Positions 1 through 64,000 of a DNA stretch of 64,000 nt are shown here, piece by piece. Both the position numbers and the translations under genes were made by a program. The notes beneath the pieces were generated by a model. That model made no database searches, was not told the DNA's origin, and was given only the letters and a program-made list of their open reading frames with translations. Every line of letters starts with the position of its first letter. Positions within the stretch are counted from its first letter, which is position 1. This DNA comes from a virus. The stretch lies in the IMG/VR virus record IMGVR_UViG_3300042902_000064, positions 1 to 64,000 of that record. One strand, given 5' to 3'.

Positions 1-282
1 GGCTTCACTTCTAAGTTCCCAAGAGGAGCATATGCAAGAAAGCAATCAGACGCTGTGGAGATTGAAGAAACTGAATTACTAGAGGTAGTTTGGCAAGTAG
101 GTCCAAGCGGTAAGGTTACTCCTGTTGCTATATTTGAGGAAGTAATTATAGATGATGCTAAGATTACACGTGCAAGCCTTCATAATGCTGGATTTATTGA
201 GGATATGGATTTAGATGTTGGAGATACAATATTGGTCACTAGGGCTGGTGGCGTAATACCAAGAATATTAGGGAAACTATGA
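1..282 (+). CDS. NAD+-dependent DNA ligase, N-terminal part (end of OB-fold domain); 5' end lies outside the window
   Basis: Frame 1 is open from nt 1. The translation KFPRG...[15 protein letters not shown]...[30 protein letters not shown] follows the LigA OB-fold pattern (KFP, QVGRTG..TPVA, ATLHN, GD.V..RAGDVIP). TGA at 280-282 falls just where LigA normally runs into its Zn finger. Confidence 0.85.
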
Positions 283-583
283 TTTGGGCAATATGGGCTA
301 AGGCACTAGGAGAAAAGGCGAGCCAGAATAAAAAGGAAGCAGATAGTGTGGCATTAGTTAGAACGCTGTTTATTCTACTAACGGTTATAACCGAGATACA
401 TATTATTGCCAACTTCTGGCTAAGCCACTTTTAGGTGTAGGAAAATTACCCTCGCGCCGAGTACCAAGATTTTAGACTGACTTTTTTAGCTTTACTTACG
501 GGTGCAGATAAATTAGCTTGATTTTATTAGCCGATCAAAGTATAATATACATAATGAAAAAATAAAATAGCGAGGGTAACAAA
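283..583 (+). other. 301-nt non-coding spacer that splits the ligase gene
   Basis: No ORF. It sits between the two ligase halves. Nested complementary segments are present: agccagaa 321-328 / ttctggct 414-421, tggca 347-351 / tgcca 405-409, accctcgc 454-461 / gcgagggt 569-576. Confidence 0.6.
518..546 (+). promoter_or_regulatory. sigma-70-like promoter TTGATT-17-TATAAT inside the ligase spacer
   Basis: TTGATT 518-523, 17-nt spacer, TATAAT 541-546. The same architecture and a similar sequence occur at 58592-58620. A GAGGG Shine-Dalgarno lies 8 nt before ATG 584. Confidence 0.5.
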
Positions 584-1327
584 ATGTTAAGCATTCCAAC
601 TCACTGCCCTTGTTGCGAAAGTTTACTTGAAAGGGTAACAGATCAGCTATTTTGTAGAAACTCAAGCTGTGAGGCTCAGAACTCGAAGCGCGTAGCTAGC
701 TTTACAAACAAAGCTAAAATTAAAGGCTTCGGGGATAAAACCTTAGAAAAGCTGGGAGTAACTAGTATCCCTGATTTATATGAGGTTACATTAAGTAATC
801 TGATAGAGATTATGGGGTTAAAAATGGGAGAAAAACTCTTTACCGAGTTGGAAACCTCTAAAACAATGACATTAGCCACATTCTTATCCGCACTAAGTAT
901 ACCGCTGATCGGGAGATCCGCATCGGATAAGTTAGTTACTGTCATTTCCTCTATTGAGGATATTAACCAAGAATCCTGTAAAAAAGCAGGCTTGGGAGAA
1001 AAAGCAACAGCAAGTCTCGTTAATTGGATAATAAGCGAGTACCCTAGCTATAGTGAGATTCCTTTTAGTTTTACGGTAGAAAAACCGAGCACTAGTATTA
1101 AACTAGATGCAAACATTACTGTTTGTTGTACTGGTAAGATAGAAGGACACACTCGTAACTCTTTAGCAGAGTTATTAAATAGTCTAGGTGTGAAAGTTGG
1201 AAGCTCTGTCACAGGAAGTACTAAGTACTTGATATGTGAAGAGTTAAAAGGTTCTAGCAAAGAGAAGAAAGCAGAAGCTCTTGGAATCGAAATTATATCA
1301 TTAACTAATTTTTTAAATAGGAAATAA
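584..1327 (+). CDS. NAD+-dependent DNA ligase, C-terminal part (Zn finger, HhH, BRCT)
   Basis: IPTHCPCCESLLERV...FCRNSSC is the LigA four-Cys Zn finger. A G(F/I)G HhH region follows. The C-terminal ITVCCTGKIEGHTRNSLAELLNSLGVKVGSSVTGSTKYLICEE...KAEALGIEIIS is BRCT-like. Confidence 0.85.
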   Translation: MLSIPTHCPCCESLLERVTDQLFCRNSSCEAQNSKRVASFTNKAKIKGFGDKTLEKLGVTSIPDLYEVTLSNLIEIMGLKMGEKLFTELETSKTMTLATFLSALSIPLIGRSASDKLVTVISSIEDINQESCKKAGLGEKATASLVNWIISEYPSYSEIPFSFTVEKPSTSIKLDANITVCCTGKIEGHTRNSLAELLNSLGVKVGSSVTGSTKYLICEELKGSSKEKKAEALGIEIISLTNFLNRK

Positions 1328-1330
1328 AAC

Positions 1331-2071
1331 ATGTCAACATTACCAAAATGGGATGAAGCTCGCGAAGCAACTTTAGTAGGTCTAGTAGGTGCAGTATCAG
1401 CGGCAGAAGTAACCAATCAAGCAGTAGAATCAGCAGCAACTGCGTTAGAAACATCTACTCGTTCAGTAGCATCTAAACTACGTCGTATGGGCTATCCAGT
1501 AGAATCATCTGTTAAAGAGCGTGTAAAAAGCTTTACAGATGCAGAAGAAGCAGAATTAGCGGCTTTCGTTGAAGACAACAGCGGCTCGTTTACTTATGCT
1601 GAAATTGCGGCATCAGCACTAGGCGGCAGTCATACTGCTAAATCAATTCAAGGTAAACTTTTAAGCATGGAATTAACTTCTCATGTTAAGGCTACTCCGA
1701 AGCAAGAAATTGCTAAAAAATATTCTGAAGCAGAAGAAGCTACGTTTATTTCAATGGCACAAAGTGGCGCTTTCATTGAAGATATTGCGGCTAAATTGAA
1801 TAAACCAATTCAATCAATTCGCGGTAAAGCTCTTAGCTTAAACCGTCAAAGTGGTTTAGATATCCCTAAACAGCGTGAGTCAACTGCTAAATCAGTAGTA
1901 GATCCTTTAGCTGGACTAGATAATATCTCTGAAATGACTGTAGAAGAAATCGCAGATACCATTGATAAATCAGAACGTGGCGTTAAAACAATGCTTACAC
2001 ATCGTGGTTTGACTGCTAAAAACTATGATGGTGCTAAAAAAGCAGCAAAAATTGCAGAACGTAAAGACTAG
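1331..2071 (+). CDS. hypothetical protein built from about four tandem ~50-55-aa helical repeats (DNA-binding-like)
   Basis: Internal repeats of the type W/Y-x-E-x-E..L..V.....IA..L.RS..SV..KL. The same domain occurs once each in the ORFs at 55780-56199 and 58767-59123. Confidence 0.6.
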   Translation: MSTLPKWDEAREATLVGLVGAVSAAEVTNQAVESAATALETSTRSVASKLRRMGYPVESSVKERVKSFTDAEEAELAAFVEDNSGSFTYAEIAASALGGSHTAKSIQGKLLSMELTSHVKATPKQEIAKKYSEAEEATFISMAQSGAFIEDIAAKLNKPIQSIRGKALSLNRQSGLDIPKQRESTAKSVVDPLAGLDNISEMTVEEIADTIDKSERGVKTMLTHRGLTAKNYDGAKKAAKIAERKD

Positions 2072-2113
2072 TAATAGTACTTAACCGACGCTATTTTAAA
2101 TAGCTAATTAACT

Positions 2114-2163
2114 AAGCGGAGGTAGGACTTAATTTATATTAAAAATCCTACTTCCGCTTTTTT
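2114..2163 (+). terminator. rho-independent terminator
   Basis: 14-bp stem aagcggaggtagga / tcctacttccgctt (one G-U pair) followed by a T-run. Confidence 0.7.
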
Positions 2164-2176
2164 GTCTGAGAAATAT

Positions 2177-2575
2177 ATGAAATTTAACCTAAATAAGCCC
2201 TTTGAGTTAAAGGGAGGATTGTTATATACAATCCATACAATGGATAATGGAAAAGACCCTGGATACCCTATAGTAGGGGAAGTTCAGTTAACTCCCAACA
2301 ACTGGGTAGTTACAAAGTGGAAAACTGACGGTACTTGTTATCTAGCCGATAAGCAGTTAAACTTATATAATCCACAACCTGTTGTTAAAGCTATTGTAGC
2401 TTTATTACAAGATTCCAAAACACAAGAAGTATACGCACTAGGTGCTTTCGCTAATTTGTATGACCTAAAAGACTATATAACATTTAACCACAGGGGCTCG
2501 ACTATTATAGGTACTTCTATGGTTGAGTTAAAGGAAGGAGAATTCGTCAAAAATGCAGGTAACTCTAGTATTTGA
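2177..2575 (+). CDS. hypothetical protein
   Basis: ORF in the track. I place the start at ATG 2177, because the TTG at 2162 lies inside the terminator T-run. Confidence 0.55.
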   Translation: MKFNLNKPFELKGGLLYTIHTMDNGKDPGYPIVGEVQLTPNNWVVTKWKTDGTCYLADKQLNLYNPQPVVKAIVALLQDSKTQEVYALGAFANLYDLKDYITFNHRGSTIIGTSMVELKEGEFVKNAGNSSI

Positions 2576-2861
2576 AGATCGTGAGTCCCTTACTGCAAAA
2601 GAAATAACTCAAAACTTAAAACACCTTTATGGCAGTAGTGCAGATGTTAGCGTTACTCCTTCTGGTAATAGTCCTGAAAGTCATATTTATTTTGGGCTTC
2701 AGGAACTGCTTACAACAACACAAGTTCACTCCTTTTTTGAGGATGGTCCAAACCTGTATCAGGAAAGACTAGCAGTAACACGTAGAGAGATTTTAAATAA
2801 AGTAGAGGGAATTTTAAACCAACTCATTGTAGATAATGAGTCTAAACTAGTAGAAGAGTAA
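2553..2861 (+). CDS. hypothetical protein
   Basis: ORF in the track, tightly packed with same-strand neighbours. No motif recognised. Confidence 0.5.
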   Translation: MQVTLVFEDRESLTAKEITQNLKHLYGSSADVSVTPSGNSPESHIYFGLQELLTTTQVHSFFEDGPNLYQERLAVTRREILNKVEGILNQLIVDNESKLVEE

Positions 2862-2863
2862 CT

Positions 2864-4279
2864 ATGGCAACAGACATTTCAGGAGTAGTGCTGCATAAGT
2901 TACTTTCTAGCCCAGAGGAAGCACTGGAAGTATTTCCAAAGCTTAAACCTTCTTTCTTTGGTGCTGGGTATATAAATATTTATACAGCAATAACTAAGTT
3001 TTACACAAAAAGAAATGCTCTACCCTCTTTCTACGATTTATTATTAGTTAGCAGGGATGGGCTAACAAAAAATAGTATAAAATCTTTACAGGAACTAGAA
3101 GTTCCAGAAGATATTGATTGGCTTCTTTTAATAGAAGCATTGATTGACCAGTATACTCAAGATGAAACATTAACAAAATTAGATAAGTTCCTAGACAATA
3201 TAACGTCTATGGATACTCAAGAGATAAAACAGAAGCTAACAGACATTGTCTTCTATCTAGAAGAGAAAACACACGTAGCAGAAGAAGTTTATACTGCCGC
3301 AGACTTAACATTGGCAGAAGATGAAGAGTTAGGGGCTAGAGTTCCTTTAGGGATTAATAATACGTTTGACGCTTTAACAGGTGGTATAGCGCTATCTGAG
3401 TTAATATTTATAGGTGGAGAGCGTGGCTCTGGTAAGTCTATTGTTGCTGTAAATATAGTAAACAATCAATACTTACAAGGTAACGTATCTGCTCTATTTA
3501 GTATTGAAATGAGAGCGCAAGAAGTTTACTGGCGTATGTTATCTTCTATGGCAGGTGTGAGATTTTCTGCTATTAGAAAGAATACATTAACAGATGTAGA
3601 AGTAGGAAGAGTGGCTAAAGTTGTTAGTGGTATGTATGTCGATAGTTCGGAACTGTATGAGAAATTTGTTTCTAACAGGGATTACAAAGAACTAGAGAAA
3701 GCGCTATCTTCAACTAAAAGACTGAAGCCAGAAAACCAGTTAGTAATTATTGATAACCAGCAATTAACTTTGGCTGATATTGATATGAACATTCAAAAGT
3801 TAAAGTCACAGGCTGGTGATAAGCTAAAAGTAGTAGTTGTAGACTATGTTAATCAAATTGAAATTGAAGACATATACAACTGGCAGTCTCAAATTACCTT
3901 GTCTAAGGGGCTAAAGAACTTAGCTAGGAAGCATAATATTGTTATAGTTGCTCCATACCAAATAGATAAAACTGGCGAGGCTAGGTTCGCCAAAGGACTG
4001 CTTGACGCAGTAGATATGGCGATTACGTTAAAAGCTGGAAAGGATTACATTGCTTTTGAAACTACGAAAGTTCGTAACATACCTGCAACTAAGTTCGCAA
4101 GTGGGATAGATTGGGAAACCTTGAATATATCCCCACAGGATGCGGTTATTGCATCAGATGATGCAGTTGAGCCTTCTGAGGACGAAGAGAAATCTAAGTT
4201 CAAGAAGAAACCTAAGAAAGATGCTGAGGGTTACATAGTTAAAGCCGGAGAGCAAAAACCAGACGATTTACCATTCTAA
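2864..4279 (+). CDS. DnaB-like replicative DNA helicase
   Basis: RecA-type core with Walker A GGERGSGKS and Walker B VVVVDYV, and a DnaB-like N-terminal helical region. It sits immediately upstream of the primase. Acidic/basic tail ends in PDDLPF. Confidence 0.8.
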   Translation: MATDISGVVLHKLLSSPEEALEVFPKLKPSFFGAGYINIYTAITKFYTKRNALPSFYDLLLVSRDGLTKNSIKSLQELEVPEDIDWLLLIEALIDQYTQDETLTKLDKFLDNITSMDTQEIKQKLTDIVFYLEEKTHVAEEVYTAADLTLAEDEELGARVPLGINNTFDALTGGIALSELIFIGGERGSGKSIVAVNIVNNQYLQGNVSALFSIEMRAQEVYWRMLSSMAGVRFSAIRKNTLTDVEVGRVAKVVSGMYVDSSELYEKFVSNRDYKELEKALSSTKRLKPENQLVIIDNQQLTLADIDMNIQKLKSQAGDKLKVVVVDYVNQIEIEDIYNWQSQITLSKGLKNLARKHNIVIVAPYQIDKTGEARFAKGLLDAVDMAITLKAGKDYIAFETTKVRNIPATKFASGIDWETLNISPQDAVIASDDAVEPSEDEEKSKFKKKPKKDAEGYIVKAGEQKPDDLPF

Positions 4280-4288
4280 GAGGCACTA

Positions 4289-5146
4289 ATGAACGTAGAA
4301 GAGTTACTAAATAAGAAAGATTTAAAATTCAGACCAAGCGGTAACGACTACTTGATTGAGTGCCTGAATCCAGATCACGATGATAGTAACCCTTCTATGC
4401 GTGTTGATAAGATTACAGGCGTATTTCATTGCTTAGCGTGCAGTTTTGCTGGTAGCATATACAAACATTTTAATATTAATGTGTCTATGCTAGATAACAG
4501 AGTTTTATTCCTAAAGAGTAAAATAAGGGCTATGTATGTAGATAACTTTATAGTGCCTAAAGGTGCGGAGCCTTTCGTAACTCCCTTCAGAGATATATCA
4601 GTAAAAACTCTTAATCATTTCCAAGCTTTTACTCATTCAGACTATGAAGATAGAATAGTATTTCCTATCAGGAATGATTCTGGAAATATTGCAGGATTTA
4701 ATGCTAGGCATATGTACTCTGATGTTAACCCTAAGTACATATTCGACCCACCTGGAATGTCTCTATCTCTGTATCCTTTTGATGCAAAACCTATAATGGA
4801 TTCTATAATTCTAGTGGAAGGCTTATTCGACATGCTAAACCTGCATGATAAAGGACTAACTAATGCAGTCTGTACTTTTGGTACTGCCTTTGGTGCTACT
4901 AAGAAGAAAGAAACTCAAAAGGCAAATATCAACAAGTTATTAAATTTTAAGTTGCGCGGCGTGTCAAAAATCTATATAATGTATGATGGAGATTTAGCTG
5001 GAAGGAACGCAACTTTGAATTTACTTGAATACTTAAAGGATGATTTCATTGTTGAGCCTGTAGACTTAGAAGATGATGTAGACCCTGGAAATTTAACACA
5101 CGAAGATGTAAAATCATTAAAGGAAATGCTATATGACAATGCCTAA
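4289..5146 (+). CDS. DnaG-type DNA primase (CHC2 Zn finger + TOPRIM)
   Basis: CLNPDHDDSNPSMRVDKITGVFHCLAC is a CHC2 zinc finger. TOPRIM motifs ILVEGLFD and YIMYDGDLAG are present. Confidence 0.85.
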   Translation: MNVEELLNKKDLKFRPSGNDYLIECLNPDHDDSNPSMRVDKITGVFHCLACSFAGSIYKHFNINVSMLDNRVLFLKSKIRAMYVDNFIVPKGAEPFVTPFRDISVKTLNHFQAFTHSDYEDRIVFPIRNDSGNIAGFNARHMYSDVNPKYIFDPPGMSLSLYPFDAKPIMDSIILVEGLFDMLNLHDKGLTNAVCTFGTAFGATKKKETQKANINKLLNFKLRGVSKIYIMYDGDLAGRNATLNLLEYLKDDFIVEPVDLEDDVDPGNLTHEDVKSLKEMLYDNA

Positions 5147-7409
5147 AGTGGCTATTATAGATAAATACCCTAGCAATACAAGATATAATCAGTTTTTTGA
5201 TTTTGACTTTGACTTGTTACACTTATCTGATGTACGAAAAGATAAAATACTAAAGAAAGATATAACTTTAGACTTAACCTTGCAAGAGGGTTATGACTTC
5301 GTAATCCTAGTAGGTGCTGAGCCTGCTAAGTTTGTGGCTAAGATTACTGGTATTACTACCTCTCAGGGTTTCTTAATTGAAGAAAAGTTTCTTCCCTTGA
5401 CTAACCCTGCTATGGCTAAGATTAAGCCGGAGAGTTTACCTGCCTTTACTAAAGCTGTAGACAGTATAAATGCTTATGTTAAAGGCGAGCATGCTGCAAT
5501 TGCTAATGTAGAAACTTATTTCATTCAAGATGAAAATGTAGCCATCAAGTACTTAACTAAACTACTAGCATCCGACTTTAAATACCTAGCAGTGGATACA
5601 GAAACAACCTCTTTATACGCTAGAGACGGATATGTTTTAGGTATTTCTCTATCTCATAAAGAGAAGTTTGGCGTATATATTGACTCAGACTATATTACTG
5701 ATACAGTACAAGCTTTACTTCAAAAGCTATTCTTAGCTAAGACTTGCGTATTTCATAATGCGAAGTTCGATATTAAAATGTTAGAGTACCATTTCGACTT
5801 TGTTTTTGATAAAGTTGAAGATACTATGATGATTCATTACTTACTAGATGAAAGTCCGGGGACACATGGACTTAAGCCTTTAAGTATTAAGTATACCGAC
5901 CTAGGTGACTATGATAAAGAGCTAGACGAGTTCAGAAATAACTATTGTAAAAATCACAAAATTAAGAGAGCAGATTTTACTTATGATTTAATCCCTGCTC
6001 CAATATTATCAACTTATGCCGCTATAGATACTGCGGCAACTATTGAGCTATTTAATAAGTTTTTCCCTTCTATTGAAGGAAGCGAAGGCTTAACAAACGT
6101 ATATAGAAATATCATGGTTCCGGCTATGAAGTTTCTATGCGAAATGGAAGAAAATGGTGTGCCTTTCAGTAGAGAAAGACTAAGAGAAGCACAAGTTATC
6201 TTTGCCGCTAGGTTGCATGACTTAAAAACTTCTTTCTATTCATTTGATGTGGTAAAGCATTTTGAGGCTACAACCAATAAGATATTCAACCCCAACTCAG
6301 TAATACACTTACGCACTGTATTCTTTGATATGCTAAGATTACCTGTTCCTGATAAGAGAACGGATACTGGTGCTATATCTACAGATAAAGAAGTTCTAGA
6401 AGAGCTTGGAAAAATTCATGCACTTCCAAAAGCTATATCTGAATATAAAAAGATGTACAAAATCAAGTCTACTTATTTAGACAAGATTTTGCTTGGGTTA
6501 GATAGTGATGATAGGTTGCGTACAGGTTTTAACCTAACGACTACGACCTCCGGTCGACTTTCGTCTAGCGGTAAGCTAAACATGCAACAGCTTCCTCGTG
6601 ATGATAAGACTGTGAAGCGCTGTATTAAAGCTAGAGAAGGGTATGAGATAGTTTCTCAGGATTTAAAAACCGCTGAAATGTATATTGCCGCAGTTCTATC
6701 TGGTGATGAGAAGTTGCGTTCTGTGTTTGTTGATGGCGGAGATTTCCATAGTTCAATGGCTAAGATTGCTTTCAATATTAATTGCCCTGTTGAAGATATA
6801 GCTGAGAAGCATAAAGAGCTTCGTCAAGCGGCTAAAGCCGTAACCTTCGGTATTCTGTTCGGTTCTGGTGCGGCTAAGGTTGGTGAGTCTATTGGTAAGT
6901 CTACAGAAGAAGCTCAAGAAATTATCAATGAATACTTTGGTAACTTCCCTAAACTTAAGAAGTGGCTTGATTTACAGAAACAGCTAATTAAACAGCATGG
7001 TGAGTTATATTCTGCCTTTGGTAGAAAACGTAGACTTAAAAATGCTTTCTCTAGTGATAGACAAGTATCTGGTCATGCTATACGTTCAGGTGTTAACTTC
7101 CAAATTCAATCAGTAAGTTCTGATTTGAACCTAATCGCAGCTTTCAATACTCAGCTTCGTATTAAACAAGAAAACCTAGATGTTAAAATATTCGCACTAG
7201 TACATGATAGTATTATTGCGGAAGTTAAGATAGAAGATAAAGCTAGATACCTACAAATAATGGCAGAAGAAACACAGAAAGATATGGGTGTTAGTATCCC
7301 TGGTTCTCCTGTTGGTCTTGATGTTGAAATAGGTGAAGATTACTCGTTTGTTAAAGCGTCTGCTCCTGTATTTGATGCAGAGAATGAATTTGCGCTATTA
7401 GATGAATAA
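5133..7409 (+). CDS. family-A DNA polymerase with 3'-5' exonuclease domain
   Basis: Exo motifs AVDTETTSL and NAKFDIKML. Pol motif A SQDLKTAEMY, motif B RQAAKAVTFGILFG, motif C LVHDSII. About 140 aa of unassigned N-terminal extension. Confidence 0.9.
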   Translation: MTMPKVAIIDKYPSNTRYNQFFDFDFDLLHLSDVRKDKILKKDITLDLTLQEGYDFVILVGAEPAKFVAKITGITTSQGFLIEEKFLPLTNPAMAKIKPESLPAFTKAVDSINAYVKGEHAAIANVETYFIQDENVAIKYLTKLLASDFKYLAVDTETTSLYARDGYVLGISLSHKEKFGVYIDSDYITDTVQALLQKLFLAKTCVFHNAKFDIKMLEYHFDFVFDKVEDTMMIHYLLDESPGTHGLKPLSIKYTDLGDYDKELDEFRNNYCKNHKIKRADFTYDLIPAPILSTYAAIDTAATIELFNKFFPSIEGSEGLTNVYRNIMVPAMKFLCEMEENGVPFSRERLREAQVIFAARLHDLKTSFYSFDVVKHFEATTNKIFNPNSVIHLRTVFFDMLRLPVPDKRTDTGAISTDKEVLEELGKIHALPKAISEYKKMYKIKSTYLDKILLGLDSDDRLRTGFNLTTTTSGRLSSSGKLNMQQLPRDDKTVKRCIKAREGYEIVSQDLKTAEMYIAAVLSGDEKLRSVFVDGGDFHSSMAKIAFNINCPVEDIAEKHKELRQAAKAVTFGILFGSGAAKVGESIGKSTEEAQEIINEYFGNFPKLKKWLDLQKQLIKQHGELYSAFGRKRRLKNAFSSDRQVSGHAIRSGVNFQIQSVSSDLNLIAAFNTQLRIKQENLDVKIFALVHDSIIAEVKIEDKARYLQIMAEETQKDMGVSIPGSPVGLDVEIGEDYSFVKASAPVFDAENEFALLDE

Positions 7410-7911
7410 TCTTACATTAGATAAAATAGTCTTTCCAGTATTTAAGTTAAGAAGCTACGATAAGATAGAAACTATAGACGGCATAACAACCGTCTATACT
7501 TACTGGGGAGTTTATATATTAGATAACAAGAACCTAGTAGGAGAAACTTTAGGGGCTAGAAGGGTTAAGATAACGTCTGATAATGTATATAAACTACAGA
7601 AAGTTATAAAGTCTCCAAGAGACTTAATAATGGGAGCAACTAGCAAAGATACTTACATAGATAATACAGGAAGATTATTCTCTTACAAGAAGATGAAAAA
7701 TTGCATAGTACGGTGCTACGAGATTAAAAGTACAGTGAAGTTTAATGCGAAGGTAATAATACATTTATATGACCACCCTACTCCTGTTGTTGTACCTAGC
7801 GCAGTTTATGATAGCGAATATAAATATGTAACTATTGTAAGATATGGGGAGTATTATTTAATGTACAGCTTAGAAAGAGAGTATATAAAAGAATTTAAGA
7901 AGAAACTATGA
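7402..7911 (+). CDS. hypothetical protein
   Basis: ORF in the track; overlaps both neighbours by a few nt, consistent with translational coupling. Confidence 0.55.
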   Translation: MNNLTLDKIVFPVFKLRSYDKIETIDGITTVYTYWGVYILDNKNLVGETLGARRVKITSDNVYKLQKVIKSPRDLIMGATSKDTYIDNTGRLFSYKKMKNCIVRCYEIKSTVKFNAKVIIHLYDHPTPVVVPSAVYDSEYKYVTIVRYGEYYLMYSLEREYIKEFKKKL

Positions 7912-9197
7912 AAGCAGTAATAAGTAATAGAATATATTTAAACTACGATGCAGACTTACTGGAAAAGCTTAAAGGTGTGTTAACCTATTCCTTTCAACCT
8001 AGCAATCCTGAGGCAATGCCAGAGATAGTATGTAATGCTACGTCTATAGGCAAGAGAGCAATAACTATCCCTTCTGGTAGAGTAGACTTAATTCCTAAAG
8101 GTTGGGAGATAGTTGATAAACGAGTTTATCCTAAATACAAGTTCCCTGAAATGGCGGCTAGTATTAAACTGAGACCAGACCAGCAAGAAATATACGATAA
8201 TATCGAAGGTGACTGCATTATCAATGCACAGCCTGGTTGGGGCAAGACCTTTACAGGTTTAGCTATAGCCGCAAAGTTTGGGCTTAAGACTTTGATAGTA
8301 GTCCACAATGTCGCTTTGCGACAACAATGGGAAGATGAATACTTTAAGATGTTTGGTGAACGTGCTGGTGTAATTGGTAGTGGTAGAAAGGATATTAATA
8401 GTCCTGTAGTTATTGCTAATGTACAAACATTATCTAAGATAGCTGGAGACGTTGCAGATAAGTTTGGTCTTATCATAATGGACGAAGTACACCACTGCCC
8501 CGCTTCTACCTTTAAGAATATTATAGATAAATCTAAGGCAAGTATTAAAGTGGGACTATCTGCTACATTAGTGCGAAGGGACAAGAAACATATCTTACTC
8601 TATGACTTCTTCGGTAAAAAGCTGTTTAAGCCTGAAGAACAAAATAGAATGAAACCTACTGTTACTATGGTATACACGGAGACTGAATTATCTAGTAATA
8701 GGATGATACCTTGGGCAACTAAAGTTAATTCCATAGCTAATAATATGCGACACAGGCATTTGATAATAGACCTAGCAAATAGTGCTATTGATGGGGGACA
8801 TAAAACTCTAGTATTAGGCGATAGGGTAGAGTTTCTAGATTATTGCGCGTCACTGACTAAAAGTGCGGTTGCTATAACTGGGCAAACTGAAGATAGGAAA
8901 GCATTACTTAAAAGAGTATTTACAGATATAGGGGCTATATATGGTACAACTTCTATATTTAAAGAAGGGATATCGGTAGATATCCTTAGTTGTGTAATAC
9001 TAGCGTTCCCTGTTAGTCATTTAAATTTAGGGATGTTAGAGCAGATAATCGGACGTATTACTAGAGAGTATAAAGGCAAGATGAATCCTCACATTATAGA
9101 CGTGTGTTACAAGGGTGCTACAGGTAAGAGGCAAGCAGCGGGAAGATTAAACTATTATATAAATATGGGGTACTCAGTTAAAGAAGTACATATATGA
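7908..9197 (+). CDS. SF2 (DEAH/DExH-box) DNA helicase
   Basis: Motif I AQPGWGKT, motif II IIMDEVHH, motif III SAT, C-terminal QIIGRITR (motif VI). Its position after the polymerase matches T5 D10-type helicases, as far as I recall. Confidence 0.8.
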   Translation: MKAVISNRIYLNYDADLLEKLKGVLTYSFQPSNPEAMPEIVCNATSIGKRAITIPSGRVDLIPKGWEIVDKRVYPKYKFPEMAASIKLRPDQQEIYDNIEGDCIINAQPGWGKTFTGLAIAAKFGLKTLIVVHNVALRQQWEDEYFKMFGERAGVIGSGRKDINSPVVIANVQTLSKIAGDVADKFGLIIMDEVHHCPASTFKNIIDKSKASIKVGLSATLVRRDKKHILLYDFFGKKLFKPEEQNRMKPTVTMVYTETELSSNRMIPWATKVNSIANNMRHRHLIIDLANSAIDGGHKTLVLGDRVEFLDYCASLTKSAVAITGQTEDRKALLKRVFTDIGAIYGTTSIFKEGISVDILSCVILAFPVSHLNLGMLEQIIGRITREYKGKMNPHIIDVCYKGATGKRQAAGRLNYYINMGYSVKEVHI

Positions 9198-9583
9198 TAC
9201 TAAGATACAACCTATTAAACTTACTTAAGACTATGAGTAAGTCAGAAATATTATTTCACTTAGAAAGACGTCTAACAGGCAGAATGATAACCGGAAAGGA
9301 TATAATTGCATCCGTCGAACCCCTCCCATCATTTTTACTTGCGGACGAAACCTATATTTGTTATAATAATAAACTGAATGAAAATTTCAGAAATCGCGCG
9401 ACTATCGAGGAGCGTATAGTATATCTTTACTTGGCGGGGAAGAGAGACTTCCTAGAGTATAAAATGCGAGGAATTACTACTATCCCAGTAGAGTTTTCTG
9501 ACCTCCCAGTAGAGAAGTTAAGGCTCAACAATCTCTTAGATATAAGAGACAATTTAATTCACTTTAAAAACGTACCCACATAG
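9194..9583 (+). CDS. hypothetical protein
   Basis: ORF in the track, ATGA-type overlap with the upstream gene. Confidence 0.5.
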   Translation: MILRYNLLNLLKTMSKSEILFHLERRLTGRMITGKDIIASVEPLPSFLLADETYICYNNKLNENFRNRATIEERIVYLYLAGKRDFLEYKMRGITTIPVEFSDLPVEKLRLNNLLDIRDNLIHFKNVPT

Positions 9584-9606
9584 TTGGGGAAATTCGGAGA
9601 AACAAA

Positions 9607-10269
9607 ATGGTAGCATTTGCAAAAGTTAATGGTTCAGCAAAAAAAGGCGAACTAGAGTATTTCAAATTCAAAGACGGTACTAACGTATTTCGTATGTTTG
9701 GTGATATTCTAGCACGCTATGTATATTGGGTACCTACTAGAGACGGTAGTGGTTCTGTTCCTATTGAGTGTTTATCATTCGATAGACAAGAAGAACGTTT
9801 CACCAATGTAGAGCGTGATGTAGTTGCTGAGAACTTCCCAGACATTAACTGTGGTTGGGCATACATGGCGTTATGTATTGACCCTGTAGATGGGAAAGTA
9901 AAAGCTTTAGGGCTTAAGAAAAAAATGTTCGAACAAATCCTATTAGCGGCAGAGGATTTAGGCGACCCAACTGATCTAGTAGACGGCTGGGCAGTAGCAG
10001 TTAACCGTAAGAAAACTGGACCAAAAGCGTTCAATGTTGAGTATACTGTAGAGGTTCTTAAATGCCAAAAGAATAAAGTACCTTTAACAGCGGACGAACT
10101 AGCACTAGTAGAAGCATCTAAAACTGTAGATGAGTACTTCCCTAGACCTACTCCAGAAGATCAGTTAGCCTTCTTAAAACGTTCTATTCTCCCAGAAGAA
10201 GAGGAAGAAAATGTAGATGAAGAAGCGGCAGATGAGTTAGCCTCTTTAGACGACGATATTCCTATGTAA
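9607..10269 (+). CDS. putative single-stranded DNA-binding protein
   Basis: Sits in the replication module. Its strongly acidic C-terminal tail EEEEENVDEEAADELASLDDDIPM ends like the bacterial SSB tip DDDIPF. A strong terminator follows the gene. Confidence 0.55.
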   Translation: MVAFAKVNGSAKKGELEYFKFKDGTNVFRMFGDILARYVYWVPTRDGSGSVPIECLSFDRQEERFTNVERDVVAENFPDINCGWAYMALCIDPVDGKVKALGLKKKMFEQILLAAEDLGDPTDLVDGWAVAVNRKKTGPKAFNVEYTVEVLKCQKNKVPLTADELALVEASKTVDEYFPRPTPEDQLAFLKRSILPEEEEENVDEEAADELASLDDDIPM

Positions 10270-10291
10270 GCCATAGTGAAGTGACCTTGAA

Positions 10292-10318
10292 AAGCCCTGC
10301 ACGTTGTGGGGCTTTTTT
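10292..10318 (+). terminator. rho-independent terminator
   Basis: aagccc ... gggctt hairpin followed by TTTTT. Confidence 0.7.
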
Positions 10319-10332
10319 ATTCTTGGAGAAAT

Positions 10333-11304
10333 ATGAAAATACTATTTACAGCTGACCTTCATATTAAGTTAGGTCAGAAAAACGTACCAAAGGATTGGCA
10401 GAAAAACCGTTTCCAGAAGTTCTTTGAAGAATTTTGTATCCTTGCCGAAGATGCTGATATTGTTATCATTGGGGGTGATATTTTCGACAAGGCGCCAAAC
10501 CTTGAAGAACTTCAACTATATTTTCAATTAGTTACACGCCTACCTACTAAGACGTATATTTATGATGGTAACCATGAAAGTACGCGAAGAGGCAAGACCT
10601 TCTTCGAAACACTTAAGCCTGTTACAGAGGCTTTGAATAAGAACGTAACAATATTACTAGGAGCACAGCAGCTTGTAGTAGATGGTCAGAAGATCGATTT
10701 CATACCATACACAGACTTGTATAAGTTAAAAACCGACCAGTTTTCTGACTTAACTTCTGATTTACTATGTACACACTGTAGAGGAGATATTCCACCACAT
10801 GTAACTGCAGAAGTTGACCTAACACTGTTCAATAGATGGAAAACTGTACTGGCTGGAGATTTACACAGCTATAGCAATAGTCAGCGTAATATACTATATC
10901 CAGGCAGCCCACTTACTACTTCATTTCATAGAAAGGAAGTAAAGACGGGTGTTATATTATTTGATACAAAAGACCATTCTCACGTGTGGGTTGAGTTAAA
11001 ACTTCCTCAACTTATACGCAGAACAGTTGATAGTATGGAAGATGCTGTAGCTACAGGATTTCACCATACGGTTTATGAGATTGAAGGCTCAAGCTTAGAA
11101 TTGGCAGATATAGATACTAAGAATGACCTTATAGATAAGAAGCTAGTTAAAAGAGAGTATTCCTCTACTTTAGACTTAAGCAATAAAACCTTGAGAGAAG
11201 AGGTGATTATATACCTACAAGATATACAACATCTATCAAGTACGGAAGTTTCTACAGTTATGGGAGTATTTGATGATATATATACAAAAACTGCAGTGGA
11301 GTAA
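10333..11304 (+). CDS. SbcD/Mre11-type nuclease (calcineurin-like metallophosphoesterase)
   Basis: MKILFTADLHI, GGDIFD, GNHES and GDLH motifs. I place the start at ATG 10333, because the GTG at 10306 lies inside the terminator. Confidence 0.85.
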   Translation: MKILFTADLHIKLGQKNVPKDWQKNRFQKFFEEFCILAEDADIVIIGGDIFDKAPNLEELQLYFQLVTRLPTKTYIYDGNHESTRRGKTFFETLKPVTEALNKNVTILLGAQQLVVDGQKIDFIPYTDLYKLKTDQFSDLTSDLLCTHCRGDIPPHVTAEVDLTLFNRWKTVLAGDLHSYSNSQRNILYPGSPLTTSFHRKEVKTGVILFDTKDHSHVWVELKLPQLIRRTVDSMEDAVATGFHHTVYEIEGSSLELADIDTKNDLIDKKLVKREYSSTLDLSNKTLREEVIIYLQDIQHLSSTEVSTVMGVFDDIYTKTAVE

Positions 11305-13096
11305 TTGGTTCAGTTACGGAGAAAACAACGAGCTAGAGTTTACCAATACCTCACTATTGCAGATTTGTGGCGCAAACGGCACAGGTAAAAGCTCAATACC
11401 AATTATACTAGAAGAAACGTTATTTGGTAAAAATAGTAAAGGTATAAAGAAAGCAGATATACCCAATAGAGCGATAGACTCGGCCGCTGTAGATAGTGTA
11501 GTCTACTTTTTAGCGAAGGGTGTTCAGTATGAGGTACATCTACACAGAAAAGGTGCAAGTACTAAACTGACGTTACTTCAAGATAAAGAAGATATTTCAA
11601 GTCATACAGCTACTGGAACATATGCTCAGATAGCAAATATTTTAGGATTAGATTATAAACTCTACTCCCAGCTAACATACCAAAGCAGTACAAGTAGCTT
11701 ACAGTTCTTGAAGGCTACAGATACTGAGCGTAAAAAGTTTCTTATATCTCTATTTAATCTTGATGATTATCTCGCACTTCATGAACAGTTCAAGAATGAG
11801 CATAAGACAGTAAGTAGTAAAACGACATATATTTCAGGTCAAGCTGATAGCTCTAGTAAGTGGTTGGCTGCTCATAAGGATATGGACTTAACTGAAAAAC
11901 CTCTTTACTCGCTGCCTATAGTTGAATCTAGTGACATAGATGAATTATCTGCTCTTTCTAACGCGTTAACTAATATTAAATCTAATAACGTAAAGATTAA
12001 TAAAAATAATGCGTATAAGGCTAAGCTAGAAGAGATTGATAAAAATCTTCTAATTTATAAAGATGAAGCCCCTGAGGTGTCTGCCGTATCTGATATAGAG
12101 TCAGATATTAAAGTAGAAAATGCTAACCTAAGCAGAGTTAATAGAGAGCTAAAACTACTAGAAGCTAAAAGTATAGATAAAACATGTAGTTCATGCGGAC
12201 AGACTATTCATGCCGAAAATGTAGCAGATATGATTGAAAAGTTGAAGAAAGAGGCAGAAGTTAGTAAGTGTAAAACCGATGGTTTTTCAGATGCGCTTAA
12301 GGAAGCTAAATCCAAGGCTGTAGCGTATAGTAAGCATAGGTCTGCTGTAGATGAGTTTGAGAAGTTATCTAATTATATTGATGAGTCCATTCCAGAGGAA
12401 ATAGACTCAGAAGAAGACCTAGAAGCAAATATATTAGTTATTAAAACTAAGATTAGAGATACAGAGTCAGAGGTTAAGAAAATATCTTTAAAAAATGCTG
12501 AAGCTACAGCACATAATGCTAAGATAGAAATACTTTCTGAAGAGTTGAAAACACATACTGAAAAATTGAGTAGTCTGTTTTCTGAGCAGACTAGTCTTCA
12601 AAATAAAATGGCTATTTTAGCCACACTTAAAGACGCTTTTGGAACAACAGGATTATTAACATATAAACTTGAGTTTGTTGTTAAAGCTTTAGAGGAAGAG
12701 ATAAACAACTATCTTATTGAGTTATCATCTGGAAGATTCCAGATACTATTTGTTCTAGTAAAAGATAAATTAAATATTGAGATCATAGATAATGGAACAA
12801 ATATTTCTATTAATGCTTTATCTACTGGTGAGCTTGCAAGAGTTAATACGAGTACCGTATTGGCTATCAGGAAGCTTATGTCAAATATCAGCAAGACTAA
12901 GCTTAATTTATTATTCCTTGATGAGATTATGGGAGTATTGGATGAAGAAGGCAAAGACACTTTAATTTCTCTACTAATTAAAGAAAACCTTAATACCCTT
13001 ATTGTTAGTCACGAATTTCAGCATCCGCTTGTCCCTCAAGTATTAGTCTCTAAAAATGAACACGATATTGCAAGTATAGAGAAGGTTAATGACTAA
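11270..13096 (+). CDS. SbcC/Rad50-type ATPase
   Basis: Walker A GANGTGKSS, long coiled coil with a central CSSCGQ zinc hook, signature LSTGE, Walker B LLFLDE. Confidence 0.85.
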   Translation: MMIYIQKLQWSNWFSYGENNELEFTNTSLLQICGANGTGKSSIPIILEETLFGKNSKGIKKADIPNRAIDSAAVDSVVYFLAKGVQYEVHLHRKGASTKLTLLQDKEDISSHTATGTYAQIANILGLDYKLYSQLTYQSSTSSLQFLKATDTERKKFLISLFNLDDYLALHEQFKNEHKTVSSKTTYISGQADSSSKWLAAHKDMDLTEKPLYSLPIVESSDIDELSALSNALTNIKSNNVKINKNNAYKAKLEEIDKNLLIYKDEAPEVSAVSDIESDIKVENANLSRVNRELKLLEAKSIDKTCSSCGQTIHAENVADMIEKLKKEAEVSKCKTDGFSDALKEAKSKAVAYSKHRSAVDEFEKLSNYIDESIPEEIDSEEDLEANILVIKTKIRDTESEVKKISLKNAEATAHNAKIEILSEELKTHTEKLSSLFSEQTSLQNKMAILATLKDAFGTTGLLTYKLEFVVKALEEEINNYLIELSSGRFQILFVLVKDKLNIEIIDNGTNISINALSTGELARVNTSTVLAIRKLMSNISKTKLNLLFLDEIMGVLDEEGKDTLISLLIKENLNTLIVSHEFQHPLVPQVLVSKNEHDIASIEKVND

Positions 13097-13551
13097 TGGT
13101 AGCTAAAGTAGATTCGAGAGCCAAAGGCGCTAGGATAGAGGCTCAAATAAAGAAAGTGCTTAAAGAGAGAACAGGATTAAACTGGGAAAGGATTCCCTCT
13201 TCTGGAGCCTTAGACGCAAAACACGGATTAAAAGGGGACTTATATGTTCCTGGAGAAGGTAATCTGTTCTGTGTAGAGGTTAAAGGATATAAAGAGGATC
13301 ATATTAATAGCGGATTGCTCACACATAAAACTCCACAAATAGAAGAGTGGGTTATCCAAGCCAGAAGACAGGGTGTGCAGGTAGGTAAGAAATGGCTATT
13401 AATATTTAAGTTCGATAGAAGTAAGATATTTGTATGTTTTGAGGAAGAACCTATAGAAGAATACAGATATATATATTATTCACATTTGAATGTATATATG
13501 GCTCTTTTAGATGATTGGCTAGAAGACAACCCAAAATTTATAAAGGTATAA
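13096..13551 (+). CDS. putative Holliday-junction resolvase (Hjc-like PD-(D/E)xK nuclease)
   Basis: KGARIE...SSGALDAKHGLKGDLYV...FCVEVKGYK resembles the archaeal Hjc G..E / S.GS..D / E.K pattern. Confidence 0.5.
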   Translation: MVAKVDSRAKGARIEAQIKKVLKERTGLNWERIPSSGALDAKHGLKGDLYVPGEGNLFCVEVKGYKEDHINSGLLTHKTPQIEEWVIQARRQGVQVGKKWLLIFKFDRSKIFVCFEEEPIEEYRYIYYSHLNVYMALLDDWLEDNPKFIKV

Positions 13552-13554
13552 TTA

Positions 13555-14385
13555 ATGGCAACATCATTTGCAAAAATGGGAGATAAATCTAGTTTTAATA
13601 ACTTACTAGTCCTAGACAGTCTTAACTTAGCCTTTAGATATAAGCATGCTAAAACTAAAAACTATGCAGCTAAGTATTTAGAGACTGTTAGATCTTTAGC
13701 TAACTCATACGAGTGTCGGGATATAATTATTACTGCTGATTTTAAAGGCTCAAGTTATAGAATAGGTATAGACCCTGAGTACAAAGGAAATAGGAAAGTA
13801 TTAAAAGAGAAACAGACTCCAGAGGAAACAGAAGAGTTCGAAGAGTTCTTTGAGGACTATATTAAAACACTAGAAATGCTAGAATTAGCAGGATTTGTAA
13901 TACTTAAGTATGAAGGTGTAGAAGCGGATGATATAGCCGCCTACATTACTAAATACTATAGTAAGAACTATGAACATACTTGGCTTATCTCAAGTGATCG
14001 AGATTGGGATCTATTAGTTTCACCTAAAGTATCTAGGTTCTCTTATGTAACTAGAAAAGAGGTAACATTAGATAACTGGGATCAGCATTATGATTGTACT
14101 CAAGAACAGTATATATCTCTAAAGGTTCTCCAAGGAGACTCAGGAGATAACGTACCAGGAGTTGCAGGTATTGGACCTAAACGTGCAGCTTCCTTGTTGA
14201 GAGAGTATGGCAGCGCGCTAGATATTTATGATATGCTACCTATAAATCAAAAATACAAGCATATACAGAACTTAAATGAGTTTGGTGACCGTATTCTAGT
14301 TAACTACGAACTCATGGATTTACTCACTTTCTGCGAGGCAGCAATCGGAGAAGATAACATTAAAGACATAGAAGGAAAACTATGA
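13555..14385 (+). CDS. 5'-3' exonuclease / flap endonuclease
   Basis: PIN-like LVLDSLNLAFRY, GVEADDIAAY, SSDRDWDLL, and H3TH LQGDSGDNVPGVAGIGPKRA. Confidence 0.85.
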   Translation: MATSFAKMGDKSSFNNLLVLDSLNLAFRYKHAKTKNYAAKYLETVRSLANSYECRDIIITADFKGSSYRIGIDPEYKGNRKVLKEKQTPEETEEFEEFFEDYIKTLEMLELAGFVILKYEGVEADDIAAYITKYYSKNYEHTWLISSDRDWDLLVSPKVSRFSYVTRKEVTLDNWDQHYDCTQEQYISLKVLQGDSGDNVPGVAGIGPKRAASLLREYGSALDIYDMLPINQKYKHIQNLNEFGDRILVNYELMDLLTFCEAAIGEDNIKDIEGKL

Positions 14386-14984
14386 GCCAACGCAATCAAG
14401 ATGATTTAAAATATTTATATCTTACAGAAGTAATATATACCTGCACACACCACTCACTTTACATATCTGATGGTATTGAACAAAACAGGGAGTTTGACCA
14501 AATGATTGCGGCTTTAAGAGCCGCAGGCGGAGACGATCTACTAGAGATTAGACTTAATTCTGGTGGTGGAGATGTTTCAATAGGGCAGAAGCTTATAGCT
14601 CTAATGCACGAAATATTCCGTGGCAGGTCTATAACAGTAATGGATGCTGAAGCTAGTTCTATGGCTGCTATGGTATTTTTAGCAGGAGATAAGCGTGTTG
14701 TGTATGAACACAGCATGTGTATGCTACACAACTACAGCATGGGAATGTATGGTAAAGGTGGAGAGGTTGGAGATAGATATGCTGCTACCAACGGCTCTAT
14801 GATTTCCTACCTTAAACTAGCTATAGAGCCCTTTGTTAAAAAGGGTGAGTTTAAAAGAATTTTAGATGGTAAAGATTTATATTTAGATGCTTACCAAATG
14901 TGTAAACGTGGAGCTGCTACCCACATCATTGTAGCTGGTAAAGAGATAGAAGCTGCGGAGTATGTAAAAAATGTTAAAAATTGA
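14382..14984 (+). CDS. ClpP-like serine protease
   Basis: LNSGGGDV, AEASSMAAMVFLAGD (Ser), MLHN (His) and GKDLYLDAYQ (Asp) line up with the E. coli ClpP motifs INSPGG, GQAASMG, MIHQP and RD..M.A.EA. Confidence 0.65.
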   Translation: MSQRNQDDLKYLYLTEVIYTCTHHSLYISDGIEQNREFDQMIAALRAAGGDDLLEIRLNSGGGDVSIGQKLIALMHEIFRGRSITVMDAEASSMAAMVFLAGDKRVVYEHSMCMLHNYSMGMYGKGGEVGDRYAATNGSMISYLKLAIEPFVKKGEFKRILDGKDLYLDAYQMCKRGAATHIIVAGKEIEAAEYVKNVKN

Positions 14985-15399
14985 TATGATTTTTGAAAAA
15001 GGTTGTTACCCAGAGAAAGCACACCCAACAGATGCTGGATTTGACCTAAAAAGTAATGAAGAAAGCTTCACCTTAGAGCCAGGCACTAAAAGAAAGGTCA
15101 GCTCTGGGATTAAGTTAGACATACCTTCTGGATATGTGGGAGTGGTTGCCCCTAGAAGTGGGCTAGGGACAAAGTTTGAAGTTGTACTTGCCAATACTGT
15201 AGGCATTATTGATGCTCACTATACAGGCGAAGTGTCTCTTACCTTAACTAATAAAGGTAAAGTACCTATAGATATTGCGCAGTTTGACAGGGTTGCTCAG
15301 TTATTAATTCTGCCAGTACCAGAAGTTCAGTTTCTATCTGTTCAAACATTAAAAGACTCTACAAGAGGAGCTAAAGGGCATGGCTCTACGGGGAAGTGA
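14971..15399 (+). CDS. dut: dUTP diphosphatase
   Basis: The five dUTPase motifs are present: DAGFDL, PRSGLG, GIIDAHYTGEV, RVAQL, RGAKGHGSTG. Confidence 0.9.
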   Translation: MLKIDMIFEKGCYPEKAHPTDAGFDLKSNEESFTLEPGTKRKVSSGIKLDIPSGYVGVVAPRSGLGTKFEVVLANTVGIIDAHYTGEVSLTLTNKGKVPIDIAQFDRVAQLLILPVPEVQFLSVQTLKDSTRGAKGHGSTGK

Positions 15400-15407
15400 G
15401 CAGGGTT

Positions 15408-15512
15408 ATGTGGGCTGAGTTCAAGTTTCCGCCTATTAACCTATGGAACGCTTGGAAAACAAACGAAATGCAAGAAATATTATATAACGTAGAACTAGAG
15501 GATATGTTTTAA
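15408..15512 (+). CDS. possible 34-aa ORF (MWAEFKFPPINLWNAWKTNEMQEILYNVELEDMF)
   Basis: Read by eye; it is below the track threshold. It fills the dut-RNR gap, and its TAA abuts the RNR ATG. Confidence 0.25.
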   Translation: MWAEFKFPPINLWNAWKTNEMQEILYNVELEDMF

Positions 15513-17474
15513 ATGGCAGGATTAAAAACAAGCTATGAAGAGTTTATAGCACTAAGTAGGTATGCTAGATGGATTGAAGAAGAAAATAGAAGAGAAACAT
15601 GGGCTGAAACAGTAAATAGGCTTATTACTTTCTGGGAAGGTAGATTTCCAGCGCATGCAGATGTTCTAAGAAATGAAATACAGCCTGCCATATTTAATAC
15701 TGAAATAATGCCTAGTATGCGTTCTTTAATGACAGCAGGCAAGGCGTTAGATAGAGATGAAGTAGCTGGATTTAATTGTAGTTATGTTGCTGTTGATAAG
15801 CCTCAAGTATTCGATGAGATTATGTATGTCCTTATGTGCGGTACTGGTTTAGGGTTTAGTGTTGAGCGCCAGTTCATAACTAAGTTACCAGAAATTGCTG
15901 AAGAGTTCCATAAGACAGATACTACTATTATAGTTCAGGATAGTAAGATTGGTTGGGCTAAGTCCTTTAGAGAGTTAATCTCTTTACTATTCCAAGGTCA
16001 GATACCTAAATGGGACGTATCTTTGGTAAGACCAGCAGGTGCTAAGCTTAAGACATTTGGTGGTAGAGCAAGTGGTCCGAGACCTTTAGAGGACTTATTT
16101 CACTTCTCTATTGACTTATTCCAAAAAGCTAGAGGTAGAAAACTTAACTCACTAGAAGTACATGATTTAGTTTGTAAAATTGCTGATATTGTAGTAGTTG
16201 GTGGCGTTAGACGCTCTGCATTAATAAGCTTATCTAACCTATCTGACCCACGTATGCGTGACGCAAAGAGTGGTCAGTGGTGGACTGATAACGCTCAACG
16301 AGCACTAGCTAATAATAGTGTTAGTTATACTGAAAAGCCAGATATTGGTATCTTCATGGAAGAGTGGAAAGCTCTTTATGATTCTAAGTCTGGAGAGCGC
16401 GGTATCTTTAATAGAGAAGCGGCTAATAGATTACTACCTGCTAGACGTAGGAACTTAGGCTACACTGAATGGGGTTGCAATCCTTGTTCTGAAATTGTAT
16501 TACGTAGTAAACAGTTCTGTAATCTTACAGAAATAGTTGCTAAGTCTGATGATACTTTCGCAATGCTGAAAGAGAAAGTAATACTGGCTACTATACTAGG
16601 TACTATGCAAGCATCTTTAACTAACTTTAGATACTTATCAAGTGAGTGGGCTAGAAATACTATTGAAGAAGCTTTACTTGGTGTTTCTATTACAGGTATT
16701 ATGGATCACCAAATCTTAAGTAATAGTATCAGGTCTCCATACCGTATGGGTAGCTCAGAAGAGAATGCTTGGAGAGCTTTTGATGAAAAGGGTGAAGTAA
16801 CTGACTTAGAAGATGCGCTAGAGCAGCTTAGAGAGTTAAGTGTTGCTACAAATGCTAAATGGGCTCCTTTATTAGGTGTTAAACCTGCTACTGCTGTAAC
16901 AGCAGTTAAACCAAGTGGAACAGTATCTCAGTTAGTAGATAGTGCTAGTGGTATACATCAAAGATACGCTGAGTTCTACATTAGAACAGTTAGGGCGGAC
17001 AATAAAGATCCTTTAGCTACTATGATGATGGCTCAAGGTTTCCCCTACGAAGAAGATGTGATGAAGCCTGGTACTGGGCTAGTATTCTCATTCCCTATAA
17101 AAGCCCCTAAAGGCTCAGTCATGCGTAATGATATGACTGCTATAGAGCAGTGTGACATTTGGAAGCTTTATCAACTACATTGGACTGAACATAAGCCTTC
17201 TATAACTGTATATGTTAGAGAGAATGAGTGGCTTCAGGTAGGCTCTTGGGTTTATGATAATTTTGATATTGTTTCTGGTATTAGTTTCCTACCTCATTCA
17301 GATCATTCTTACCAGCAAGCCCCATACCAAGAAATCACAGAAGAAGAGTATAATGAGTGGCTAACTAAAATGCCTAAAGCAAATTGGGCAGAGTTAGGAT
17401 TATATGAGCTAGAAGATACGACTACTTCTACTAAAGAATTAGCTTGTGTTTCTGGGGTTTGTGATATTATCTAG
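15513..17474 (+). CDS. nrdJ: class II (adenosylcobalamin-dependent) ribonucleotide reductase
   Basis: GGRASGP, GGVRRSA, NPCSEI...FCNL (active-site Cys region), VKPSGTVS, and a C-terminal Cys pair CVSGVC. Confidence 0.8.
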   Translation: MAGLKTSYEEFIALSRYARWIEEENRRETWAETVNRLITFWEGRFPAHADVLRNEIQPAIFNTEIMPSMRSLMTAGKALDRDEVAGFNCSYVAVDKPQVFDEIMYVLMCGTGLGFSVERQFITKLPEIAEEFHKTDTTIIVQDSKIGWAKSFRELISLLFQGQIPKWDVSLVRPAGAKLKTFGGRASGPRPLEDLFHFSIDLFQKARGRKLNSLEVHDLVCKIADIVVVGGVRRSALISLSNLSDPRMRDAKSGQWWTDNAQRALANNSVSYTEKPDIGIFMEEWKALYDSKSGERGIFNREAANRLLPARRRNLGYTEWGCNPCSEIVLRSKQFCNLTEIVAKSDDTFAMLKEKVILATILGTMQASLTNFRYLSSEWARNTIEEALLGVSITGIMDHQILSNSIRSPYRMGSSEENAWRAFDEKGEVTDLEDALEQLRELSVATNAKWAPLLGVKPATAVTAVKPSGTVSQLVDSASGIHQRYAEFYIRTVRADNKDPLATMMMAQGFPYEEDVMKPGTGLVFSFPIKAPKGSVMRNDMTAIEQCDIWKLYQLHWTEHKPSITVYVRENEWLQVGSWVYDNFDIVSGISFLPHSDHSYQQAPYQEITEEEYNEWLTKMPKANWAELGLYELEDTTTSTKELACVSGVCDII

Positions 17475-17483
17475 AGGTCTTAG

Positions 17484-17690
17484 ATGGAAAAAATTACAAA
17501 ATTAAACATACTAAAGCGGAACATAGTTAGAGCTAATAAAGATCTGGCAGAGTACCAAGAATCCTGTAAGCATAAAGAGGCTACCTTTAAGTATGGAAGT
17601 AACACAGGTAACTGGTGTCCTGCAGATGATGCATACTGGAAGACTTTTGACTGCCCAAGATGTGGAAAGCATTGGAGTGAGGATCAGTAA
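17484..17690 (+). CDS. small Cys-rich (zinc-ribbon-like) protein
   Basis: CKHKE ... C ... CPRCGKHW. Last gene of the + strand block. Confidence 0.45.
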   Translation: MEKITKLNILKRNIVRANKDLAEYQESCKHKEATFKYGSNTGNWCPADDAYWKTFDCPRCGKHWSEDQ

Positions 17691-17739
17691 ACGATATTCA
17701 CTTTTTCAAAACAAAAAATAAAATTTCAAAAACTTTACG

Positions 17740-17773
17740 GGAACGCAATGATTTATTCATTGTGTTCCTTTTT
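17740..17773 (+). terminator. rho-independent terminator
   Basis: 12-bp stem ggaacgcaatga / tcattgtgttcc (one G-U pair) plus TTTTT. Confidence 0.6.
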
Positions 17774-17825
17774 GCGTTTTAAGACCTAAATTAAATATGA
17801 AAAACTATTATTTTTGATAATTTGG

Positions 17826-17858
17826 AAGTAAGAGCCATAATGATAGCTCTTACTTTTT
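17826..17858 (+). terminator. rho-independent terminator
   Basis: aagtaagagc / gctcttactt stem plus T-run. Confidence 0.6.
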
Positions 17859-17876
17859 CAAAATAAATAACAGACA

Positions 17877-17916
17877 TAAAAAAGCCCCTTCAACGAGAGT
17901 TGTTGGGGCTTTTTTG
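17877..17916. terminator. bidirectional terminator at the convergence of the + and - strand blocks
   Basis: A-run, then aagcccc ... ggggctt hairpin, then T-run. Confidence 0.7.
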
Positions 17917-17963
17917 TACTTCAAAATTCAAAAAGTAAATTTTTGAAAACGCCTAGTCTGTTT

Positions 17964-18236
17964 TTAGGGGGCTACTGGTATTCTGCTAACTAAAGAATCT
18001 ATGGCTTTAAAGGCAGAATTTCCTACACCTTTACCGCTATCTAAGCTAGTAGTTAAACTACAGTCTTTATCTATAGAAATAGAGCCATCTGTTATATCTC
18101 TAGAAGATGATATCTCTAAAGTACAGCCTGTTTCAGTTCTTGCATACTTGTACGCTGCGCCTCCTCCTGAGGTACCAGGAGATAGCGCACATGCAGTAAG
18201 TATAAAACAAGTTAAAAATATAATTATATATTTCAT
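17964..18236 (-). CDS. small lipoprotein
   Basis: Signal peptide MKYIIIFLTCFILTAC with lipobox LTAC. Its ATG overlaps the patatin stop codon (ATGA). Confidence 0.7.
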   Translation of the reverse strand: MKYIIIFLTCFILTACALSPGTSGGGAAYKYARTETGCTLEISSSRDITDGSISIDKDCSLTTSLDSGKGVGNSAFKAIDSLVSRIPVAP

Positions 18237-19084
18237 TTAGTTAAAAACTCCAAAGTAGCTTTCCAACCACTTTGAATTAAAGCATCTTTATCTTTATCCT
18301 TTAACTTAAAATCCATAGCAGATATACTTCCACAATCTACGATGATTGTTTTAGCCCAGTCTCTTTTAGAGATGTGCTTAGTTTGTAAGCTATCGTAAAT
18401 TACATTAAATATATTTATAGAATACTGTAAAACATTATTATGTTTATAGATATGTTCGCCCTTAATTTCCTCTGAAGTTTCAAGTTTAATACCTATAGTA
18501 TCTCCGCCTTTTCTATCAAAGAAGTTAATTGGGTAGTTATTTAAAACTCCACCATCAATATATAAATGCCCCTCTAGCTCTACAGGGACAAAAACGAAAG
18601 GAATTGACATGCTAGCCCTACATGCCGTAACTATGGACATACTAGGGTGTGTTTCTTTTGAGAAAACTACCTGAGTTCCTAAGTCTAAACACGTAGCTGC
18701 TATATAAAGGTTCTTACTGTTTTCAGCATTTGCAAGCTCTGCAAATGTACAATGCCTGTTTCCAGTATAAGCCTCTACTATACCTGCTAGCCAATGCTCA
18801 AAGAAATCTCCTTTATGTTTTCCATATTTGGAAACAAAGCGATAGGTGTCTCTAAGGGCACCGAAGCTATCATCTTTGAACTCTGTGTAGTCTATAGACC
18901 TTAAGGCTTGCTCTATCTCATTAGATGTCATACCTAAAGCTAGGAACACAGCAGCGATTGCTCCGGCTGATACACCAAGAACGTTTTCTATCTGATTGAG
19001 CTGATTCTGTGAGGAGAGGGCTGAGAATACTCCAGCATATGCTATACCTTTAACTCCTCCGCCCTCTAATACTAAATTTTTCAT
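18233..19084 (-). CDS. patatin-like phospholipase
   Basis: Oxyanion-hole motif GGGVKG, nucleophile elbow GVSAG (GxSxG), catalytic Asp motif DGGVLNNYP. Confidence 0.85.
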   Translation of the reverse strand: MKNLVLEGGGVKGIAYAGVFSALSSQNQLNQIENVLGVSAGAIAAVFLALGMTSNEIEQALRSIDYTEFKDDSFGALRDTYRFVSKYGKHKGDFFEHWLAGIVEAYTGNRHCTFAELANAENSKNLYIAATCLDLGTQVVFSKETHPSMSIVTACRASMSIPFVFVPVELEGHLYIDGGVLNNYPINFFDRKGGDTIGIKLETSEEIKGEHIYKHNNVLQYSINIFNVIYDSLQTKHISKRDWAKTIIVDCGSISAMDFKLKDKDKDALIQSGWKATLEFLTK

Positions 19085-19087
19085 TTA

Positions 19088-19570
19088 TTATCCTATAGGC
19101 ATCCAAAGAGCTGTCTGTTCTAGCCCTGCCAACCTTAAAGCTTCTTTTATCTCTGCATATGTTACAGTAGCTACAGTATTATCTGCCAATAACCATTGAG
19201 TGGTCTCAGTAGAAGCCCCTGCAGCTACAGCTCTGGCCATTCTATTCTGAGCCTCTTCATTACCATCAAAAGTTTTACCAGACGTAGTTGTTACTACTAT
19301 TTGAGAAACAGCAAGTGTGCGTGAAGCCTTAAAGTCAGCCAAAGCCTGAGCATCAATCTCAGCTTGTGAAGGCACATATGGTACGTGCGCTGCTATCAAG
19401 CCAGCGTTATCAACTAACCACTGCTTAATTTGAATCATGTGGGGTTCTTGGTCATCATCAAGTGGATAAATCGTTGTAGGAATCCAACCGAACTCATCAG
19501 TTAAAATCTCTAAATCAACGGTTGAATCATCGTTATACTGCGCGTTTCTGTAGTTAGTTACTGTTGTCAT
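19088..19570 (-). CDS. tail-fibre-associated protein (possibly a DUF4376-like or assembly-factor protein)
   Basis: Lies directly downstream of the fibre gene. I place the start at ATG 19570: it forms a TAATG overlap with the fibre stop and has a GAGGA SD. The family assignment is from memory only. Confidence 0.4.
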   Translation of the reverse strand: MTTVTNYRNAQYNDDSTVDLEILTDEFGWIPTTIYPLDDDQEPHMIQIKQWLVDNAGLIAAHVPYVPSQAEIDAQALADFKASRTLAVSQIVVTTTSGKTFDGNEEAQNRMARAVAAGASTETTQWLLADNTVATVTYAEIKEALRLAGLEQTALWMPIG

Positions 19571-20592
19571 TATGAAATCCTCAACCATAGATTTATAGAG
19601 TTTCTAATACCATTACTACCAATGGTAGAAGTGCTGGAAGAGGCATCGGATAGTCCAGCCCCCATATTTCTCCAAGTACCGGATAAGGCAGTTTCGGTGC
19701 CTATTGAGGTCACAGTAAGACTTGTCCCCCCCACTGAGCCCAAAATTGATAGGGGCTCTCCAGCAACATAGCGTAATAAAGAACCCGCACTGGTTGCTCC
19801 CACCGCCACATTGGTTGTGCTTTTGGTTATTAGTAAAGCATATGTACCAACACCACCAAAAGCTAAAGCCGCTATAGCTGTAGCTACATTAGTTGTTGGC
19901 GCATAAGCCGTAATAGCCGCTCTCGTAAAAGCGGTAGAAGCAATCTGAGTATTATTAGTTGCAGTTGCCGCAGTGGGTGTTGTTGGTGTGCCCGTCAATG
20001 CAGGACTTGCCAAAGCGGCTTTAGCTGCCAGTGCCGTATCTAATCCTGTTACATTTGCTGTTGTGTGTGTATGGGTTGTAAGAGCGTAAGTGCTATGAGT
20101 ATGGCTATCATTAGCAACTGTAGCAACTATATTTACTGCAGCTGTACCATCAAAGTTAACTGTACCTGTAACGTCCCCTGAAAGAGATATAGCTCTAGTA
20201 GTTAATAACTTAGTAGCAGACACAGCGTTTGCTCCAGCTGCTAAAGCCCCTAAGTCTCCAACTGTCAACACTCTGGTAGTCATTGCTGAAATATGTCCTT
20301 CAGCAGTGGTTGTAATACTATCAATAATAGTAGCACCCGTAGTATCTATATTTGTAGTAGCATATGAGGGATGCGTGTACCCAGGAACTAAGTCCTGCCA
20401 AGCTGATATACCATCATATATGTATAGCTTATTTAAGTCCGTTCTCCAGCAAGGAGTCCCGTCGTATAGAAGAGTAGCAGGAAATGTTACGCCAGCATTA
20501 AGAGACCTAAAGGACTTATAATTATCTATTATTTTTGCATGAGACGCATTAAGCGTGTCTGTATTCGGAAATTCTGTATAATTTTGTGACAT
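19570..20592 (-). CDS. tail fibre protein
   Basis: SHTHS and THTHT His-x-His motifs. The collar-repeat-like ALASPALTGTPTTPTAATATNNTQIASTAF is typical of phage fibres. Confidence 0.75.
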   Translation of the reverse strand: MSQNYTEFPNTDTLNASHAKIIDNYKSFRSLNAGVTFPATLLYDGTPCWRTDLNKLYIYDGISAWQDLVPGYTHPSYATTNIDTTGATIIDSITTTAEGHISAMTTRVLTVGDLGALAAGANAVSATKLLTTRAISLSGDVTGTVNFDGTAAVNIVATVANDSHTHSTYALTTHTHTTANVTGLDTALAAKAALASPALTGTPTTPTAATATNNTQIASTAFTRAAITAYAPTTNVATAIAALAFGGVGTYALLITKSTTNVAVGATSAGSLLRYVAGEPLSILGSVGGTSLTVTSIGTETALSGTWRNMGAGLSDASSSTSTIGSNGIRNSINLWLRIS

Positions 20593-20596
20593 TTAT

Positions 20597-21463
20597 TTAA
20601 TACCCATCTGATGCCCAAGTGACGGAACCTGTTACATAGGTTCCAACGTTATTTATTAGTTTAACAGTAAATCCTGTTAGACTTTCATTGCTTATTTCTG
20701 GAGTAGCTACTCCACCTATCCCACCTTTAAAGGCTAATATAACATTTGGGTTCCCTGCATTATAAGGTCTATCAAATGTTACAGCTATGCCGGTAGCAGC
20801 AGTTACAATTACTGCTGTGCCTTTATTATGAATATCTGCCACGTCCACAATAACCTTAAGATTATCTAGAACAGGAGTATCATTTGAAAGTGTAGTAAGA
20901 ATGGCTTTAACTTTTGCGTATCTATAAGCATAATCTCCAGGAAGAAACTTCTTAAACTGCTCGAAACCTGCAGGGCTTCCAGAATCTACTAAATCTTGGA
21001 ACTGCGTTAAGGTTAGGGGCGTATTAAATATTGATATATCTGAAAAGGTTGCAGAAGGAAGCCTACTAATAAACTCTAAAAAGGAGAAGGCTTCTTCTAC
21101 TGGGATAATTATATTCTTAGACGTACCTTCAGTGAAGACCAAAGACTCATTGAATGTTTTAACTATGTTATAAACTCTATCAAATACTTCAGAGAAGCTA
21201 AGCGATACTGCCTGCTGCATTATATACTGCTTTGTTATCTGCTCCGTAAAAGTTAAAGACTCATTAAAAGAGCCTTTAACTATACTTTTAGCAGGTGCAG
21301 GGGCTTCTGCAATACCTAGCGCTACGGAAACCCCAGTAGTCCAACTAAATGGCGCTGCGCTTTCCCAAGTATCTACTGCGGAGGCACTTAACCAGGACGC
21401 AGTGTAGGTACTCCAAGTATATACAGTATTAGCTGTCTTGCTCGTGTTTACTGTATCTGCCAT
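20597..21463 (-). CDS. hypothetical tail/fibre-module protein
   Basis: ORF in the track, between the J-like gene and the fibre gene. Confidence 0.45.
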   Translation of the reverse strand: MADTVNTSKTANTVYTWSTYTASWLSASAVDTWESAAPFSWTTGVSVALGIAEAPAPAKSIVKGSFNESLTFTEQITKQYIMQQAVSLSFSEVFDRVYNIVKTFNESLVFTEGTSKNIIIPVEEAFSFLEFISRLPSATFSDISIFNTPLTLTQFQDLVDSGSPAGFEQFKKFLPGDYAYRYAKVKAILTTLSNDTPVLDNLKVIVDVADIHNKGTAVIVTAATGIAVTFDRPYNAGNPNVILAFKGGIGGVATPEISNESLTGFTVKLINNVGTYVTGSVTWASDGY

Positions 21464-21472
21464 AGTTTAATA

Positions 21473-21931
21473 CTAAGCTAACGTAAAGGTAAATGTAATA
21501 CCTAAAGTATCGCTCGCCCCTTTATTTATAACAGGAAACACTACCCTATCTAACATAGTTCCCGCAGATGCTGCATTAAATACCCCAGCTTCTGTAAGCG
21601 CCCCAGTACCTACACCCACACCGAAAGTACAGGACATTGTAAAAACTTTAGTACTGAGAGTGTGAGCATATGCTGCAGCTATCCTACTTAGCTCTATTTG
21701 TAGTCCTGTATTACCTGCCACTGCAGCTGTTGCACCCGTGCCTACAGCTATGTGACTTAAAAGTGCAGGCCTAGAGCCATTGCCTAAAGATGCGCATATA
21801 AGGTCAAAGCCGGCATTTACTATTAAGTTGTCTCTATTATACACTATGACAGAAGAATCTGCTTTTGTTAGTGTTGCTCTCATGCTGCCCTTAAAGGACA
21901 GCATTTGATTTTCTTTTTTATCTTCTACCAT
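21473..21931 (-). CDS. hypothetical small tail-module protein (paralogue of 29748-30191)
   Basis: Similar size, Gly/Ala/Thr-rich, and a shared C-terminal ending ...ITFTFTLA versus ...ITFNGSGLFTLA. Confidence 0.45.
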   Translation of the reverse strand: MVEDKKENQMLSFKGSMRATLTKADSSVIVYNRDNLIVNAGFDLICASLGNGSRPALLSHIAVGTGATAAVAGNTGLQIELSRIAAAYAHTLSTKVFTMSCTFGVGVGTGALTEAGVFNAASAGTMLDRVVFPVINKGASDTLGITFTFTLA

Positions 21932-21932
21932 T

Positions 21933-24900
21933 TTAGTAAAGTCTCAGTGAATTAAAAGCCCCGGAAGGGGAAATAGTTTGAATGTTTACGGTAGCATTAT
22001 CAGAATCATAAATATTAGATACCATTAGTTTTCTCTCTATTGTGCTTTGAGATACTACTAATGCAAATAATTTATCAGGTGCTAGCGCATATGTTAATAT
22101 TTGTAAGTTTCCTAACTCGTCTGCCATTAGCAGCTCTCCATCTTTGTAAGTAACTTTAAGAAAAGCGCTGGTGGTTGTGTTATACAGAGTAAACATAAAG
22201 TACTCAAACCCGTTTGTAAATACTTCTTCAGGGTTCACCCACACTAGTATTGAGAATACTTCGGGAATCGTAATACCCCAAGAAGCTACAGTACTAGGAA
22301 GCCTATTTAATCCATCTCCTGTTCTGCCTGCAGTTATAAATGTAGTAGCGTTAATACTTTCAGCTAAAGCAGTTCCTAGGTATGTGCTGCTAGTTCCATC
22401 TAATCTAATAGCATCTACAAGTCCGGCTTTTAAAGTTCCAGGATCTGTAGCTATCTCTAAGGTTGTATATACTGTAGAAATATCTACGTCTTGTAAAGGT
22501 AACCAAGCCCTTAATCCTGCAGTAGAAGAATTCCATGCGAATGTTGAAATATCCCAAGATAGTGTATCTATCTCAGCAACAGAAGAAGTATAAAATCCAG
22601 TAGACTGTGCTTCAGTGAAGTAGCCTAAGTCAATATCAAATATAAACTCACCTTGTTGGTCAGCAGCTGTAACTAATTGTACTGTGCCTGCAACATTTTG
22701 AGTATTTATATGCCTACCAGCATAGCTATCTAACTCCTTATCTACAGTAACAACTATGTTTCTATAAGGTATCTCAGCTATAGCAGTAGTAGTGCTAGAG
22801 GCTAAATAGCTATAAAGCCCGTTAGAGCTTATAGCTTTTAATAGAAAAGTTCTATCGCCTTGAGCAAACCCAGCAGCCAGATTAAAATAGGTAGTATTGG
22901 TTCTGGTTACAAAAACAGAAGTACTCCAAGAAGTGCCCTCTCTTACCTCATACAACGCAGCCCCTTCTAAAGGAGCCCAATCTAACTGTATATTGTTAGC
23001 CGTTTGTGTTGCTATAAATCTTCTTACAGAAGCAGGAGCTTCTAATGTTAAAGCGGTGGAAGTTATTAAGGTAGATAGGTTACCAGAGGTATCTTCAGCC
23101 CTTATTAAATAGAAGTTTTCACCTTCAATAGCTGTGGTATGCTCAAAGGTTGTACTGTTTATAAGCTCTGCTAATACTATAGCACTTTCCCAAGCTATAC
23201 CGTATTTAATTGTATAGCCTTTTAAATCTAAATCTGCTACAGGATTCCAGCTTAGTTTAACACCTGTTGAAGAGGATAAAGCTGTAAAACCAGTAACATT
23301 TGCTGGTGGTGCTGTTTTACCTAAAGCTATGAAGTTTTCTAAAAGTGCGGGCGTACTAGATCTTCTACCTAAAGAATCTATGCTATATACTTGGAAAGAA
23401 TATACCCCTACCTGTGTGTTGTATATTGTTACATTTGCTACTGTTGTGTTATTTCCATAAGGCACCCAATTTCCAGAATCTAACTTATACTCTATATAGT
23501 ATGAGGTACTGCTGGATATAAAGTCCCAAGAAAGATCTATTCTGTTTAATACCGTACCCGACCCCGAAATATATAAAATCTCAGATGCTTCTAGGTTAGT
23601 AGGAGCTAAAGGACTATCTAGTATTATAGATATAGAATCTGTTTGAAGTTGTTCATCTTTATCTATAAAGTCAAACTTAGTGGGATTATGTTCTATAGCA
23701 GTAATTTGGTATATATTAGGCGACTCTTCAGATATACCTAAAACCCTAAACTGCTGTGCTTCTACTTCTTGTTCCGAAAGCATCCACATAGCATTAGCTT
23801 CAGGTATCATAGAGAGCGGAGTATTTAATATTATCTCAGAAGAAGTACCGTACTTTATAAAATCATAAGTTTCTATAGCCCCTAGATTAGACTCTGAGTA
23901 CTCCCCATTAGGTAGTAACTTCTTAGCATTATAAGGCATAACCACAGAAACAGTATAATTTTTATCCGGAGAAAAGGTAACAGGACTATCTAATATTAGT
24001 TTATTAGCTTGTGAGCCTTTTAACAATCTTCCAGAATACCTAATACCTGCACGACTAACATCTGCTATTTGTATTATTTCTCCAGGTCTTATAACTGTAC
24101 CGTCTAAGCCAGCAGTAAATACTACTGTTTCTGTTTCTAGTTTTTCAGAATATAAAAGCCATTTACCTAGTCTATTAGCTTGGCCTCTAGAAGTACACCC
24201 GACAGCCATAACTTCTGCCTCTCTTATACCATACCTAAGTACTGAGTCTTTATCTTCTACATATTCTACTTTTGGTTTATATAAGTTTCCTGGGTCGTTC
24301 CATGTAACTAAAGCTATACTGTGTCTGGCTTTAATAGACGTACCTGAGTACGTGAACTGCCCGCCGACAACGTTAGCTTTAGAAAATATAGCTACAGGGT
24401 CTGCTGGAGAATCTTGGATAGTACTTAAGCTACCTGCAGCCCAATAGGTCATTCCTCTAAAGACAGATACTAAGCTTTGTATTACTTTTATAGCATCTTC
24501 TCTAGTCTGCATATAAATATTAAGGGTAAATCTACTTTCTTGTCCACCAAAACCATCAGGAACAAGTTCGTCACAGTATTTACCTATATTATATAAATCC
24601 CACTTATCTATTTGAGACTCTTGAATATAAGAACCAAGCCCATATCTAGTATTAGTTACTAAATCATAAAAGCACCAAGCAGGATTATTAGTCCAAGCTA
24701 CTTTAAATGTACCGTCCCAGAGGCCGGTATATATTTTAGTATTGGGGTCATAGTTTGTTGGTATTTTAACCTTAAGAAGTCTTACGTGGTAAGACCTACT
24801 AGGAACTCTATCAAACTGCTCTGAGTCTACAGATATAAAAGCATAGGCACTGTTTGGGTATGAAAGTCTTTCATCTATAATAGAAGTATAAGAGTCCCAA

Positions 24901-25994
24901 TATAAATTATTAACAAGTGCCGAAGATGTAGAATCAGCAGTTATTCTAGTAATTTTAATATCCCAAGGGGCACTGCCTGTTAAAGGTATTGTTATATTTC
25001 TTTGATACTTAGTATTGGTTTTGCCAGATATTGTAGCCGAACCAACATATAAATATTTTGCTGGAGATGTCATTGAGACACTACCAGACCCAGACACCTT
25101 CGTAACTCTAAAAGAGTAGTTAGCTGCAGGTAGATTACTGAAATCTACTGCTATTTCTGATGTACCTAGGGTAGTGCTTGTGGGATTTGTAAATGTATTA
25201 GTAGATAATAATACCCAACCACTACCAATATTATTATTATATTCAAGTGTTATTGTTGGAGGAGTTCCGCCATAGAGATTAACTGTTTGATAGGTATACG
25301 GGTTCCATACATTCCATGCAGGTGTCTCAGTATTTATAACACGTACTAAACTAGACCCTGTTACAGGTCTGCTCCATACTATAGACCCTGATATGCCTAC
25401 CGCAGAACTTCCCGTATTAAGGGTTATAAATGTTCCGTTTGTAGAAATAGGACTACCACTTACGGATACTGCAGATGCTTGGCTGGTTAGAGTAATAGGT
25501 ACATCTTGAAAACCGCCACCATTACTTTGTACTGCAATATTAAAAGTAACAGAAGACCCTGTAATATCGCCGTTAGTAGTATTTTGTTGGGTAAGTCTTG
25601 GAACCCCGAGAGTTAAGCGTAATCTATCTACATCGGGGTCTGTGACTGTTTTAGTAATAGGCAGTGCTTTAGTTATCTCTAAGCCTACGGAGCTTTCAAC
25701 TTCAGTGCCTTTAAAACCAGAAATAGGGGCTTGTTCTTGTGTTCCATTTCTAAACTCTAACGTAACGCCTGAAAAGTTAGTAGTACCGTCTGCATTTTGT
25801 ATTGGTGTATCGTTTAGAAGTACAGATTTTAAACCAGAGATTAAACCCCCTATTTCCCCTTCACCTAAAAGGTCTAATATTTTAGCATACTGCCTAGATT
25901 TAAGGCTATCAGGTGCTTCTACAGCTACACGAGCTGCTCCGCCTCCTCCGCCTTTTCCTCCACCCTTTGCACCAGATATATATGTTTCTGACAT
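21933..25994 (-). CDS. lambda J-like central tail fibre / host-specificity protein
   Basis: The N-terminus GGKGGGGG...PDSLKSRQYAKILDLLGEGEIGGL...LKSVLLNDTPI matches the lambda J N-terminus pattern. It is 1353 aa, has FN3-like repeats, and follows M-L-K-I homologues. Confidence 0.85.
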   Translation of the reverse strand: MSETYISGAKGGGKGGGGGAARVAVEAPDSLKSRQYAKILDLLGEGEIGGLISGLKSVLLNDTPIQNADGTTNFSGVTLEFRNGTQEQAPISGFKGTEVESSVGLEITKALPITKTVTDPDVDRLRLTLGVPRLTQQNTTNGDITGSSVTFNIAVQSNGGGFQDVPITLTSQASAVSVSGSPISTNGTFITLNTGSSAVGISGSIVWSRPVTGSSLVRVINTETPAWNVWNPYTYQTVNLYGGTPPTITLEYNNNIGSGWVLLSTNTFTNPTSTTLGTSEIAVDFSNLPAANYSFRVTKVSGSGSVSMTSPAKYLYVGSATISGKTNTKYQRNITIPLTGSAPWDIKITRITADSTSSALVNNLYWDSYTSIIDERLSYPNSAYAFISVDSEQFDRVPSRSYHVRLLKVKIPTNYDPNTKIYTGLWDGTFKVAWTNNPAWCFYDLVTNTRYGLGSYIQESQIDKWDLYNIGKYCDELVPDGFGGQESRFTLNIYMQTREDAIKVIQSLVSVFRGMTYWAAGSLSTIQDSPADPVAIFSKANVVGGQFTYSGTSIKARHSIALVTWNDPGNLYKPKVEYVEDKDSVLRYGIREAEVMAVGCTSRGQANRLGKWLLYSEKLETETVVFTAGLDGTVIRPGEIIQIADVSRAGIRYSGRLLKGSQANKLILDSPVTFSPDKNYTVSVVMPYNAKKLLPNGEYSESNLGAIETYDFIKYGTSSEIILNTPLSMIPEANAMWMLSEQEVEAQQFRVLGISEESPNIYQITAIEHNPTKFDFIDKDEQLQTDSISIILDSPLAPTNLEASEILYISGSGTVLNRIDLSWDFISSSTSYYIEYKLDSGNWVPYGNNTTVANVTIYNTQVGVYSFQVYSIDSLGRRSSTPALLENFIALGKTAPPANVTGFTALSSSTGVKLSWNPVADLDLKGYTIKYGIAWESAIVLAELINSTTFEHTTAIEGENFYLIRAEDTSGNLSTLITSTALTLEAPASVRRFIATQTANNIQLDWAPLEGAALYEVREGTSWSTSVFVTRTNTTYFNLAAGFAQGDRTFLLKAISSNGLYSYLASSTTTAIAEIPYRNIVVTVDKELDSYAGRHINTQNVAGTVQLVTAADQQGEFIFDIDLGYFTEAQSTGFYTSSVAEIDTLSWDISTFAWNSSTAGLRAWLPLQDVDISTVYTTLEIATDPGTLKAGLVDAIRLDGTSSTYLGTALAESINATTFITAGRTGDGLNRLPSTVASWGITIPEVFSILVWVNPEEVFTNGFEYFMFTLYNTTTSAFLKVTYKDGELLMADELGNLQILTYALAPDKLFALVVSQSTIERKLMVSNIYDSDNATVNIQTISPSGAFNSLRLY

Positions 25995-26606
25995 TTAAAT
26001 GTTTACCGTAGTTAAGCCAGCACCAATTACAGCACTACCTATTAATAATTCTCCGTAACCAACAGCAACAGGTTGTCCTTGTGCTGTGGTATTTACAGCA
26101 CCTCTAAAATAGAATGAAGGGGTGCTTTCTGGGGCTTCTGCTGGTTTAGGTGTTTCTGGCTGCGACATAAATAAAGAAGATATACCACCAAGCAATAGTG
26201 ACATACCTATAGAGCCCAATACAGTACCAAGACCTGCTGCAAAAGAACCAGCAGCAGCGCCAGTGAAGAAACTTAAACCTGTGCCCGCCCCAAAACCCCC
26301 AGTTGCCCAAATAAGTGCAACACCTAAAACTATCTTGAATACACCTCCTGCCCCGTCTACTACAGGTACTATCCTTATTATTTGTCTTTTAGAGTAGGGG
26401 TTAAACATTTCAGACTCTTCTATATCAGAGTCTCCAATTAGTATAGAGTATTTACTATCTGGTTTATCAAATTCTTTTTTTAATTCAGGAAAGTTACATA
26501 CTAAAGCCTTTATGACTTCAGCTATTGACTTTACCTCTAGTTTTAATTCTCTAAGCTCGCAGATTTCAGCAACGCTACCGTATAATCTTACTGTTGTAAG
26601 TTCCAT
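25995..26606 (-). CDS. lambda I-like tail assembly protein
   Basis: Position between the K-like and J-like genes; about 200 aa with a Gly-rich hydrophobic C-terminal half. Confidence 0.6.
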   Translation of the reverse strand: MELTTVRLYGSVAEICELRELKLEVKSIAEVIKALVCNFPELKKEFDKPDSKYSILIGDSDIEESEMFNPYSKRQIIRIVPVVDGAGGVFKIVLGVALIWATGGFGAGTGLSFFTGAAAGSFAAGLGTVLGSIGMSLLLGGISSLFMSQPETPKPAEAPESTPSFYFRGAVNTTAQGQPVAVGYGELLIGSAVIGAGLTTVNI

Positions 26607-26609
26607 AAA

Positions 26610-27020
26610 CTACACCTTATATCTTGCTATAGTACTAATATTCTTTAACCAAAAGCCTGTTAAAGGCACTATACTAGATAGTCTACCTGTTACATGATGT
26701 AGAATATTACCATCACCTAAATATACTGCCGCGTGGTTGGGCACAGAAGACATTAGTTTTATTAGTATAACATCGTGTACTTGAATGTCTACAACCTCTT
26801 CGAAACCGGCAGTTGCTATATTATCAATATATAGGTTTTCTCCTTCCTCCCACCAACCCTCTACATTAGAGACTTTAGGTATTATAATACCTAGCTCCCT
26901 TTCATAGAATTCCATAAGTAGAGAGTAACAGTCAGAAGTGCCGTATACAAAAGGTCTGCCTATATATTTTCTTGGCTCAATGTTCTGTGTCTCAAAAATG
27001 CCCAAGTGTTCTTCTCCCAA
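26610..27020 (-). CDS. stand-alone NlpC/P60 domain protein (second copy)
   Basis: SDCYSLLMEFY (Cys) ... PNHAAVYLGDGNILHH (His), paralogous to the C-terminal half of 26960-27682. The start is uncertain: the ORF overlaps the upstream gene by 61 nt. Confidence 0.65.
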   Translation of the reverse strand: MGEEHLGIFETQNIEPRKYIGRPFVYGTSDCYSLLMEFYERELGIIIPKVSNVEGWWEEGENLYIDNIATAGFEEVVDIQVHDVILIKLMSSVPNHAAVYLGDGNILHHVTGRLSSIVPLTGFWLKNISTIARYKV

Positions 27021-27682
27021 AATCCCCCATACACTGCCTTACAGGACTTCCTGTTGGCTAAGTGATGTAAAATTATATTATTTCCTAAATATATAGCTCC
27101 ATGGTTTGGTACAGGAGAGCCTACCTGCATGATAATTACGTCATGGACTTTTGGTTTTCCAGAGGTTATTATATCAAAATCAGCATCATCTGCCAAGTCT
27201 AAATACATGTTTAACCCTTTATCCCACCAATTATCTTGCCTATAGTAGTTATCTATAGGTATACCTAACTCACTGCTGTAGTAATCCCTGACTAGGCTTA
27301 GACAATCTATTACCCCATGAAAGAAAGCCCTACCCTCTAGCGGTAGAGCCTTGTCGTTTGGTGTTACTAGAGCTTCTGTTCGCTCTGGCAGGGATAATAT
27401 CAACCAAGGTATCTTACCTTGGTTGCATGATACTTTATCCGCTTCTGAAGGTTCACTGCTAGTCCAGCAGTGGCTGTGCACAATATACTCAATATCTCCA
27501 GAGTCTTCCGCTTTAGCATAGTCCCTAGGAGATATTGTAAAAGTATGTTCTGCATTACTAGAAATATTCTGGCAAGGCATATATTCTAGTATGCCTGCCT
27601 TTGATATTACTATACCACAAGACTCTAAAGGGAAGACCCTTTCTGCCTCTAAATATGCTGCTTCTAATATTTGTTTAAACAT
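26960..27682 (-). CDS. lambda K-like tail protein (JAB/MPN + NlpC/P60)
   Basis: JAMM motif LESCG ... HSHCWTSSEPSEAD, then NlpC/P60 IDCLSLVRDYY ... PNHGAIYLG..ILHH. I place the start at ATG 27682, which overlaps the L-like stop by 8 nt. Confidence 0.8.
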   Translation of the reverse strand: MFKQILEAAYLEAERVFPLESCGIVISKAGILEYMPCQNISSNAEHTFTISPRDYAKAEDSGDIEYIVHSHCWTSSEPSEADKVSCNQGKIPWLILSLPERTEALVTPNDKALPLEGRAFFHGVIDCLSLVRDYYSSELGIPIDNYYRQDNWWDKGLNMYLDLADDADFDIITSGKPKVHDVIIMQVGSPVPNHGAIYLGNNIILHHLANRKSCKAVYGGFWEKNTWAFLRHRTLSQENI

Positions 27683-29732
27683 TAAATAGCCCCGCACCGG
27701 GAAATCCGCCAAAAGGTAGAATACCGTTCTCTCCAAATCTTAAAGTACATCCATGTAAGGACTTACTGCAAGAATCTTCTAGTATATCCACAGTTGGATT
27801 ATCTGAAGCATCTGCCACAGCACCTCCAGCATAAGAACACTCAGAGCTTCTATACGACCAAGGACAAATATTCTGTATTATTTGTCTTTTAGGTACTTTA
27901 AGTCCTTCTACATCCCAGTTGGAAGATAGCTCAAACTCTATAAACGAAGCATTTTCAGATACTTTCCTATCTATATAGAATACATCGTCATCAAAGAATA
28001 CATTCGGATCTGCTAGCCTGTTCCCATCCGCAAAGTTAACTGCATCCAAGTACTTCATGAATGTTCTTTTACGATTAACCTTAGCACCAACTAAATCATC
28101 TAAGGTTCTGGCTAAAGAGCCAATAGTTCCAAGTATATTAGACACTGTTATTGTAGGTCTTGGTATTTCTCCATTACTACTAACATCAAAGCCTCTAGCC
28201 TCTATAGGGAATGGTAAGTATTCAATACCCTGCCATACTACGCTTGTGTGTAGCTCATTAGTACCAGCATGGAAGTAGTATATAGCATCTCCAAGCTCTG
28301 TTAAGTCTAAGCTGTATAAAGTTACCAAAGACCCCGCAGATAGTTCTTGAATATCTCTAGCAATATAAGGTGTTTCTTTATAGAAAACCTCTACCACTCT
28401 TTCTACAATATTAATAACTGCTGGAGGTATTGTTACTATTTGCGTTGCAGTATACACTATAGTGTCAAAGCTAGTTACAACTATATTCTCTACTGCGGCA
28501 ACAATACGTTCAATAGGTCTATGTACTGCAGAAGTAAGATTAGGCGTAATTAAGATAGAGTCTTGGGTTGTTACTATTTCTACGTTTTGTACTACTGTAG
28601 TTGCAAACTCGGTAACTACTAAACTACCTGTATCGGTAACTAGACCAGTATCTAAAGATAAACTTACCAGATTCTCTGTTAGTACTAAACTATCTGTTGT
28701 TACGGTTAAGTTAAGTAATATATTAATGCCAGCATCTAGCTCTGTTACTACTAGATTAGAGGTATTAAGGACAGTTAAATTTCTAGCTTCATTTACGTTA
28801 GTAGTATTTTCAGTTACAGTTAATGAATCGGTTGTTATATCTAACTGATTATTAAACTGAACAACAGCAGCATTCTCAACTATTGCTAGTACTTCAGTGT
28901 TTAAAGTAGTAAGATTCTGACTTACTTTAATATCAGATATATTAGTAGTAAGCGCTAAAGGTTGAGTGTTTACAGTTAATAAGTCTGTGCCAGCATTAAC
29001 ACTAGCTAAGTTTTCTGCTATAATCAAAGGATCCACGGCAGTAGCTACGCCCTGATTATCTTTAATACTAGTTACATTTTCAGATAATAGCAAACTAACA
29101 ATGTTAGGTACTACTATATTTATCTTGCCCTCATCAACAACTGCTGGAAACGTTGTTACTATAAAGCTGGGTGTATTAAGTGTTGACACGCCTAAGGCGT
29201 CATTAACATCGGATACTTGTTCTACTACTGCTAATCCTGGTGTATTTAAGGTAGTAAGTGCTAAATCTAAATCATCGGGCTTATTTACCCAATTTATAAA
29301 TTGGAACTCACCTGTAGTTCTACTAGTAGGTGACCCACCTGTAGCTGTGGCTACAATTTCAACCTCAACTAGTGAGCCGTTTGCTGTTCCAAGAAGCGAC
29401 GCGTTCCAAGCAATGGTACGAGAAGCTTCCGTAATACTAGCATGTGTCCAAGTATCAATAGCGGTTCCGCCATTAATTCTTGTTCCATTTTCTCTAAGAT
29501 AGGCATTAAAGGTAGTACTGGTTGCATTAACAGTAACCCTATACTTAACTGTAAAGCTTTGTAAGCCTGCCCCTGTAGTAGGGAGGTTTAAAGGAGTAGG
29601 AAAACTGACAGCAACTACGCTGTCAGTATTATTGCTTATTGCCGTTAACCATAAACCGTCGTCACTAGCTATATCAACTAGTGCGCCGGTTAGGTTGGTC
29701 TGTAGGAGTAATCCATCAGCTATTAAAGGCAT
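27675..29732 (-). CDS. lambda L-like minor tail protein with a ~440-aa N-terminal repeat extension
   Basis: The C-terminal ~240 aa aligns by eye along lambda L (WQGIEYLPFPIEARGFD, RPTITVSN, KYLDAVNF, CPWSYRSSECSYAG, CSKSLHGC). The N-terminus has no counterpart in lambda L. Confidence 0.85.
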   Translation of the reverse strand: MPLIADGLLLQTNLTGALVDIASDDGLWLTAISNNTDSVVAVSFPTPLNLPTTGAGLQSFTVKYRVTVNATSTTFNAYLRENGTRINGGTAIDTWTHASITEASRTIAWNASLLGTANGSLVEVEIVATATGGSPTSRTTGEFQFINWVNKPDDLDLALTTLNTPGLAVVEQVSDVNDALGVSTLNTPSFIVTTFPAVVDEGKINIVVPNIVSLLLSENVTSIKDNQGVATAVDPLIIAENLASVNAGTDLLTVNTQPLALTTNISDIKVSQNLTTLNTEVLAIVENAAVVQFNNQLDITTDSLTVTENTTNVNEARNLTVLNTSNLVVTELDAGINILLNLTVTTDSLVLTENLVSLSLDTGLVTDTGSLVVTEFATTVVQNVEIVTTQDSILITPNLTSAVHRPIERIVAAVENIVVTSFDTIVYTATQIVTIPPAVINIVERVVEVFYKETPYIARDIQELSAGSLVTLYSLDLTELGDAIYYFHAGTNELHTSVVWQGIEYLPFPIEARGFDVSSNGEIPRPTITVSNILGTIGSLARTLDDLVGAKVNRKRTFMKYLDAVNFADGNRLADPNVFFDDDVFYIDRKVSENASFIEFELSSNWDVEGLKVPKRQIIQNICPWSYRSSECSYAGGAVADASDNPTVDILEDSCSKSLHGCTLRFGENGILPFGGFPGAGLFNV

Positions 29733-29747
29733 TATTTACTCCTTATT

Positions 29748-30191
29748 TTATGCTAGGGTAAATAGTCCTGAACCGTTAAAAGTTATAGAAATATCACCTG
29801 TTTGTAGGCTAATAGGCGTTGCGCCTGCGTCTGTTGTCATATCAATAAAAGCTAAAGCATCTCCTGCCCCAACGCCAACCACAGTACTATATACTATAGC
29901 AGCCACAATATTTGTAGGACCAGACACATCCTTTACCCATGTGGGTACTGTAATGCTTCCACATGTTACTGTACCACCAGACTCTACCCATGTTAGCGCT
30001 ACTGAAATACCTCCAGCAACATAAGAGGTTCCGCCCGTTACTTCCGTAAAATCTCCAGTATCTGGGCTTGCTGTACCGACCGCAGGAAGAGTAGTAACCA
30101 GCATAACTTTAAAAGTATCTGCCTGTAGGTCTACTAAACCTGATATATTTTTCTTAGCTTCATTAAATACTGTTAAAGTACCTTGTGCCAT
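29748..30191 (-). CDS. hypothetical small tail-module protein inserted between the M-like and L-like genes
   Basis: ORF in the track; paralogue of 21473-21931. Confidence 0.45.
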   Translation of the reverse strand: MAQGTLTVFNEAKKNISGLVDLQADTFKVMLVTTLPAVGTASPDTGDFTEVTGGTSYVAGGISVALTWVESGGTVTCGSITVPTWVKDVSGPTNIVAAIVYSTVVGVGAGDALAFIDMTTDAGATPISLQTGDISITFNGSGLFTLA

Positions 30192-30206
30192 TTTATTTTC
30201 CTATTT

Positions 30207-30545
30207 TTAAGATTCATAGACTATATCAAAAGTAACCGATATAGTTCTAGTTATTGGGGATGAATAAACTTCTTTCCATGAGGATGCTACAACCTGTACT
30301 GCTGTTGCTTCGCCTGTAGGTGTCCAAGTAAAAGACTCTACACCTTTTCTAGCTTGAAAAAATGCTACAATTGCTGCAGAATCTTCTAAGCTTCTATTGT
30401 TGAAGCTTATGCTCCACTTTTTGCTGATAGTATTAATACCATCAGCCAATCTTTGAGAATACCCATCCCCAAACTGAGCAGACAGTACCCGAGGGGTACT
30501 ATCTGAAGAGAATGAAGTAGAAGGTATATATGTAAATGTTGCCAT
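30207..30545 (-). CDS. lambda M-like minor tail protein
   Basis: 112 aa. FGDGYSQR and W.P motifs as in lambda M. Directly downstream of the tape measure gene. Confidence 0.85.
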   Translation of the reverse strand: MATFTYIPSTSFSSDSTPRVLSAQFGDGYSQRLADGINTISKKWSISFNNRSLEDSAAIVAFFQARKGVESFTWTPTGEATAVQVVASSWKEVYSSPITRTISVTFDIVYES

Positions 30546-33500
30546 TATGCTAATAAGCCTCCTGGGCGTTTTTGTGTCATTATTTCAGCTTTAACCGTAT
30601 TAGAAATTAACTTAGCTAACTGTTTAGATTCTTCATAACTATTATTTCCGCTGCTACTAGAACTTTCATTGCCGTTAGCATCAATGCTTATATTAATTGT
30701 TATATCACCACCACCTGAGCCAGTCATATTAACTGGAATAGTTCTGCCGTCTGGTAGAGGCACAACAGCTTCGTTCATGCTTCCTTCACCCACTACACCT
30801 GGTTTAGTTGCTATACCACCTTTTGCGTGTGCTATTATATCAGTACCAACAAACATACTGTCGGCACCCAAACCGAAGCTTGTAGCTCCAGAAGCAGAAG
30901 TTATGCCTCCCGATAATGCCCCGGATACGCCACCTGTAAATACACCCAAAGCGGTAGATACTATAGTACCAAGTAAGCCGCCTGAAGAAGAAGAACCCCC
31001 TATAGAGTTAATAGCCCCGAAGATACCATTAAAAGCAGAGGTTAGGTTTTGCCATAAGCCTCCGAAAAGGTCTTTCATCCAATCCCACATACTACCAAAC
31101 ATGTCTTTTATCTTCTGAGTAACAGTAGTAAACATATTTGTAGTTTTCGTAGCATTCTCTACTGACTGCTTGCTGGGGTCTATACCTCTATTCCCTGCCA
31201 ATACCTCAACAGCATCTGCTGTTCTTTCTTGAGCACTGAGCATCTTTTCTTCATTAGTACTAAAGTCCTTATTAAACAAACTACTAGCTATCTGACGCAT
31301 ACCCAAGCTAACATCTTCTTTTAAGAACCCGGTAAGAGTATCATGCAGTGTTTCTGCTCCTGCTATAAACGCATCTTTTATAGACTGCATAACAGTAGAA
31401 TCACCAGAGAAACCCTCAACTAAAGCGTCTGTGAAAGCATCACTAGTTTTAGTGAAAGTTTGAACCATTCTATCAATATCATTAGTCATAGAATCAGTAA
31501 AAGTTTTAAGCTCTTTCTTTAATGCCTGACCAAATACGCCGATAGCAGCTTTATTATCTTCAAAGCTTCCAAATACACGGAAACTCTGAGTCTTTTTAAG
31601 TGCTTCGAACTCTTTTTCTTGTAAGGCTAAAGATTTGTTTTCATTATCAATTTTAAGCTTTTGGTAGTTTAAAGTATCTTGTTGAAGCTGCGCTTGTTGT
31701 TGTAGTAAAATTGTTGAGTATTCGGTTATTTCACCAGACTCTTTCATCTTATTTTGTTTTATTATTTCTAAATCTATCAACCTTTCCTGCTGTATAAGGT
31801 CAAAAGAAGCAGCCATTTCTTTTTGTCTATTTAACCCCTCTGTAGAGGTAACTATGTCACTAATATTCTGTAGTTGCTCTTCATAATTAGCTGTACCATA
31901 GCTCAACTGCTTATTCATAGCCTCAAGAGTAGAAACATTCAAGCTTAAGATAGCTGCCTCATTTTCAGAGTATTGCTGCCCAGACTTACGGGTAGCTGTA
32001 GCTCTTTCAATTGCTAAGTCTATACCTAATAGCTCACTTTTCTCTTTTTCAAGAAGACGTATAGACTCCGTCTGTGCAGCTACTTTAGCCTTCTGGGCAT
32101 TTATCTTATTAGTGTCATCGCCTAAAGCGTTTACTAACCTAGCTTGATAGTCTCTCTCGCTAGTAGCTACATCTATTTTAGTAGCCAGGATATCACGTTC
32201 TATAGTTCTTCTAGCATCAATTAAGTCTAAGTTTGTAGTTTCAAAATCCGATAATTTTTTAGATGCTGTAAGCTGTAAGCCTAGAGCGTTTAGTTTATCT
32301 TTATTTACAATATCAGATGTTTCTTTTATTTGTAAGCGTCTTTGCTCTGCTCTAACTTTAGCTATATCGCTTTCTACAGAAAACTCATCTAATTTAATAC
32401 CTAAGTATCTTTGAGTATTTGTGCTTAAAGAGGCTAAAAATGATATTTTTGCTTTGTCTCTAGTAAGGCTATTAGTTCCTGATATTTCATCAAGTACTGG
32501 AATACTGTCCAAAGCAGCAAGCCCAATATCAAATTCCCTCAACGTTTTAGAAACGGAAGAAACGTTAGATGCTGCTAGGGCTGCTTGAGATATGTTAGAA
32601 CTTATACCTTTTGAAGACTCCTCCATAGCATGAAAGTTACCTTGTAACATTCTAAGAGGTTTTGAAGCTTCTTCCATTGTGCTCTTTAAGACTAGTACCT
32701 GCTTAACTAGTGCTGTATAAATTTCTTCGTTTACTTTTGCTTCAGCTTCTACCCTAGTTTGGTCAAACCCCTGCTCCTTACTACCAAACTTTAGTTCGCC
32801 CGCATCCCTTCTAGCTCCAAAGGTTTTAAAACTTCCGGTACCTTCTTGTGCTGATTTTATATTTGCATCTAACTCTGGGTTCAGTGCTCTTACATCTACA
32901 TTAGTTACAGCTTTAGTTTGTGCTATTAACTTCTCTACCATCTCTAACTGACTAGTTATAAGTGAACTACCTCCTGTAACAGAGCTTAAAAACCTATCAA
33001 AGAATGTCATCTCTTTCATAGCGCCGGCTGCTTCTATTAGCTTATCCGCTGCCGTTTCCAAAGTACTAAAAGTATTTACTAACGCATCTATAAACTTTAC
33101 TTGACTAGTTAGGTCGTCTGGTGTATTATCTAAACCTCTGGCCAAAACTAGGCTTTTCTGTATACCTTCCTGCTCTTCTAAAAGTTTAGAACTTTCTTTA
33201 ATTGCAGTATTAAACTTATCATATGCAGGTGTTAATAATCCTACTGTTGTGGCTAGAAATTTGAAACCCTCAAAAGCTATAGTAAGGCCCGCTGCTATAG
33301 GTAGTAGCTTACTAAAAGCACTAAAGGCTACCTTACCAGCATAGGCTACAGAGCCTAGACCTGCAGCTAACTTAGAAGTTAAAGTGCCCGAAGAAAGGAC
33401 AGCAGACATATTCGCTCTAAAGGCTGTGAAAGAAACAGCGGCTAATCCTCCTTGTATCCCACGACTAAGTTCTTGTCCCATGCCTATAGCTGCAGCTTTG

Positions 33501-34897
33501 AATCTTGTAGTAAATATAGAGATATTAGTTGCAGCAGCACTAAGTCCGGTTTTTACACTTTCCTTTATCAGTGCCTGCCCTCTGACCGTTCCTGTCTCGT
33601 AGCCTTTTACTAATTCTCTAGCAAGATCAGTACTTATATTTTTTCCTCTAAACTCTACCGTATCTATACCATTCTCTACAGCAAACTTAGTTTTGTTTCT
33701 TAGACTGGCTATGTAAGGTTTTAAAGACTTATTAACTGCCGCTAAAAACTCAGAACCGCCAAGACCATCCTTAACAGCTTTAGCTATAGCAGAAGACCCG
33801 GTTCTAGAAAACTTAAGTATTTCTGGGTTACCTGCTAGTCTTGCTTTTAAGGCACTGCCAGACTTAGCTTTCTCCCCTTCTATGGAGGTGCCTAGAGAAT
33901 TTTTTAAGTCTATAGCTTTCTTTTTAAGAATATCAATTTGTGCAGCTGAATTAGCTATACTAGCAGATAGCTTATCTTGAAATGCATCTCCTAGGCTAGA
34001 GATAGCAGGTATTGCTAGTTGTAATAATGCAGAAGACATTGCAATAATAGCAATAGTAATTAAAGTGCTATTATCTGCTAAGAAACTAACTATACCAGTA
34101 ATTGGTCCAGATATGAAAGATAATATCTTTTGTCCTATATCTAGAAATTCTGCTGATAGTTTTTGGTAAGGTTTAGCAACGGCACCAATGTTAGCGTACT
34201 TATCTTCACCTTGTTCTAATACCTGATTAAGGATAGCTTGTGATTTTTCAAAGGTTGATAAGTCTTTAGCGGCTTTACCAATACTTTCACCATACTTCTC
34301 AGAAGCATCTGTAAGTCTTAGTATAATACCGAACTCATCTACTAACTCTGGCTCGCCTTTAACGACAGCCTGTACTAATCTATTTACAGCATCAGGAACA
34401 CTTCTACCTAAAACAGTAGCTGCCTTAACACCTATAGTAGTTAATCTCTCTAAACCGCCCTGAGAAATCCCAGCAGCAGTTGAAAGATTAGCTATACGCA
34501 TAGATTCAGCAAAGGTTAGTGCGCCATCACTTATTTCTTTTAAACTTCTAGCAACGCCAGCATAGTTTATACCTGTAGTTGCAGCTAATTGTCTTGCTGA
34601 CTCTTCCATTGCAGATAAATCAGCACTAACTTTTAATATATGAAAGGCAGCCGAAAGAGCAAACACATGTGCAGCAACGGTAGCATACGCTCTAACTATG
34701 CCCCCCATTCCTTGTGCCTGCTTAGAAAAATTCTTGGTATTGTTGGCCATGCCAGCAGTACCTTTATTCATTCTATCTATTTCACCGCTAGTATCTTTAG
34801 CAGATCTTTTTACTTTATCTAATCCGCCAGCTAGTTGTAAAACACCATCTGCGCGGACTTCAACTTTAAGCGTTTTAATTACTGTGCTATTTGCCAT
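30545..34897 (-). CDS. tail tape measure protein
   Basis: 1450 aa, long alpha-helical/coiled-coil sequence with hydrophobic Gly-rich segments. Sits after the chaperone pair and before the M-like gene. Confidence 0.85.
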   Translation of the reverse strand: MANSTVIKTLKVEVRADGVLQLAGGLDKVKRSAKDTSGEIDRMNKGTAGMANNTKNFSKQAQGMGGIVRAYATVAAHVFALSAAFHILKVSADLSAMEESARQLAATTGINYAGVARSLKEISDGALTFAESMRIANLSTAAGISQGGLERLTTIGVKAATVLGRSVPDAVNRLVQAVVKGEPELVDEFGIILRLTDASEKYGESIGKAAKDLSTFEKSQAILNQVLEQGEDKYANIGAVAKPYQKLSAEFLDIGQKILSFISGPITGIVSFLADNSTLITIAIIAMSSALLQLAIPAISSLGDAFQDKLSASIANSAAQIDILKKKAIDLKNSLGTSIEGEKAKSGSALKARLAGNPEILKFSRTGSSAIAKAVKDGLGGSEFLAAVNKSLKPYIASLRNKTKFAVENGIDTVEFRGKNISTDLARELVKGYETGTVRGQALIKESVKTGLSAAATNISIFTTRFKAAAIGMGQELSRGIQGGLAAVSFTAFRANMSAVLSSGTLTSKLAAGLGSVAYAGKVAFSAFSKLLPIAAGLTIAFEGFKFLATTVGLLTPAYDKFNTAIKESSKLLEEQEGIQKSLVLARGLDNTPDDLTSQVKFIDALVNTFSTLETAADKLIEAAGAMKEMTFFDRFLSSVTGGSSLITSQLEMVEKLIAQTKAVTNVDVRALNPELDANIKSAQEGTGSFKTFGARRDAGELKFGSKEQGFDQTRVEAEAKVNEEIYTALVKQVLVLKSTMEEASKPLRMLQGNFHAMEESSKGISSNISQAALAASNVSSVSKTLREFDIGLAALDSIPVLDEISGTNSLTRDKAKISFLASLSTNTQRYLGIKLDEFSVESDIAKVRAEQRRLQIKETSDIVNKDKLNALGLQLTASKKLSDFETTNLDLIDARRTIERDILATKIDVATSERDYQARLVNALGDDTNKINAQKAKVAAQTESIRLLEKEKSELLGIDLAIERATATRKSGQQYSENEAAILSLNVSTLEAMNKQLSYGTANYEEQLQNISDIVTSTEGLNRQKEMAASFDLIQQERLIDLEIIKQNKMKESGEITEYSTILLQQQAQLQQDTLNYQKLKIDNENKSLALQEKEFEALKKTQSFRVFGSFEDNKAAIGVFGQALKKELKTFTDSMTNDIDRMVQTFTKTSDAFTDALVEGFSGDSTVMQSIKDAFIAGAETLHDTLTGFLKEDVSLGMRQIASSLFNKDFSTNEEKMLSAQERTADAVEVLAGNRGIDPSKQSVENATKTTNMFTTVTQKIKDMFGSMWDWMKDLFGGLWQNLTSAFNGIFGAINSIGGSSSSGGLLGTIVSTALGVFTGGVSGALSGGITSASGATSFGLGADSMFVGTDIIAHAKGGIATKPGVVGEGSMNEAVVPLPDGRTIPVNMTGSGGGDITINISIDANGNESSSSSGNNSYEESKQLAKLISNTVKAEIMTQKRPGGLLA

Positions 34898-35282
34898 TTG
34901 TTTTATTAGCCTTTTTCTTAGCGTAATACGCTATGTTATCCTCGTCTATAAGCATTATATAGCCTAAATACACTGCTTGTAGATCTTGCGGTACTTCATA
35001 TAGTTTAAATAAATACTCAACCAAGGATAGATCTTTTCCCGTATAGAGACCAGAGAAACTATCTACAGTAGACTTTAGCAGTTTATATACTTGAAGAACC
35101 TGTAGAATATCAAAGGTTAGCTCTGAGTCCTCTACAGGCATTTCTTCTTCTATAGGCTCTGATCCTGTTATCTCACAGGATTCTAAATATCTAGCTTTAG
35201 TTAGCCCTTCTCTAGAGGCTGCGACAAATCTTGTTAATAAAGATATGTCTAATTCTATACGGTCTTGTTGAAAAGCGAAACA
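34887..35282 (-). CDS. T-like frame of the tail assembly chaperone (expressed as a G-T fusion by -1 frameshift)
   Basis: The frame of the 84-aa ORF stays open upstream to 35282. It overlaps the 3' end of 35255-35671 in the -1 frame. There is no start codon or SD in the extension. Confidence 0.6.
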   Translation of the reverse strand, partial: CFAFQQDRIELDISLLTRFVAASREGLTKARYLESCEITGSEPIEEEMPVEDSELTFDILQVLQVYKLLKSTVDSFSGLYTGKDLSLVEYLFKLYEVPQDLQAVYLGYIMLIDEDNIAYYAKKKANKTNGK

Positions 35283-35671
35283 TCATTGATAACAGCCATT
35301 AGCCAGTTATCAAAAGCTGTTGAGTTTTTTACAAGTGTAGTAGCCGCCTCTTCAGAGAAAGGAAACTCAGCTTCTGTATCTGTAACACTAGACAAGTCTA
35401 CAGGCATTAGTTCTGCTAAGTATTTGATTTTTAAACCTGTCCAGCCTTTTAAAGCTGCACCAACATATAACTTATAAAATAAGTCATCATCAATTGCTTC
35501 TTCTGGCAGACGGGTTGCTTTATTAAAGCCAATAGTTGTGGCTTGTTTTCTTAGTTTTTGTAGTAAATCTCTAGACATATATTGCAGACTGACTTCAAAC
35601 CCTTTAAGGTCTGGGTCTGGGTATGCGATTGTTATTAAAGAGCTTGCTGATAAAAGTGATTTTAATTCCAC
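35255..35671 (-). CDS. G-like tail assembly chaperone
   Basis: 138 aa, between the tube and tape measure genes. A downstream -1 frame ORF overlaps its end. Confidence 0.6.
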   Translation of the reverse strand: MELKSLLSASSLITIAYPDPDLKGFEVSLQYMSRDLLQKLRKQATTIGFNKATRLPEEAIDDDLFYKLYVGAALKGWTGLKIKYLAELMPVDLSSVTDTEAEFPFSEEAATTLVKNSTAFDNWLMAVINDVSLFNKTV

Positions 35672-35723
35672 GAATTTAATTCCATTATATATAAAGACCC
35701 TACCTCTACATACATTATATAAC

Positions 35724-35757
35724 TAAAAAAGCTAGCCGGGAGAGTAGGGCTCCCGGC
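35724..35757 (-). terminator. rho-independent terminator after the tube gene
   Basis: gccgggag / ctcccggc stem, with a T-run on the - strand. Confidence 0.7.
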
Positions 35758-35798
35758 AATACATGTCAACACGTACTTTCGCTCAAACTATTCGACTA

Positions 35799-37208
35799 CT
35801 ATGGAGTAGCGAAATATCTAACAAGTAATTCATCAGTAGTATCAATGTCCTGACCTAGAGCTGAGAAAGAAATATCTAACCCAAGAACGTCGGCAGTAGA
35901 TACTGCAGGAATTACCAAGTGTGTATGTTTCATATCAAACTCTACACGAGGAGTGGCGTTTCCACCAATTTTTAACAATAGCTCAAATTCTTGAGTAACT
36001 GTAGACGTATCTGAAACTAGGTCAGATAGTAAACCACCAGAGTTATTAGCGCCAGTGTTTAAGTAACAAGTTACACTTCCTGATACACTACGTGCGCCAG
36101 TGAAAGAACCAATAGGTGTGTTAACAACCCCAAGTTCTTCAGGAGTTAAGAATGTAACACCATTATCGATAGTTAAAGAACCACCAGTAATAGCGACTGT
36201 GTATGCTTTAAGAGTACCAGTTCCACCAGTTTGAGCACCAAGAGCAACAAACGAAGTAGTATCTAATGTAGTAAATAAATCATTTACTCCAGGCTCTGTT
36301 ACTGCAATACTTGAGCTAGCTCCTGAAGTTATAGAAGTAACAATTAAGTCTCCATCAACTAAAGCAATGTAAGCGTTATCTAGTTGTTGATTTATTTCAT
36401 TAATTACATCTGCTACTGTTCCTCCAGTAAGTACTGGAGATGTTGCTGCTGGGTCAATAGAAATAACTTGAGCTGCTCCACCGTCCACTGCAATCTCTGC
36501 TGTATAGATTGTAGCATCTACAAGAGTATGGAGGTTAGTAGTTAATAGAGTATTTCCAAAATCTACTGTCCAGTAAGCTGATGTGGTTCCTGTAGCTTTG
36601 CTTAAAGACATAACAGAAAGTTTATTAGTTATAAACTCTGCTGCTGTATCAATAGCTAGGAATTCTCCTGTTGTAGGGTAGGCTCCTGTTGCTTTCTCAG
36701 TTACTGCAGTTCCTTGACCAGACCATGCAATTGAAGCAATACCATCAATAGAGAAATCTACTTCAGCAGTATTAACAATTACATCTTCTACAAGATATGT
36801 AGTATTTTCTAAAACAAAGTAGAATTGTAGTTTTAATAGTTGATGAACGTTTGAATTTTCAAAGTCAGCCTCAAAATAGGTAGCACCAGATACTGTATTA
36901 GTATTTAAAGGCCCAGAACCTACTAAAGCTTCCCAAAGCACACGCTCTACAGCATTATGAGTAACATTATAAAAAGGTCTAGCATATGTGCTAATAGATA
37001 TAGCCGCTGGGTTTAACGCTGTATTAAAGATTTTCTTACCACGAACAGGTGCTTCACCTGCTTCTGATAAGGTAACTTCCTGCGTTGCTGCATCTTGTGA
37101 GAATGAGTATCCGTCTAATACAGGGATCTCAAACGTGTTGGCTGTTGACCAGCCAGTTTTAACAGTAGAAACATATAGTTTAGTACTGCGTGATAGGTTT
37201 AAAGACAT
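35799..37208 (-). CDS. major tail tube protein (T5 pb6-like)
   Basis: 469 aa. The N-terminus MSLNLSRSTKLYVSTVKTGWSTANTFEIPVLDGYSFSQDAATQEVTLSEAG closely resembles my memory of the T5 pb6 N-terminus. Its position upstream of the chaperones fits. A strong terminator follows. Confidence 0.75.
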   Translation of the reverse strand: MSLNLSRSTKLYVSTVKTGWSTANTFEIPVLDGYSFSQDAATQEVTLSEAGEAPVRGKKIFNTALNPAAISISTYARPFYNVTHNAVERVLWEALVGSGPLNTNTVSGATYFEADFENSNVHQLLKLQFYFVLENTTYLVEDVIVNTAEVDFSIDGIASIAWSGQGTAVTEKATGAYPTTGEFLAIDTAAEFITNKLSVMSLSKATGTTSAYWTVDFGNTLLTTNLHTLVDATIYTAEIAVDGGAAQVISIDPAATSPVLTGGTVADVINEINQQLDNAYIALVDGDLIVTSITSGASSSIAVTEPGVNDLFTTLDTTSFVALGAQTGGTGTLKAYTVAITGGSLTIDNGVTFLTPEELGVVNTPIGSFTGARSVSGSVTCYLNTGANNSGGLLSDLVSDTSTVTQEFELLLKIGGNATPRVEFDMKHTHLVIPAVSTADVLGLDISFSALGQDIDTTDELLVRYFATP

Positions 37209-37277
37209 TTAGATCTCCAATTTTTTAATTTAAACATATTAGTAGTTATCCGATAATTATCTTTATACGACTAATAC

Positions 37278-37718
37278 TTATTTGACTTGATATTGAACTA
37301 TCAAGTCTACTTCTGCTACGCCAAACGGAGCTAGAAGCCCCTGATCTGTTGTAATAGACCCTATTCGTAAATCTTCTATTTTATCACTAGTATCTGTATC
37401 AAAGATAAAGTGTATATTAGAATCTACTACGTATTCTATATCTTGTAGAATATTCTCTAATTGAATTAGCGGGTTTTCGTCTGAGTTAACATATATCTTT
37501 ATAGATACAGCTAAGTAACCCCATTTGAAGCTTCCAGGTAAATACTCACGCTGCTCGCTTCCCGGTATTACACATAAGTGAGGAAAGTCATTTACTTCGT
37601 CCCAAAAGATAAGCTTATTAGTAATATTATTATAAAGATTAGATGTATAAGGTGCACTCCCGTCTATTTCTTTTAATAGAGATATTAACTTCTCTGTAAT
37701 TTTAGACCTTGCTGACAT
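37278..37718 (-). CDS. putative tail terminator / tail completion protein
   Basis: Assigned from position and size only (146 aa, immediately upstream of the tube gene). Confidence 0.35.
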   Translation of the reverse strand: MSARSKITEKLISLLKEIDGSAPYTSNLYNNITNKLIFWDEVNDFPHLCVIPGSEQREYLPGSFKWGYLAVSIKIYVNSDENPLIQLENILQDIEYVVDSNIHFIFDTDTSDKIEDLRIGSITTDQGLLAPFGVAEVDLIVQYQVK

Positions 37719-38893
37719 TATAAATTCTCTCTAGTTCTGATTTGTTTTTTGTCCATAACACCTTTAGCTATTTCTTGGTTCAGCAGGTCTCTAATAGCCC
37801 TACCAACAAGAAGTCCAGGATCTCTTCCTCTAGATCTCCAAGGGTCTTTACCTCTCCCCCCTTGAGATACATCCTCAAAAACCTGGTAAGGACTTTCTTG
37901 AAAGTTATAGTATGCGGTTATACTTTTGGCACTTAAGGATAGTCCTGTAACTACTACACTATTTGCAAATCTCCCACTTTGAAACCTTAAATATCTACTA
38001 CTTGAAGGCTCTGATGAGTGGTGCATTCTATTAGCTACGGCATCTGATATATTATCATTTAAGGCAGCTAATATAATACCTAAACTAGCAGCACCTTCTT
38101 TCATTTCTCTAGGTTTAAAATCGCCTGACTTAGCTAACTCTCTTGATATGTGCACTTCTGATACTGTTGGGAATGTCTTAGAGATACTCTTAGCAGATTT
38201 AGAAGTAGCATTGGGGTACTTCTCAGACATAAAGTCTAACATATCAGAAAGGTCTTTGGCTATAGTGGCTGAGGGGCTGCCCTTATCGCTTGCTGCCATT
38301 TTCTTTAATAGGTTAGTTTCTAGGGTTTTAAAGCCTGCTTTATAAGCTTTACTATCTGGTATAACCACAGATACGTTAGTTGAAAACTTAGATAATTGTT
38401 TAGTTAAGGCTAATACATACCCAGTTGTTATTTGATATTTAGAAACTACCTCTAATGCAACCTTTCCTGCATCTACAACAGTATGCGGTTTAGCATCTTT
38501 TGCTGGTCTTCCTGGCCTACTTACTGCCTTAGCTTGTAAGCTGTCCAATACTCTAGACAGTCTTAAGGTTGCTTTAGCTTTGCTAGTTGCTACAATAACT
38601 ATATCATCATTTCGTTTGTGGTATAGATGCTCGCCAGGCCCTATACTGCCCAGTAGTTCAGCATTTATTCTCTGGATAGAGCCTAAAGGCCTGCCAACAG
38701 AGCCTCCTAAGTTTTTTAAAACTACATCGCTATGAAGCTTTCTAAATATTATGCTCCCTGCCGACTCTCCTAGACTGTGTATTAAATCCTTTTTAGATAA
38801 AGAAAGTACATACAGCCCTTTTACGGTCTCCGCTGCACTTAAGTCTAGGGCATTTTCTACCCCATCCTCTATACCTTTTATAAACTTACTCAT
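37718..38893 (-). CDS. putative neck / head-completion protein
   Basis: Assigned from position only (between the connector and tail terminator genes). Confidence 0.3.
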   Translation of the reverse strand: MSKFIKGIEDGVENALDLSAAETVKGLYVLSLSKKDLIHSLGESAGSIIFRKLHSDVVLKNLGGSVGRPLGSIQRINAELLGSIGPGEHLYHKRNDDIVIVATSKAKATLRLSRVLDSLQAKAVSRPGRPAKDAKPHTVVDAGKVALEVVSKYQITTGYVLALTKQLSKFSTNVSVVIPDSKAYKAGFKTLETNLLKKMAASDKGSPSATIAKDLSDMLDFMSEKYPNATSKSAKSISKTFPTVSEVHISRELAKSGDFKPREMKEGAASLGIILAALNDNISDAVANRMHHSSEPSSSRYLRFQSGRFANSVVVTGLSLSAKSITAYYNFQESPYQVFEDVSQGGRGKDPWRSRGRDPGLLVGRAIRDLLNQEIAKGVMDKKQIRTRENL

Positions 38894-39462
38894 TAGTATA
38901 TAATTCTATATAAGTCCATAACTCTTTTAATATGTGGTGGTAGTGTTTTAGCTGTTGAACCCACTATCTCACCAACCATTCTCATAGTCTTTTTAGGAGT
39001 GTATTCTTCATTCTTGTAATAGTCTACCAAGTCTAGGCAGGCTATCTTTAAATCTTCTGGGGCTACTTCATAGCCTCCGGCATATACTACTTTTAAACTA
39101 TGATGTGCATAGCCTGCAGAAAAGAATGAACCTGTTACTGTCTGAACAGTACCTTCCTCTAAATCTACAAAGTAATCTGTATTTTCTACTAAAGCAGTCT
39201 CTGTTACTCCTCCATCTGAGGATACAGATACAGAAACTATAGTTGTTATAGGTATTTCATCCAGGTATACTAAGTCAGTACTAGTGCCATCGAAGTATAC
39301 TGTTAAATCTGCTCCAGAGTAGTGGTCTACAAAGGATCTATTACAGTAGTTTTTTACTAAAGAATTTACAGCAGACACTATGTATCTTATTTGGTCATCT
39401 TTCTCTGTACTGTTTATGCCTTTATAAGTCTTATACTCATCTAGGGTTACTAATTCTGCCAT
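38893..39462 (-). CDS. head-tail connector (gp6-like adaptor)
   Basis: The N-terminus MAELVTLDEYKTYKGI....DDQIRYIVSAVNSLVKNYCNRSF is typical of head-tail connector proteins. The position fits. Confidence 0.55.
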   Translation of the reverse strand: MAELVTLDEYKTYKGINSTEKDDQIRYIVSAVNSLVKNYCNRSFVDHYSGADLTVYFDGTSTDLVYLDEIPITTIVSVSVSSDGGVTETALVENTDYFVDLEEGTVQTVTGSFFSAGYAHHSLKVVYAGGYEVAPEDLKIACLDLVDYYKNEEYTPKKTMRMVGEIVGSTAKTLPPHIKRVMDLYRIIY

Positions 39463-39465
39463 TTT

Positions 39466-40110
39466 TTAAGGCTCCCATTTATTGCTTTTACTTAAGTTTT
39501 CGGTAACAGTTATTACTTGCACATTGGCTGCACAATGTAGTCCAGAAACTAGCTTACCTTGCAAGGGGACTATATGATCTACGTGATGTTTGATGCCTGT
39601 TTGTTCTTCTAGGTATATTGCTTGAGCATATGATTCTGTTATTATAAAATCATCCCACCAACTAAACCAGCTAGGTATTGCTTGTATTTTTGCTGCTCTA
39701 TACTTTGAACTTATTGCGTTGCACTTGTCTCTGTTCTCTAGCCGCCACCGCTTATTCTGCTCAGCTATAGCTGCCTTATTATCTTCTCTGTACTGCTTTT
39801 GGTACTCAGCTACGGATTCTTTATTGTCCTCATTCCACTGCTTATTCCTTAAGTCTATGCTCTCTTTATTAGCTTGATAATGTTGGGCTTTATATGTTGC
39901 TATAGACTCTTTATTCTCTAGCCTAAATTGCTTTTGGTACTCTAGTTTAGTTTCCGGATTTTTTTGATACCTTTCCCTATCCTTAGCATTAATACATACT
40001 TTACACTTACCTGTTCGCCCATCTATATTCTTAGAAGCCTTTCTGAACTCTTCTAAAGATTTAGTCTCTTTACACTCTTTACATTCTTTCTTTTCAATAT
40101 GTTCAATCAT
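39466..40110 (-). CDS. HNH homing-type endonuclease (copy 1)
   Basis: N-terminal CxxC...CxxC, internal NKE(S/A)I repeats, C-terminal HHVDHIVPLQG..VSGLH...N....EN..K HNH core. Paralogue of 52202-52804. Confidence 0.8.
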   Translation of the reverse strand: MIEHIEKKECKECKETKSLEEFRKASKNIDGRTGKCKVCINAKDRERYQKNPETKLEYQKQFRLENKESIATYKAQHYQANKESIDLRNKQWNEDNKESVAEYQKQYREDNKAAIAEQNKRWRLENRDKCNAISSKYRAAKIQAIPSWFSWWDDFIITESYAQAIYLEEQTGIKHHVDHIVPLQGKLVSGLHCAANVQVITVTENLSKSNKWEP

Positions 40111-40137
40111 TTGTTTTCCCTACCTTTAAAAATATTG

Positions 40138-40165
40138 AAAAAAAAGGGGGACCTTACAGCCCCCC
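40138..40165 (-). terminator. rho-independent terminator after the capsid gene
   Basis: On the - strand: GGGGGG-loop-CCCCC followed by T8. Confidence 0.7.
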
Positions 40166-40190
40166 ATTCTCTTATCTTACTAAATACTAA

Positions 40191-42125
40191 CTACACTGCG
40201 TAGTTTAACACTGAAGCACCAACACTACCGATGATAGGTATGAACCCCATTCTACGAGAAGCAACTAATACATTTCTCTGAAATTCAATATTTTTATCGC
40301 GTTCCATCATTAAACCACGTAATTCACCTTTGATGAAGTTTGCAGTATTAACCGCCACAGCTGCTGCATTACCTGAAGCAATTGCAGCGAACTCACCAGA
40401 AACAATAACGGCAGAACCATTAATTGAACCAACTTGACCAGTTAAGATAGTAGCATTAGGCATACCAACTTTATCTACAGTACGGAAATCCGCATCTTCG
40501 ATTAAGTCGTAGTATACTTCAGCACTAACAACATACATAACGTCTGAAGGATTAAGACCACGAATACCTAAACCACGACGAACTGTTTGCATGATTGCTG
40601 CAGTTGCTTTATCACCGCCACCAATAGATAGTGTAGTAACAGCATCACCACCAGCATCTGTTGCTAGTTTGCAGATACCTTTGATTGGGTCTGATGCGCC
40701 AGACCCTAAACCACGAAGAATCGCTTGGTCAGATGATTTAGCCATTCTGCGAGTAACTGCATCTTGGATAATAGGAAGTAAAGGAATGATTGAATCTTCT
40801 TCTTCTTCATAACCTAAGTACTCTTTAGCAGCTAGTTTATAAGCTGTTAATGTAGTATCAGTGATGTCATGTTCAGCAGCAGTACCAGTAGAAGCAGCAG
40901 TTTCGTTATATGCTGCTGAACCAATCCATTGACCGTAGCCAGCTTCAGGGTTAATTGGTAAGTGCATTTTGTTGCTTGACATTGCGATGTTACGGAACAA
41001 AGGCTCAACAACTAACTGTCTACGGATATCCGCTAACAATGTTGTAGAGAATTGTTGTTCCCAATCTTGTGTTAATGCTGAGTGATGGTCTGAAGGTGCT
41101 TTTTCTAAAAGTCTGCCTGCATAGGCTGTAGCCATTGCAGATTTACCTAGAATTTTACCTAATAGAACAGCGCTATTAGCGTCAACGCGTGCAATTTCTA
41201 CGCTTGATTTTTCTTCAAACTGCATTTTGCTTTTTTGCATAGCAATAACTTCGTTTGATTTTTCTTTTAATTCAGCACGTAAACCTGTAAGGGTTTCGTC
41301 TAAACCTTTTTCATTGTCTTCGAAACGTTTTGTTAAGTCAGCAATTAACTTCTCTACGCCCGAATCTCCAACAACAATTGTTGCTGCTGCTTTATCTGCT
41401 GCTGCTTTTTCTGTAACTTCTAAAGCTTTAGCAGCGATAGTAGCATCAGCGATGCCTTTTGCGATTGCTGCTTGAATTTCTTCTGGTGTCATTTGTATCT
41501 CCGATATTTTTGTTTTTGTGGATTTCGTATTTTCTGTTTCTGATACAATTGTACCTTTTTCAGCAGCTACGTTTTCCGGTTTAGTTAGGTTATCAGACTG
41601 CTCCTCTTTAGGAGAGAAGTCCTTTTTGAACTCGCTGCATTCTGCCGCCGAATCAAACTGTTTTGAAACACTAAAAGTACTATGTTGGTTAGCAGGTACG
41701 CTTACAACAGACACTTCCATTAGTTCCAAATCTTTAATTACGAAAATATCAGTCATACTATCGTAATCAGCATCTTTAACCATAAAGCCTACACTGAAGC
41801 TTTTTAAGATACCTTCTTTAATCAAACTATACATATCACCAGCAGCTTTACTAATTTCCGCTGTAATAAATAATCCCTTAGAGCTAACTGTATGGCTAAC
41901 CATTTTACCAATAGGTTTATCATGTTTGTGATAGCCTAGGATAATTGGGTTGTTTAAGTAGTCTGAAAGTCCGCCTTTAGACCAAGCTTCTTCTAATATT
42001 ACGTCGCCACTTCTATCTTTATCAGTAGTATTAGCCCAACCTGAGATAGTTAATGTTTCGTTATCTCCCTCAGCTTTTTCAGTAATGGCGAAGTTAGACG
42101 TTAGCTTTAATAGCTTTTTTGTCAT
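40191..42125 (-). CDS. prohead protease - scaffold (delta) - HK97-fold major capsid protein in one ORF
   Basis: The N-terminal ~170 aa looks like an HK97-type prohead protease (DRSGDVI, GYHKHD.PIG, FSVGF, EVSVVSVPAN). An Ala/Glu/Lys-rich coiled middle follows. The C-terminal ~300 aa is HK97-like capsid sequence. Confidence 0.75.
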   Translation of the reverse strand: MTKKLLKLTSNFAITEKAEGDNETLTISGWANTTDKDRSGDVILEEAWSKGGLSDYLNNPIILGYHKHDKPIGKMVSHTVSSKGLFITAEISKAAGDMYSLIKEGILKSFSVGFMVKDADYDSMTDIFVIKDLELMEVSVVSVPANQHSTFSVSKQFDSAAECSEFKKDFSPKEEQSDNLTKPENVAAEKGTIVSETENTKSTKTKISEIQMTPEEIQAAIAKGIADATIAAKALEVTEKAAADKAAATIVVGDSGVEKLIADLTKRFEDNEKGLDETLTGLRAELKEKSNEVIAMQKSKMQFEEKSSVEIARVDANSAVLLGKILGKSAMATAYAGRLLEKAPSDHHSALTQDWEQQFSTTLLADIRRQLVVEPLFRNIAMSSNKMHLPINPEAGYGQWIGSAAYNETAASTGTAAEHDITDTTLTAYKLAAKEYLGYEEEEDSIIPLLPIIQDAVTRRMAKSSDQAILRGLGSGASDPIKGICKLATDAGGDAVTTLSIGGGDKATAAIMQTVRRGLGIRGLNPSDVMYVVSAEVYYDLIEDADFRTVDKVGMPNATILTGQVGSINGSAVIVSGEFAAIASGNAAAVAVNTANFIKGELRGLMMERDKNIEFQRNVLVASRRMGFIPIIGSVGASVLNYAV

Positions 42126-42128
42126 ATT

Positions 42129-43319
42129 TTAATTCTCCGGTTTATGTGTTGGCGCTCCACCTTGTGTTGGATCTACCGCACTTCCGGCTATATTAGCTGG
42201 CAGTACTAGTTCGTCCGCAAAAGGTTGATCGCTTGCTTCTAGTCTTAGCTTTTCTCTGGCTTCGTTTCTTGTGATAATTCCAGCATTTACTAAAGAAGTA
42301 TAGTATGCTGATTCATCTCGAAGGTCAGGTCTTAGCGCTAGAATATTCTGGTATACAGGTTTTAAGTCATAACCGAAGAAACTTTCCAATGCCTGTGTTA
42401 GCTTTATTACTAAAGGTATTACAGTGTTTGTGTAGAATAGTTTTTGGTTTGGGCTTATGTTAGCATTATTACCAGCATCTAAAAGGATTGGCGGAACGCC
42501 GATAGCCTTTAAAATCTTTCGCTCTTGTGTATCTATCGAGTCTTGGAAGTCTAGTTCCTGGAAGTTACTAGTACCTAGATTTTGTATATCGAACTCACCG
42601 TCTAGTATAATAGGTCTACGTCCACCACTAGTTGGGTTATACAGTCTTGACCAGTCTGCTCTAACTCTGTCTTTTATTTTCTTTGATAAAACATTAGGGG
42701 TTTTAAGTACTAAACCTGGCACAGTTCCGTTCCTGAAGAAGTTTTCTTGAAAGGTACTCATGTTTTGGAGAATTCTTAAGCTAGAGTTAGCAGAGATTAA
42801 TCTAGAGGTTCCTCTATATATAGAGGTAGAACTATTATCTCTTATGTGTATTATTTCATTAGCATTATATGTAATGCTTCCAAACTTGTAGCCCTTTATA
42901 AAGCTTATCTTATCGGTTAAGATCTCCATCTTGTTAGCCGATATATTATAAAGGTGCGCGCCATCCCAGTATATAAACGCATTTCCTTCAAGTAAGATAT
43001 CTATGTAGATATTGCGCTTGAACACGTCTGCGTTAGTATAAGGGTTTGGTTTAAAGTTTAGTAGTTTTTCTAGTTTGGCAGGTCTTACATTGCTATCTGT
43101 AGTAGCTATACCGTGCACCTTACTAGCATTTAAATCCATTGTTATTTCAGCTGCTGCATCTACTGTTAAGTTAATGCCCCTATTTACAACTTCAATTTGC
43201 TGATATGCGGTTTGGTATGTGATAGGGTTAATAGTAGATTGTACTACATCCCCTTCCATCAGTGCCACTTCAGCCTGCGCAGGATTTAACTTTTCACGTA
43301 GGTTATCAATCCAGCCCAT
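42129..43319 (-). CDS. portal protein (HK97-type)
   Basis: 396 aa, immediately upstream of the protease/capsid gene. The sequence has a typical portal character (NAFIYWDG, ILLDAGN). Confidence 0.7.
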   Translation of the reverse strand: MGWIDNLREKLNPAQAEVALMEGDVVQSTINPITYQTAYQQIEVVNRGINLTVDAAAEITMDLNASKVHGIATTDSNVRPAKLEKLLNFKPNPYTNADVFKRNIYIDILLEGNAFIYWDGAHLYNISANKMEILTDKISFIKGYKFGSITYNANEIIHIRDNSSTSIYRGTSRLISANSSLRILQNMSTFQENFFRNGTVPGLVLKTPNVLSKKIKDRVRADWSRLYNPTSGGRRPIILDGEFDIQNLGTSNFQELDFQDSIDTQERKILKAIGVPPILLDAGNNANISPNQKLFYTNTVIPLVIKLTQALESFFGYDLKPVYQNILALRPDLRDESAYYTSLVNAGIITRNEAREKLRLEASDQPFADELVLPANIAGSAVDPTQGGAPTHKPEN

Positions 43320-43713
43320 ATTGTTTATCTCTCTGTTTCCGCACCCAGCGTTTTTGTTTAGGTGCAGTTATTAATGCAGGTGCTTTACCATATATTTTAT
43401 GCAAGCCCTTACCAGTGCCTTCGCCTATGCCTGTATGGTGAAACTTACACAAGGTGCAGGTTTCTTCTGGAGACACTAGGATATCTTTATGTTCTTCTAT
43501 AAAGATATCTCTTACATGTTCAATCTGCTCCACTGTATCTACTGCAAGGCCGTTAGCTTTGAGCCACTTAACCAGCAGTAGAGAAAGCGTGTGAAAATGA
43601 TGAAATTCAAGATTTTCCAAGCTACCACATATGAAGCACTCAGTACCTTTAGGGTACTGGCTTTTGATTTTGTCTCTGATATACTTTATAGGGAACCGCT
43701 TCAAGCTAGTCAT
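43306..43713 (-). CDS. small Cys/His-rich HNH-like protein
   Basis: CFICGSLENLEFHHFH and CTLCKFHH motifs. I place the start at ATG 43713, with an AAGGAG SD, downstream of the promoter at 43751-43779. Confidence 0.45.
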   Translation of the reverse strand: MTSLKRFPIKYIRDKIKSQYPKGTECFICGSLENLEFHHFHTLSLLLVKWLKANGLAVDTVEQIEHVRDIFIEEHKDILVSPEETCTLCKFHHTGIGEGTGKGLHKIYGKAPALITAPKQKRWVRKQRDKQYGLD

Positions 43714-43750
43714 ACAGGTACTCCTTGAAAATTTTTCCACTCTTCAGAAT

Positions 43751-43779
43751 ATTATACTCAATATTATCAGACTTGTCAA
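43751..43779 (-). promoter_or_regulatory. perfect sigma-70 consensus promoter (TTGACA-17-TATAAT)
   Basis: On the - strand: TTGACA (43779-43774), 17-nt spacer, TATAAT (43756-43751). Confidence 0.75.
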
Positions 43780-43817
43780 CTCTGAATTTATAATTTAAGC
43801 AGGCACATAGAGTATAT

Positions 43818-44198
43818 TTAACCTCTTGGCCCATGTAGAAAAAATTGCTGTGCCGCGTACCATAAAGCAGTCCCTAATAGTCCGAGAGTCCCCATTATAC
43901 CTGTAGTAGCTATTTTTTCCTTCATACTCCTCCAAAAATCTATAGAGTTCTGTCTCTCCTCTAGTAGTATTGTTTGCTTAGAGTGTACTTCGTGTATTAA
44001 AGCTGCTAGACTTCTTATCTCCTTCAAAGTGGCTTTATCTTCTATAGTATGCTTTTGGTAGTTTACTATATGCTTAGCCATTCTAGTGCCCCTTAAGGTA
44101 GCTTCTGTTTCGACTGCCGCTACCTTCTCTAGTATGTTTTCCTGTGTTTGTATGAGGCAGCTAAGTTTAGCCTCTACGCTCTCTGCTTCTAAACTCAC
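43818..44198 (-). CDS. hypothetical protein with coiled N-terminus and C-terminal transmembrane segment
   Basis: C-terminal TTGIMGTLGLLGTALWYAAQQFF is hydrophobic. Confidence 0.45.
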   Translation of the reverse strand: MSLEAESVEAKLSCLIQTQENILEKVAAVETEATLRGTRMAKHIVNYQKHTIEDKATLKEIRSLAALIHEVHSKQTILLEERQNSIDFWRSMKEKIATTGIMGTLGLLGTALWYAAQQFFLHGPRG

Positions 44199-44839
44199 TA
44201 TTTAAGTCCTATAAATTTTGATACGGTTAGCATTTTTTTCTTAATAAACTCGCCAAAGGATCCTACTACTGGAGTGGCGGGCATTGGTTCTGCTAACATA
44301 GCTGCCGCTATTTCTTGTTCTGTAGGGATAGACATTAGCTTAGCTACTTGTTCCGGTGTTAAGGAAGCAGATTCTGTAAGTGTTCTAGCTACTGCGGTCC
44401 ATACGGCAGCTGCCGTTTCCTCTGGTGTTGCTGCAGTACCTGTTACTATATTCTGAACAGTAGTTGCACTATTAACTAGCGCAGACACTGTAGCAGGAAA
44501 TAAAGGCTTACCTTCTGATGACCAATAAGGAGTAGCGTAATCATCTGAATACAGTACACCACTGACCGCTACTACTGCTGGATCGTATACAAGTTTCCAT
44601 CCATTCGATGTGAAGAAGGTTAAGCCCGTTTCACCTCCCGGTATTAAGTCAGCACCTGATACACGCATAGCTTGTACTGCCCAAGGTGAACGCTGTACCC
44701 AACGTACCCACGCCGAATACACATCACTTCGTATATCCAACGAGGCTACATCTGGGTGAACAATGATGCGTTTATTAATCCCATCAAACTCTACTTTCTC
44801 ATAGAGTAACCACTCTGTTTGCCAGTAGTTGTGAATCAC
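44198..44839 (-). CDS. hypothetical protein
   Basis: ORF in the track; start/stop overlaps with both neighbours. Confidence 0.5.
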   Translation of the reverse strand: MIHNYWQTEWLLYEKVEFDGINKRIIVHPDVASLDIRSDVYSAWVRWVQRSPWAVQAMRVSGADLIPGGETGLTFFTSNGWKLVYDPAVVAVSGVLYSDDYATPYWSSEGKPLFPATVSALVNSATTVQNIVTGTAATPEETAAAVWTAVARTLTESASLTPEQVAKLMSIPTEQEIAAAMLAEPMPATPVVGSFGEFIKKKMLTVSKFIGLK

Positions 44840-46443
44840 TATCTCACCTCTTTCCAGTATTTGGTGTAGAACAAACTTGCTGAAGGGGTACCTACATCAT
44901 CAGGCTCTTTAAGAACCCTGGCAGCAAATATAAACTCAGCTTGAGTTACACCATCAGCAGGTAAACCAAATGATTTTTCAACTCTATCACCTAAATTAAA
45001 TCGATCAGCACTATTAGGACCAACAATAAATGATTCAATTGGTTTATCTGTTTTCGGTATCGTAATAGAACCAGTTCTATCTACCTGAAGCATTGAACCA
45101 GCAACGATAGTGTCTGACCATACAGCATCAGTCATAAATCCGGGACTCTTAACAAAGATACATATATGCAAATGAGCATTACCTATAGAAGCCCAATCAA
45201 ACGTTTCATGAAAACCAATAATGCGATTAGGTTTACCGTTAATTAACAACTTAGGTCTAAATGATAAGAATGGTACGTATTGTGTGCTATCAGTAAACTT
45301 AATAGGGTCTTCAGGTGATGTATGAAGTAAAACACCAGTGTACTCTACGTCAGCACTTTCAGTAAATACGACACCACAAGATGCTCTCATTTCAGAGGTT
45401 GATCCGGCTACACCAAAGTTTTCTTGATTCCATCGTAGAGGTAAGTTAGCAGACCTCATATAAGTTACGTTTAAAGCATTAGCATTTTGTTGTTCATGAC
45501 ATACGATTCTGCGTCTATCAGGAGTGATAACACCAAACCTAACGCCACCAACACCTAACCATTCTAAATCTATCCAGAATAGGTTAGCCTTGCTCACGTT
45601 TAGTAAGAAATCAGATGATACAGCGTTATCCAGTGTATTCTTATTCCAGTCTGATTGATTAATAACAGTATCAACAACAGAACCAGATGTGTCGGAACGC
45701 TGAACAGCCTGTAGCTGAGTTCCTTCAAGTCTAAAGAAAACACCATTTAACTGATCGTTATAACCCCATTCACGTCTTACGTTATCCTTACCTTCATCAC
45801 TAAGCACAATACTGAATATAGCAAGCTGTGATGTTCCAGGTTTATATGGATGGTATTGGTTTGTTGTTCTGGCTACTCTAGCGCCTGAATCTGTACCAGT
45901 AGAGTAAACCATCATTGAGATATTAGCATCGTGAACAATAGCACCACTGCCAGCAGTATCAGTCCAGAATCTACTAGGTTGATCTTCACCGATATGGTAA
46001 TACTCACCAACAGCAATCATTTGTGACATCTGCATACGACCAAATGCATCAAACTGTGGCGTACCTTCTGGGAATGTAGCGAAAGCTGCTCCATTCTTAT
46101 CTACCTTCTGAATATACTGAGGTTGATCAGGGTCAGTTACATGAACAGCTGGTGTATAAATTTCACCACTACTTTCAACAACTGTTGCAAAGTCTGTTAC
46201 ACCATCCCAAAGTATTTCACCAACAGTAAACGCACCAGTAGTTAAGTGAATATAGTAGATAATGTTACTTGAACGAATATCAGCGCGAAACTCGCCTGAC
46301 GCACCGGAGGTTTTACCGAGGATAGGGTCACCTACCGAAGGTTGGCTTGTTTCTGACGTTACGACAACATCAGTCAAACGCTCATGACGTAGTTTCTTAC
46401 CTGTGCTATCTGGTGGTATTTGTATTGAGTGTGTTGTTGACAT
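44839..46443 (-). CDS. hypothetical large protein (beta-rich, possibly structural)
   Basis: 534-aa ORF. No motif I can name. Confidence 0.5.
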   Translation of the reverse strand: MSTTHSIQIPPDSTGKKLRHERLTDVVVTSETSQPSVGDPILGKTSGASGEFRADIRSSNIIYYIHLTTGAFTVGEILWDGVTDFATVVESSGEIYTPAVHVTDPDQPQYIQKVDKNGAAFATFPEGTPQFDAFGRMQMSQMIAVGEYYHIGEDQPSRFWTDTAGSGAIVHDANISMMVYSTGTDSGARVARTTNQYHPYKPGTSQLAIFSIVLSDEGKDNVRREWGYNDQLNGVFFRLEGTQLQAVQRSDTSGSVVDTVINQSDWNKNTLDNAVSSDFLLNVSKANLFWIDLEWLGVGGVRFGVITPDRRRIVCHEQQNANALNVTYMRSANLPLRWNQENFGVAGSTSEMRASCGVVFTESADVEYTGVLLHTSPEDPIKFTDSTQYVPFLSFRPKLLINGKPNRIIGFHETFDWASIGNAHLHICIFVKSPGFMTDAVWSDTIVAGSMLQVDRTGSITIPKTDKPIESFIVGPNSADRFNLGDRVEKSFGLPADGVTQAEFIFAARVLKEPDDVGTPSASLFYTKYWKEVR

Positions 46444-46492
46444 TTATTTCCCCATAGAGATAAGGGGTTTGCACCCCTTATCACAATTATTA

Positions 46493-48169
46493 TTAAGCGT
46501 AAGCGCGGTCTGTTTCAGCAGTAGCTGTGATACTGATTGCCTTACTATCAATCAAGCCGCCTAGTGCAGTCGTAGCCACCACTACTGGTTTAGCTGAACC
46601 TGAATAACCAGCCACTAATGTCACTGCTGTATTTGTTCCACCAGTACGTTTACCACCTTCTGTTTGGTTCGTGAAATCGTAGTTAAATGGTACGGTAGTT
46701 GAACCAATAACTCCAGCAATATCAGCATTAGTTTTATCGCGTACAATCACCGCTGTTGCAGTACCCCAATCATTTGTAGAAGTAAGGTCTGAGTAATACA
46801 GCACAAACCAACCACCAACTAGATTAGACGAGAAGTTGAGTGAACCTGCCGATACAACACCATATTCACGTAAAGTAGCTGAGTTATCATAAAGCTGAAC
46901 CGTATTGATGTCCGCATCGGCCACACCTTCAATACTAACACCTGTACCACCACCTGCTAAGTTGATAGGAGCAAATACACCAGCTACCAATTTGGCTGTC
47001 CAGTTGAGCAATAGTGAAGCTGTTTTACCAACAACAGCAGTACCACCTGATACATCATTGATTGACGTAGCTTGGATTAACTTAGCTTGTACGAAAGAAT
47101 AAATCTCTTTCAGCGTTGCTGTTGATGCTACAGCTGGTTTGATAGTGAATGATAGGTTACTAAGTGTTCCAGTAATTGTTTCGTTAACAGTAATAACCGT
47201 AGCTGTAGGAGTACCTGAAATTGTATAAACACCTTTAGCTGTACCGCTGTCGTGAATCTCTACAGTACCACCAATGAAGTCTGCGCCTACAATACCACCA
47301 GTTGCTGATGTAATTGTTGTTCCACCAGCTACTGAACCATCAACACCAGAGTGAGTACCGTTATCAATGACGATACCAAATGCACGCTGTGTGCCTGCTA
47401 AATCTACATCACGATTAAATGCTGTGGCAAAGTAGTTAATACGCATCTTGTCGTATGGAGCGATAGGCGTAGTAATAATATCAGCATAAACACCACTAGA
47501 ATCTAAATCGTCTGAGTTTTGTAATAGTAAGTTTACAAGGTATGAACCAGTACCAGACTTACCTGTATCGGCTAATACTGAGCTTGAGTACTTTTTACCG
47601 TATACACGACAAAAACCCTGCATATAAGTGTTTTCAGTGAAGTTACCATTAGCAGCATCTCCGAATACTTGAACACCTAAGTTAGCGGCGTCAGTGTATT
47701 CAAAGTCTACTGGTGCGCCACCTGAAGTACGTTGGTAGTAAAGCTGAGCACCTGCAGATACTGTACCTAGAGATACTGTACCAGCGAAAGTAGCACCGAT
47801 TGTTCCTGCAACTGCCGTTCCATCTGCGCTTGGTGTTGTTGCTACATATTCATTCCAACCACCATCACGTAAGTACAAACGTGTACCAGTTGATAATGTG
47901 TCCCCAAACTTCCAAGTGTTATATCTAGTACCATCAAAGCCGATGTTGAACTGACCAGATAGAGCATCGATTGCGTATACAGGGAATGGAAATTCGTTGT
48001 ATGTTCCAGTTTCCCATAACTGGATTAGCTTTGAGTAGAGTGCTTGCCAAGTCACGCCATCTTTAGCAACTAAGTTACCTGCTACATTAAGTGTAATTGT
48101 ACGTGTGGTTGTATCTACAGTTAATTCTGTACCTACGTTTAAACCTGCCTTACTTGTAATTTTTGCCAT
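46493..48169 (-). CDS. hypothetical large protein (Gly/Thr/Ala/Val-rich, fibre- or spike-like)
   Basis: 558-aa ORF. The composition is typical of beta-structured virion proteins. Confidence 0.5.
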   Translation of the reverse strand: MAKITSKAGLNVGTELTVDTTTRTITLNVAGNLVAKDGVTWQALYSKLIQLWETGTYNEFPFPVYAIDALSGQFNIGFDGTRYNTWKFGDTLSTGTRLYLRDGGWNEYVATTPSADGTAVAGTIGATFAGTVSLGTVSAGAQLYYQRTSGGAPVDFEYTDAANLGVQVFGDAANGNFTENTYMQGFCRVYGKKYSSSVLADTGKSGTGSYLVNLLLQNSDDLDSSGVYADIITTPIAPYDKMRINYFATAFNRDVDLAGTQRAFGIVIDNGTHSGVDGSVAGGTTITSATGGIVGADFIGGTVEIHDSGTAKGVYTISGTPTATVITVNETITGTLSNLSFTIKPAVASTATLKEIYSFVQAKLIQATSINDVSGGTAVVGKTASLLLNWTAKLVAGVFAPINLAGGGTGVSIEGVADADINTVQLYDNSATLREYGVVSAGSLNFSSNLVGGWFVLYYSDLTSTNDWGTATAVIVRDKTNADIAGVIGSTTVPFNYDFTNQTEGGKRTGGTNTAVTLVAGYSGSAKPVVVATTALGGLIDSKAISITATAETDRAYA

Positions 48170-48173
48170 GTTG

Positions 48174-48356
48174 TTATACCTTTATAGTATCGATAATATA
48201 ATTGCTACTGATGAATCGCATACCACCATCGGGTAACGACATTGTTCTTTCTACTGGTACTACTACGCCATCATTAAACTTGACGGTTTTTACTAGGCTG
48301 TCAAACGTAAAACCTAAATGCTGTCTATCGGTTGTAGCTGTAATGCGCATCTTCAT
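48174..48356 (-). CDS. hypothetical small protein
   Basis: ORF in the track, overlapping the upstream stop. Confidence 0.4.
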   Translation of the reverse strand: MKMRITATTDRQHLGFTFDSLVKTVKFNDGVVVPVERTMSLPDGGMRFISSNYIIDTIKV

Positions 48357-49945
48357 ACATAAGTCCTGTCAACTGATTGGGCAATCGGTAACTCTGCTGT
48401 AGCACTACTAGTTAGAAGTAAGTTATATACTTGATAAGGTAGATAACCTGCTTTCATAATCTTAATATCAACATAAGTGCCGGGTGAGAATGTAAAGGAG
48501 TATCCGTATGAACTACCTGCATTTTGGTCAATATCAACTAACGGTGTATTAGTACCTGTTGTATTAATGATAATGTCTGAGCCAGTGAGCAAGCCTGTCA
48601 GTGTGAGCGTTGCTAATCCAGCTACTACGTTGATAGTTGCACCTGCACTTCTAATGCTTGGTACTGTCGCACCTGTAGCAACATTGACTGTTAATGTACC
48701 ACTCCCCACATTGACGAATAACGCTTCATTACCTGTGCTTGTTGGCGTTACGGGTGAGCCTGTTACACCAGCTACATAACTTGTAGCTGTACCGTCCCAT
48801 GTCATTGAGCCTCCACCAATACTGGTAAGCTCCACCGCATGGCTAGAACCGTCTGATACGAAGTCGCATGTTACTAAGTTAGATAATGCAGAAGTAACAA
48901 CTGCACTTGCCGCTGTAGTATTGCTAAATACTGACGATGTAATAACTGCACTATTTAACGTGACTACATCTGATTGTCTCCATGCACAACCAACAGCAGT
49001 AACCCCAGCTTGTAAGGTGCTTGTACCAAACTTAACGAAACTGCAACCATCTAAAGCAGATACCGTACTTGCATTGTTATAGACCAACTTGCCCTTGTTG
49101 TTTGTACCAACAGCTTCGATAGTGATGTTAGTTAGATTTACAATAGTTGAAGCATGGTCAATGATAATTTGAGTAAAATCAGTTTGACTATGTGGTGTAT
49201 CAACCAGTGTTATATTTTTATTTGAATCCGCAAAGTAAGCGAGAGTAGGCGTACCAGCACTGGATTGACCAATGACATAACGACCTTGCAGCTCATACGA
49301 TGAACCGGCGATGAGCGTTAATACACCCCAACGATTAGCAATGGCATTATCTATTGCTGCTGTACCTGAGAATGTAGCAGGTGAGCCAACATCACCAGCG
49401 GTGATATAAATACCAGTACCATAACGAATAGCAGATATACCTAAGTTAGCCCCCTTAACCGTACCTGTCTGGTTAGTCAGTGCACCGAAATAAACAGGTG
49501 TAGCTGTTGGTGTGCCTACTTTAGTTGAATAGGGAATTGAGCCTGTATTAGCTGTTGTATGGTATCTAACAGGATAACAACGACCTACACGACCTACCGC
49601 ACCGTATGTATCGTTACCTTCAACATGGAACTTCATGTATGCAGTCGTACTAGAACCGATAGCTACGGTTAAACCCCGTAATGCTAAAGTATCAGATAGT
49701 CCCGCTGTCGCTAGGTAAAGCCATGTAAAGATATGGTCATTAGCACCTAGTGTTGCAGAGCCGTTATACATCATGCCCTTTTCTGCTGCTGTAACCTGCT
49801 TATCTACGGCATTACTACCTTGCATAGCATAATCAGCACCTACGCCCAAACCAGACGCACCACCACCAAGAGCAGACCAGCCAGTTGTGGCAGTGATATT
49901 CTCAATGATTGCTGTTAAGTCTGTTGTATAACTAGCTACTGCCAT
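48353..49945 (-). CDS. hypothetical large protein with beta-helix-like short repeats
   Basis: 530 aa. It has repetitive V/I-x-N/T-x-T/S-I/V stretches in the style of a right-handed beta-helix. No catalytic motif recognised. Confidence 0.5.
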   Translation of the reverse strand: MAVASYTTDLTAIIENITATTGWSALGGGASGLGVGADYAMQGSNAVDKQVTAAEKGMMYNGSATLGANDHIFTWLYLATAGLSDTLALRGLTVAIGSSTTAYMKFHVEGNDTYGAVGRVGRCYPVRYHTTANTGSIPYSTKVGTPTATPVYFGALTNQTGTVKGANLGISAIRYGTGIYITAGDVGSPATFSGTAAIDNAIANRWGVLTLIAGSSYELQGRYVIGQSSAGTPTLAYFADSNKNITLVDTPHSQTDFTQIIIDHASTIVNLTNITIEAVGTNNKGKLVYNNASTVSALDGCSFVKFGTSTLQAGVTAVGCAWRQSDVVTLNSAVITSSVFSNTTAASAVVTSALSNLVTCDFVSDGSSHAVELTSIGGGSMTWDGTATSYVAGVTGSPVTPTSTGNEALFVNVGSGTLTVNVATGATVPSIRSAGATINVVAGLATLTLTGLLTGSDIIINTTGTNTPLVDIDQNAGSSYGYSFTFSPGTYVDIKIMKAGYLPYQVYNLLLTSSATAELPIAQSVDRTYV

Positions 49946-49962
49946 TAGTATTCCTTAGTAAG

Positions 49963-50538
49963 TTATCCATAGTTTAGGGTTGCTCTGTCATCCCATATAT
50001 TAAGGAATCCATCAGTGCCATTTACAAAATCTTCCGCAATATCATCGTTAGAGTTAGGATCAAATGTAATTCTAGATATACGCCAAACTGCTGCTGTTTC
50101 TAAAGCCCCAGGTGCTGCTACACCCTTATATATAAGAGTGTCTGAAACGAAATCTGTTCTTTTCTTATACATTACTTCTGCCTCATCAACATCTGTATTA
50201 GGTGGATCGTTATTTATTTCAATTATTAATTGTTGTGTAGTAAGCTGTACTTCCCCTAGGAAAGTACTTATAACTTCTAATGTGTTTGTTTCGTCTGTTA
50301 CTTCTATGATAGATGCAGCAGCCTGTGTAACTTCTAGGAAGGTACCTATGTTTTGCACTACTAGTTCAGTGTTGTTAGTTAGGAATTCTAAGTAGTTTCT
50401 TACATTAGCAACATCCACGCTTTGAGTAATATTTACTACCTCTAGCATGTTTTGTTCTAGTAGAACTACTAAATCGTTTATTGAAACAGTAGTGTCTATA
50501 TTATTAGGAGAAACTACTAAGTCAATAAGCTCTGCCAT
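49963..50538 (-). CDS. hypothetical protein
   Basis: ORF in the track. Confidence 0.5.
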   Translation of the reverse strand: MAELIDLVVSPNNIDTTVSINDLVVLLEQNMLEVVNITQSVDVANVRNYLEFLTNNTELVVQNIGTFLEVTQAAASIIEVTDETNTLEVISTFLGEVQLTTQQLIIEINNDPPNTDVDEAEVMYKKRTDFVSDTLIYKGVAAPGALETAAVWRISRITFDPNSNDDIAEDFVNGTDGFLNIWDDRATLNYG

Positions 50539-50539
50539 T

Positions 50540-50902
50540 TTAAGTACCTAAGTCTATAGTTATTATACCTGTAAGCTCTCTAGAGGCTTGTTCTCCTGCG
50601 GGAGTAAGGTAGAAGTTATATATACCTCTAGTCCATGTAAAAGCATTTATTGCTGCTTCTGTTATGGTAAAGGTTATATTATTAGCCCCTATTCCTAAAG
50701 ATATACCACCATTCTCAGTAGTTAACTCCATTAGTGCTGTTGTAGCGCTATTCTTTGATTTGACTGTTAATCTACCTGTATAACCAGATAAATCCATAGC
50801 TACCTTAGAAGAGTCTTTCTTTGTCATTACTTGAGTAAAGCCAGCACCCTGTTCTAGAATTATGTCTAGGGATGCGGCTTTAGCCGATATCGTCTTTGCC
50901 AT
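50540..50902 (-). CDS. hypothetical protein
   Basis: ORF in the track. Confidence 0.5.
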   Translation of the reverse strand: MAKTISAKAASLDIILEQGAGFTQVMTKKDSSKVAMDLSGYTGRLTVKSKNSATTALMELTTENGGISLGIGANNITFTITEAAINAFTWTRGIYNFYLTPAGEQASRELTGIITIDLGT

Positions 50903-51243
50903 TAAGCGTTCCTTTCGAAGTGGTTGCCATCAGGTCTAGAGAAGTCTCCTCCCCACCTGTTGTTAGGGCTTAAACCTTTCCAGAACTCTCCTAGCTCTCT
51001 ATATGCTTTAGTATCAGTACGATACTCACCATCTATAAATAAGTTTAAATCTATAGCTAGTCTTTGTGTATGTAGGCTGTTCTTTATACCGGAACCTTTC
51101 TTAGCGTTTAATGCTGCTTGCTCTGGTGTTCTATAAAGTTCTGCGCCAGTTAGCTTATAATCTTTAGCAGGTCTGTGATCTGCATAGTATATAAGTGCCG
51201 CTACGTCTTTTAAGAATTCCCACTGTTCATTTGATAAGCTCAT
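50902..51243 (-). CDS. peptidase M15 (VanY / L-alanyl-D-glutamate peptidase-like) endolysin
   Basis: SLHTQRLAIDL (H...D) and GGDF...DGNHFE (His) are the Zn-ligand motifs of M15 cell-wall peptidases. The T5 endolysin belongs to this family. Confidence 0.7.
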   Translation of the reverse strand: MSLSNEQWEFLKDVAALIYYADHRPAKDYKLTGAELYRTPEQAALNAKKGSGIKNSLHTQRLAIDLNLFIDGEYRTDTKAYRELGEFWKGLSPNNRWGGDFSRPDGNHFERNA

Positions 51244-51256
51244 TTTTAAGCTCCAG

Positions 51257-51505
51257 TTATTCGTCCATTACTTCTACTATAGTACTTGCTTGAAATAGGA
51301 AAGTATTAATCCCTGGAGCAATTACTGTCATAGAACCTGCTACTAGTGTCGCAATGGGCCCTGCACCATCAATTTGGTAAGTTGCTATTGTACCTACTCT
51401 AATAGCTAGTACCGTAGATACGTCTAAGCTATTAGCCGCCGTTACTATTCTATTTGGAGCAAATCCTTGAAAGACTTCTCCATGATTTTTAACTGCGCCA
51501 GTCAT
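51257..51505 (-). CDS. hypothetical small protein
   Basis: ORF in the track. Confidence 0.45.
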   Translation of the reverse strand: MTGAVKNHGEVFQGFAPNRIVTAANSLDVSTVLAIRVGTIATYQIDGAGPIATLVAGSMTVIAPGINTFLFQASTIVEVMDE

Positions 51506-51861
51506 TACTCAACTTCGCCCATGATTTCAATAGTTACAATCTCGTCTGCTGCTGTAACTGTTGTAGCTGTAATTCTTACTGCTGTAACTGGTGCTGTTAG
51601 TGCTGCTAGAGATGCTGTGTTAGACGCTGTTCCACCACTAATCCAACTTGCTGTGTCTGCACCAATAAGTGCTATATCAGAGATACTGTATTTTACCTCG
51701 CTAGTAGAGGCGCCAGCCATAACTAGTGCTATCTTAGCATTTTTAATATCATTAGGGAGCACAATTACGTTACCTACTACAGTGTTTGCATTTACCGTAA
51801 TTGTTTCTTTGTAAGTATAGACCTTATTAGATCCTGATTTATTCATTTTTACTATTGCCAT
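51505..51861 (-). CDS. hypothetical small protein, first gene after a consensus promoter
   Basis: ORF in the track, with the strong promoter at 51918-51946 upstream. Confidence 0.5.
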   Translation of the reverse strand: MAIVKMNKSGSNKVYTYKETITVNANTVVGNVIVLPNDIKNAKIALVMAGASTSEVKYSISDIALIGADTASWISGGTASNTASLAALTAPVTAVRITATTVTAADEIVTIEIMGEVE

Positions 51862-51917
51862 GTCTATCTTCCTTTGTGGATTGAAAAATTATGGTGTGAA
51901 TACACCTAATTACCTTT

Positions 51918-51946
51918 ATTATACTTATATTTGTTACAAATGTCAA
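51918..51946 (-). promoter_or_regulatory. perfect sigma-70 consensus promoter (TTGACA-17-TATAAT)
   Basis: On the - strand: TTGACA (51946-51941), 17-nt spacer, TATAAT (51923-51918). Confidence 0.75.
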
Positions 51947-51979
51947 GCGTCAAATAAGAATTTTACTTCCTACACAAAC

Positions 51980-52003
51980 AAAAAAGCCTACAATTAAGTA
52001 GGC
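51980..52003 (-). terminator. rho-independent terminator
   Basis: On the - strand: GCCTAC-ttaatt-GTAGGC followed by T6. It overlaps the stop codon of 51994-52200. Confidence 0.65.
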
Positions 52004-52200
52004 CTAGTTTTGCTCTTCTTGCTGAAAGTTCCATTCCCCATCGGTAGCCCTTTAAAAAGCTTGGGAGCAGAAACTTGCTGGATTTGGTCTTCTTCAGTAG
52101 CCCCGCAGTGTGGGCACAGTGGAACATCTATAGCAATACTTCGTATTAAAGCTTCATACACTGTATCACATTTCTTACATTTAAAGTCGAACATTGGCAT
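51994..52200 (-). CDS. FmdB-like zinc-ribbon protein
   Basis: MPMFDFKCKKCDTVYE ... CPHCGA matches the pattern MP.YEY.C..CG..FE...CP.CG. Confidence 0.55.
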   Translation of the reverse strand: MPMFDFKCKKCDTVYEALIRSIAIDVPLCPHCGATEEDQIQQVSAPKLFKGLPMGNGTFSKKSKTRPT

Positions 52201-52201
52201 A

Positions 52202-52804
52202 TTATATCTCCCACTTATTAGACTTGGTTAAGTTTTCAGTTGCAGTAATTACTTGAATGTTGTCTGCACAGTGTAGCCCAGAAACTAGGTTGCCTTGTAG
52301 CGGAACTATATGGTCTACATGGTACTTAACGCCAGTTAATTCTTCTAAGTGTTTAGCGTGACTGTAGGCTTCTGATAGTACAAAGTCGTCGAGCTCTGAG
52401 AACCAGCATGGGATCGCCTGTAGTTTTGCTGCTCTTCTTTTTGCCTGCAGTGCATTAATCTTATCTTTATTATTATTCCTATATTCGGAATGTACTAAGC
52501 TTATCGCTTCTTTATTTTCCTGATAGTAATTATGTTTCCTAATAGATATGATTTTCTTGTTCTCTTCCTCGTAGCGAACAGCATTAGCACGAACAGCTTC
52601 CTTGTTTTCTGCCTTATATTTTACTTGGTATTTAGCTGCCTGTACTTTATTTCTCTGGTAGCTTTCTTTCCTGTTATCTAAGTGACACACTCGACAGTTA
52701 GCTGTTACTCCGGATTTAGTTGTAGAACTTTTAGTAAATAAATCAAAGGTCTTAACTTCCCCACACTTCTTACAGGCTTTACTTTTACTTATATCTATTT
52801 CCAT
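52202..52804 (-). CDS. HNH homing-type endonuclease (copy 2)
   Basis: Same architecture as 39466-40110. The C-terminus YHVDHIVPLQGNLVSGLHCADNIQVITATENLTKSNKWE is nearly identical to copy 1. Confidence 0.8.
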   Translation of the reverse strand: MEIDISKSKACKKCGEVKTFDLFTKSSTTKSGVTANCRVCHLDNRKESYQRNKVQAAKYQVKYKAENKEAVRANAVRYEEENKKIISIRKHNYYQENKEAISLVHSEYRNNNKDKINALQAKRRAAKLQAIPCWFSELDDFVLSEAYSHAKHLEELTGVKYHVDHIVPLQGNLVSGLHCADNIQVITATENLTKSNKWEI

Positions 52805-52821
52805 CTTATTACCTTTAAAGT

Positions 52822-54114
52822 TTATTCAGTTAAGTTAGGTGCATAGGAGTAAATCATATACCTTATCGCATCCGCCATGTGACTGTATTCGTTGTGTTTC
52901 GGCTTTTCCCTTTCAAGACCTGTTTTAGACTCCCAGCTATAGTTATTCAATGCAGCAATACATTTAACACATCTAGGGTCTACCTTAAGTCTATCATTAT
53001 CTATAAGCGAAGCTACGAAACCAATACCGTCTAGAACAGACTTATTACTTTTAATAGTTGTAATATCGTATGTCATTGCCAAGTCCGCACGCGTCTGGGC
53101 TGCTGCGGAGTCTATGTAGAAGAGATCGATATCCCACTTCTCCATCAACACATGTATTCTCTCAGCATGTGCTTCAGTAGATTTTTGCACCATTTCATAC
53201 TCATCTACAATATAGATATTATACCCGTCTGTAACGGCGACACAAACAGCTGTAGGATCCTTGTACCCCATATCTATCCCGCCAATTACGTCCGAAACGC
53301 CTAACATGCTAAGGTCTATATTAGTAACCATAGTTTCTGTATTAAACGCCCATATTTTTCCTTGTAAAACACTGAAGTCAGCATAGTACTCCTGCCTCCA
53401 TTCCGCATCGCTCATCGACTTCTGAGCTGCTAGAATGTCTGCTTCTAATGCTCTAGGGTTTTCATGCCAATCTGCATGTATAGTAACCCAGTCCGAAAAC
53501 TCCTCGGAAAAGCCTCTATCAAAAACAGTACTAAACCAGTTTTTACCACGAGGCGTACTAATAAAGATACACTTGCTGTTTAGCTTATCTAGTGTTGGAC
53601 GTAGTTGTATATTGAAAGCATCGCCTCCCTTATCGGCGAGGGCAGCTTCATCAAATATAATAAGATCATACGATCTACCAACAACGGAATCAGGCTGACT
53701 AACAGACCCGACACGAATTGTACTACCATTAGTAAGTTCGATAATCTTGTCTTTAGCATTTGATTTGTCCAGCTCTATGTCGAACCTACGAAGTAGTCCC
53801 TTCTGTAGATCCCAAGAAATTGTTGATAGTGAGTAGTTCGGTGCCATTATAAGTACGTTAGCCCCAGGAACTAATGATACTAGGTTCCCTACTACGTTGG
53901 ATATAAATGTCTTACCCACACGTCTACTAAGACATGCAGTTATAAAACGATACTTTGGGTCATTTACAGCGTTTATAACAGCTATCTGAGGAGCATTAGG
54001 TTTAATATCTAACATTGGTAGATAGTTTTCTATTGGGAGCTTTAAGAACCTATCGTTAATATCACGAAGGACAATCTCATCACTTCTTACGTCTGGTCTA
54101 CTTATCGTTAGCAT
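52822..54114 (-). CDS. terminase large subunit
   Basis: Walker A-like CLSRRVGKTF, Walker B LIIFDEAA, and a C-terminal RNase H-like nuclease (GGIDMGYKDPTA, YIDSAA). Confidence 0.85.
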   Translation of the reverse strand: MLTISRPDVRSDEIVLRDINDRFLKLPIENYLPMLDIKPNAPQIAVINAVNDPKYRFITACLSRRVGKTFISNVVGNLVSLVPGANVLIMAPNYSLSTISWDLQKGLLRRFDIELDKSNAKDKIIELTNGSTIRVGSVSQPDSVVGRSYDLIIFDEAALADKGGDAFNIQLRPTLDKLNSKCIFISTPRGKNWFSTVFDRGFSEEFSDWVTIHADWHENPRALEADILAAQKSMSDAEWRQEYYADFSVLQGKIWAFNTETMVTNIDLSMLGVSDVIGGIDMGYKDPTAVCVAVTDGYNIYIVDEYEMVQKSTEAHAERIHVLMEKWDIDLFYIDSAAAQTRADLAMTYDITTIKSNKSVLDGIGFVASLIDNDRLKVDPRCVKCIAALNNYSWESKTGLEREKPKHNEYSHMADAIRYMIYSYAPNLTE

Positions 54115-54146
54115 GTGTAGCCCTCATATATAAGTCGGATTTCATG

Positions 54147-54365
54147 CTATTCATCTTCTACCCCAAAATCAGGTTCGTCTATCCCACCATACGCTAGCAT
54201 TAAATAATACTCTTCTTCATTTCCATCAAATAGACTAAGTTCAAAACTACTATTTAATACTGCTAGCTCTTCTGCTACTTCTAATATAGTAAACATTATA
54301 CGGTCGCCAATATATAAGCTAAACCAAATATCCCTATATAAGCGGAATAAGGCACCGCTATACAC
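54147..54365 (-). CDS. hypothetical small acidic protein
   Basis: ORF in the track. The start is uncertain: either GTG 54365 or ATG 54296. Confidence 0.35.
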   Translation of the reverse strand: MYSGALFRLYRDIWFSLYIGDRIMFTILEVAEELAVLNSSFELSLFDGNEEEYYLMLAYGGIDEPDFGVEDE

Positions 54366-54392
54366 CCTAAGCTTATTAAGATTATTATATAC

Positions 54393-54941
54393 CTATCCAT
54401 TGTTCTTCCCACCTATAATTTGCTGTAGTAAAGAACCGTAGTTTGATGATACAGAGTCCCCAACATTGGTAATTTGTACTGCCGTTCCAACCTTAGTTCT
54501 GCCTAAAGCTTCAACTTCTAGTATTTTAAGTTGCATTTTCATTTCTTCCATTCTCATTTTATGCGCAGCTAGGAGAAGTTCTGAAATATCTTTACTACTG
54601 ACTAGTTCTGTTTCCTCCATCTCCGCCAGCTTAGCGTCGATGACGCTAGACATGGCGTTACTTATGCGACTTCTATTCATATATCCTTGGTCTAGGAAGG
54701 CTTGGTCTACTACCGTGCGTACAGATTTATGACGCATCATTTTTGTGACTTCTTCTAGAGACATACGCATTAGTTTACCTGTCTCTTTTAAATCTAGGCA
54801 TGATAAATAACACTTAGCAAATTCTAAGTGTTCAGGTGATATATTGAACTCTTCGTCTAAGACTGTTGGTTCAGGGCGACTAGAGGGCATTATCTCTAGT
54901 GAGGAATTTTGAGGTTGTGTATCGTAGTTGTCTTCTAACAT
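54393..54941 (-). CDS. putative terminase small subunit
   Basis: Sits upstream of TerL, is helical, and is the first gene after the consensus promoter. I place the start at ATG 54941, because the track start at 55001 is a TTG inside the -35 box. Confidence 0.45.
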   Translation of the reverse strand: MLEDNYDTQPQNSSLEIMPSSRPEPTVLDEEFNISPEHLEFAKCYLSCLDLKETGKLMRMSLEEVTKMMRHKSVRTVVDQAFLDQGYMNRSRISNAMSSVIDAKLAEMEETELVSSKDISELLLAAHKMRMEEMKMQLKILEVEALGRTKVGTAVQITNVGDSVSSNYGSLLQQIIGGKNNG

Positions 54942-54972
54942 GTTTTTTCCAGTATATTTAATTAATACGACC

Positions 54973-55001
54973 ATTATACAACAAGTGTGTGCGAATGTCA
55001 A
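54973..55001 (-). promoter_or_regulatory. perfect sigma-70 consensus promoter (TTGACA-17-TATAAT)
   Basis: On the - strand: TTGACA (55001-54996), 17-nt spacer, TATAAT (54978-54973). Confidence 0.75.
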
Positions 55002-55329
55002 GAAAAATATTTTTGTACCACATAAGTGTATCGATATTTTATTACTTTTTGAAATTGTGGGAGGTATGGTAGGGAGGGGAAGGATTAACGAAGTTGTAAA
55101 TCTCGGGAAACTTTGATAATTTTTTGAGGATTGGGGTGTTTGGTGTTGTGGAAGACAAGTCTCGGTAGCTTTCGCTTATTGGTGGCGGTTGTTGGAAACA
55201 AGGGAAGATTAGGGCATTTGTATTGATGTGTATAGATAGACCTTTCTTATAAAACGAAAAAATCCAAATGGTTTACGCGCGGGTGGGCTCTCCTGCAAGA
55301 ACTGTGCCATGTCTGATAACCGCCCCCAT

Positions 55330-55457
55330 TGGCACGGATCTTGCTAGGGATTCCAGATGGCACGGATCTTGCTAGGGATTCCAGATGGCATGGATCTTGC
55401 TAGGGATTCCAGATGGCATGGATCTTGCTAGGGATTCCAGATGGCATGGATCTTGCC
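55330..55457 (+). repeat. tandem array of 4.5 x 28 bp, each unit carrying a sigma-54 -24/-12-like core
   Basis: Unit: ggca(c/t)ggatcttgctagggattccagat. Cores TGGCA(C/T)GGATCTTGC(T/C) lie at 55330, 55358, 55386, 55414 and 55442. Every unit contains a GATC. Confidence 0.9.
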
Positions 55458-55533
55458 CACGGCATGAGAATTTACACTAACAAAGCTAGGTTGTAACACC
55501 TTGATTTATAAGGAGTTTTTAAGATTTGCGCTG

Positions 55534-55565
55534 ATTTGCGCAAATTTTCGGCTGGTCGAAAATTT
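55534..55565. promoter_or_regulatory. palindrome ATTTGCGCAAAT plus an adjacent 9-bp-stem hairpin, flanked by 19-bp direct repeats
   Basis: atttgcgcaaat at 55534-55545. aaattttcg-gctggt-cgaaaattt at 55542-55565. Direct repeats ttgatttataagga(g/c)tttt at 55501 and 55572. Confidence 0.5.
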
Positions 55566-55660
55566 AAGTCATTGATTTATAAGGACTTTTTATTTTAATG
55601 CGATCTGAAAAATTTTATTTCTGTATAATAAACTCATAGGCAAAGACAAGGAACATTAAA

Positions 55661-55750
55661 ATGATAAAAACAATTTTTTTACTTATTATATCATACGCGG
55701 GTTTTCTCGCGTATAATGTAGGACTGGCAATTTTGCCATTATTGGGATAA
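55661..55750 (+). CDS. possible 29-aa hydrophobic mini-protein (MIKTIFLLIISYAGFLAYNVGLAILPLLG)
   Basis: Read by eye; below the track threshold. AAGGAA SD lies 7 nt upstream of the ATG. Confidence 0.35.
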   Translation: MIKTIFLLIISYAGFLAYNVGLAILPLLG

Positions 55751-55779
55751 CTCCCGCTTTTCAATCTGAGGATCTAAAA

Positions 55780-56199
55780 ATGACAACTTCAACAACTGCA
55801 ACAAAATCAGCGGTCGCCAACTATGACGCGGATACAACTAGCCAAGTGATCAAGGCGATGCAAGGCGTAAAAAACCACGCCGATCAAGTCGCCGCGATCA
55901 TTGGCTTAATGCTATCAACTGGAAAAAATAAAAGGTCTTTAACTGCTAAAATCAGCAACCTGAGCCGCGATGCAGAAAACAAGATCACGTTTTACGGGGT
56001 AGAAAAAAACACCACGAAAACAGGATCAAAGGTAGAAAGCAAAGCGATCAAGGTTCAACAGATCGAAAAATTGATCGGTGGTGGTGTTCAACTTGATAGC
56101 ATGGAGAAATGTACCAAACATGATCTAGATATTATCTTAGGTGCGCTGTCAATGACTGAGGAAGAAATCGCCGACCTTAATGACGATCAAGCAATCTAA
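55780..56199 (+). CDS. DNA-binding-like protein, paralogue of 58767-59123
   Basis: The two proteins align along their length: Y.(D/E)D.T, S(L/V)(T/R)AK(I/L), K(N/T)TK(T/S)G, (L/I)..I..L(I/M)G.....(M/L)EK.TK..L..I. Confidence 0.65.
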   Translation: MTTSTTATKSAVANYDADTTSQVIKAMQGVKNHADQVAAIIGLMLSTGKNKRSLTAKISNLSRDAENKITFYGVEKNTTKTGSKVESKAIKVQQIEKLIGGGVQLDSMEKCTKHDLDIILGALSMTEEEIADLNDDQAI

Positions 56200-56216
56200 A
56201 AACCGTTAAACCTTGC

Positions 56217-56240
56217 AAGGTCGCCGCCTTTGGCGACCTT
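56217..56240 (+). promoter_or_regulatory. intergenic 9-bp-stem hairpin (attenuator or processing site candidate)
   Basis: aaggtcgcc-gccttt-ggcgacctt. Only a weak T-run follows. Confidence 0.4.
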
Positions 56241-56259
56241 CACTTTAGGATCTAAAATT

Positions 56260-56508
56260 ATGAATAACGAAATATACGATGACTCGATAGAAAACTATAA
56301 TCAAACGATTATAACAGGACTCGAAATGGTTGCGGCGATCTTAACGGTGGCTGGCTTATACTTACTTACTATAGGCGTCGCGCTTGGGTTTATTTTAGGC
56401 GCGTTGGGTTGCGTGGCTTGGCTGATTGTTGCGTTAAGCAATAAGTTATACTATTTAGCCGCCTTAAACGTTGCCCTTTTTATTATCAACGTATCAGGTG
56501 CGATATAA
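56260..56508 (+). CDS. small integral membrane protein (about 3 TM segments)
   Basis: I place the start at ATG 56260. It is preceded by AGGATCTAAAA, the same RBS context as gene 55780. The sequence has hydrophobic stretches. Confidence 0.6.
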   Translation: MNNEIYDDSIENYNQTIITGLEMVAAILTVAGLYLLTIGVALGFILGALGCVAWLIVALSNKLYYLAALNVALFIINVSGAI

Positions 56509-57206
56509 TGAAAAAGCAATTTTATATTATAGTAGACACTGAAACGACAGAGGAAGATACGGTCGCGGACTTTGGCGCGGTGGTATGTGATCGGCACGGT
56601 GTGATCTTCCACGAGATCGGCGTACTTGTCGCGGGTGAATTTGGCGAGAAAAAACTGTTCCACGATCAGAACAGTAAATTAGAGATCTGGAACATGAGAG
56701 GCTTACAAAGAAGAACCGAAAATTATAATAGTATGCTTAACAGCGGATCGCGGGTACTGGCAAGCGTTAATGCGATCAACCGCTGGTTAGACAAAGCGAT
56801 CAGCTTATACAATCCTGAGCTGACAGCGTATAATCTAGCCTTTGATCTTGGAAAATGTGCGAATACTGGAATTGATCTCACTCGCTTTGATCGTCGTTTT
56901 TGCCTTTGGCAAGCGAGCGTGGGTAATATCTGTAACACGAAAAAATACAAAAAATTTGTTTTAGATAATCACTACTTCAACAACAGAACCGAAAAAGGCA
57001 ATATGACGATCCAAACTAGCGCGGAGCGCGTCACTCACTTTGTGACGGGCGCGGATCTTACTGAGCCGCATACAGCCTTAGAAGATGCGCGAGACTTTGA
57101 GCTAAAAATATTAAAGCACATACTAAAGAAGCGGGCTTGGCGTGAAAATATGAGACCGTATAGCTGGCACGACCATCAACTAAATAACCATTTTTCCGCT
57201 AATTAA
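56508..57206 (+). CDS. DEDDh (DnaQ-like) 3'-5' exonuclease
   Basis: Exo I IIVDTETT, Exo II AYNLAFD, Exo III HTALEDARD. Confidence 0.8.
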   Translation: MKKQFYIIVDTETTEEDTVADFGAVVCDRHGVIFHEIGVLVAGEFGEKKLFHDQNSKLEIWNMRGLQRRTENYNSMLNSGSRVLASVNAINRWLDKAISLYNPELTAYNLAFDLGKCANTGIDLTRFDRRFCLWQASVGNICNTKKYKKFVLDNHYFNNRTEKGNMTIQTSAERVTHFVTGADLTEPHTALEDARDFELKILKHILKKRAWRENMRPYSWHDHQLNNHFSAN

Positions 57207-57257
57207 ATAATCAACTAGCGCGATCCCGAAAGGGATCGCCACTTGGGGCAAAATAAA

Positions 57258-57743
57258 ATGAAAAATAAAATTATAACTTTTGATTTCGATGGCGTGCTTG
57301 CTGATAGCTCGAATCGTTACCAACTAGCAAAAACCGAACCGCACGAAAAACCACGGATCGATCTTCAACACTGGCGCGATAATTCTCATAAAGTAGCGGA
57401 GGATCTTCCTATAGCGGAAAATATCGCGCTTTATAACGCGGCGATCAAAGATCCGACCGTGGTGGTCGTTATCGCGACCGCTAGGGTATGGTGTGAACTT
57501 TCGGATCGGTGGGTCTTTGATCATCTTGATGCCTTTCCAGATTACCTGAGCCATAGGATCAACGAGGAAGATCAACGACCTGCCAACGATATAAAAGGCG
57601 TTTTTGTTGCTTCACTTTTGCAGATATACAAATCAATAAAAACGGTCGTATTTTATGATGATAATCTAGAATACTTAAAACAATTTAAGCAAGCGATACC
57701 ACACGCTGAAACGATTCATATATTGAGCAATCAAGGGTACTAG
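57258..57743 (+). CDS. HAD-superfamily 5'(3')-deoxyribonucleotidase-like phosphatase
   Basis: ITFDFDGVLADS (DxDGV motif I, as in the NT5C family DMDGVLADF). VIATAR and YDDN resemble motifs II-IV. I place the start at ATG 57258. Confidence 0.65.
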   Translation: MKNKIITFDFDGVLADSSNRYQLAKTEPHEKPRIDLQHWRDNSHKVAEDLPIAENIALYNAAIKDPTVVVVIATARVWCELSDRWVFDHLDAFPDYLSHRINEEDQRPANDIKGVFVASLLQIYKSIKTVVFYDDNLEYLKQFKQAIPHAETIHILSNQGY

Positions 57744-57746
57744 ACT

Positions 57747-57833
57747 ATGAAAATTTTCTTTTCTGGCATGGCTAAATTGATATTTTTTATTATTATCTTG
57801 TTTTTACTTGTTACTTTTACCTTACCGATCTAG
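57747..57833 (+). CDS. possible 28-aa hydrophobic mini-protein (MKIFFSGMAKLIFFIIILFLLVTFTLPI)
   Basis: Read by eye; below the track threshold. It lies 3 nt after the stop of the phosphatase gene and just before the terminator. Confidence 0.35.
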   Translation: MKIFFSGMAKLIFFIIILFLLVTFTLPI

Positions 57834-57844
57834 CACCTGAGGAC

Positions 57845-57879
57845 AAAAAAACCCGTTATTATATAGCGGGTTTTTTTTT
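57845..57879. terminator. bidirectional rho-independent terminator
   Basis: A7-acccg ... cgggt-T9. Confidence 0.7.
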
Positions 57880-57895
57880 GCCAAAAATAAAAACT

Positions 57896-57911
57896 TGGCA
57901 CGAATTTTGCG
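57896..57911 (+). promoter_or_regulatory. solitary sigma-54 -24/-12-like element TGGCACGAATTTTGCG
   Basis: Matches TGGCACG-N4-TTGC with exact GG/GC spacing. A weaker copy, TGGCATGGCGTTAGCC, lies at 57918-57933. Confidence 0.45.
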
Positions 57912-57944
57912 CCAAAATGGCATGGCGTTAGCCATTCATTATAT

Positions 57945-58033
57945 CGCGCCGTAAATGCGAATCATTCTCATTTAGATTTGCACTTAGGTTTACGCCCGCA
58001 AATGTAAATAAGAATGATTCGCATTTGGGCGCG
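57945..58033. repeat. 89-nt inverted repeat (about 33 bp of potential stem)
   Basis: Perfect 16-bp arms aaatgcgaatcattct (57953-57968) / agaatgattcgcattt (58011-58026). Extended outward by cgcgcc/ggcgcg and inward by attta/taaat and atttgc/gcaaat. Confidence 0.85.
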
Positions 58034-58104
58034 CCGAAAAATGCACGGACTCCCACGATACCATGATATCAGGTTACTTGTCCACATGCAAATTTATTTT
58101 ACCA

Positions 58105-58233
58105 TGCAAGAATCATGCCATGAAAAAACAAGCAAGAATCATGCCATGAAAAAACAAGCAAGAATCATGCCATGAAAAAACAAGCAAGAATCATGCCATG
58201 AAAAAACAAGCAAGAATCATGCCATGAAAAAAC
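58105..58233 (-). repeat. tandem array of 5 x 26 bp carrying sigma-54 -24/-12-like cores on the - strand
   Basis: + strand unit: gcaagaatcatgccatgaaaaaacaa. Its reverse complement contains TGGCATGATTCTTGC(T/A). The core is the same as in the 55.3-kb array but in inverted orientation. Confidence 0.9.
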
Positions 58234-58461
58234 GTCAATTTTTTGACGCGTCAATTTTTTGACTGTCAATTTTTTGACGCGTCATTTTTTTGACGTCAAT
58301 TTTTTGACTGTCAATTTTTTGACGCGGCATTTTTTTGACGTCAATTTTTTGACTGTCAATTTTTTGACTGTCAATTTTTTGACGCGGCATTTTTTTGACG
58401 CGTCAATTTTTTGACGCGTCATTTTTTTGACGTCAATTTTTTGACGCGTCAATTTTTTGAC
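58234..58461. repeat. 15 tandem copies of a 14-nt unit GTCAA-TTTT-TTGAC (spacers 0-2 nt)
   Basis: 11 x GTCAATTTTTTGAC, 2 x GTCATTTTTTTGAC, 2 x GGCATTTTTTTGAC. The 5-nt arms are reverse complements of each other. Confidence 0.9.
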
Positions 58462-58591
58462 GGTAGCACAAAAAGCGCAAGCTTTTTGCGCCAGTGCGCA
58501 ACTGCAATTTTTTTCAAGTGCATGAGTGCCGTGGGGGCAGGTGCGTGCAGACAGTGCCAGAGCGACATATGTCAAGTAAATATTTTTAAAC

Positions 58592-58620
58592 TTGATTATA
58601 GTTCCTGATCGGCGTATAAT
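58592..58620 (+). promoter_or_regulatory. sigma-70-like promoter TTGATT-17-TATAAT
   Basis: Hexamers at 58592-58597 and 58615-58620. Confidence 0.6.
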
Positions 58621-58680
58621 AGTATTTATCAGATGAGGAAAGTTTCAAGAAGTAAGTACCACCCAACGAAAAAATAGTTC

Positions 58681-58709
58681 TTGACTTCTGACCTCATCAA
58701 GCGTATAAT
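58681..58709 (+). promoter_or_regulatory. sigma-70-like promoter TTGACT-17-TATAAT
   Basis: Hexamers at 58681-58686 and 58704-58709, about 58 nt upstream of ATG 58767. Confidence 0.7.
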
Positions 58710-58766
58710 ATATATATTGAATTGGGAAATGGTTCCCAATCATCGAATTCCTTGGAGGAACGTACC

Positions 58767-59123
58767 ATGACTGACAAAGCTAAAGTAACAGGTGCTCGTT
58801 ATACTGAAGATCAAACACTAGAGTTGGTAGAAGCATATACAGCCGTTGAAACACAAGAAGCACGCGACGCAGTGGTATCTACTTATGCCGCTAAGTTCGA
58901 ACGCCCAGTAGCCTCCGTTAGAGCGAAGCTCGCATCTGAGCGGGTTTATGTACCTAAAGCTAAGACTACTAAATCTGGCGATCCTATCGTTCGTAAAGAC
59001 CAGCTAGTAGCTCAAATTGCCCACCTAATGGGTGAGTCAGAAGAAGCGGTTGAGTGCCTAGAAAAGGTTACTAAACCTGTACTACAAAAAATCATCACTC
59101 AACTAACTTCCCCTTGGGAGTAA
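58767..59123 (+). CDS. DNA-binding-like protein, paralogue of 55780-56199
   Basis: I place the start at ATG 58767, with a GGAGGA SD. See the alignment motifs listed for 55780-56199. The N-terminal domain also resembles the repeats of 1331-2071. Confidence 0.7.
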   Translation: MTDKAKVTGARYTEDQTLELVEAYTAVETQEARDAVVSTYAAKFERPVASVRAKLASERVYVPKAKTTKSGDPIVRKDQLVAQIAHLMGESEEAVECLEKVTKPVLQKIITQLTSPWE

Positions 59124-59141
59124 AGTTCTCTTGAACAATTA

Positions 59142-59166
59142 AGCCTGCCTTGTGCAGGTTTTTTTG
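59142..59166 (+). terminator. rho-independent terminator
   Basis: cctgc-cttgt-gcagg followed by T7. Confidence 0.7.
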
Positions 59167-59200
59167 TGCCCAAAATAAATGACCTCTCCCAGCCTGCGCC

Positions 59201-59230
59201 ATTATACGCCTCCCAAATACTTTTTGTCAA
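59201..59230 (-). promoter_or_regulatory. sigma-70 consensus hexamers TTGACA-18-TATAAT on the - strand, facing the 3' end of gene 58767-59123
   Basis: TTGACA (59230-59225), 18-nt spacer, TATAAT (59206-59201). Confidence 0.55.
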
Positions 59231-59500
59231 GTCAATTTCAAACTCAGTTTTTCAAAAGTGCATAGTCTGTTTTTGTGTAGTCTATTTATACCGCCCCCTC
59301 GGCGCCAGTGCTCAACTGTAAATTTTCAGGGCGCCCATTATAACACACAGACATACATAGTTGTCAACTGTGTTTTCCGGCAGTGGGTTGCCCAGATTTT
59401 AAGAAGAGGGAAGTCTGTCCCGTGTCCCAGGACTAGGGACACCAAGCAATTACTTTTTTGTAAATGTCAAGTATTATTTCTCCCCAATTGTATATAACTG

Positions 59501-59532
59501 CCCCTATCCGCCGCTTCGCGGCTAGACGGGGG
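59501..59532 (+). repeat. conserved ~33-nt hairpin element, copy 1
   Basis: CCCCTATCC-GCCGCTTCGCGGC-TAGAC-GGGGG: an inner GCCGC/GCGGC stem and an outer CCCC/GGGG stem. Confidence 0.6.
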
Positions 59533-59557
59533 AGATAGGTTAATATAAAGTTGGATA

Positions 59558-59595
59558 ATCCCCAATTTGGGGATCATCGTACCCAATTTGGGGAT
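59558..59595 (+). repeat. two tandem copies of (C)CCCAATTTGGGGAT
   Basis: atccccaatttggggat at 59558-59574 and tacccaatttggggat at 59580-59595. A related ccccaattg lies at 59482. Confidence 0.6.
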
Positions 59596-59858
59596 GATGT
59601 GATGAGAGCCATAGGTATACCTCTTACTTTCTGAGTTGTGAAGATTCAGGCAAAAGTGGTGTTCCCCAAACTAAGAAAACCTACAACAATTACACAATCG
59701 AGGAAGATCATATGGTGAATTATTTTTTTACAATGAGGAATTCTGAAACTTTCAAAATTTTGTGCAGGAACCGAACAAATAGGGGAAATATCGCTATTTT
59801 ACACATATCAACAATAAAACCCGTATTTAGGAAATAAGTGCCCTTTTTGAGCAGTAAT

Positions 59859-59893
59859 CCCCCTATTTGCCGCTTCGCGGCAGGTTGGGGAGG
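59859..59893 (+). repeat. conserved ~33-nt hairpin element, copy 2
   Basis: CCCCCTATTT-GCCGCTTCGCGGC-AGGTT-GGGGAGG, in the same orientation as copy 1. Confidence 0.6.
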
Positions 59894-60133
59894 TTATAGA
59901 GGTATTCTGCATATTTGGGCAGGTTATAACACTTATCTACCGTAATTCACTTGATTGGGGAATTATATGCGGTAATTTACAAAATAGCGCCGAAATTGAT
60001 CTGGCAGCGCCGATTTTCAGACTTGAAATCTTGAGCCGCTGCTTTCTAATGATTTCAGGGTAATATTCAGGGCAGATATACAGAGCTATCTAGTAGTAAG
60101 TGTGAAATCGTGCAGTACAAAACATACAGACAT

Positions 60134-60156
60134 AAAAAAGCCCCAATTAAGGGGCT
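60134..60156 (-). terminator. rho-independent terminator ending the - strand operon
   Basis: On the - strand: AGCCCC-ttaatt-GGGGCT followed by T6. Confidence 0.7.
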
Positions 60157-60162
60157 GATTGT

Positions 60163-60336
60163 TTATCTGTAGCTAGAGTCTATATACTTTTTGAGTTTTA
60201 CAACTTCACCAGCTAGCTTAGTGTTTAGTGCGGCACTTCTAGCCAGCTGGTCACTTAGTGTATCAAGGTATCCTATTGCCTTATCTAATTCAGTCTCTAG
60301 TATCTCTACACGTCCTTCAAGTGTTATGTTTGACAT
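60163..60336 (-). CDS. possible 57-aa coiled-coil protein (MSNITLEGRVEILETELDKAIGYLDTLSDQLARSAALNTKLAGEVVKLKKYIDSSYR)
   Basis: Read by eye; below the track threshold. AGGAGAA SD upstream. The terminator follows directly. Confidence 0.5.
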   Translation of the reverse strand: MSNITLEGRVEILETELDKAIGYLDTLSDQLARSAALNTKLAGEVVKLKKYIDSSYR

Positions 60337-60344
60337 ATGTTCTC

Positions 60345-60494
60345 CTAAATTATATGGTAAGGTAAAGGCTTACCTTCTAAGCATGCTATTCGTCGCTCTA
60401 AAGCAGCCTGTGCTCTTTTTGTCCTCTGTAGCTTAAACTTCAGCTCTTGTATAAGTTCTAGTGCTTCTTTTTCATTTAGTTGTCTAATACTCAT
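60345..60494 (-). CDS. possible 49-aa helical protein (MSIRQLNEKEALELIQELKFKLQRTKRAQAALERRIACLEGKPLPYHII)
   Basis: Read by eye; below the track threshold. Confidence 0.4.
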   Translation of the reverse strand: MSIRQLNEKEALELIQELKFKLQRTKRAQAALERRIACLEGKPLPYHII

Positions 60495-60663
60495 TAGTAT
60501 GTCCTTTTATAACTAAGTGAAATGGAGTTCTTGGTGGTTGCTCCCATTCAAAGGGACCCCGGTGTGTAGCTCTATCTATCTCTATGTTAAGCAGGCGTCT
60601 TTCTAAATCTGCTATAGCTTTTGACTGCTGCTCTATTAATAGTAGCATATCTTTCTTTTTCAT
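60484..60663 (-). CDS. possible 59-aa protein (MKKKDMLLLIEQQSKAIADLERRLLNIEIDRATHRGPFEWEQPPRTPFHLVIKGHTNEY)
   Basis: Read by eye; below the track threshold. GGAGGAG SD upstream. Confidence 0.45.
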   Translation of the reverse strand: MKKKDMLLLIEQQSKAIADLERRLLNIEIDRATHRGPFEWEQPPRTPFHLVIKGHTNEY

Positions 60664-60736
60664 GTATTCTCCTCCCCATCCACGCTGCTACGCAGCAAAC
60701 AAGGGCAGCAAATAGGTTAAGTAATTAGTTAATATT

Positions 60737-61627
60737 CTAGAATGGTAGGTTATCTGTAATAGGCTTAGTTTTAGAGCCGCGCATAACCTCATGAATCTCA
60801 TCAGAGTCAACATCTATACTCTCTGGCATATTGTCCCAGTTATGAATATCTAGTATCATATTAGGAGAACGTTTAACGCTGTTAGCCATATATGTTTGTA
60901 GTAGTATTCTAAAGGTATTAGTTACTAGTGCTCTATTTTTGAGCAGGTTAGCAACTAAGTTCTCTGCTTCTTCATCATCTTCAACTACTATAGAACTTAC
61001 TAGAGCATCTATTGCGGCAGTAAGCATCCCGTAAGTGCTTGCTCCTTTAGTGACGCCTTCTTTATTAGTTAATCCCGCATCCCGTAGCTTCGCTACGTTT
61101 GGCGCTATGTATTTCTCTATAACCTCTGGAGTAAATATATCCCTAGCAGGCAGTATAAACTCTAAACCTTTACCAAGTGCTAAAGCCATACGACTATCTT
61201 CCTTATCCCACGCCTCATAAGGTATATCATTATATAGTTTATGAGCGTATAGAAACTTAGGAACAAAGCCGCTTGTCTTATCTGTCATAGATCCCTTTCC
61301 TGCTATCTCCCCAGGATTAGCTTTACCCATGAAATTTACTAAGTGTGCTAGAAATACAGGATCTAAGGTCTCCCCCTGCTTAGTCACTAGGCTTTTCATC
61401 TGCCACAAAGCCTCTAAAGTTTTGCTAACACTATATAACTGCCCAGTCTCCTCTCTTACGAGAGGTATATGGGCAAATAGGCTCAAACACCCAGTCGCTA
61501 TACCATAACTATCACACAGTACTTTAAGCTGAGGGGCACGTACTTTACTGTCTCTATTTTGTACTAGATTCATAGCCTTTTCAATAGGGAATCTAGTAGC
61601 TAGTAAGTTTACTTGTTTTGTTTTCAT
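60737..61627 (-). CDS. hypothetical 296-aa protein ending in an SSB-tip-like ...DNLPF
   Basis: ORF in the track. No enzymatic motif recognised. The C-terminus TKPITDNLPF resembles the tails of the helicase (PDDLPF) and the SSB-like protein (DDDIPM). Confidence 0.65.
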   Translation of the reverse strand: MKTKQVNLLATRFPIEKAMNLVQNRDSKVRAPQLKVLCDSYGIATGCLSLFAHIPLVREETGQLYSVSKTLEALWQMKSLVTKQGETLDPVFLAHLVNFMGKANPGEIAGKGSMTDKTSGFVPKFLYAHKLYNDIPYEAWDKEDSRMALALGKGLEFILPARDIFTPEVIEKYIAPNVAKLRDAGLTNKEGVTKGASTYGMLTAAIDALVSSIVVEDDEEAENLVANLLKNRALVTNTFRILLQTYMANSVKRSPNMILDIHNWDNMPESIDVDSDEIHEVMRGSKTKPITDNLPF

Positions 61628-61640
61628 TAATCTTCTCTAT

Positions 61641-61700
61641 ATCTAGAATAGGTTATTGTATCTAGAATTTTTATATCTAGAATAGTGTGTTATCTAGAAT
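61641..61700. promoter_or_regulatory. four spaced copies of ATCTAGAAT (TCTAGA palindrome core) upstream of gene 60737-61627
   Basis: Copies at 61641, 61660, 61675 and 61692. A fifth, TTCTAGAAT, lies at 60735-60743 and overlaps the stop codon of the same gene. Confidence 0.5.
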
Positions 61701-61790
61701 GGTACTTCATTGATTAGCGTAGAAAGTTTAAATACGCAAGAAAGCCTAAACAGCAAAGTATAGGCGTAAATTTAATTGTATAAATAATGT

Positions 61791-61836
61791 GGGAAGTCTT
61801 ATTAGCTCCATTTAAGTTAATAAGACTTCCCTTTTT
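61791..61836 (+). terminator. perfect 14-bp-stem hairpin with T5 on the + strand
   Basis: gggaagtcttatta (61791-61804) / taataagacttccc (61818-61831), then ttttt. Confidence 0.6.
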
Positions 61837-61916
61837 AGTATCTTTAGTAGTATGGTTAGGTTTTAATTTTTATTACCGATCATTTTACGTAGTTATGGCT
61901 TTGGGCTTGTAATCTA

Positions 61917-62049
61917 ACAAACTAGAGCAACCTGCCCCTAATGAAAGAAGTAGGGAAGAAAGAACATAGTAAAAATCTCTCCTTCCTTTGAGTTCCATGC
62001 AAGATTTTTTAGTTCTTCCCCTCCGTCTTTAGGAGGTTTGCTCGTTTGT
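61917..62049. other. 133-nt nested imperfect hairpin (structured RNA or processing-site candidate)
   Basis: Nested helices: 61917-61922/62044-62049, 61925-61930/62038-62043, 61944-61948/62026-62030, 61953-61958/62015-62020, 61971-61978/62002-62009. Confidence 0.5.
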
Positions 62050-62076
62050 GATTATTGTTTTTCAAATTATATAAAT

Positions 62077-62105
62077 ATTATACCATATTAATTTACAAAA
62101 GTCAA
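62077..62105 (-). promoter_or_regulatory. sigma-70-like promoter TTGACT-17-TATAAT on the - strand
   Basis: TTGACT (62105-62100), 17-nt spacer, TATAAT (62082-62077). It fires into the structured region at 61917-62049. Confidence 0.65.
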
Positions 62106-62200
62106 TACTTTACCTAAATATCTTAGCTAAATCTTTAATTCTGAGTCTGGATACTTTGTTTTGGTTAGCTTCTTAGATTGATCGAGTACTCGAAAATTTA

Positions 62201-62572
62201 CTAAATTAGTGTTAGCTTAGAGTTAGGAAGGTGCTTCACAAACCAAGAGCCTGCGGTTATTTGACTTAGCTCACTCTCTGATACTCCTAGCGTATTTACC
62301 TGCCCATGATAAATACTACCCGTTCTAATATTAACTAGCGTAGCTCCTCTTTCACTGCGTGCTAGAATGTAGATATTTCCAGTCTGCTCATTTTCAAACA
62401 AACTACCAAACTCATAAGACTTAGTTGCTTGAGGTAGTACAACTCCTACTGGTAAGAGTATAAGGTTTGCCCCTATTTGCTCAAACTTGCTGGTTAATGT
62501 ATTAGATGCAGCATTCGAGAGGTGTTGGTGCACCTCCACAACGTAAGTTTTTCCTGGTACTATTTCTTGCAT
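62201..62572 (-). CDS. hypothetical protein
   Basis: ORF in the track, in a tightly overlapping - strand operon. Confidence 0.5.
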   Translation of the reverse strand: MQEIVPGKTYVVEVHQHLSNAASNTLTSKFEQIGANLILLPVGVVLPQATKSYEFGSLFENEQTGNIYILARSERGATLVNIRTGSIYHGQVNTLGVSESELSQITAGSWFVKHLPNSKLTLI

Positions 62573-62868
62573 AGTAGTTTTACTCCTTCTGGTGGTAATG
62601 CTTCGATTGCTGCTAGAACTTCGTTCGCTTCATCTTCTGTTAGATAACCAAGTACATCATCTGTGATTGGTGTATCATACGTGATTTCATTATTGCTGTC
62701 TATTACTGCGATTTCATACGGACTATCTGCTGTAGAATAGAACATATCTCCAGTAACAACACTAGCTGAGTAACCATTAGCGAACTTAACTTTTGCTTTA
62801 GAGCCCCCTAAACCTCCAGGATGAGAGTCAAAATCTAGTTCATTAATTTTCATCTTTATTATCCTCAT
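62560..62868 (-). CDS. hypothetical protein
   Basis: ORF in the track, overlapping its neighbours. Confidence 0.5.
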   Translation of the reverse strand: MRIIKMKINELDFDSHPGGLGGSKAKVKFANGYSASVVTGDMFYSTADSPYEIAVIDSNNEITYDTPITDDVLGYLTEDEANEVLAAIEALPPEGVKLLCKK

Positions 62869-63241
62869 AGAGTAGGTTTAGTTGCAAGAGTACTTCAACC
62901 TGGGCTGACGTATAGTTAGGAACTTCTTCCCACCCGTATAATGTAACTCCATAGTATGCATCTTCGTAAGGGGTGTATTGATCATTTTCAGCGTCATTCA
63001 TATCACCCCTAGTTCTAGTAATTCTTTGCATTACAGTTTCTGTAGAGTAAGAATCATCCTCAGTGCTGAAATCTATTAAATCCTCTAGGTCTTCGTAAAG
63101 TCCATGGGTTATCTTATTTATTAGCTTAGCCATTTCTTCATCGCTGTCTGCTAATGTGAAGAATAGTAACCCATCCTTTGAGCCTCTAGGTGCGAAATGC
63201 TCGAAGTTTACTCTATATAGTTTCATTTTCTGAGTCCTCAA
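62843..63241 (-). CDS. hypothetical acidic protein
   Basis: ORF in the track. Confidence 0.5.
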   Translation of the reverse strand: MRTQKMKLYRVNFEHFAPRGSKDGLLFFTLADSDEEMAKLINKITHGLYEDLEDLIDFSTEDDSYSTETVMQRITRTRGDMNDAENDQYTPYEDAYYGVTLYGWEEVPNYTSAQVEVLLQLNLLYEDNKDEN

Positions 63242-63419
63242 CTATTAAATCTAGTATTTCTACTATTTCTCTAACTACTTTATTAGTGTCCTCAGCCCCA
63301 CAGAGACACGGCTCATTATACTTCAACATTTGAGGGGTACAGTAGCTATCATGTTCTACCATTAAACCAATTGCTAACTGGGAAACGTGTCCTAGTAAAT
63401 ATACTTGTGGTGCGTTCAT
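63213..63419 (-). CDS. hypothetical small protein
   Basis: ORF in the track. Confidence 0.45.
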   Translation of the reverse strand: MNAPQVYLLGHVSQLAIGLMVEHDSYCTPQMLKYNEPCLCGAEDTNKVVREIVEILDLIVEDSENETI

Positions 63420-63616
63420 GTTATGTTTCCTTGTCTAATTAGTTGTTCAAATGTTGCGAATAGTCTATTGAATTTAATCTCATAAATACTTTCCACACCA
63501 ATCAAAGCATTAAGTAGTTTATCACTATCTTCTGCTAAGTCTTGTAGGTAGTTAAGGTCTTTAGTAACTTCCCAACAGTCTTGAATTTGTTGTTCTAAAT
63601 CGAATCTATCTATCAT
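63416..63616 (-). CDS. hypothetical small protein
   Basis: ORF in the track, with an AAGGGGAAG SD. Confidence 0.45.
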   Translation of the reverse strand: MIDRFDLEQQIQDCWEVTKDLNYLQDLAEDSDKLLNALIGVESIYEIKFNRLFATFEQLIRQGNIT

Positions 63617-63742
63617 TTTGCTTCCCCTTGCAAACTCAATATACTTGCATACTCAATGCTGTAGTTCTTCTTGTGTTAAATTAAGCATATTATTACTCAT
63701 TTACTTAGCCTCCATTTTGTTACGTGCTCTACGAATAATCGG

Positions 63743-63979
63743 TCAGTCCTGCTCATTTATCTTCTCCTTACCACTAAGTATTAACTTGCTGTTAGATGGG
63801 TAACATAAGACATATCCATCCCCAACTCTGGGGGTATGCTCGATTCTTTGCTTGAACATAAGACCTCTAGCTTCATGTATAAAGTGAGCATAAACCCTTC
63901 TAAATCCTTCCATATCACTCACCTTCCTTATTGATGCTGTTTCATAATTGCTCGCAAAACTCAAGTGCTGAGATAGCAA
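63743..63979 (-). CDS. hypothetical small protein
   Basis: ORF in the track. Confidence 0.4.
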   Translation of the reverse strand: MLSQHLSFASNYETASIRKVSDMEGFRRVYAHFIHEARGLMFKQRIEHTPRVGDGYVLCYPSNSKLILSGKEKINEQD

Positions 63980-64000
63980 CTGATTTTAATGAACCACCAT

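Follow-up and report, generated by a model that had tools for sequence, protein, structure and literature searches.

The window analysed here (the whole 64-kb stretch of viral DNA) belongs, on the evidence of its genes, to a distant T5-like phage: it encodes both terminase subunits, an orthologue of T5 D5 and two A2-like proteins. The large terminase subunit (TerL; 52822-54114) is 48% identical to those of the Ermolyevavirinae and other T5-like phages, spanning Vibrio and enterobacterial Demerecviridae; the small subunit (TerS; 54393-55001) matches a PHROG terminase small subunit family; and the product of the open reading frame (ORF) at 1331-2071 shares 42-47% identity with D5 of T5-like phages and matches the PHROG 'D5-like' family. 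The terminase pair (52822-55001) lies on the minus strand and is followed by an A2-type gene region, the same order as in T5 and Vibrio phage PVo5. By gene content, this is the T5-type junction at which the terminase genes give way to the terminal repeat.

To the right, ORFs and family matches outline a putative pre-early operon of four plus-strand genes (55780-57743), comprising a first A2-like gene (55780-56199) and genes for a small membrane protein (56230-56508), a DnaQ-like exonuclease-like protein (56508-57206) and a HAD phosphatase (57258-57743). A terminator-like hairpin with a T-run (57849-57879, plus strand) marks its end. The second A2-like gene, a paralogue of the first, is also on the plus strand (58767-59123) and encodes 118 amino acids that match Pfam PF26822 (Phage_T5_A2) and PHROG 1725 ('DNA binding protein'). 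Promoter searches and comparison with relatives place a sigma70-like promoter of this gene, TTGACT-17-TATAAT, at 58681-58709, and a second plus-strand promoter, TTGATT-17-TATAAT, at 58592-58620, which is conserved in relatives. Neither the non-coding region between the operon and the second A2-like gene, which holds the array described below, nor the surrounding 24 kb shows DNA similarity to cultured phages. A tblastn search of phage records with the A2-like protein returned no match, and no close relative of its gene was found in IMG/VR.

Within this non-coding region lies an array of fifteen 14-nt palindromic units (58234-58461) of the form GTCA-(A/T)TTTTT-TGAC, identified by pattern search across the whole 64 kb. 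Eleven units are exact copies of GTCAATTTTTTGAC, two read GTCATTTTTTTGAC and two GGCATTTTTTTGAC; the linkers between them are gc (seven), t (four) or absent (three), so that unit starts fall 14-16 bp apart. This reproduces exactly the count, composition and linkers given in the first-pass annotation, and Tandem Repeats Finder reports the same array as a period of 16 in 15.0 copies (58233-58462). The T-tract lies on the plus strand in all fifteen units, the copies are near-identical and higher-order blocks of 45 bp are visible. Allowing up to two mismatches to GTCAATTTTTTGAC, we found 15 matches in the window, every one inside the array, whereas shuffled sequence gave 0.71 on average and never more than 4. 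The core pattern GTCA-N6-TGAC likewise occurs 13 times, only within the array; base composition predicts 0.78. The first-pass annotation had proposed a wider search for the 14-mer, and within the window there are zero further copies. The array also appears in two independent assemblies, one from JGI sample 3300044482 (L008) and one from Logan SRR35182500 (L007, a contig that begins within the array), so that a misassembly confined to one data set does not explain it.

A 97-amino-acid minus-strand ORF over the region (58282-58575), already suspected to be an artefact, gives a KKLT-type periodic peptide that matches only other repeat copies. No -10 element pairs with the TTGAC pentamers, previously described as -35-like, and the promoter search called nothing inside the array. 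Rfam returned no match near any gathering score.

The array has distinctive neighbours on both sides. Its left edge abuts a perfect array of 26 bp in 4.9 copies (58106-58233). Farther left is an inverted repeat (57953-58026) whose 29-nt arms are 93% complementary and are made of the word AATG(A/C)GAAT(C/G)ATT, followed by the 12-mer GGCGCGCCGAAA (58028-58039, plus strand). Directly 3' of the array is a hairpin, AAAAAGC-GCAA-GCTTTTT (58470-58487), and then a conserved plus-strand box, GCGCCAGTGCGCAACTGCAATTTTTTTCAAGTGC (58488-58525), the GCGCCAGT part of which is invariant in all relatives. A second copy of the GCGCCAGTGC..AACTG.AA box, 88% identical, lies at 59302-59326 (plus strand), which places direct repeats of the box on either side of the A2-like gene. 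When IMG/VR was scanned for the conserved GCGCCAGTGCNNAACTGYAA box, a single match came up, a chance one in coding DNA.

Homologues of the A2-like gene (41-100% identity) sit on short metagenome contigs, many of which end in or just beside the repeat region. All A2-bearing relatives share the two sigma70-like promoters, a conserved element of about 130 nt that starts with GCGCCAGT and, just before it, a hairpin of 5-9 bp whose sequence differs by lineage, with at least five unrelated stems. A tandem repeat always lies directly upstream of this hairpin, but its kind differs. In L008, where the A2-like protein is 100% identical, the GTCA-N6-TGAC array has 11 units; a clean 60-bp (4-unit) indel separates it from the window, and the flanks are otherwise identical. 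L025 (A2-like protein 87% identical) has 6 units, L026 (73%) has at least 6 with different spacers, and L022, a contig with no A2-like ORF, carries 2 + 2 units. Elsewhere, the position is occupied by repeats of about 32 bp in three copies (L027-L032; 69% identical), by GAATGATTCGTATTTAGATT-type repeats (L009; 66%) or by four copies of TTAGCATA (L034; 67%). A further 80 T5-like marine loci (708 kb) were examined, and not one has two or more GTCA-N6-TGAC palindromes. The absence of the motif from these loci and from sister lineages (A2-like protein 66-69% identical) implies that it is dispensable for the lineage overall. The first-pass annotation had held that an array varying freely in copy number among near-identical isolates, with neither a phenotype nor a binding partner, would speak against a binding platform. 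Copy number does vary, from 15 in the window to 11 between identical flanks and 6 where the A2-like protein is 87% identical, which tells against a fixed function.

Sequence conservation differs between the parts of the unit. Across the window, L025, L026 and L022, per-position entropy is close to 0 for the arm positions and rises to 0.4-1.0 bits over the spacer, and the arms are still conserved although the non-coding DNA flanking them has diverged beyond alignment between motif-bearing lineages. Near-invariant GTCA and TGAC arms around a drifting spacer point to recognition by a symmetric dimer with half-sites one helical turn apart. The same comparison bears out the earlier view that the 14-mer, rather than the palindromes formed at unit junctions, is the recognized unit: in four T5-like lineages the arms hardly change, whereas positions 5-9 and the linkers do. 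As read from sequence, the array is probably a multi-site docking platform for a protein.

That protein is probably neither A2 nor D5. The first-pass annotation had named the products of the genes at 55780, 58767 and 1331, with host extracts, for binding assays, and we rejected all three as specific binders. The first two are A2-family paralogues whose conserved segments do not differ between lineages that carry the motif and lineages that lack it. The third, D5, is conserved in T5, yet the 22 kb of T5 examined contains no GTCA-N6-TGAC site. A predicted structure of the A2-like protein (pLDDT 81.6) shows two three-helix bundles with no significant fold match and no sequence match in the PDB, and the model is therefore uninformative on specificity. 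The units also bear some resemblance to the IHF consensus WATCAANNNNTTR, which has the core TCAA-N4-TTR: the eleven exact units contain TCAATTTTTTG. This core is broken in unit variants of the window, L026 and L084, in which GTCA and TGAC are kept.

The 14-mer is not confined to this lineage. Exact tandem pairs occur at 4 IMG/VR loci and 9 metagenome loci that fall into about seven unrelated groups, one of them of the HMO-2011/CRP-1 type (helicase 77% identical) and another of the HTVC027P type (TerL 63% identical); the cultured relative CRP-1 has 0 sites in 50 kb. Clusters in unrelated phages usually comprise 2-4 sites, typically 3, often joined by the same GC linker. Larger sets also exist, including at least 14 units at a 14-bp pitch in L021 and a 1.2-kb contig (L084) that consists solely of such palindromes. 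Exact tandem pairs were found 0 times in 596 Gb of bacterial genomes, and relaxed motif pairs gave 57 scattered bacterial loci with no taxon signal. At a blastp threshold of 1e-4, no protein is shared by the window and the other motif-bearing contigs. Because the same 14-mer forms small clusters in unrelated marine phages, the binder is more likely to be a host protein or a lineage-specific phage protein, and its use by HMO-2011-type and HTVC027P-type phages hints at a widespread DNA-binding factor.

What the array might do is suggested by where it lies. In T5, DNA entry pauses at a cis-acting injection-stop (iss) region near the inner end of a long direct terminal repeat, and A1 and A2 relieve the arrest. 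Sequence comparison shows that the non-coding stretch at 57.88-58.53 kb of the window carries words otherwise restricted to iss regions, namely those of T5 and of a Vibrio T5-like phage. Chance would give about 0.008 copies of the word AATGMGAATSATT in the window; there are three, confined to 57954-58026. The 22 kb of T5 that we examined likewise contains three, every one within the annotated iss (9587-9668). The word is also present in the matching regions of L009, L025 and L029, and T5-like marine loci as a set contain 9 matches in 708 kb, against about 0.08 expected. Both GGCGCGCCGAAA and CAAGAAYCRWGCC are common to the window and the 1.4-kb iss-like region of PVo5, with GGCGCGCCGAAA present as a single copy in each sequence (L014:3548 in PVo5). 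Exact k-mer sharing over the whole region, compared with the iss of T5 and of PVo5, was not above controls, so homology is argued from specific words and architecture only.

The architecture is also similar. The major nick of T5, at 9748/9749 on the minus strand, falls where GCGC abuts the hairpin CAGGGCAATTGCCCTG, with a tandem array of 23 bp in 4.1 copies just to the left, and the T5 nick consensus is R/GCGCRGG (PMC3517423). In the window, the minus strand of the GCGCCAGTGCGCAACTGCAATTTTTTTCAAGTGC box reads ACTGG/GCGC, then a purine (A), then the hairpin and then the 14-mer array. This resembles the nick consensus, and hairpin and GCGC of this candidate site stand in the same order and on the same strand relative to TerL as in the T5 nick site. 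The tandem repeats of T5 have been listed among the best iss candidates by Davison (bioRxiv 10.1101/866236). The matching order and strand of array, hairpin and GCGC make the 14-mer array the positional equivalent of those repeats. Paired DnaA boxes, Davison's conserved feature, are not part of this resemblance: TTWTNCACA occurs three times in 64 kb against 7.3 expected, and not at all in 57.88-58.77 kb.

We consider the most probable explanation, to which we assign a probability of roughly 0.4, to be that the array is a tandem-repeat module, specific to its lineage, of the T5-type first-step-transfer (FST) boundary known in T5 as the iss, and that it serves as a platform to which a symmetric dimeric protein other than A2 or D5 binds with high avidity. 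Each 14-mer would be bound by one such dimer, with half-site centres 10 bp apart, and fifteen abutting sites at a 14-16-bp pitch would build a continuous nucleoprotein coat of about 230 bp. This coat could mark, hold or insulate the DNA at the FST boundary, helping to arrest or organize genome entry. The 'nucleoprotein plug' among the functions first proposed for the array gains from this context, as the array lies in the homologue of the T5 injection-stop region beside a nick-site-like hairpin. Several observations count against an FST boundary: close relatives carry 15, 11 and 6 units, no homologue of T5 A1 or of a T5-type dmp was detected in the window, and the motif as used by unrelated phages resembles an ordinary operator placed before a promoter.

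This last observation is the basis of a possible, if doubtful, alternative in which the array is a set of transcriptional operators or upstream elements. A repressor or activator bound there would control the A2-like promoters at 58592 and 58681, or insulate them from the upstream operon, and the fifteen copies would be an over-amplified version of a 2-4-site cluster. Of 11 clusters on unrelated phage contigs, 7 are followed at 29-155 bp by a sigma70-like promoter directed away from them, a typical cluster has three sites, and in the L016/L020 lineage a gene for an XRE-family helix-turn-helix (HTH) protein sits about 430 bp from the cluster. The array of the window is itself 130 bp upstream of a conserved promoter. 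However, the lack of any other motif copy in 64 kb means that there is no regulon, and relatives keep the same promoters without the array. No relative of the XRE protein beside the L020 cluster turned up in the window or on other motif contigs, nor does the window encode any protein common to those contigs. A distance of 130-360 bp and a set of fifteen copies would also be atypical of operators.

A different kind of explanation, which we regard as unlikely, is that the array is a neutral, hypervariable satellite, produced when slippage or unequal crossover expanded one short palindrome in a repeat-prone region, so that copy number carries no function. The near-identical copies, the 45-bp blocks, the clean 60-bp indel relative to L008 and the copy numbers of 6, 11 and 15 are what such a process would leave. 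Two other words in the same phage have also been amplified to near-perfect arrays, and sister lineages do without this one. A neutral satellite does not readily account for arms that stay constant while the spacer drifts in lineages whose flanks no longer align, for a motif that recurs in about seven independent phage groups, or for a tandem array at this exact position in T5 and all relatives.

The neighbouring 26-bp array raises a further question, as its minus-strand unit, TGGCATGATTCTTGCT, resembles a sigma54 -24/-12 element pointing left, away from the palindromes. A second array, of 28 bp in 4.5 copies (55330-55456, plus strand), is inverted relative to the first, and its unit TGGCACGGATCTTGCT is a perfect sigma54 -24/-12 consensus (TGGCACG-N4-TTGCT). 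The pattern TGGCAY-N5-TTGC occurs 12 times in the window against 0.12 expected, exclusively in these two repeat regions. Host sigma54-RNA polymerase forms closed complexes that cannot open without an activator. The palindromes could be a sigma54 enhancer (upstream activating sequence, UAS). An enhancer-binding protein there would act on the five leftward elements of the 26-bp array, perhaps also on the five at 55330-55456 that point right, and the two abutting arrays would form one control unit. The geometry is suitable, with five TGGCATGATTCTTGC elements on the minus strand (58106-58224) that point away from the palindromes and lie within about 250 bp of them, and the 14-mer array immediately upstream (0-230 bp) of all five. 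The sigma54-like word is conserved in T5-like relatives, though absent from T5 itself, and the GT-N10-AC core of the 14-mer is like that of NifA and GlrR sites.

Nevertheless, we judge a sigma54 enhancer quite unlikely. None of the other 14-mer-bearing phage contigs searched (L002, L004, L005, L016 and L019-L023) has a sigma54-like element near its clusters. The window encodes no enhancer-binding protein, the sole GAFTGA-like match being a chance one in a 469-amino-acid late-region ORF without a Walker A motif. In L029, the elements are packed in both orientations and look more like protein-binding words than promoters. We found no literature linking T5-like phages to sigma54, and all T5 gene classes are reported to be sigma70-dependent (PMC7472727). 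A more elaborate variant, which we consider very unlikely, would treat the five right-pointing sigma54-type elements at 55.33 kb, the five left-pointing ones at 58.11 kb and the 15 palindromes beside the nick-like hairpin as one device. On the DNA that enters first, sigma54-RNA polymerase closed complexes and a palindrome-binding dimer would together form a physical checkpoint at which genome entry halts, or pre-early expression is held back, until the A2-like proteins release it. If true, the T5-type injection stop would here depend on a host factor, and a T5-like phage would for the first time be seen to use sigma54-dependent control.

It is highly improbable that the array acts through DNA or RNA structure, as a cruciform, a slipped strand or a string of hairpins or intrinsic terminators, with no sequence-specific protein. 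Its single strands do fold far better than shuffles (z = -11.5 as DNA and -12.8 as RNA), as expected for any string of palindromes, and the T5 iss has also been described as palindrome-rich. However, one strong terminator-like hairpin with a T7 tail (58396-58421) is the single good terminator; the other units form stems of 5-6 bp without an adjacent T-run, so G+C-rich stems followed by a T-run do not recur at most units as they would in a series of intrinsic terminators. The stems within units are just 5 bp long and enclose A/T-rich loops, and intrinsic curvature predicted from wedge parameters is low: the end-to-end/contour ratio is 0.956, whereas genomic windows give 0.921 and a phased A-tract control 0.686. 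What is conserved is the actual sequence of the arms, not mere complementarity, and this favours readout by a protein. Finally, a plasmid-type centromere or iteron origin, roles that the first-pass annotation had also raised, is barely credible: tandem identical palindromic sites do resemble F sopC and R1 parC, but none of the 12 ORFs tested between 52.2 and 63.6 kb matches ParA/ParM/TubZ-type, centromere-binding or Rep families, DnaA boxes are not enriched, the genome is that of a lytic T5-type phage, and T5 origins map mid-genome.

The placement of the array at a proposed FST boundary gives it a wider significance. How T5 DNA entry stops after about 8% of the genome is a question that has stood since the 1960s, and the T5 region is too intricate for easy dissection. 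The marine relative described here offers a simpler version, with one palindrome repeated fifteen times and a conserved hairpin and GCGC beside it. Natural variants with 11, 6 or 0 copies, or with another repeat, form an allelic series for testing the tandem-repeat module, and the array is a ready bait for pulling down its binder.

Comparison with known systems helps to define what is new about this array. Plasmid centromeres can consist of tandem sites, such as F sopC (12 copies of 43 bp), R1 parC and TP228 parH. Like these, the array offers near-identical tandem sites that a dimeric protein could coat; it differs in that the 12 neighbouring ORFs tested include none matching a partition NTPase or a centromere-binding family, and in that the phage does not live as a plasmid. 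The tripartite lambdoid operators OR and OL, bound by HTH dimers of the CI/Cro type, are likewise palindromes with half-sites one helical turn apart, and the 2-4-site clusters upstream of promoters in unrelated marine phages are similar to them. The array departs from lambdoid operators in its fifteen copies, in the lack of a neighbouring repressor gene or, within the window, of a second operator set, and in belonging to a virulent phage. Sites for sigma54 activators are also palindromic, reading TGT-N10-ACA for NifA and TGTC-N10-GACA for GlrR, which has three at glmY. The array shares with them a tandem arrangement, a GT...AC core and a position immediately upstream of sigma54-like -24/-12 elements, but its spacing is TGTC-N8-GACA, its copies number fifteen, and other phages that use the motif show no sigma54-like co-occurrence.

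Closer parallels come from T5-like phages themselves. At the distal end of their FST regions, T5 and PVo5 both carry a short, partly or fully palindromic motif in many copies, namely the nine DRD copies of TGTGCAAATCCGACA in T5 and about ten copies of CTAGGTTTTGCACCTAG in PVo5, which, like the 14-mer, contain a T-run followed by G(C)AC. Unlike the units of the array, these copies are for the most part scattered, and they sit on the opposite side of the nick and hairpin; they look only weakly similar in sequence to the 14-mer. The closest known system is the T5 iss, or Repeat Region 3 of the left terminal repeat (Heusterspreute 1987; Wang 2005; Davison, bioRxiv 10.1101/866236). The two differ in several respects: the repeated word here is a clean palindrome in fifteen abutting copies rather than 23 bp in 4.1 copies, the window shows neither paired DnaA boxes nor an A1 gene, and its putative FST unit is only about 3.3 kb. 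They also share several features. Both are untranslated regions that adjoin A2-type genes past the terminase end of the late genes, and both contain the word AATG(A/C)GAAT(C/G)ATT. As with IRC and IRD of T5, inverted copies of one word flank the pre-early-like operon. In both, a tandem array lies directly beside a hairpin and GCGC, the element that in T5 is the 7.9% nick.

Large GTCA-N6-TGAC arrays are not confined to this phage. A 1.2-kb metagenome contig (L084, 1-1211) consists solely of ~35-bp units with two such palindromes per unit, and a TARA contig (L021, 730-900) carries at least 14 units at a pitch of 14 bp; other elements therefore also possess large arrays of this palindrome. The iss-like region (2222-3650) of Vibrio phage PVo5 has a different set of repeats, comprising about ten copies of the palindrome CTAGGT-TTTGC-ACCTAG, three DnaA boxes (TTATCCACA) and 8-bp TAGAAGGC repeats. 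It therefore seems that T5-like phages in general carry short multi-copy palindromes at the locus of the injection stop signal.

The other arrays in the window feature a sigma54 -24/-12-like word, TGGCAY-N5-TTGC, found in 12 copies against 0.12 expected and confined to two repeat regions. By pattern matching, one copy lies at 55295-55309 (- strand) and five at 55330-55456 (+ strand), where a perfect TGGCACG-N4-TTGCT forms the unit of the 28-bp array; another lies at 57896-57910 (+ strand) and five more at 58106-58224 (- strand). The 28-bp and 26-bp arrays, mutually inverted, flank the putative pre-early operon. The word is kept in PVo5 and five other T5-like relatives (L029, L095, L096, L099 and L154) and was not found in T5. 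Neither A1 nor a T5-type dmp was found at 55780-57834. The roles of A1, in host DNA degradation, and of Dmp could fall instead to two products of the putative operon, a DnaQ-like exonuclease-like protein (PHROG 20187) and a HAD phosphatase.

The window encodes two A2-family paralogues (55780-56199 and 58767-59123), and an A2-family HMM also matches the D5 orthologue (1331-2071; E = 3e-8), which has in addition a weak sigma70 region-4-like HTH match below the family cut-off (Pfam E = 8e-5). Two perfect-consensus sigma70 promoters (TTGACA-17/18-TATAAT) were found, both on the - strand. The one at 59201-59230 is antisense to the second A2-like gene at its 3' end, and the one at 54973-55001 overlaps the opening codons of TerS, an ORF (54393-55001) annotated with a TTG start. 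To the right of the same A2-like gene, a 31-nt G+C-rich hairpin element, CCCCTATCCGCCGCTTCGCGGCTAGACGGGG, occurs three times (59501-59531, 59860-59890 and 60675-60705), and contig L011 begins with a similar sequence. The next non-coding gap holds a 34-bp x 1.9 repeat bearing TATATCTAGAATAG (61638-61700), upstream of a 296-aa gene on the - strand.

Two regions resemble known features of T5. A G-rich, purine-rich tract (GGGAGGGGAAGG...) plus GATAACCGCCCCC, at 55050-55230 and 55316-55328, recalls the T5 terminal repeat at its inner end (10000-10150 of the T5 stretch, with ATAACCGCCC at 10390-10430), and both elements are kept in relative L095 (TerL 91% identical). An invariant GCGCCAGT box is always preceded by a hairpin of lineage-specific sequence (window, L009, L012, L022, L025, L026, L029 and L034). 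In the window, hairpin and box occupy 58470-58525, and the box recurs 814 bp downstream (59302-59326), so that its two copies bracket the A2-like gene. Read on the - strand, the hairpin and box mimic the T5 major nick site, in which R/GCGCRGG adjoins a hairpin.
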